Under the pieces are notes generated by a model. That model saw only the letters and a list, made by a program, of their open reading frames with translations, made no database searches and was not told the origin of the DNA. From the IMG/VR virus record IMGVR_UViG_3300037466_003572: 20,000 nucleotides of DNA. The stretch is one strand, 5' to 3'. The stretch comes from an uncultured virus (IMG/VR IMGVR_UViG_3300037466_003572). Taxonomy: Duplodnaviria > Heunggongvirae > Uroviricota > Caudoviricetes. Shown here in pieces: positions 1 to 20,000 of the stretch; position 1 is the first letter of the stretch, and each line of letters begins with the position of its first letter. The translations under genes and the position numbers were made by a program.

Positions 1-242
1 CCGCCTTGGAATGCAAGATCAATAGGACCAACGTTAGCGTCACCGTATAATGCTTTTGCATCGTCAAGTGAAGTAAATTCGCTCACCTTTTTAGCAGGTG
101 CAGTACCGTAAGTTTCTAAAGTTAATGCAACAACACCAGCCTTATCCGCATTAGCAACTACCGCCTTAGCAGCATCAACAAAGCGAACATAAAGACCTGG
201 ACGTGAGTTTTGGCTCATATCACTATTCCATAATCCAGCCAT
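1..242 (-). CDS. Contractile tail sheath protein (XkdK-like), 5' part; runs off the window edge
   Basis: Not in the ORF track. ATG at 242 follows a GGAGG RBS and reads MAGLWNSDMSQNSRPGLYVRFVDAAKAVVANADKAGVVAL..., open to base 1. The RPGLYVRF N-terminus is typical of Firmicutes phage sheath proteins, and the position after the head-tail genes fits. Confidence 0.85.
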   Translation of the reverse strand, partial: MAGLWNSDMSQNSRPGLYVRFVDAAKAVVANADKAGVVALTLETYGTAPAKKVSEFTSLDDAKALYGDANVGPIDLAFQG

Positions 243-253
243 TTTTGTACCTC

Positions 254-700
254 CTAATTGTTTTGGTTAATAGTAACTTCATTAATTTTTCCGGAATCAA
301 TTTGTGGCTTCACTTCTCGTGTATCAGCACGCATGACACCGATAATTGCTGAACGATTGTTTTCGTCCACAAAAGGAGCAGAAAAATTGAAGTATCGAAC
401 ACGAATATAATTATCCGAATTCTTTACTTGAAGTGCGAGAGATTGATCATGAAGAGATGATTTAATTCTCTCCATTACATCGAGCACATCTAATGTGGAG
501 TCCCCATAATAAATGAGTTCCCACATGCGAGAATTTAAAAATGTGGCAGCGGTATCAGGCGTTGAATCTGTTCGACTGAATCGAATAAACAGCGTTTTAA
601 CAGCGGGATCAGCAGGGATATTTTGTCTCTCGATGGAGATTTCCGGAAACTCAACGCTGAAATAATCAACAAACGTTTCAAGTTCATCTAATAGACTCAT
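254..700 (-). CDS. Putative tail terminator / tail completion protein
   Basis: About 148 aa, immediately upstream of the sheath gene; start ATG 700 (or GTG/ATG at 706/709). The call rests on size and synteny. Confidence 0.6.
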   Translation of the reverse strand: MSLLDELETFVDYFSVEFPEISIERQNIPADPAVKTLFIRFSRTDSTPDTAATFLNSRMWELIYYGDSTLDVLDVMERIKSSLHDQSLALQVKNSDNYIRVRYFNFSAPFVDENNRSAIIGVMRADTREVKPQIDSGKINEVTINQNN

Positions 701-702
701 AT

Positions 703-1134
703 TTACCACCCGATTCCTTTAAGTTCTCTTCTAATATTTTTTTCTATTTTTACACCCAATAATTTTTCATTTGCTTTTCCGGAAACATCTAGATGCTGAC
801 TGACGCCGCTATATTTCACATGAGAATCATGCGGTCTAACTTCGTGCCAATAATAAGCATAGTTAAATGTTCCGTAAGTTTTGCTTGGTCTAATTGCATC
901 TGTTCGAATAGTTCCTTGAAGATCTAAAATGTCACCAATTTGTTTTACGCCATTTGGCTTTATATTTCTTTTCAAATTACCGCTTTTTTCTTGTGCAATT
1001 TCACGTGCTTTATCTCCCCACGTATCAAGTGCTTCTTCGATACCGTCATGCGCGCCAATAGCCGCTGCAGTACGGACCTCTTCGACCATACGACAAAACG
1101 TATCGAGTTTTGGAATCTCAAAACTAGCTTCCAT
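703..1134 (-). CDS. HK97 gp10 / XkdI-like neck protein
   Basis: 143 aa with a KSGNLKRNI motif and NYAYYWHE (YA..VHE-like), both typical of the HK97 gp10 family; synteny agrees. Confidence 0.75.
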   Translation of the reverse strand: MEASFEIPKLDTFCRMVEEVRTAAAIGAHDGIEEALDTWGDKAREIAQEKSGNLKRNIKPNGVKQIGDILDLQGTIRTDAIRPSKTYGTFNYAYYWHEVRPHDSHVKYSGVSQHLDVSGKANEKLLGVKIEKNIRRELKGIGW

Positions 1135-1484
1135 TACTTGCCACCTACTTCAACTACCGTATAAATCGGTCTACCGCTGATATTGCGGATAAATCCGATA
1201 GATATCGGCACATAAATATTGGACTTTCCAAGCTCGTTAATAAACTCGATGTCATCGTCTTGTGTAATATCTACGATTCCGGGAATAAACACTTTTGCAT
1301 AATTCACAATTTCGCGATTACGGACATTTCGAACATCTTCTTCCGTTGAAACCATCTTTAAAGAACGTGTACCTTCCACGATACGGCATTTATACTCAAC
1401 CGGTTCAAGACTAACTTTACCGCCCCATCCATCACTAGCGATACCTTTTTTGTGAACAATTATTTTATTATAAGTTGGAATCAT
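1134..1484 (-). CDS. Putative head closure (stopper) protein
   Basis: 116 aa, beta-rich, with DGWGG near the N-terminus; lies between the adaptor and the gp10-like gene; stop overlaps the next start. Confidence 0.6.
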   Translation of the reverse strand: MIPTYNKIIVHKKGIASDGWGGKVSLEPVEYKCRIVEGTRSLKMVSTEEDVRNVRNREIVNYAKVFIPGIVDITQDDDIEFINELGKSNIYVPISIGFIRNISGRPIYTVVEVGGK

Positions 1485-1883
1485 CTAGATTCCCGTCCAT
1501 TTTAATTTCTGTTCAACAGATTCGATATTGTTTGCTTTATTGATGAGTTTAACGGCATGTTTTGGAAGGTAGTCTAATAGGTTAATATCGCCTTGTTCTT
1601 TGATGCCAGCCGCTTTGAAGTCAAAGCTACCAAGACCAACAATTGAAAAACTATTGATGCCATGTTTTTGAAGCCTGTTCGTGTCATTAAAAACAATCAT
1701 CAGTGCGTTTGTGAACTCGAAAACGGCTTCATCGGGAATGATTAAATCCACGTATTGTTCGACTAGAGCGCGCTCTGCTACGTTTAAAAATCGTTGTTTT
1801 CTCGTATCATCTGCAATCATCCAGTCATCAATATCGAGGCAATATGACGTAATATAGTTATCCGCCGATTCGATTGACATCAC
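1485..1883 (-). CDS. Putative head-tail adaptor/connector protein
   Basis: 132 aa; N-terminus SIESADNYI and GINSFSIVG fit adaptor proteins; synteny downstream of the capsid gene; GAGGTG RBS. Confidence 0.6.
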   Translation of the reverse strand: MMSIESADNYITSYCLDIDDWMIADDTRKQRFLNVAERALVEQYVDLIIPDEAVFEFTNALMIVFNDTNRLQKHGINSFSIVGLGSFDFKAAGIKEQGDINLLDYLPKHAVKLINKANNIESVEQKLKWTGI

Positions 1884-1901
1884 AACGCGTCACCTCTTTT
1901 A

Positions 1902-2216
1902 TTATTTTTTGTGAACCGGACAATAATCTTCACCAGGAAGTGCATCTTTTTTACACTGTTTACCTGAAGTAGTAATTGCAATACATTGTTTTGCTGGTTC
2001 TTCATGAACCTCTTCAATTTCTTCTACCGGAACTGCTTCAGGAAGAACTTCAACAACCTCAAGCTCTTCAACAAGCTGAACATAAGTAGGACATAATGAT
2101 TTTAATAGTTCGACTTCTTCGGGTTTATCCGTTTGGTAATCACCGAAATAATCAAAGCGAATGCTTAAATCATCTTTTGTTACTTTATAAAATTGACTAG
2201 ACCTAAATTTAAACAC
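1902..2216 (-). CDS. Hypothetical virion-module protein with a C-terminal CCCH zinc-finger-like motif
   Basis: 104 aa, GTG start after AAGGAGG; acidic linker, then C-x9-C-x10-C-x2-H (CIAITTSGKQCKKDALPGEDYCPVH). Confidence 0.7.
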   Translation of the reverse strand: MFKFRSSQFYKVTKDDLSIRFDYFGDYQTDKPEEVELLKSLCPTYVQLVEELEVVEVLPEAVPVEEIEEVHEEPAKQCIAITTSGKQCKKDALPGEDYCPVHKK

Positions 2217-2251
2217 CGAATCGACCTCCTTGTGGTGGGTCTATTGACAAA

Positions 2252-2285
2252 TAAAAAAGAAAGACGCCAGGATAATCCCAGCGTC
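2252..2285 (-). terminator. Intrinsic terminator after the major capsid gene
   Basis: Minus strand reads GACGCTGGGA-TTA-TCCTGGCGTC followed by TTTCTTTTTT. Confidence 0.8.
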
Positions 2286-2294
2286 AAACTTTTA

Positions 2295-3407
2295 TTAAGC
2301 TACAGTTGGGCTAAGGTTTTCGATGATAGCGATTTTTTCTTTCGCGTTCTTAACCTTAATACCGATTTCTCCACGAATCTGACGAGCAACGAAGTCAGCA
2401 CCCGGTTGGTCAGCAGAAACGTCGTATACCGGACGTAAGCTGTGCATAGAGATGATAGACTTGTCGAATAAAGCAACTTTATTCTTAGGCATGTTAGGAT
2501 CAACAACCACATAAGCAAGTCCGCCACCAACTAAGTCAGATTGGAATGCAGAGATTACATGACCAGTAGTTTGGTCTTGACGTACAGTTTGGATAGTGCT
2601 TCCTGCTAATTTAGACAATTGACGAGCACCAGCAGTGTTAGTCAAGATTGTGTTAGCAGAACCGCCACGTTTGAAGATTTCTTCGAAAGAATCGTTAATC
2701 ATCTTAGCAGAAAGTTCTCCGCCAGAAGCGTTTTCTTTGTATGAACCTTCGATTTCAGCGAAATTGAATAATCCACCAGTCATTGAAGGAGTTCCAGCTC
2801 CACCTTGGATACGACGACCGTAAATAGCGATATCGTTTAATTCACGAGCCATTTCTTTAAGGCGTAATTCAACTTGGTAGTTAAGTTCATTTGTTACGTT
2901 ATAAGTGTTAACAGCCATTTGTGTGTTAGATACAGCAGCATAACGCTCAACGATTTGAGTGTAGTTGTACTGAGTATATCTGTCGTGACCTTCATCTTGT
3001 CCAGGTCCAGCGCCTTGAAGTTGTGGACGAGATACGATACGAATTTCAGCGCCTGATGCAAGATCAGCAGCTAAAGTTCCGTCGAATCCACGAACAACAG
3101 TGATAACGTCACCAGCAACAGCAGTAACTTTCATATACTCTTCGCCAGCTACTAAAATAGCGTTAACGCGGAATTTAGCACCATCGCCAGCAGCAACATC
3201 TAAAGTAGTATCAGCAGCAAGTGCAGCAGCAGATAAAGTTGCGCGGTTAGAGTTTAAGTTGTCGCTCATCCACTCGTATTTAGTTTGAGTAAGTCTTTCA
3301 CCGTTTAATCCGATAAGACCTAATAGAGTAGGAGCATCTTCGATAATTAATGAAATACCAGATTCAAGTTCACGTACTTGATCTTTAAAGTCATAAGTTA
3401 ATAGCAT
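2295..3407 (-). CDS. Major capsid protein (SU10 MCP / DUF5309-like)
   Basis: 370 aa directly after the scaffold gene; motifs TKYEWMSD, YNYTQI, ELNYQV..RLKEMARELN and MTGGL match this capsid family; followed by a terminator. Confidence 0.88.
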   Translation of the reverse strand: MLLTYDFKDQVRELESGISLIIEDAPTLLGLIGLNGERLTQTKYEWMSDNLNSNRATLSAAALAADTTLDVAAGDGAKFRVNAILVAGEEYMKVTAVAGDVITVVRGFDGTLAADLASGAEIRIVSRPQLQGAGPGQDEGHDRYTQYNYTQIVERYAAVSNTQMAVNTYNVTNELNYQVELRLKEMARELNDIAIYGRRIQGGAGTPSMTGGLFNFAEIEGSYKENASGGELSAKMINDSFEEIFKRGGSANTILTNTAGARQLSKLAGSTIQTVRQDQTTGHVISAFQSDLVGGGLAYVVVDPNMPKNKVALFDKSIISMHSLRPVYDVSADQPGADFVARQIRGEIGIKVKNAKEKIAIIENLSPTVA

Positions 3408-3425
3408 GTGTAGTAACCTCCATTA

Positions 3426-4157
3426 TTATTTTACTAAGTTTTTAAGTTTGTTCGAAAGCTCAATGACTTTCGCGAAATTTTTGTTTTTCTTTGCTTCTGC
3501 TAGTTCTTCTTTTAAAGTATCAACTTCGCTAGAAGATGTTCCACCAGAAGGATCGCCGACGACACGTGGTTTAGGATCCGGTTTTGCGACCAAATAAGAG
3601 CGATTGTCGACAAGTGTTTTCACAATGTCAGCAACGCCTTGTGGCTTGCCGTTTTCATCGAATTTTACCGCGGATAAATCCTCACCGGCAAGTTTGATCG
3701 CATCATCGATGTATGCAATATTTTCTTGCGTTGCGAGTTTGATAAATTCGTTGATTACTTTTTCTCTTTTATTTTCTTCTTGTAATCTAGCAAGAAGTTT
3801 TTCGTGTTCTTCTGCTTTCGCTTTTGCTTCAGCGGCTTCAGCATTCGCACGTTCAATTTCGGACATTTGCGCCTTACGGGCTTCTTCTGCCTTTTGATCA
3901 GCTTCGGATTTGAAGTTTTTAAGTTCATCGTAATCTTCAAATTTCTTAAGAGCACGATTTAAACGATCTTGAATAATAGCATCAAGTTGTTCTTGTGTAA
4001 ACTTCGCTTCTGTTTTTGGTGCCGGAGTTGGTTCGGGATTACCGCTCCCATTTGGCGTAGGTTCCGGATTTGGCGTTGGCTCGGGAGTTCCCGCTCCGCC
4101 GTTTCCACCATCAGCTTCAAATTTAGGCATTGCATTCATCCAATACTTCATAAACAT
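3426..4157 (-). CDS. Capsid scaffold protein
   Basis: 243 aa; Gly/Pro-rich N-terminus with PEPTPN repeats, the KFTQEQLDAIIQDRL motif and a long coiled coil; immediately upstream of the capsid gene; GAGGAGG RBS. Confidence 0.88.
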   Translation of the reverse strand: MFMKYWMNAMPKFEADGGNGGAGTPEPTPNPEPTPNGSGNPEPTPAPKTEAKFTQEQLDAIIQDRLNRALKKFEDYDELKNFKSEADQKAEEARKAQMSEIERANAEAAEAKAKAEEHEKLLARLQEENKREKVINEFIKLATQENIAYIDDAIKLAGEDLSAVKFDENGKPQGVADIVKTLVDNRSYLVAKPDPKPRVVGDPSGGTSSSEVDTLKEELAEAKKNKNFAKVIELSNKLKNLVK

Positions 4158-4174
4158 TAATCTTCATCCTCCTC

Positions 4175-4233
4175 AGTTTTACGTCCCGGTAGACGAGTAA
4201 GGTTTCCATGCGTTTTACGTCCGCAAGTACGAC
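4175..4233 (-). repeat. Tandem leader motif TCGT-N7-GGACGTAAAAC (2 copies) upstream of the scaffold RBS
   Basis: Minus strand reads TCGTACTTGCGGACGTAAAAC and TCGTCTACCGGGACGTAAAAC; the second copy abuts TGAGGAGG. Confidence 0.7.
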
Positions 4234-4237
4234 CAAA

Positions 4238-4262
4238 AATAAGAAAAACCGCAAAAAGCGGT
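4238..4262 (-). terminator. Putative intrinsic terminator between the minor head and scaffold genes
   Basis: Minus strand reads ACCGC-TTTTT-GCGGT followed by TTTTCTTATTTTT. Confidence 0.55.
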
Positions 4263-4323
4263 AAATAAACTTATCGTTCTATTGTGTAACTTTTGTAGGC
4301 TTTTTCAACGACTTTTTTAAAAA

Positions 4324-4494
4324 TTACACATCATAACCAGCGTTTTGTACAAATTTTTCAACCGTTTTACTGTTTCGTGATCCACTGGATAATGCCGTAT
4401 CACCAAGTTCCCCTTGTTTACGTGCTTTCTTTAGTTCAGAATCACTTAAAAATTCTGTGCCACGAATTGGGAGAACGCGGTGCCTGCAATTTGG
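4324..4494 (-). CDS. Minor head (capsid morphogenesis, MuF / SPP1 gp7-like) protein, exon 2
   Basis: Reads PNCRHRVLPIRGTEFLSDSELKKARKQGELGDTALSSGSRNSKTVEKFVQNAGYDV*. Joined to exon 1 (...GQIFH) it restores the family motif FHPNCRH. Confidence 0.9.
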   Translation of the reverse strand, partial: PNCRHRVLPIRGTEFLSDSELKKARKQGELGDTALSSGSRNSKTVEKFVQNAGYDV

Positions 4495-4968
4495 CTAAAA
4501 TCTATCAATTTACTATTTTGATAGCACGGACTATATCACACTCTACTTGAGAGTTTGTGCGCTTCGAATTGGTACCAATCTCCAACCCTACTCTACTAAA
4601 AAAGACAACCATTAGGTTGTCAGTTTGTTCGATAGTCTCTACACTTCTTTATATTTCCAAATAAATCCGCCAGCAGTTTTGCGTTTTGGGAGACCGTTGC
4701 ACACTTTATCAATCGGAATATTTTTTCCAAAGACTCTTTGTGCTTCACGCATCGACGGATATTCTGCTATAAAATTTCCTTCCTTATCGAACTGAAGTAC
4801 AGGTTTACTCATAGACGGGTTATTTTTATTAATGCAGACATTTGGAATAAAAAAGCACGGGATTGTCCATTTTTAAGAGGATTTCCCCGTTAGCAGCATA
4901 AAGCCACACCCTTTGGTAAGGTTCACACAATTATTCGATTAGGTTCGCACCTAAAAGCCACCCATTTG
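4495..4968 (-). ncRNA. Group I self-splicing intron (probably subgroup IA), 474 nt
   Basis: The 5' exon ends in U (CAU) and the intron ends in G. P1: exon CCAU pairs with GUGG including the U-G wobble. P10: UGG pairs with the 3' exon CCA. P2: UUAGGU-GCGA-ACCUAA. P3: UUGUGUG/CGCACAA. P element AACGGGGAAAUCC, Q element CAAUCCCGUGC, R element UGUAGAGACUAU, S element GUGAUAUAGUCC (P7 GACUAU/AUAGUC). Extra stems lie between P7 and P3'. P8: ACUCU/AGAGU. P9: UAUCAA/UUGAUA. Confidence 0.93.
4639..4812 (-). pseudogene. Intron-borne homing endonuclease remnant (NUMOD1/IENR1-type DNA-binding domain only), 57 aa
   Basis: MSKPVLQFDKEGNFIAEYPSMREAQRVFGKNIPIDKVCNGLPKRKTAGGFIWKYKEV* matches the NUMOD1 pattern (KPVxQxDxxGxxIxxxxSxxEA...CxG...TAGGxxWxY). 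It lies in the P6 loop, has no nuclease domain and no clear RBS. Confidence 0.82.
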
Positions 4969-5751
4969 ATGGAAAATTTGCCCGCTATTTTTAAGTTCTT
5001 GAACGCTTGGGTACGGAGCATCGATAGAATCATCGAGTTTTACAATTCGACCCTGATGAAAACGACATGCATCTTTTGTGTTTGGTGCAAGTGTTATTTG
5101 ACCGAGTGTATATCCGCGATTAATTCCTTCGTTTATACTTGCATCGTTTTGCGCATTCATTAAAGAAGTGTTAGCGATCATATTAATATACTGATCCATT
5201 TTCCAATTTCTTCCCATCGAATCCGTAATCACATTATCCACTTTATCGCCGTAAAGTGCCTTTAATTGCGTTTTTGTATTTTTTGCGGAATCTAATCCAT
5301 CTTGACGTTTTTCAAGGGTCTGTTTTCGCATATTTTCAGATAATATTTCGCGAACAGATTGACGAGCTCGTTTTTGAATATTATCGCCAACGTTATCAAG
5401 ATTGTTTTGAAGTTCTTCGATGGCAGCATTAATTAGCGCTTTATTAGATATATTAATAGAAATTTTCGCATCCGGAATATCAATATCCAAATTATCTAGC
5501 GCATAAGAAACGCCGTTAGTGACAGAAATTTTAATCATACGGTCTGCCCAGGAGTGATTAAAAGATTTAATATCTTTTGTTTTACTCTCGATTTCTTTTA
5601 ATATTTTATCGGTATCTTTTTTTGAAATACTGCCAGATTGCTGTTTTTGTTTAAGGAGAAGAAGCAGCAAAATAACTGCTTCAACGTAATGGTTATTCTC
5701 ATCAGCAAGCGCAGTAATTTCGTCATCATAATTCATCGTATCTTGATTCAC
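4969..5751 (-). CDS. Minor head (capsid morphogenesis, MuF / SPP1 gp7-like) protein, exon 1; spliced product 317 aa
   Basis: Lies between portal and scaffold; carries the DSMGRNWKMDQY and DACRFHQGRIV motifs of phage minor capsid proteins; ends at IFH just before the intron. Confidence 0.9.
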
Positions 5752-5754
5752 TTA

Positions 5755-7308
5755 TTACGCCCCCTGGTTATTGAATATAGTAGAATCAACCGTCCCAGTT
5801 TGTGAGATCTCATCTTCACGGATTTTCTTCGCCATATCTTCAGCGGTAACATCATCAAGTCCATCAAGTGTCTTAAGTGCGGATACCTTATCGATAAGTC
5901 CGTTTTGATAACGAAGAACCGTATTTTCAACAACTTCTTTATCATTACGAGGAATACCGGTAGATAACTGAATTCTTGGGCGAACAGGTGTATAGGCAAT
6001 AAAACCTTTAACATAGCCATTATCCGTTTTGTTTACTTCGTTTTCTAAAACTTGTGCATAATAGAACGCATCTCCTAAAACTTCAACGAGGCTAGAGTTA
6101 AGACGGTCAAGTAGCGCCGATACCGGAGCATAGCGAAGTTTAGTAGTTGAAGAGTCGGTATGAGACGTACCACCACCGGAAACATTCGCATTTGTAATGC
6201 TGGAACCGAATAACCAACTAGGAAGCTGCGCCATTAAAAAGACGTTATTTAAAAGCATGTCAAGCTCCTGGAAGTTATACTGCAGGTGTGGTTCCCATGT
6301 GACATATTTTAAGTCCGGATCTTCGTTTGAACGTTCCATATAAGCACCACTTAAATTAAGAAGTGCAGAATTGCCTTCAATATGCGGACCCACCAAAATT
6401 GGATCTGAGTGTTTGTGGAGTATCCAATCGATAGCTGTTAAACGGTCTGCGATCGCAACCAAATATTCAGCAATCTTTTCAATAGCACCGGTTCCTCTCC
6501 AATCAAGATCGGTTTGCTTATATGGGAAGTGGAATACAAGCGGTTTTTCAACGCCAGTATAAACTAGATTTTCCTCGCGTCCTGTACCTACTTCGTCGCC
6601 AATTGTATAAACCGGAACAGAAACGTCATAATATAGATCGTTTACATAATCGAGCTTAAGTTCATAACGTTTGTACTGAACATAAAACGGAATATGACGC
6701 TCAACAACAAGATACGGAATTTCATCTTTTCCGATTTGTACCCACTCGATATTTGCAATATTAACCGCTTTGAAATCTTTTTTAGAACCTTTAGCAAGTT
6801 CCGGGAATACCATTTCAGGACTAAGTGACTGCATCACAATCTCCGGTTTCACCGTATCAGGAATCATCGGTTCAATTCCGAGTGAACGTTGCATCTTAAA
6901 TAGTTCCGTAAAATCCTGGCGATAGTTAAAGTAAACTTTTAAAAAGCTATCACCGTGAATCGCACCAGTTACCGTCATTCTGAAAATTAAATTACGAATA
7001 TTATTCGCTTTTTCAATGCGGTCAACCGCTTTTTGCTCCTCTGTATTCACGTCTTTACCGGAATCGATAATCGGTGGTTCGGAAAGTAGCAATTCAGACG
7101 GTTTCGTGCAGATAACATCCGCTAAATTACAACCTAAATATAGTTTACTAATTTGATCGCGTTGCGGACGATCCTTTAAGAAATCCTGCAGACGATTATA
7201 TATATCATCTTGTTTTGCTTCGTAAAATGCCTCCATCGCTTTATAAAGCGCAAGTCTTTCTACTTCTTCTACTGGCGGAAACTGCGCGCCGGTTTCAAAT
7301 AAAGCCAT
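5755..7308 (-). CDS. Portal protein (SPP1 gp6-like)
   Basis: 517 aa; N-terminus MALFETGAQFPP, NLADVICTKPSELLLSEPP, GDSFLKV and KHSDP motifs; lies between the terminase and minor head genes; GGAGG RBS. Confidence 0.9.
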   Translation of the reverse strand: MALFETGAQFPPVEEVERLALYKAMEAFYEAKQDDIYNRLQDFLKDRPQRDQISKLYLGCNLADVICTKPSELLLSEPPIIDSGKDVNTEEQKAVDRIEKANNIRNLIFRMTVTGAIHGDSFLKVYFNYRQDFTELFKMQRSLGIEPMIPDTVKPEIVMQSLSPEMVFPELAKGSKKDFKAVNIANIEWVQIGKDEIPYLVVERHIPFYVQYKRYELKLDYVNDLYYDVSVPVYTIGDEVGTGREENLVYTGVEKPLVFHFPYKQTDLDWRGTGAIEKIAEYLVAIADRLTAIDWILHKHSDPILVGPHIEGNSALLNLSGAYMERSNEDPDLKYVTWEPHLQYNFQELDMLLNNVFLMAQLPSWLFGSSITNANVSGGGTSHTDSSTTKLRYAPVSALLDRLNSSLVEVLGDAFYYAQVLENEVNKTDNGYVKGFIAYTPVRPRIQLSTGIPRNDKEVVENTVLRYQNGLIDKVSALKTLDGLDDVTAEDMAKKIREDEISQTGTVDSTIFNNQGA

Positions 7309-7326
7309 CGTTCATACCTCCTAGGG

Positions 7327-7764
7327 TTATTCTTCGTCATCTTCAACTAATTTTTCAAGTTCAGCAATCTCTTGTTCCATTTCTTCATTCGATTTAGTAC
7401 CATTGCCGATATTAACATTAAGATTTTTATCTTCTTTTAATAGACCGCGATATTTAAAATATAATTCAATTCCTTTGAATGATTTATGAGAACGAAGGGC
7501 ATCTTTAAAGATCGCCATTACTTCTGTTTCAAAGTTATTCATAATATCGCGGGTAATCATTGCTTTGTACTCAATAAAATCAGACTCTTGTTGATAACGC
7601 CACAGTTGCATGCGTGAAACACCAACTTCATCTGCAATTTGTTGCTGCGTCCAGCCGAAATATTCCGTATCTTCATCGGCAAGTTGTGACTGAACAAGAA
7701 GCCATGCAGCTTTTTGTTTTTTCGGGCTGAGTGAAGCCTCAAGTTCTTTACGAGATTTAGCCAT
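7327..7764 (-). CDS. phBC6A51-family helix-turn-helix protein, probable terminase small subunit
   Basis: Start moved to ATG 7764 (GGAGGAG RBS). LSPKKQKAAWLLV, an HTH (TQQQIADEVGVSRMQLWRY), FIEY, KGIELYFKYRGLL and a C-terminal coiled segment fit this family. Confidence 0.72.
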   Translation of the reverse strand: MAKSRKELEASLSPKKQKAAWLLVQSQLADEDTEYFGWTQQQIADEVGVSRMQLWRYQQESDFIEYKAMITRDIMNNFETEVMAIFKDALRSHKSFKGIELYFKYRGLLKEDKNLNVNIGNGTKSNEEMEQEIAELEKLVEDDEE

Positions 7765-7789
7765 TTTTACTCCTCCGTAAATTAAATTA

Positions 7790-7825
7790 AAATAAAAAAG
7801 AACCGCTCCTGCGCATCGAACGGTT
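7790..7825 (-). terminator. Putative intrinsic terminator/attenuator between terL and the terS-like gene
   Basis: Minus strand reads AACCGTTC-N9-GAGCGGTT followed by CTTTTTTATTTT. Confidence 0.55.
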
Positions 7826-7869
7826 AATTTCTCAACAAATCCCACCTGCCACCCACCGATTACGGTATT

Positions 7870-9654
7870 TTACATCCAATCGTATTTCACATGAATCTTT
7901 GCTTTTGATTTTTTAAATCCCATCATGGCAGTAGACAAGCTATCCGGACCATCATCATGAGAGTTTGTGCCGTATTCTTCGTATTGTTTGAGCAATAACG
8001 TATGATTACGATTAAAAAGGAGTGTTCCTTCTTCGATATCTTTTAGAGCGGATTCAATACGGATCTCTTTGCGGGAACGCTGGTGAACGTCTTTTACGCG
8101 TGTATATGCCGGATATCCAGCCGCTTGAAGCGCTTTTTTAAGTTGCTGCGTGAAGAACTCCTGTGCCATTTGGCTTTCAGCAAGTATTGTATCCGGTTGC
8201 CAATGAAGCGCAAGATTCACAATATCGCTCATAAATATATCAGGACTCACACGTTTTAAATAACTATCAGCAACGTAAACAAGCCCGCTAGTTTTATGCT
8301 TGGCGAGCACCGTTACTGCACTGTAATCTCCTTTTGTGAGCGATTTCCCCATCGCGAAGTCAGTTCCAAAAACAATTTGGTATTTACCATTCAGAAAATC
8401 AAAATCTTGTGGATTATAATAATGAAAATTTTCTTCTGGTCTAAAAATTGCCGTTTCACTGTCAATAGCAGTATTTTGAAACTCGGTTGCAAATGCCCGG
8501 GAACCGATTGATGCTTTTTCCATGAAAAGTTTATGCAGTGGAAATCGACTTGCCCACAAAACTTTTGCGCCGGCATTCATTTCTTCTTTATGCGCTCTAT
8601 AAAAATCCATAGCTGCACGTTCGTTTGGAGATGGCATCGCAACAGTTGCGGTTTCATACGCTTCGATCTCATCTTCGGTTGGCTCATACTTTTTAAATAT
8701 TTCCGTAAACTCGTCCCATAAATCCATTCGCTCTGGAAACTCGATGATCGCCGGGAACTTATTTCGGATAAAGTCTGTACGCTCTGTTAAAACGTAATTA
8801 AGCAGTGAATCCGGGTGAGTCATCGTACCCATGAAAACGGTAGCAGCCGATGTGACATCTCTCGCCGGATACATTTCAGCGTTAAACCAATTTTTGTTCT
8901 TTTTACGTAATTCCGCTGTATTATTTGCCTCGATAGATTCCAAGTCATCTAAAAGTAGCAAATCCGGACGCTGCGAACCATTTCTGATACCACGAATCTG
9001 TTTTCCGAGAGATGAACAAGCCAGCATTGCTTCGGTAAATGTCACAAACTGGTCAACTGCATCCTTTTTATTTTTATTTTGATCAGGAGATAAAATCTCA
9101 CCAAAATCATCACGAAGTTTCAAATTATATTTTAATTGGTTCGCAATCCACTTTAAGAATTTAATCGAACCGGGCAACGTTTCAGATATGATCAATATCA
9201 TTTTACGTTTTCTAAAAACGAGCTCACGTGTTGGAAACGCGTTGCTGAGATAAGCAGATTTCGCATGACCACGACTGGCGCTCCAGCATACGTTTGCCGT
9301 TTTATTATAGTTTGATATACTGTCCAAGATATTACATATCTTCTGGTGAAACTCCGGTGCATCCGAAATATCAACGTCAGATGTCGGAACCAGGTTATCA
9401 GGATTTCCAGGATTCCGCGCTTCTGAAAAATACTCGTAGAAAAAATACAGCATATCGACTTCTGCACGATGTACACGATTTAATTTCTCTAATTCCGCTT
9501 TATCACGTTCCATCATTTCATAATGATAAGGAGTCGCTTTTCCGGACTTTATTACAACAAGCAATGTTTTTAATTTCTTCTTAACGATTTTAATACGTTC
9601 TTCTCGTTCTGTTCGATCCAGGAATTTCCCATCGATAAAAGCCAAAATCATCAT
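7870..9654 (-). CDS. terL: Terminase large subunit
   Basis: 594 aa (TTG at 9645 is a likely alternative start). Walker A-like ASRGHAKS, IRGIR, Walker B LLLLDDLE, coupling motif MGT, and nuclease residues GTDFA, GDYSA and HDDGPDS. Confidence 0.95.
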   Translation of the reverse strand: MMILAFIDGKFLDRTEREERIKIVKKKLKTLLVVIKSGKATPYHYEMMERDKAELEKLNRVHRAEVDMLYFFYEYFSEARNPGNPDNLVPTSDVDISDAPEFHQKICNILDSISNYNKTANVCWSASRGHAKSAYLSNAFPTRELVFRKRKMILIISETLPGSIKFLKWIANQLKYNLKLRDDFGEILSPDQNKNKKDAVDQFVTFTEAMLACSSLGKQIRGIRNGSQRPDLLLLDDLESIEANNTAELRKKNKNWFNAEMYPARDVTSAATVFMGTMTHPDSLLNYVLTERTDFIRNKFPAIIEFPERMDLWDEFTEIFKKYEPTEDEIEAYETATVAMPSPNERAAMDFYRAHKEEMNAGAKVLWASRFPLHKLFMEKASIGSRAFATEFQNTAIDSETAIFRPEENFHYYNPQDFDFLNGKYQIVFGTDFAMGKSLTKGDYSAVTVLAKHKTSGLVYVADSYLKRVSPDIFMSDIVNLALHWQPDTILAESQMAQEFFTQQLKKALQAAGYPAYTRVKDVHQRSRKEIRIESALKDIEEGTLLFNRNHTLLLKQYEEYGTNSHDDGPDSLSTAMMGFKKSKAKIHVKYDWM

Positions 9655-9689
9655 CCTCCTCGGTTGATCTAATCACCCCAAAATTTTTT

Positions 9690-9725
9690 ATTTTTTTAAC
9701 AAAAACTTTATTTTCGAGTTATACT
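9690..9725 (+). promoter_or_regulatory. Promoter of the recombinase gene, same format as the cassette promoters
   Basis: T-run, then TTAACA (9696-9701), 18-nt spacer, TATACT (9720-9725). Confidence 0.65.
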
Positions 9726-9779
9726 TAATATATAAGAAGATGTATAACTCATAAAAATATAAAATTGGAGGTGATATGT

Positions 9780-10508
9780 ATGAGTTTAACTATGAATGAA
9801 ATTAAAGAATTAATCGCTATGGGATTTACACCGGAGCAAATTGCCGCAATGAACGGTGAAAATAAAACTAAAAAAGAACGTAAAGTAAAAAACTTACGTC
9901 CAGAAGATAAACAACGTGAAGGTCAACAGGAAACAAGAGCACTACTTAAAGAAGAAGTAGATTTATTCTTTTCAAAATTAAAAACAGATCAACAACGTTT
10001 ACTATTTAAAGTAATTATCAATATGGCACTAAGAGTAAGCGATGCAATCGATCTTAAAGTAGATCAAATTAGAGGTAAAAACATCGCAAAAGTATACATA
10101 AAAAAGCAAAAGTTTACTAAAAAAATAAAAATAAACGATGCATTAAAAGAAGCTATCGAACTTTATATTCCAAAAGATGCAAAGGACGATGATTACTTAT
10201 TTCCATCTCCCGAGAAAAAAGTTAAAAAGTTTTCAACAGGTAAATACAAGAAAAAAGGTCACATCACCAGAATGACAGCATACAACTGGATGACAAAAGC
10301 AGCAAAAGCAGCTGGACTTACATTCGATGAAGAATCGATTGCTTGCCATGGTATTCGTAAATACTTCGGTACAGTTGCCAACGAAATGGGAATGACAATT
10401 GCAGAAATCCAAGCAGCATACGCTCATAAAAGCGCTAGCACAACGATTAGATATCTTGGAATCGATGACAAGAAAGTTAACGCAATGTACGACAGCATCC
10501 AAGGATAA
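9780..10508 (+). CDS. Short tyrosine recombinase (phage integrase catalytic domain)
   Basis: ATG 9780 follows GGAGGTGA. The catalytic set is complete: R (LRVSD), K (IKKQK), HxxR (HGIRK), H (YAHKS), Y (TIRYLG). No arm-binding or full core-binding domain is visible. Confidence 0.92.
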   Translation: MSLTMNEIKELIAMGFTPEQIAAMNGENKTKKERKVKNLRPEDKQREGQQETRALLKEEVDLFFSKLKTDQQRLLFKVIINMALRVSDAIDLKVDQIRGKNIAKVYIKKQKFTKKIKINDALKEAIELYIPKDAKDDDYLFPSPEKKVKKFSTGKYKKKGHITRMTAYNWMTKAAKAAGLTFDEESIACHGIRKYFGTVANEMGMTIAEIQAAYAHKSASTTIRYLGIDDKKVNAMYDSIQG

Positions 10509-10511
10509 ACC

Positions 10512-10540
10512 GAACGGGGAAAACCCCGTTCTTTTTTATT
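10512..10540 (+). terminator. Intrinsic terminator after the recombinase gene
   Basis: GAACGGGG-AAAA-CCCCGTTC followed by TTTTTT. Confidence 0.85.
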
Positions 10541-10673
10541 TCTTAAGTTCAAGCAACACTTTAATTTCGTTTAACACTTCTTGTATTTCATCGAAAACTT
10601 TATAATCGGCTTGTTTTAGTTTAATCAGCGCTTCTAAATAAGAAAGTAGCGCGTCTAATCGTTCTCTATCCAT
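10536..10673 (-). CDS. Small hypothetical protein, 45 aa
   Basis: Below the ORF-track cutoff. MDRERLDALLSYLEALIKLKQADYKVFDEIQEVLNEIKVLLELKK*, with a GAGGAGG RBS; starts right after the exonuclease stop. Confidence 0.7.
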   Translation of the reverse strand: MDRERLDALLSYLEALIKLKQADYKVFDEIQEVLNEIKVLLELKK

Positions 10674-10674
10674 T

Positions 10675-11283
10675 CTAGTCCCTCCTCGTCAGTTTCTCGT
10701 AGCATGCTTTGATTACATAAGCGTCCCAAAGTGCGTTGTGCTTCGCAACGAAATCGGGATTAATCAAATTTCCTTCGGTTGAAATATATCCATCCGCGAA
10801 ATCCTCGCGGTTTACATCCGGATCAATATTTTTTGCGTACATCAATGTGCAAATATCAAACGGGATATAAAATACATTTTTAGGTACATCAAACGCGTGT
10901 CCAAAAAGATCGCAAAACAATACCCAGTCAAACGATAAGCAATCGCTCCACATTTCGATTTGATCGAATTGACTAAGCCATTCCGCGAGCTCGTCAGCTA
11001 TTTCCAGCGTTGATCCACGCATTTCAATATTCCATTGATTTGTCAGGCGAATTTCCGCTTGATGACGTGATCGAACATAATATTCATTTTCGTCGTCTAG
11101 TGGTGCTTCAAATAACAAATTTTTCAATACGTTTTCATCAATCCATTCATCAATCTGACTTTCGTCGTAGTCGTTTGCCTCCGCATAAAATCTTCGTCCA
11201 TCTTCAGAAACAATTCCGATTGATATCAGCGTTGTATCTTTGTGAAAACCGGAAAATTCAGTATCAAAAAACAATTTCATCAT
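10675..11283 (-). CDS. DEDDh 3'-5' exo(ribo)nuclease (Rv2179c / RNase AS-like)
   Basis: Exo I FFDTEF, LISIGIVSEDG, Exo II SFDWV and Exo III HNALWDA motifs. Confidence 0.88.
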   Translation of the reverse strand: MMKLFFDTEFSGFHKDTTLISIGIVSEDGRRFYAEANDYDESQIDEWIDENVLKNLLFEAPLDDENEYYVRSRHQAEIRLTNQWNIEMRGSTLEIADELAEWLSQFDQIEMWSDCLSFDWVLFCDLFGHAFDVPKNVFYIPFDICTLMYAKNIDPDVNREDFADGYISTEGNLINPDFVAKHNALWDAYVIKACYEKLTRRD

Positions 11284-11298
11284 CGTTCATCTCCCTGT

Positions 11299-11766
11299 TT
11301 ATAGCCAGGTCGCACCTGGAATTAAAGATAATTGTTTAAATAATTCGTTTGGCGTAATATCGCGATCCCATTTAACAAACTCTTTAAGATCGAGCTGTGA
11401 TAAAATATCGTCAACCGCTTCGGAACAAATTAACAGCCGCGGATTATTAAATATCTTACGGCTAGTACCGAATAAATTGTTAAACAATATTCCGGCGATC
11501 TGTAAATAGTCGTAATCAATCCCGAGCATCCCTTCAGCTAGCTTAATGACGTGTTCTCGATCAGCATCACTCATTGGTAGTCTGATAATTTCAAAATCAT
11601 GATAATTCATCGGTACAATTTGTGTTTTGCGATTACCCTGCGCTTCGAAAATTTCGTGTTCAGAAACTGCAATAGCCACGTGCGAAAATTGCCCGTGGTC
11701 AAAAATCTTTATAGCATTCGAGATCCAGTTATGACCGCGAACGAAAACAATATCCCCTGTTTGCAT
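11299..11766 (-). CDS. Permuted papain-like (YiiX/YebB, NlpC/P60 superfamily) peptidase/amidase
   Basis: QTGDIVF, FSHVAI (His), YDY and LICSEAV (Cys), then ITP; the His-before-Cys order marks the permuted family. Confidence 0.85.
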   Translation of the reverse strand: MQTGDIVFVRGHNWISNAIKIFDHGQFSHVAIAVSEHEIFEAQGNRKTQIVPMNYHDFEIIRLPMSDADREHVIKLAEGMLGIDYDYLQIAGILFNNLFGTSRKIFNNPRLLICSEAVDDILSQLDLKEFVKWDRDITPNELFKQLSLIPGATWL

Positions 11767-11794
11767 GTTAATTCTCCTCTGTGAAAATCGTATT

Positions 11795-12181
11795 CTATAA
11801 TATTGGTAAAAACAGCTTTTTCGTGTGTCCGTTATATGGAATTCGTACGGTTTTTAATAATCCTTCCGATTCCAGTATCAAGCACAGCTTTTTCAGCCGA
11901 TCTTTATGGATACCCGTATCGTCTGAAATTTGTTTAACGGATGGAAACGCCCACATATAAAATGAATTATCTGCATTTCCGTTTACATAGCTGGATAAAA
12001 ATAAAAACAACACGAGAGAATCACGTGCTGTCGGTCCATCGTATTTATTTCTGAGTTCGGGCAATTTGATGCGTAATAATTCGTGTGGAATCGGTGTATA
12101 TAATCCCTTATCGAGGATTTTATTCTTCGCAACGACCGCAGTTTGAGCCATCATTGCAATTTCATTCATTCGTTCATTCAA
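11795..12181 (-). CDS. Winged helix-turn-helix DNA-binding protein (HTH_36-like), about 128 aa
   Basis: Start moved to TTG 12181 (GGGGGTGA RBS). YTPIP, LFLFL and AFPSVKQISDDTGIHKDRLKKLCLILESEGLL resemble the N-terminal domains of phage replication initiators. Confidence 0.75.
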   Translation of the reverse strand: MNERMNEIAMMAQTAVVAKNKILDKGLYTPIPHELLRIKLPELRNKYDGPTARDSLVLFLFLSSYVNGNADNSFYMWAFPSVKQISDDTGIHKDRLKKLCLILESEGLLKTVRIPYNGHTKKLFLPIL

Positions 12182-12289
12182 CGATTTCACCCCCGGGTTT
12201 AAAAATATATTCCGGAAATTTTTTATTCCGGTATGTACGTAAATATGTGGCGGGTTGGGTAACGATATGGTACCGAAATGTATGAGAAA

Positions 12290-12398
12290 TGGGTGACGAA
12301 TGGGTGACGAATGGACCCCAAGATGCAAAAAATAGTAGCGTTTATCTATACACCAGACCACAGATTTTGGCGCGGTAGCTTTGGGGGGTCCGTTCGTT
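12290..12398. repeat. Tandem 11-mer (TGGGTGACGAA x2) and a 14-bp imperfect inverted repeat
   Basis: Direct repeats at 12290-12311. GACGAATGGACCCC (12306-12319) pairs with GGGGTCCGTTCGTT (12385-12398) with two G-T pairs. Confidence 0.65.
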
Positions 12399-12448
12399 TG
12401 TGTCAATGGATGAATAAAAACAAATTATTTATGAATGATTCAAACGCG

Positions 12449-12558
12449 CGCGCCGTCTGTGTTTGCGTTGATTCTATATAAAAAGTTATACATAATAAAT
12501 ATTATGTATAATATAAGCGATGTTTAATGGATGCCGCGCCGTGTATGTGTTTGCGTTC
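12449..12558 (+). repeat. Direct repeats CGCGCCGT...TGTGTTTGCGTT flanking the dif-like site
   Basis: Copies start at 12449 and 12535; a further CGCGCCGT is at 12987. Confidence 0.7.
12485..12512. other. dif-like tyrosine recombinase core site (11-6-11)
   Basis: GTTATACATAA-TAAATA-TTATGTATAAT. It has the geometry and the CATAA-N6-TTATGT core of E. coli dif (GGTGCGCATAA-TGTATA-TTATGTTAAAT), and both arms are XerD-like. Confidence 0.65.
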
Positions 12559-13336
12559 ATCAGCAATATAAAAGAAAGATAACAGAATGAAATTAATATT
12601 TACATGATTCATTTTATAATTCATAGGTAGATTTCAAACGATTCCGGGCGCGTGGTATACATCCCCTATTTTTTCCTCCGTGTCTTTAAAATAAATAGAT
12701 GCAAATAAAAAGCGTCATTCATTCGTTGTTTTCATCCGTTGTTTTCAATCGTTATTTATTCGCGTATATAATTGCGTTGTTTATTCGTTGTTTATTCCGT
12801 GTTTGTTTCGTTCATCTGTTCGCGTGTGTGTTCGTGTGTTTGTATCACTCCAGAACATCCCGCGCGTGTATATATCAACTATAAACGAAAGCAATAAAAC
12901 AAACGTTTTATAAATGTTTTAAACGTGTTTTATATTTCCATTTTATCGCGTTACATTTTTATTTTAAAAGATGTTTTCACGATGCGCGCGCCGTGTTTCT
13001 TATATCGTATTTTATACGATTTCTTTGCGTATTTTTTAACGTTGTTTTTATCGTCTGTTTTTTCATGCTCCATTATATTTTTCTTTTTATATTGTTCTTT
13101 TTATATATCGTTCTTTTTATATTCACTGAAACGGGATTTAATTAATTCCGCTTTACATGATTTAATTAATTCCTGTATATATGAACTATTTATATTTATC
13201 GTTCTATTATGTCGTTTTTAATTCGTTTTTCAACGTCTTTATAAAATGTTTAAAAATTTCGCTTTCATATTTCGTTTTTAAGCCACTTTAAAAAATACGT
13301 TTGATATATTTATCACGGAGAAAAAGAAAACACAAT

Positions 13337-13364
13337 AAAAAAACGGGTGTTTTAATTCCCATTT
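13337..13364 (-). terminator. Cassette terminator
   Basis: Minus strand reads AAATGGG-N10-CCCGTTT plus a T-run; the stop codon lies in the loop. Confidence 0.65.
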
Positions 13365-13483
13365 ATTCTTCTTTTATATTCTTCGATACTTTCATTTATC
13401 ATTTTATTAGTTGATCTATTTATAAAATGAATACTAACAAAAAATAAGAATGTAAAAATAATAAAATAAAATATCTCTAACAT
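13352..13483 (-). CDS. Small membrane protein, 43 aa
   Basis: Below the cutoff. MLEIFYFIIFTFLFFVSIHFINRSTNKMINESIEEYKRRINGN*, with a GAGGTGA RBS, its own promoter-like leader and a terminator. Confidence 0.7.
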   Translation of the reverse strand: MLEIFYFIIFTFLFFVSIHFINRSTNKMINESIEEYKRRINGN

Positions 13484-13508
13484 AATAAAATCACCTCTTT
13501 TTAACAAC

Positions 13509-13564
13509 ATAATTGAAACGGTTAAAAAGTCAACAAAAAAAAAAACGGTGTTTAAACCGTTTTT
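13509..13564 (-). repeat. Terminator + promoter module duplicated at 15753-15804
   Basis: ATAATTGAAACGGTTAAAAAGTCAA (25 bp) is identical at 13509 and 15753. AAAAACGGTGTTTAAACCGT (20 bp) is identical at 13541, 14421 and 15785. Confidence 0.9.
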
Positions 13565-13572
13565 ATTATGTA

Positions 13573-13878
13573 TTATTTAAAAAGTAAATTTAGCCTTATG
13601 CCTTTCCAACTATGCGCCGCTTGAATTTGTTCTTCGTTTACTAATTCAAAATCATGCCCGGATCTTTTTAAATAATTCGTGTGTTTAGATGTTGTTCGAG
13701 AATACTTTTCACAATTAATCAATAACATATTATCATTTGTAATTTTTGCGATAATTGTACGATAGTTTATTAGAACGATGCATCCATTTTCTTTTCTAAC
13801 AAATAAATTTTGTGTATGATTCATTGATTCGATACCGTTTAAAAAATTATTTAATACTTGTTCATTTGATGTTTTCAT
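13573..13878 (-). CDS. Hypothetical phage early protein, 101 aa
   Basis: AAGGAG RBS, own promoter and terminator; the NYRTIIA...YSRTTSKH motif recurs in small phage proteins of unknown function. Confidence 0.85.
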   Translation of the reverse strand: MKTSNEQVLNNFLNGIESMNHTQNLFVRKENGCIVLINYRTIIAKITNDNMLLINCEKYSRTTSKHTNYLKRSGHDFELVNEEQIQAAHSWKGIRLNLLFK

Positions 13879-13902
13879 TTTTTATCATCTCCTTTTTATA
13901 TG

Positions 13903-13947
13903 TTAACTATATTTATTATAGTGCAAAAAGCAAGTAATAGTTAAAAA
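13903..13947 (-). promoter_or_regulatory. Cassette promoter TTAACT-N18-TATAAT with a downstream inverted AGTTAA
   Basis: TTAACT 13944-13939, TATAAT 13920-13915, AGTTAA 13908-13903. Confidence 0.8.
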
Positions 13948-13954
13948 AAGATAA

Positions 13955-13983
13955 ATAAAAAACACGCTTTTTAAACGTGTTTT
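13955..13983 (-). terminator. Cassette terminator
   Basis: AAAACACG-N9-CGTGTTTT hairpin with T-runs on both sides. Confidence 0.7.
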
Positions 13984-13999
13984 ATTTTTTCCGTATGTA

Positions 14000-14338
14000 T
14001 TAAATAAAAATCATTTTATTATTATATTCAATTCCTATTGATTCCTGTTTTAATTCGTCTTTTAATTTTAATATGAATTCCATTATTTTTAATTCGTTTT
14101 CCGGAGTTATCTCTTCGCAATAAGAATAAACCGCTTGAATATCTTCTATAATTAAACCGTGTTTTTGACTATACCAAGCGCCGCGGATCGATTCAACGGA
14201 TGCGCCACCAAATTCTAAAGATAAGATTTTTAAACATTCATTTATATAATATGTACTATCGATTTTTTTGTTTGCGTCTATGGTTGACGGTATGAAAATT
14301 TTTATTTTTTGTTCGTATCCTGTTTTATTTAATAACAT
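14000..14338 (-). CDS. Hypothetical protein, possibly DUF3574 / PII-like fold, 112 aa
   Basis: GGGAGGTGA RBS; FGGAS...GAW...LIIE...LKQESI pattern. The family call is tentative. Confidence 0.75.
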   Translation of the reverse strand: MLLNKTGYEQKIKIFIPSTIDANKKIDSTYYINECLKILSLEFGGASVESIRGAWYSQKHGLIIEDIQAVYSYCEEITPENELKIMEFILKLKDELKQESIGIEYNNKMIFI

Positions 14339-14380
14339 GAAAAATCACCTCCCATTTAATTTTTATCTTGTTATATATTT

Positions 14381-14443
14381 ATTTTAACATGAATATTTTT
14401 AAACGGTTAAAAAGAAATAAAAAAACGGTGTTTAAACCGTTTT
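14381..14443 (-). promoter_or_regulatory. Terminator hairpin followed by promoter TTAACC-N18-TAAAAT (TGn-extended)
   Basis: Hairpin 14422-14443; TTAACC 14410-14405; TAAAAT 14386-14381. Confidence 0.8.
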
Positions 14444-14831
14444 ATTTATCAATGTTTTTAGCGTTAAAAATATAATCCCAATTTGAATTATCATAATCCG
14501 TTTTTTTCCATGATATCGCGATTTTATCGCCCGGAGTTACGTGTTTTAATCCCGCTTTTAAAAGATATTCTTTTTCATAATAAATGCCCTCGCCTGTTCC
14601 CGTTGCTAAATATCCATATACAAAGCCATTTTTTTCTATTGATTCAATAATAAAATACTCTGTTACTAATTCCGGCGTGTTTAATTCCGCTTTTATAAAT
14701 TGATTATTATATCTATTTTGATATGTATCAAATAAAACATAATCTTTTTTTATATATTCCCCATCAAAAGAAGAGGGCGTGTTATTAAAACTTAAACTTG
14801 ATAAAACATAAAATAAAAATAAAACATTCAT
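14442..14831 (-). CDS. Hypothetical protein with a hydrophobic N-terminus (possibly exported), 129 aa
   Basis: GAGGTGA RBS; ATGA overlap with the upstream 65-aa gene. Confidence 0.8.
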   Translation of the reverse strand: MNVLFLFYVLSSLSFNNTPSSFDGEYIKKDYVLFDTYQNRYNNQFIKAELNTPELVTEYFIIESIEKNGFVYGYLATGTGEGIYYEKEYLLKAGLKHVTPGDKIAISWKKTDYDNSNWDYIFNAKNIDK

Positions 14832-15025
14832 AATATCACCTCTTTTTTATTTAAAATATTTTGTTTTTGAATTTCCATTTCATAAAATTTAAAAGCATCA
14901 TTTAAATAATATGTATAGAAAACGCTTTTTTTATTTAATTGTACAGAATATAAACCTTTTTTTAAAACAATGGAAACGAAAACGCCTTTTTTAATTTGTT
15001 GCTTATCGATCGTTTTATTAAACAT
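14828..15025 (-). CDS. Hypothetical protein, 65 aa
   Basis: GGAGGTG RBS; promoter at 15053-15082. Confidence 0.8.
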   Translation of the reverse strand: MFNKTIDKQQIKKGVFVSIVLKKGLYSVQLNKKSVFYTYYLNDAFKFYEMEIQKQNILNKKEVIL

Positions 15026-15052
15026 AATACCACCTCCATATGATACATTTTT

Positions 15053-15121
15053 ATTTTAACACAATTATTTTTAAATAGTTAAAAAAGGAGAAAAAAAACC
15101 ACGCTTTTTAATACGTGATTT
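15053..15121 (-). promoter_or_regulatory. Terminator hairpin followed by promoter TTAACT-N18-TAAAAT
   Basis: Hairpin about 15096-15121; TTAACT 15082-15077; TAAAAT 15058-15053. Confidence 0.78.
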
Positions 15122-15389
15122 ATTTAATTCTTTTTAAATACGGCGCCGGCGTTTTTGGTGTTTCTGTTGTTTGCGTGTTCTGTTCGTTTATTACTTTAAA
15201 GAAATATTTTTTATTTTGGTTAAAAACAATAATTGAAAATACGATATAAATAAAGGTAGATTTTTGATCTATTGACTCATCCCATGCATGGAAACATCCA
15301 TAAATTAACGATATAATAGCGTTTAAACCTAAACCAAGGAAAACAACAAAGGTAAAAAATAGTTTTAATTCTTTTTTGAAATTATTCAT
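15120..15389 (-). CDS. Hypothetical membrane protein with two hydrophobic segments, 89 aa
   Basis: AAGGAG RBS; upstream TTGCTT-N16-TATATT; own terminator. Confidence 0.8.
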   Translation of the reverse strand: MNNFKKELKLFFTFVVFLGLGLNAIISLIYGCFHAWDESIDQKSTFIYIVFSIIVFNQNKKYFFKVINEQNTQTTETPKTPAPYLKRIK

Positions 15390-15454
15390 AATATCAACTC
15401 CTTTTTTTCAATATAATCGATAAGAGAAAAAAAGCAAGAAAAAAAACGGATTTT

Positions 15455-15619
15455 TTATTTTCCGTTTTTCATTTCTTTTATTTGTCTTTCCATTAATTCT
15501 TTATATCCTTTTAAAATTTGGCTATTTGGATTATTTTTTAACTGTTCATTTACGGTGTTTAAAAAATTTTCTTTTATCTCGAGTGAACGGTTAATAATTT
15601 TTTGAAAGTCATAATTCAT
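15455..15619 (-). CDS. Small hypothetical protein, 54 aa
   Basis: Below the cutoff. MNYDFQKIINRSLEIKENFLNTVNEQLKNNPNSQILKGYKELMERQIKEMKNGK*, GGGAG RBS; the stop lies in the loop of terminator 15442-15469. Confidence 0.75.
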   Translation of the reverse strand: MNYDFQKIINRSLEIKENFLNTVNEQLKNNPNSQILKGYKELMERQIKEMKNGK

Positions 15620-15726
15620 TTTTTATCATCTCCCATTTTTAAAAAGTATTTATCTAGTAAATAAGTAATTAAAATAGATAAAATAATACAACTTATATCT
15701 ATAAACGGATTCCCGGTCATTTTCAT
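15616..15726 (-). CDS. Small membrane peptide, 36 aa
   Basis: Below the cutoff. MKMTGNPFIDISCIILSILITYLLDKYFLKMGDDKK*, AAGGAG RBS; ATGA overlap with the 54-aa gene. Confidence 0.68.
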   Translation of the reverse strand: MKMTGNPFIDISCIILSILITYLLDKYFLKMGDDKK

Positions 15727-15795
15727 TATCTATCATCTCCTTTTTTATTTGTATAATTGAAACGGTTAAAAAGTCAAGAAAAATAAAAACGGTGT

Positions 15796-16398
15796 TTAAA
15801 CCGTCTTTATATCGTCAAAATATTTATATTTTTTATTTTCGTATTCTGTTTTTAAAATCATTGTTTTCTCTATCCATTCCGGCGGCGCTTCAATTGCTTT
15901 TTGTTGAAAATTAAAACCATCCATATAATAAAAAGCGGCGGTCTGTCCCGGTATTTCAGCGTAAAGCGTTTTCCACGTCTCCACGGGATAGAATAAACGT
16001 TGTGTTAAATAGGCGTTGAATTCCCCGGAGAATGAAAAGGGGCATCCGCAAATTAAATGCGCGTAAATATCGTGAACGGCGCGCCCGGTGTTATTCTGTT
16101 TTTGTGTTAAAAATGGGTGTTTCGATCCTCCACAAAAAATATATATTTTATTTTCTTTTTCAACGCGCGCCCTCATTTCAAAAGCGCTTTTATATTCGTC
16201 ATTTTCTGTAAAAATAACGGGTATATTTATTTTTTCGAAAAGATCCGCGCTTGTCTTTGCGATCAATTCATAATGAAAAGCAATTTTTTCTTTATCTTGT
16301 TTATTTTCATCTATTAAAATGTATTCTTTGCCTATTTCGTATTTTATCGCGTTTTCTATTTTTTTAAAGTCATCATTTTTTAATTGTCTTTTATTCAC
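15796..16398 (-). CDS. Hypothetical protein with an HDxxxH...GE putative metal-binding (zincin-like) motif, 200 aa
   Basis: GTG start, AAGGAG RBS; HPFL...N..GRAVHDIYAH...FSFSGE..AY...LYAEIPGQ...F..QK. Confidence 0.8.
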   Translation of the reverse strand: MNKRQLKNDDFKKIENAIKYEIGKEYILIDENKQDKEKIAFHYELIAKTSADLFEKINIPVIFTENDEYKSAFEMRARVEKENKIYIFCGGSKHPFLTQKQNNTGRAVHDIYAHLICGCPFSFSGEFNAYLTQRLFYPVETWKTLYAEIPGQTAAFYYMDGFNFQQKAIEAPPEWIEKTMILKTEYENKKYKYFDDIKTV

Positions 16399-16432
16399 TT
16401 TTTATTATCTCCTTTTAATATTCCTTTTTATT

Positions 16433-16466
16433 ATTTTACTATAAAAATAAATAAATAGTTAAAAAA
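16433..16466 (-). promoter_or_regulatory. Cassette promoter TTAACT-N18-TAAAAT
   Basis: TTAACT 16462-16457; TAAAAT 16438-16433. Confidence 0.78.
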
Positions 16467-16943
16467 TTATGTATTTTTTATGTTATAATTAATATAAGGA
16501 AAAAAAGAAATAAAAACGGTGTTTTTGTTTGATTCCGAAACGGGAAAAGATAATCTTTTTATCGATTCCACGGCGTGAAAAGTTAAATAAACTTTTTGCG
16601 CCTTTTTTGTTTAAAAAATACGGTATTTTTACAAAAACGCCTCATTTTTCAATCTTTAATATTTTTTTGATAAATATATCAAATGATAAAAATAAAATCG
16701 ATTTAAACGGTATTTATTTAATATTATTATTTTAATATTATTAATTTAATAATTTAAAAAATCGATTGTGGATTTTTGAAAAAATTTGATATTAGGTTTT
16801 AATAATATTAAATTAAAAGTATCAAACTCCGGGGAAAATCTCCCTGGAGAATTTTTTTTATAAAAAATGTGCATAAATGCGATTTTGAATGGTCTATAAT
16901 TTTGCCTCGCGCGCGTGCGTGTGTGTAGAGAAGAAAGTGGATC

Positions 16944-16977
16944 TTTTTTAACTGTTTCTGTAAATATGTGTTAATAT
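16944..16977 (+). promoter_or_regulatory. Cassette promoter TTAACT-N18-TAATAT
   Basis: TTAACT 16948-16953; TGn then TAATAT 16972-16977. Confidence 0.75.
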
Positions 16978-17001
16978 GTGTATATACATGGAGGTGATAG
17001 T

Positions 17002-17373
17002 ATGTTTAATAAAAATGATTTAACTCTTTTAAAGAGTGATGAAAAAATAACAGTTTTATCTTTTAACGATTTTGGCGGTTTATATGCGATTCAGGGGAAA
17101 TTGGTATCGGTAATCATCCGGGACTGGGCACAATATAAAGATGCGATCTATTTAACGTTCATACCAAAGGGAAAACGAAAAGCGCGTTCAGTTGTTTTCC
17201 ACGATCATAAAACGTTTGCAATATATAAAAATCATATCGCGTTAAATACGGAATTACCAAAGGAATATCGTGACGGATTTGTGATTCAAACGATGAAATT
17301 TATGGATAAAGAACGATTTGAATCTATCATGAATACATCAAATGAAACGCCGCTTTACATACATCGAGGTTAA
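17002..17373 (+). CDS. Hypothetical protein, 123 aa
   Basis: Start moved to ATG 17002 (GGAGGTGA RBS); WAQY...FIPKGKRK motif; terminator ATCGAGG-N7-CCTCGAT at 17363-17383. Confidence 0.85.
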   Translation: MFNKNDLTLLKSDEKITVLSFNDFGGLYAIQGKLVSVIIRDWAQYKDAIYLTFIPKGKRKARSVVFHDHKTFAIYKNHIALNTELPKEYRDGFVIQTMKFMDKERFESIMNTSNETPLYIHRG

Positions 17374-17432
17374 TCGCCTCGATTTTTATTTTGGATTTTG
17401 AAAAACGAATTTTGCATTTTGAATTTCAAGTC

Positions 17433-17457
17433 GGGGTTTGGGGATTGGGGCATGGGG
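17433..17457 (+). other. Four-tier G-quadruplex motif
   Basis: GGGG-TTT-GGGG-ATT-GGGG-CAT-GGGG; two more G4 runs at 17474 and 17488. Confidence 0.8.
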
Positions 17458-17507
17458 TTTTCGTTTGCCCGCAGGGGTGCATCCATAGGGGAAAAATATT
17501 TTAATTA

Positions 17508-17569
17508 TTTTTAACTATTTAAAAGATTTTGTACTATAATAAAATCAGTTAATCATGGAGGTGATTTTA
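17508..17569 (+). promoter_or_regulatory. Cassette promoter/leader TTAACT-N18-TATAAT-N6-AGTTAA + RBS; duplicated at 19513-19573
   Basis: The 35-bp TATAATAAAATCAGTTAATCATGGAGGTGATTTTA is identical at 17535-17569 and 19539-19573. Confidence 0.88.
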
Positions 17570-17571
17570 TT

Positions 17572-18408
17572 ATGAAACAATTAAAAACAGGTACATATAC
17601 ATTTAATCAATTAGATTTACGGGCGAAAAGATACGCTGCTGAACAGTTTTTTAATAAATTTTTATCAGAAAGAGATTGGGATCATGAAATTGAAACGATT
17701 CAAGAAGATTTACTTTACAGGGGTGAAGAATTAGGAGTAGATTTTGAAAAAATTTATTGGGATTCATATCCTCATAGAATTACAGAATGGAAAATAAACG
17801 CTTTTAACGAAACATTTTATAAAAACGCTTTTAAAGGTAACAATTTAGAAGAAATAGAAAGTGATTTAGCGAAAGCAGGGGTTTATTTTGAAAATAGAAG
17901 TTATTCATATAACGAGTTTTCCTATGATGCAGAAGATTATATTGAAAATTACTATTTGAAAAATTTAATTCCATTTTTTGAAAAGCACGATAAGGAAATA
18001 TTCAAAATGATTCGTCTTCATGCGTTAACAGATAGCAACATGACGGTAGGAGACGATAAAGAAATACACGATAAGATCCATGAGTACATAATGAAGTTTG
18101 CAGAAAAATTAGATGAATGTTTAAATGGATATCTATCATATATCGATGATGAATTAGAATCATTATTAGCTTCTCATATCAATTATTATGATAGCGATGA
18201 TTATGCGTTTGACGAATTAGAAAATGGACAAGATGAATGGTATGAAGTGACATTTTTAAAAAACGGAAAAATGATTGTCGAGGACGAAATTGAATGTGAT
18301 TCATGCGGTTGCACTTGTTATATCGATGATGAAGAAGTAAAAATTGAAGATTCAAAAGTAATTTGTGAAGATTGTCTTTTGGAAAGCGATGAAGTAAAAG
18401 CGGGATAA
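17572..18408 (+). CDS. Acidic hypothetical protein with a C-terminal CxxC...CxxC zinc ribbon, 278 aa
   Basis: YTFNQL...AK..A N-terminal motif, D/E-rich body, CDSC...CEDC; terminator at 18397-18420. Confidence 0.88.
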   Translation: MKQLKTGTYTFNQLDLRAKRYAAEQFFNKFLSERDWDHEIETIQEDLLYRGEELGVDFEKIYWDSYPHRITEWKINAFNETFYKNAFKGNNLEEIESDLAKAGVYFENRSYSYNEFSYDAEDYIENYYLKNLIPFFEKHDKEIFKMIRLHALTDSNMTVGDDKEIHDKIHEYIMKFAEKLDECLNGYLSYIDDELESLLASHINYYDSDDYAFDELENGQDEWYEVTFLKNGKMIVEDEIECDSCGCTCYIDDEEVKIEDSKVICEDCLLESDEVKAG

Positions 18409-18429
18409 TTCCCGTTTTTTATTTTATTT

Positions 18430-18481
18430 TTATCACAAATGAAAAATCATGCTATAATATAAACAGTTAATATGGAGGTGA
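18430..18481 (+). promoter_or_regulatory. Cassette promoter TTATCA-N17-TATAAT-N6-AGTTAA + RBS
   Basis: TGn then TATAAT 18453-18458; AACAGTTAA 18462-18470; GGAGGTGA. Confidence 0.75.
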
Positions 18482-18485
18482 TTGT

Positions 18486-19151
18486 ATGAAAACAATATTT
18501 TTTCTAGAAAAGTTTTTAAGTGAAGATTTAGATAAAGAAGCGTTCAAAGTAATCATTGGAAAGAAGCTATTTGATAAAGCGGAATACGAGGATTATAAAC
18601 TCGAGGGATACAATGCAGGTATTTTTGACTATCAAAAAGAATCGGGCGATGAATCCAAAGGGATCCATATCGATTTAAAGTTTGAAAATGGTGATGAGTA
18701 TAATTTTACATTTGATTTTTACGATATGGAAAGCGCGTATAAAACGGTAAACAGATTTGTCGATTTTGTTTTCGACTTTTTCGAAAAGGGAATAGCGGTT
18801 GAAAAAGTTTTATCAGAATGGAATGGAAAACATCAATATATGTATTTAGATACTGATTCAGAAAATGAAACAGTGGAATACATTAAAGAAACAGGCGAAA
18901 TCGTTATGTTCGGTACGGAAAAAGAATTAAACAACAGAACATTTGCAAGTATTTATGATTTAAACATGGATGCAGAAAGACAACGCGATTTAGTAGCGCT
19001 GGGAAATCATCCGGACGGAATCGTTTGTGAATGGGGATTCGATCATGAAGCGGGAAAACGAAATAAATTATTTGTACGTGAAGGAATCTGTATGTATGAT
19101 GATATAACACAAAAATACATTTTAATTGAAGAAGTTCATACGGGCATTTAG
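18486..19151 (+). CDS. Acidic hypothetical protein, 221 aa
   Basis: Strong RBS, own promoter, terminator ACGGGC-ATTTA-GCCCGT plus T-run at 19140-19162. Confidence 0.88.
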   Translation: MKTIFFLEKFLSEDLDKEAFKVIIGKKLFDKAEYEDYKLEGYNAGIFDYQKESGDESKGIHIDLKFENGDEYNFTFDFYDMESAYKTVNRFVDFVFDFFEKGIAVEKVLSEWNGKHQYMYLDTDSENETVEYIKETGEIVMFGTEKELNNRTFASIYDLNMDAERQRDLVALGNHPDGIVCEWGFDHEAGKRNKLFVREGICMYDDITQKYILIEEVHTGI

Positions 19152-19234
19152 CCCGTTTTTTATTTTTGTTTTTCCATATTTTCATCCATATAGTTAAAAA
19201 TCGATTATAATAAATACATGGAGGTGATTCATTT

Positions 19235-19483
19235 ATGGATATGAATCTTTATTTAGAAATGTTTTTCGAGGAAAAAGAAATACATAATGAATTATATGAG
19301 ATCGATCATGACGGTGTGATGCACTTCATCGATACAGAAACGATCATCACGATGATAAAACGGTGTGGAGACGAGGAAAAACGGAAAATCGTTGATATAC
19401 TCGAAGAAATCGATTATAAAAACGGGGATATTCAACATTTTTTAAAGCATCTGGCGATTGGATTCGTTAAGATGAATTATTAA
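19235..19483 (+). CDS. Hypothetical phage protein, 82 aa
   Basis: GGAGGTGA RBS, TATAAT at 19206; FFEEKEI...IDYKNGDI.HFLKHLA motif; terminator TCCGGA-TATGC-TCCGGA plus T8 at 19484-19508. Confidence 0.88.
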   Translation: MDMNLYLEMFFEEKEIHNELYEIDHDGVMHFIDTETIITMIKRCGDEEKRKIVDILEEIDYKNGDIQHFLKHLAIGFVKMNY

Positions 19484-19573
19484 TCCGGATATGCTCCGGA
19501 TTTTTTTATTTATTTTAACTATTTTAAAAAATATCGATTATAATAAAATCAGTTAATCATGGAGGTGATTTTA

Positions 19574-19789
19574 ATGTATTTTAATACAATTGAACAAAGA
19601 TTTGAATATCAAGTAAAAGAAATATTAGAAAGTTTTAAGGAAGAAATAGCATATAAGAATGAAGATTTTAAAGATTTAGCGGATGCATGTTGGAAAAATA
19701 GAGAAACATTAAGAACAATTTTTTATGATAAATTATGGGAATATTTTGGAGAAGAGATTTTTAAGGAAGAAAGTGATTCGAATGAATAA
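19574..19789 (+). CDS. Hypothetical protein, 71 aa
   Basis: Start moved to ATG 19574 (GGAGGTGA RBS); promoter TTAACT-N18-TATAAT at 19515-19544. Confidence 0.85.
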   Translation: MYFNTIEQRFEYQVKEILESFKEEIAYKNEDFKDLADACWKNRETLRTIFYDKLWEYFGEEIFKEESDSNE

Positions 19790-19976
19790 AAACGCGGTTA
19801 TCGAGGTTTATTTCTATGGTTTAAATATCAGATACATAAAAGAAATAAAGGAAGAAAATGTTCGTATTTTAGCAAGTTACGAAAAACACGATCAAAATAA
19901 AATACACGAGTTTATGCTTCATTTAGAAAAATATTATGTAATAAACAAGTATTGGATGCATGAATCTTATTTGTAA
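19782..19976 (+). CDS. Hypothetical protein, 64 aa
   Basis: ATG 19782 overlaps the end of the upstream gene; followed directly by a terminator. Confidence 0.72.
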   Translation: MNKNAVIEVYFYGLNIRYIKEIKEENVRILASYEKHDQNKIHEFMLHLEKYYVINKYWMHESYL

Positions 19977-19978
19977 TT

Positions 19979-20000
19979 GGCGCCTCCGGGCGCTTTTTTT
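19979..20000 (+). terminator. Intrinsic terminator
   Basis: GGCGCC-TCCG-GGCGCT followed by TTTTT. Confidence 0.8.

Follow-up and report, generated by a model that had tools for sequence, protein, structure and literature searches.

A group I intron with an endonuclease remnant in the MuF2-type minor head gene of an uncultured tailed phage

The DNA analysed here (the window, 20,000 nt in full) is a portion of a tailed-phage genome. Its minus strand carries the genes of the large terminase, a small terminase-like protein, the portal, a MuF2 minor head protein, the scaffold and an SU10-type major capsid protein. Directly 3' of the portal gene lies an open reading frame (ORF), 5751-4951 (-), that matches PF06152 (Phage_min_cap2) and ends five codons past a conserved His. 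The first exon of this gene, as delimited below, scores 30.2 bits against the Pfam family, for which the cutoff is 26.3, and matches the phrog_4611 minor head protein at 1.5e-19. A first reading, made from the letters only, had called it a MuF-like minor head gene. The assignment to the MuF superfamily stands, with the qualification that the gene, judged by its homology, is a short MuF2 gene (PF06152) devoid of a toxin extension and not one of the MuF1 type to which SPP1 gp7 belongs. It shares both the position after the portal gene and the PF06152 match with the MuF2 branch of the superfamily (Jamet 2017, PMC5576092).

By analogy, the MuF2 product would be a component of the virion, bound to the portal. 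A PF06152 protein of phage TP-84, gp08, is listed among the structural proteins of that phage (PMC5889276), and the predicted structure of the homolog P0005 (pLDDT 89.9) has a fold that resembles viral minor capsid proteins. In this prediction, the part equivalent to exon 2 contributes one strand and the last helix. No solved structure matched MuF2, either by sequence or by fold. The homologs possess a Cys/His cluster of five positions, invariant in 26 of them; two of the five are encoded by exon 2, and the intron site falls within the cluster. The five residues may form a metal site, and they mark what appears to be a functionally critical part of a widespread, unstudied virion protein. The analogous minor capsid protein of 80alpha, gp44, loses its ability to complement unless truncations stay within 7-8 residues (PMC7290940).

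Other features of the window are recorded here as separate observations. As in phage KLEB27-1, a probable small terminase gene (HTH_Tnp_1_2) comes after the gene of the large subunit, and a tyrosine recombinase gene in the opposite orientation lies just upstream (window 7327-9654, 9765-10508). Between 12400 and 17000 the G+C content falls sharply, from about 39% to 20-28%, and many ORFs belong to no known family; the coding strand switches near 16500-17000. A terminator-like hairpin is located between the MuF2 and scaffold genes (4262-4248, -).

Removal of 4968-4495 joins two exons in a spliced frame of 317 codons with no internal stops (Table 1). The sequence-only reading had placed an intron at these positions, inside the HPNCRH motif, and its coordinates proved exact: 25 frame-keeping U|...G| junctions exist within about 25-30 nt, and the one at 4969/4494 is the only one that restores the family motif. 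Exon 1 aligns with homologs up to the conserved His, and 4494-4324 supplies the remainder. This second exon is 46% identical to the intron-less Bacillus homolog P0006 (E 1e-12, pairwise), and its single in-frame ATG/GTG/TTG is at the last codon. The suggested comparison of the spliced protein with intron-less homologs gave a clear outcome, the His-Pro-x-Cys-x-His site being unbroken in all 34 other-phage loci compared (26 with His-Pro and 8 with His-Val, some contigs being counted twice) and interrupted in 2 of 36 loci, both of this phage. The motif is also unbroken in five named GenBank phage records. Among the best 150 profile matches it is present in 143 and absent in six, one of which has Gly for His while the rest are apparently fragments or have different ends; in this same set, the protein of the window alone ends just after the His. 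Public collections store the gene of this cluster only as truncated forms of 261 or 266 aa, one of them named 'hypothetical protein', which is the fate that had been foreseen for it in automated annotation. A metagenome scan yielded five loci, all intron-less, and no relative of exon 1 was confirmed in GTDB genomes. Early in-frame stops like the one that closes the unspliced frame are described as general in PMC2504315.

Table 1. Exons, intron and ribozyme elements of the MuF2 locus (window positions)
Feature	Position	Strand	Description
Exon 1 of MuF2	4969..5751	-	783 nt, 261 codons; last codon is the conserved His; ends in U
Group I intron	4495..4968	-	474 nt, between codons, ends in G; resembles IA3 / Bacillus-recA type
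Exon 2 of MuF2	4324..4494	-	171 nt, 56 codons plus stop; Pro-Asn-Cys-Arg-His and conserved C-terminal helix
In-frame stop, intron nt 16-18	4951..4953	-	closes the unspliced 266-aa ORF ahead of the catalytic core
P1	exon 4972-4969 with internal guide 4961-4958	-	4 bp plus 1-bp extension; U(-1) on G 4961 (intron nt 8)
P10	4964-4962 with exon 2 4494-4492	-	3 bp
P2 hairpin	4939..4954	-	GNRA loop (GCGA)
5' core	4854..4930	-	whole block from P3 5' strand through P6 5' strand
P3 5' strand	4930-4924	-	
P3.1 and P3.2, two hairpins	4922-4893	-	
P4	4890-4885 with 4862-4857	-	P5 also present
P6 5' strand	4856-4854	-	
NUMOD1 remnant of homing endonuclease	4639..4812	-	57 codons, P6 loop; PF07453, Pfam 6e-6
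3' core	4528..4645	-	whole block from P6 3' strand to P7 3' strand
P6 3' strand	4645-4643	-	
P7	4639-4633 with 4533-4528	-	bulged A, G-C guanosine site
P7.1	4632-4592	-	
P7.2	4588-4566	-	
P3 3' strand	4561-4555	-	
P8	4554-4540	-	
P9, single hairpin	4524-4502	-	short 3' tail to terminal G at 4495 (element 4495..4524)

The helices in Table 1 are named by the usual group I conventions. All the elements listed in the sequence-only reading were recovered, namely the U before the 5' splice site, the terminal G, the guide that forms P1 and P10, and the P/Q/R/S core with P2, P3, P7, P8 and P9. P1 has a folding energy of -4.1 kcal/mol, and a hairpin that competes with it one of -2.1; P1, P2, P3.1, P3.2, P4, P5, P7.2, P8 and P9 each fold as assigned, the single hairpins being only mildly more stable than shuffles (z -0.7 to -2.2, not significant). 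When the intron was dinucleotide-shuffled 2000 times, the strict arrangement of the R and S motifs never arose, and a loose pattern with P7 only did so 172 times. The clade of introns at the same site has a longer P1 and P10 (6-8 and 2-7 bp, compared with 4-5 and 3 bp here); P10 ranges from 2 to 8 bp across 20 relatives, and many related introns of other genes also combine a short guide with a P2 after it. By resemblance, the intron would fit subgroup IA3, or the recA-like type, owing to its long P7.1, its P7.2 and its single P9 with a short 3' end, a feature that PMC2504315 uses as a criterion of the IA3/recA type.

The structure was tested directly because, according to PMC11878797, the Rfam family RF00028 is clearly incomplete and a model based on such data may overlook introns of phages. 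Across 21 introns, 146 of the 147 cells of P3 are paired, and three of the seven P3 pairs show compensatory changes; the two U-A pairs of P3 in the window stand for C-G and G-C/A-U in relatives, and the helix spans more than 350 nt. P4, P6 and P7 form their pairs with almost no variation, and P7, invariant throughout the set, therefore gives no covariation signal. The U-G at the splice site is present in all 20 aligned rows that have letters there. Over the 5' helices, 98% of the cells are paired and both partners vary in 9 of 19 pairs, and over the 3' helices the figures are 92.6% and 4 of 13. The covariation scores of the 5' and 3' halves were each reached by none of 500 shuffles, a contrast inflated by the relatedness of the rows. 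In the 5' alignment (A3, MAFFT), the P1 and P3.1 segments of the window are wrongly placed, so that the result there is that of the family and not of the window. At the seventh P7.2 pair of the window, 20 of 21 rows have no pairing.

A covariance model (R1), built from 20 3' halves other than that of the window, matches the window at 4653-4511 with 59.8 bits, the next match having 15.4. Applied to 17 loci, 14 of which have intron-less homologs, it recovered only the sister allele and a split helicase gene of a Staphylococcus phage. Phage 0305phi8-36, in which the recA intron is annotated, gives the same score of 59.8 bits with that intron, and the annotated RIO-1 intron gives 42.9 bits; a region of phage r1t, presumably a spliced intron, gives 41.4 bits. 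The thymidylate synthase intron of phage Bobb has its 5' core in common with the window and no match to the 3' model. Compared with plasmids, the intron gave no match, and compared with phages, short pieces only. The Rfam check that had been suggested failed to detect the intron: no RF00028 match appeared at gathering scores, and the E-value search returned one irrelevant match (E 9.6), an outcome that the sequence-only reading had counted as refuting.

The insert is thus a group I intron. An opposing explanation, in which the motifs arise by chance, the junction is an assembly artefact, or the frame is recoded by frameshift or readthrough, could appeal to the missing Rfam match; it is refuted because identical junctions occur in independent contigs and the pairings covary, and has next to no probability. 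The model matches, the in-frame stops of the 474-nt insert and the known type of its endonuclease remnant all point in the same direction.

The intron is a degenerate endonuclease carrier rather than a natively ORF-less element. Its NUMOD1 remnant is 58% identical to the C-termini of intact NUMOD4-HNH-NUMOD1 proteins of related introns and also matches a phrog HNH endonuclease; the nuclease domain is gone, and no RBS or promoter is evident. The best promoter-like score in the P6 loop of the window is 7/13, as opposed to 10-13 in 17 of 17 long-loop relatives, the score having no shuffle baseline. In these 17 relatives, and also in r1t and L490, a near-consensus promoter of the sigma-70 type is located just 5' of the endonuclease gene. 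No endonuclease was found among the 26 other ORFs scanned within the window, though a free-standing one may be encoded elsewhere in the phage, and the intact endonuclease with expression signals that characterizes a homing intron is missing from this one. The lost enzyme most likely was, from the sequence of its remnant, a NUMOD4-HNH-NUMOD1 protein; its class is uncertain because two related introns in MuF2 genes carry a GIY-YIG enzyme, not an HNH one. Expression of the remnant as a small protein was considered and rejected, since an RBS is missing and the other allele of the intron has lost about half of the remnant.

This other allele is 350 nt long (contigs L002 and L010/L242) instead of 474 nt, in contigs that are 99.7-99.8% identical elsewhere. 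It lacks 4846-4723 of the window (124 nt), the P6 loop being the sole part of the intron affected. A third contig, L001, ends at window 4847, exactly where the alleles diverge, and from this break point both alleles may be present in one population. Neither an allele of this intron that retains its whole endonuclease nor a version of this phage that lacks the intron was found. Relatives at the same site show every stage of the loss, with P6 loops from 35 to 1201 nt, and the decay of the loop in the window fits the cycle of endonuclease loss described in PMC2504315.

Such decay might instead mark a dead relic, in which splicing has been lost and the phage makes do with the truncated 266-aa protein or has no MuF2. 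SPP1 gp7, the MuF1 counterpart, is not known to be strictly essential, and in the window the endonuclease is destroyed and still eroding, and P1 and P10 are short. The title of a cited paper speaks of SPP1 gp7 as needed for efficient infection. A relic is nevertheless very unlikely, given that the core pairings and exon 2 are all intact. Exon 2 has kept its identity to the Bacillus homolog with no start codon of its own, and a protein ending just past the His has no second example among the best 150 profile matches. Because the decay is confined to the P6 loop, splicing is probably still under selection, and this is the best sequence evidence on the point.

P7.1 contains a terminator-like hairpin with a run of six U (4598..4621, -), located just past the stop codon of the NUMOD1 remnant, and a comparable arrangement is found in relatives and in phage r1t. 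On this basis the intron might be viewed as a domesticated regulator, whose GTP- and translation-dependent splicing would, with the P7.1 hairpin, gate both the full-length MuF2 and the downstream head mRNA; an on-switch of this kind is discussed in PMC11878797. The region 4100-6000 has five hairpin and U-run sites, compared with 1.5 +/- 1.3 in shuffles, and the P7.1 hairpin is kept in 8 of 25 scored introns, with stems of differing sequence. However, the remaining 17 lack a hairpin with a U-run, the U-run of the window can pair with an upstream A-run within P7.1, and the host gene is intron-less in the majority of its relatives. As the hairpin follows the endonuclease stop codon, it is more simply read as the end of the endonuclease transcript, and a regulatory role appears quite unlikely.

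Related introns were found in numbers. A scan for the P/Q motif gave 111 matches; among 114 loci screened, 29 were flagged, of which five belong to this phage, one lies in another gene, and 23 are from other phages. In all 23 (several of them near-duplicates), a PF06152 gene is interrupted at the His|Pro codon used in the window. Patterns for the 3' junction gave mostly chance matches, with 8 of 230 loci passing the filter, L194 being false and only L122 new. With the 5'-junction pattern, 11 of 18 matches in genomes were real introns, and those with a group name come from MAGs of Clostridia and Tissierellia. One clade, of clostridial phages, has intact HNH genes at the same codon. The guides of the same-site introns covary with the exon. 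In a tree of 58 cores, restricted to loci with a complete core, the same-site introns form one clade of 21 rows (support 100/98). The window falls outside this clade and has a P2 that the clade lacks; grouping it with the clade is, however, compatible with the AU test (p 0.41), the branch of the window being long and its position in the tree loose. Its 5' architecture resembles that of P2-type introns of other genes.

Introns also occur at related codons. In L017:1665-2637 (-), a distant PF06152 gene is interrupted at the homologous codon (Gly|Val-Asn-Cys) by an intron that carries a GIY-YIG-NUMOD1 gene and whose guide is wholly rewritten together with the exon (P1 of 6 bp, P10 of 8 bp). In Bacillus phage 250 (L007:2437-3619), a related group I intron splits a PF06152 gene, as in the window; it differs in lying at an upstream Arg|Pro-x-Cys motif and in having an intact GIY-YIG gene, and it is not annotated as a feature. 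Similar upstream-motif introns are found in L492 (vB_BceS_LY4), L033 and L037, from cultured B. cereus phages, and the GenBank record of LY4 reads 'minor capsid protein / group I intron endonuclease / minor capsid protein'. Independent invasions of the MuF2 motif codons are likely.

As for the ribozyme itself, the closest known systems are the recA intron of phage 0305phi8-36 and the recA and nrdE-IVS3 introns of the B. cereus group, which share with the window the order P3-P3.1-P3.2-P4-P5. They also have in common with it the long P7.1 and the P7.2, the single P9 with a short 3' end, the early stop, and a loss of the endonuclease from which ORF remains are left. These introns are classed as IA1/IA3 and IA3 (Tourasse & Kolsto 2008, PMC2504315). 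They differ in the host gene, recA or nrdE instead of MuF2, and in the position of the ORF, which is 5' of the core in 0305phi8-36 and in P6 here. For the recA intron of the B. cereus group, PMC2504315 reports that splicing has been demonstrated, whereas the window intron is known from its sequence alone.

Introns in virion genes had been considered the lesser-described kind in phages. Such introns have indeed been published; they are not rare, and the present site is used by many related ones. The introns of the LittleE capsid and BAKA/Optimus minor tail genes were shown by RT-PCR to be spliced (Pope 2013, PMC3706429), and PMC2504315 lists group I introns in the Tuc2009 capsid gene and in the tape measure, tail tube and terminase genes of the B. 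cereus group, with endonuclease remnants in the last three, as well as different introns at one site (TMP-IVS3a/b). As in the window, a late structural gene is split, with or without an endonuclease, and the split is missed by gene callers. None of these cases is in a MuF gene, and the resemblance to the mycobacteriophage introns is one in the kind of element. A search of the open literature, with most subscription journals outside its reach, found no paper on introns in MuF or minor capsid genes.

The anatomy, pairing, covariation, homology and decay series described above are very probably those of a homing intron that has lost its nuclease and persists by splicing from the late mRNA, so that the full-length minor head protein is made. 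A mobile group I intron would have homed to the His|Pro codon boundary of the MuF2 gene, carrying in its P6 loop a NUMOD1-tailed endonuclease with its own promoter. Decay of this endonuclease would then have left the intron without autonomous homing, the ribozyme being retained since the phage presumably needs the full-length MuF2 protein, exon 2 included. During late transcription, ribosomes would halt at intron nt 16-18 and the core would fold. P1 would define the U-G 5' site, at which a P7-bound guanosine would attack, and P10 would position exon 2, so that ligation would yield the 317-aa protein with a complete Cys/His cluster. We infer that splicing proceeds without help from the host. 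Among the Bastillevirinae, though, PMC11878797 reports eight spliced genes, and four of the eight were spliced only in infected cells.

To the group I introns already known from virion genes, this case adds a decay series and a motif, that of MuF2, which introns have used repeatedly; the general understanding of group I introns is unchanged. A wider reading, possible and still rather doubtful, is that the codons of the MuF2 Cys/His motif are an undescribed homing hot spot in phages of Bacillota, invaded repeatedly by at least three ribozyme builds and two endonuclease classes with rewritten guides. Intact cassettes, with a near-consensus sigma-A promoter in P6 and sometimes a P7.1 terminator or small repressor-like cargo genes, could then be active in a prophage and cleave the head gene of intron-less relatives that enter the cell, and the copy in the window would be disarmed but immune. 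Because annotation turns a split MuF2 gene into one truncated gene or a pair of genes, and Rfam is blind to the intron, surveys of MuF proteins (including calls of C-terminal extensions) and counts of phage introns are off, and the small model R1 detects such introns. The site offers a natural life-cycle series of a homing endonuclease, with intact genes, partial deletions, empty loops and two alleles of one phage, and cultured B. cereus phages of the 250 and LY4 type are a ready experimental system.

Extra small ORFs were noted in the P6 loop of some same-site introns (L018:1661-3048, L076:2417-3852, L390:2505-3858 and L398:1053-1548). The 57-aa ORF of L076 matches the transcriptional repressor family phrog_876, and a similar ORF is present in L390; the others are 68-76 aa long, and L398 keeps its small ORF without an HNH gene. 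Further related introns in public phage records are annotated only as split genes or are unannotated, as in the helicase gene of Staphylococcus phage BM31 (L008), the thymidylate synthase gene of Bobb (L121) and Acinetobacter phage ME3 (L477). Finally, L408-L486 represent a large P2-type group I family, with a 5' architecture like that of the window, in many other phage genes.
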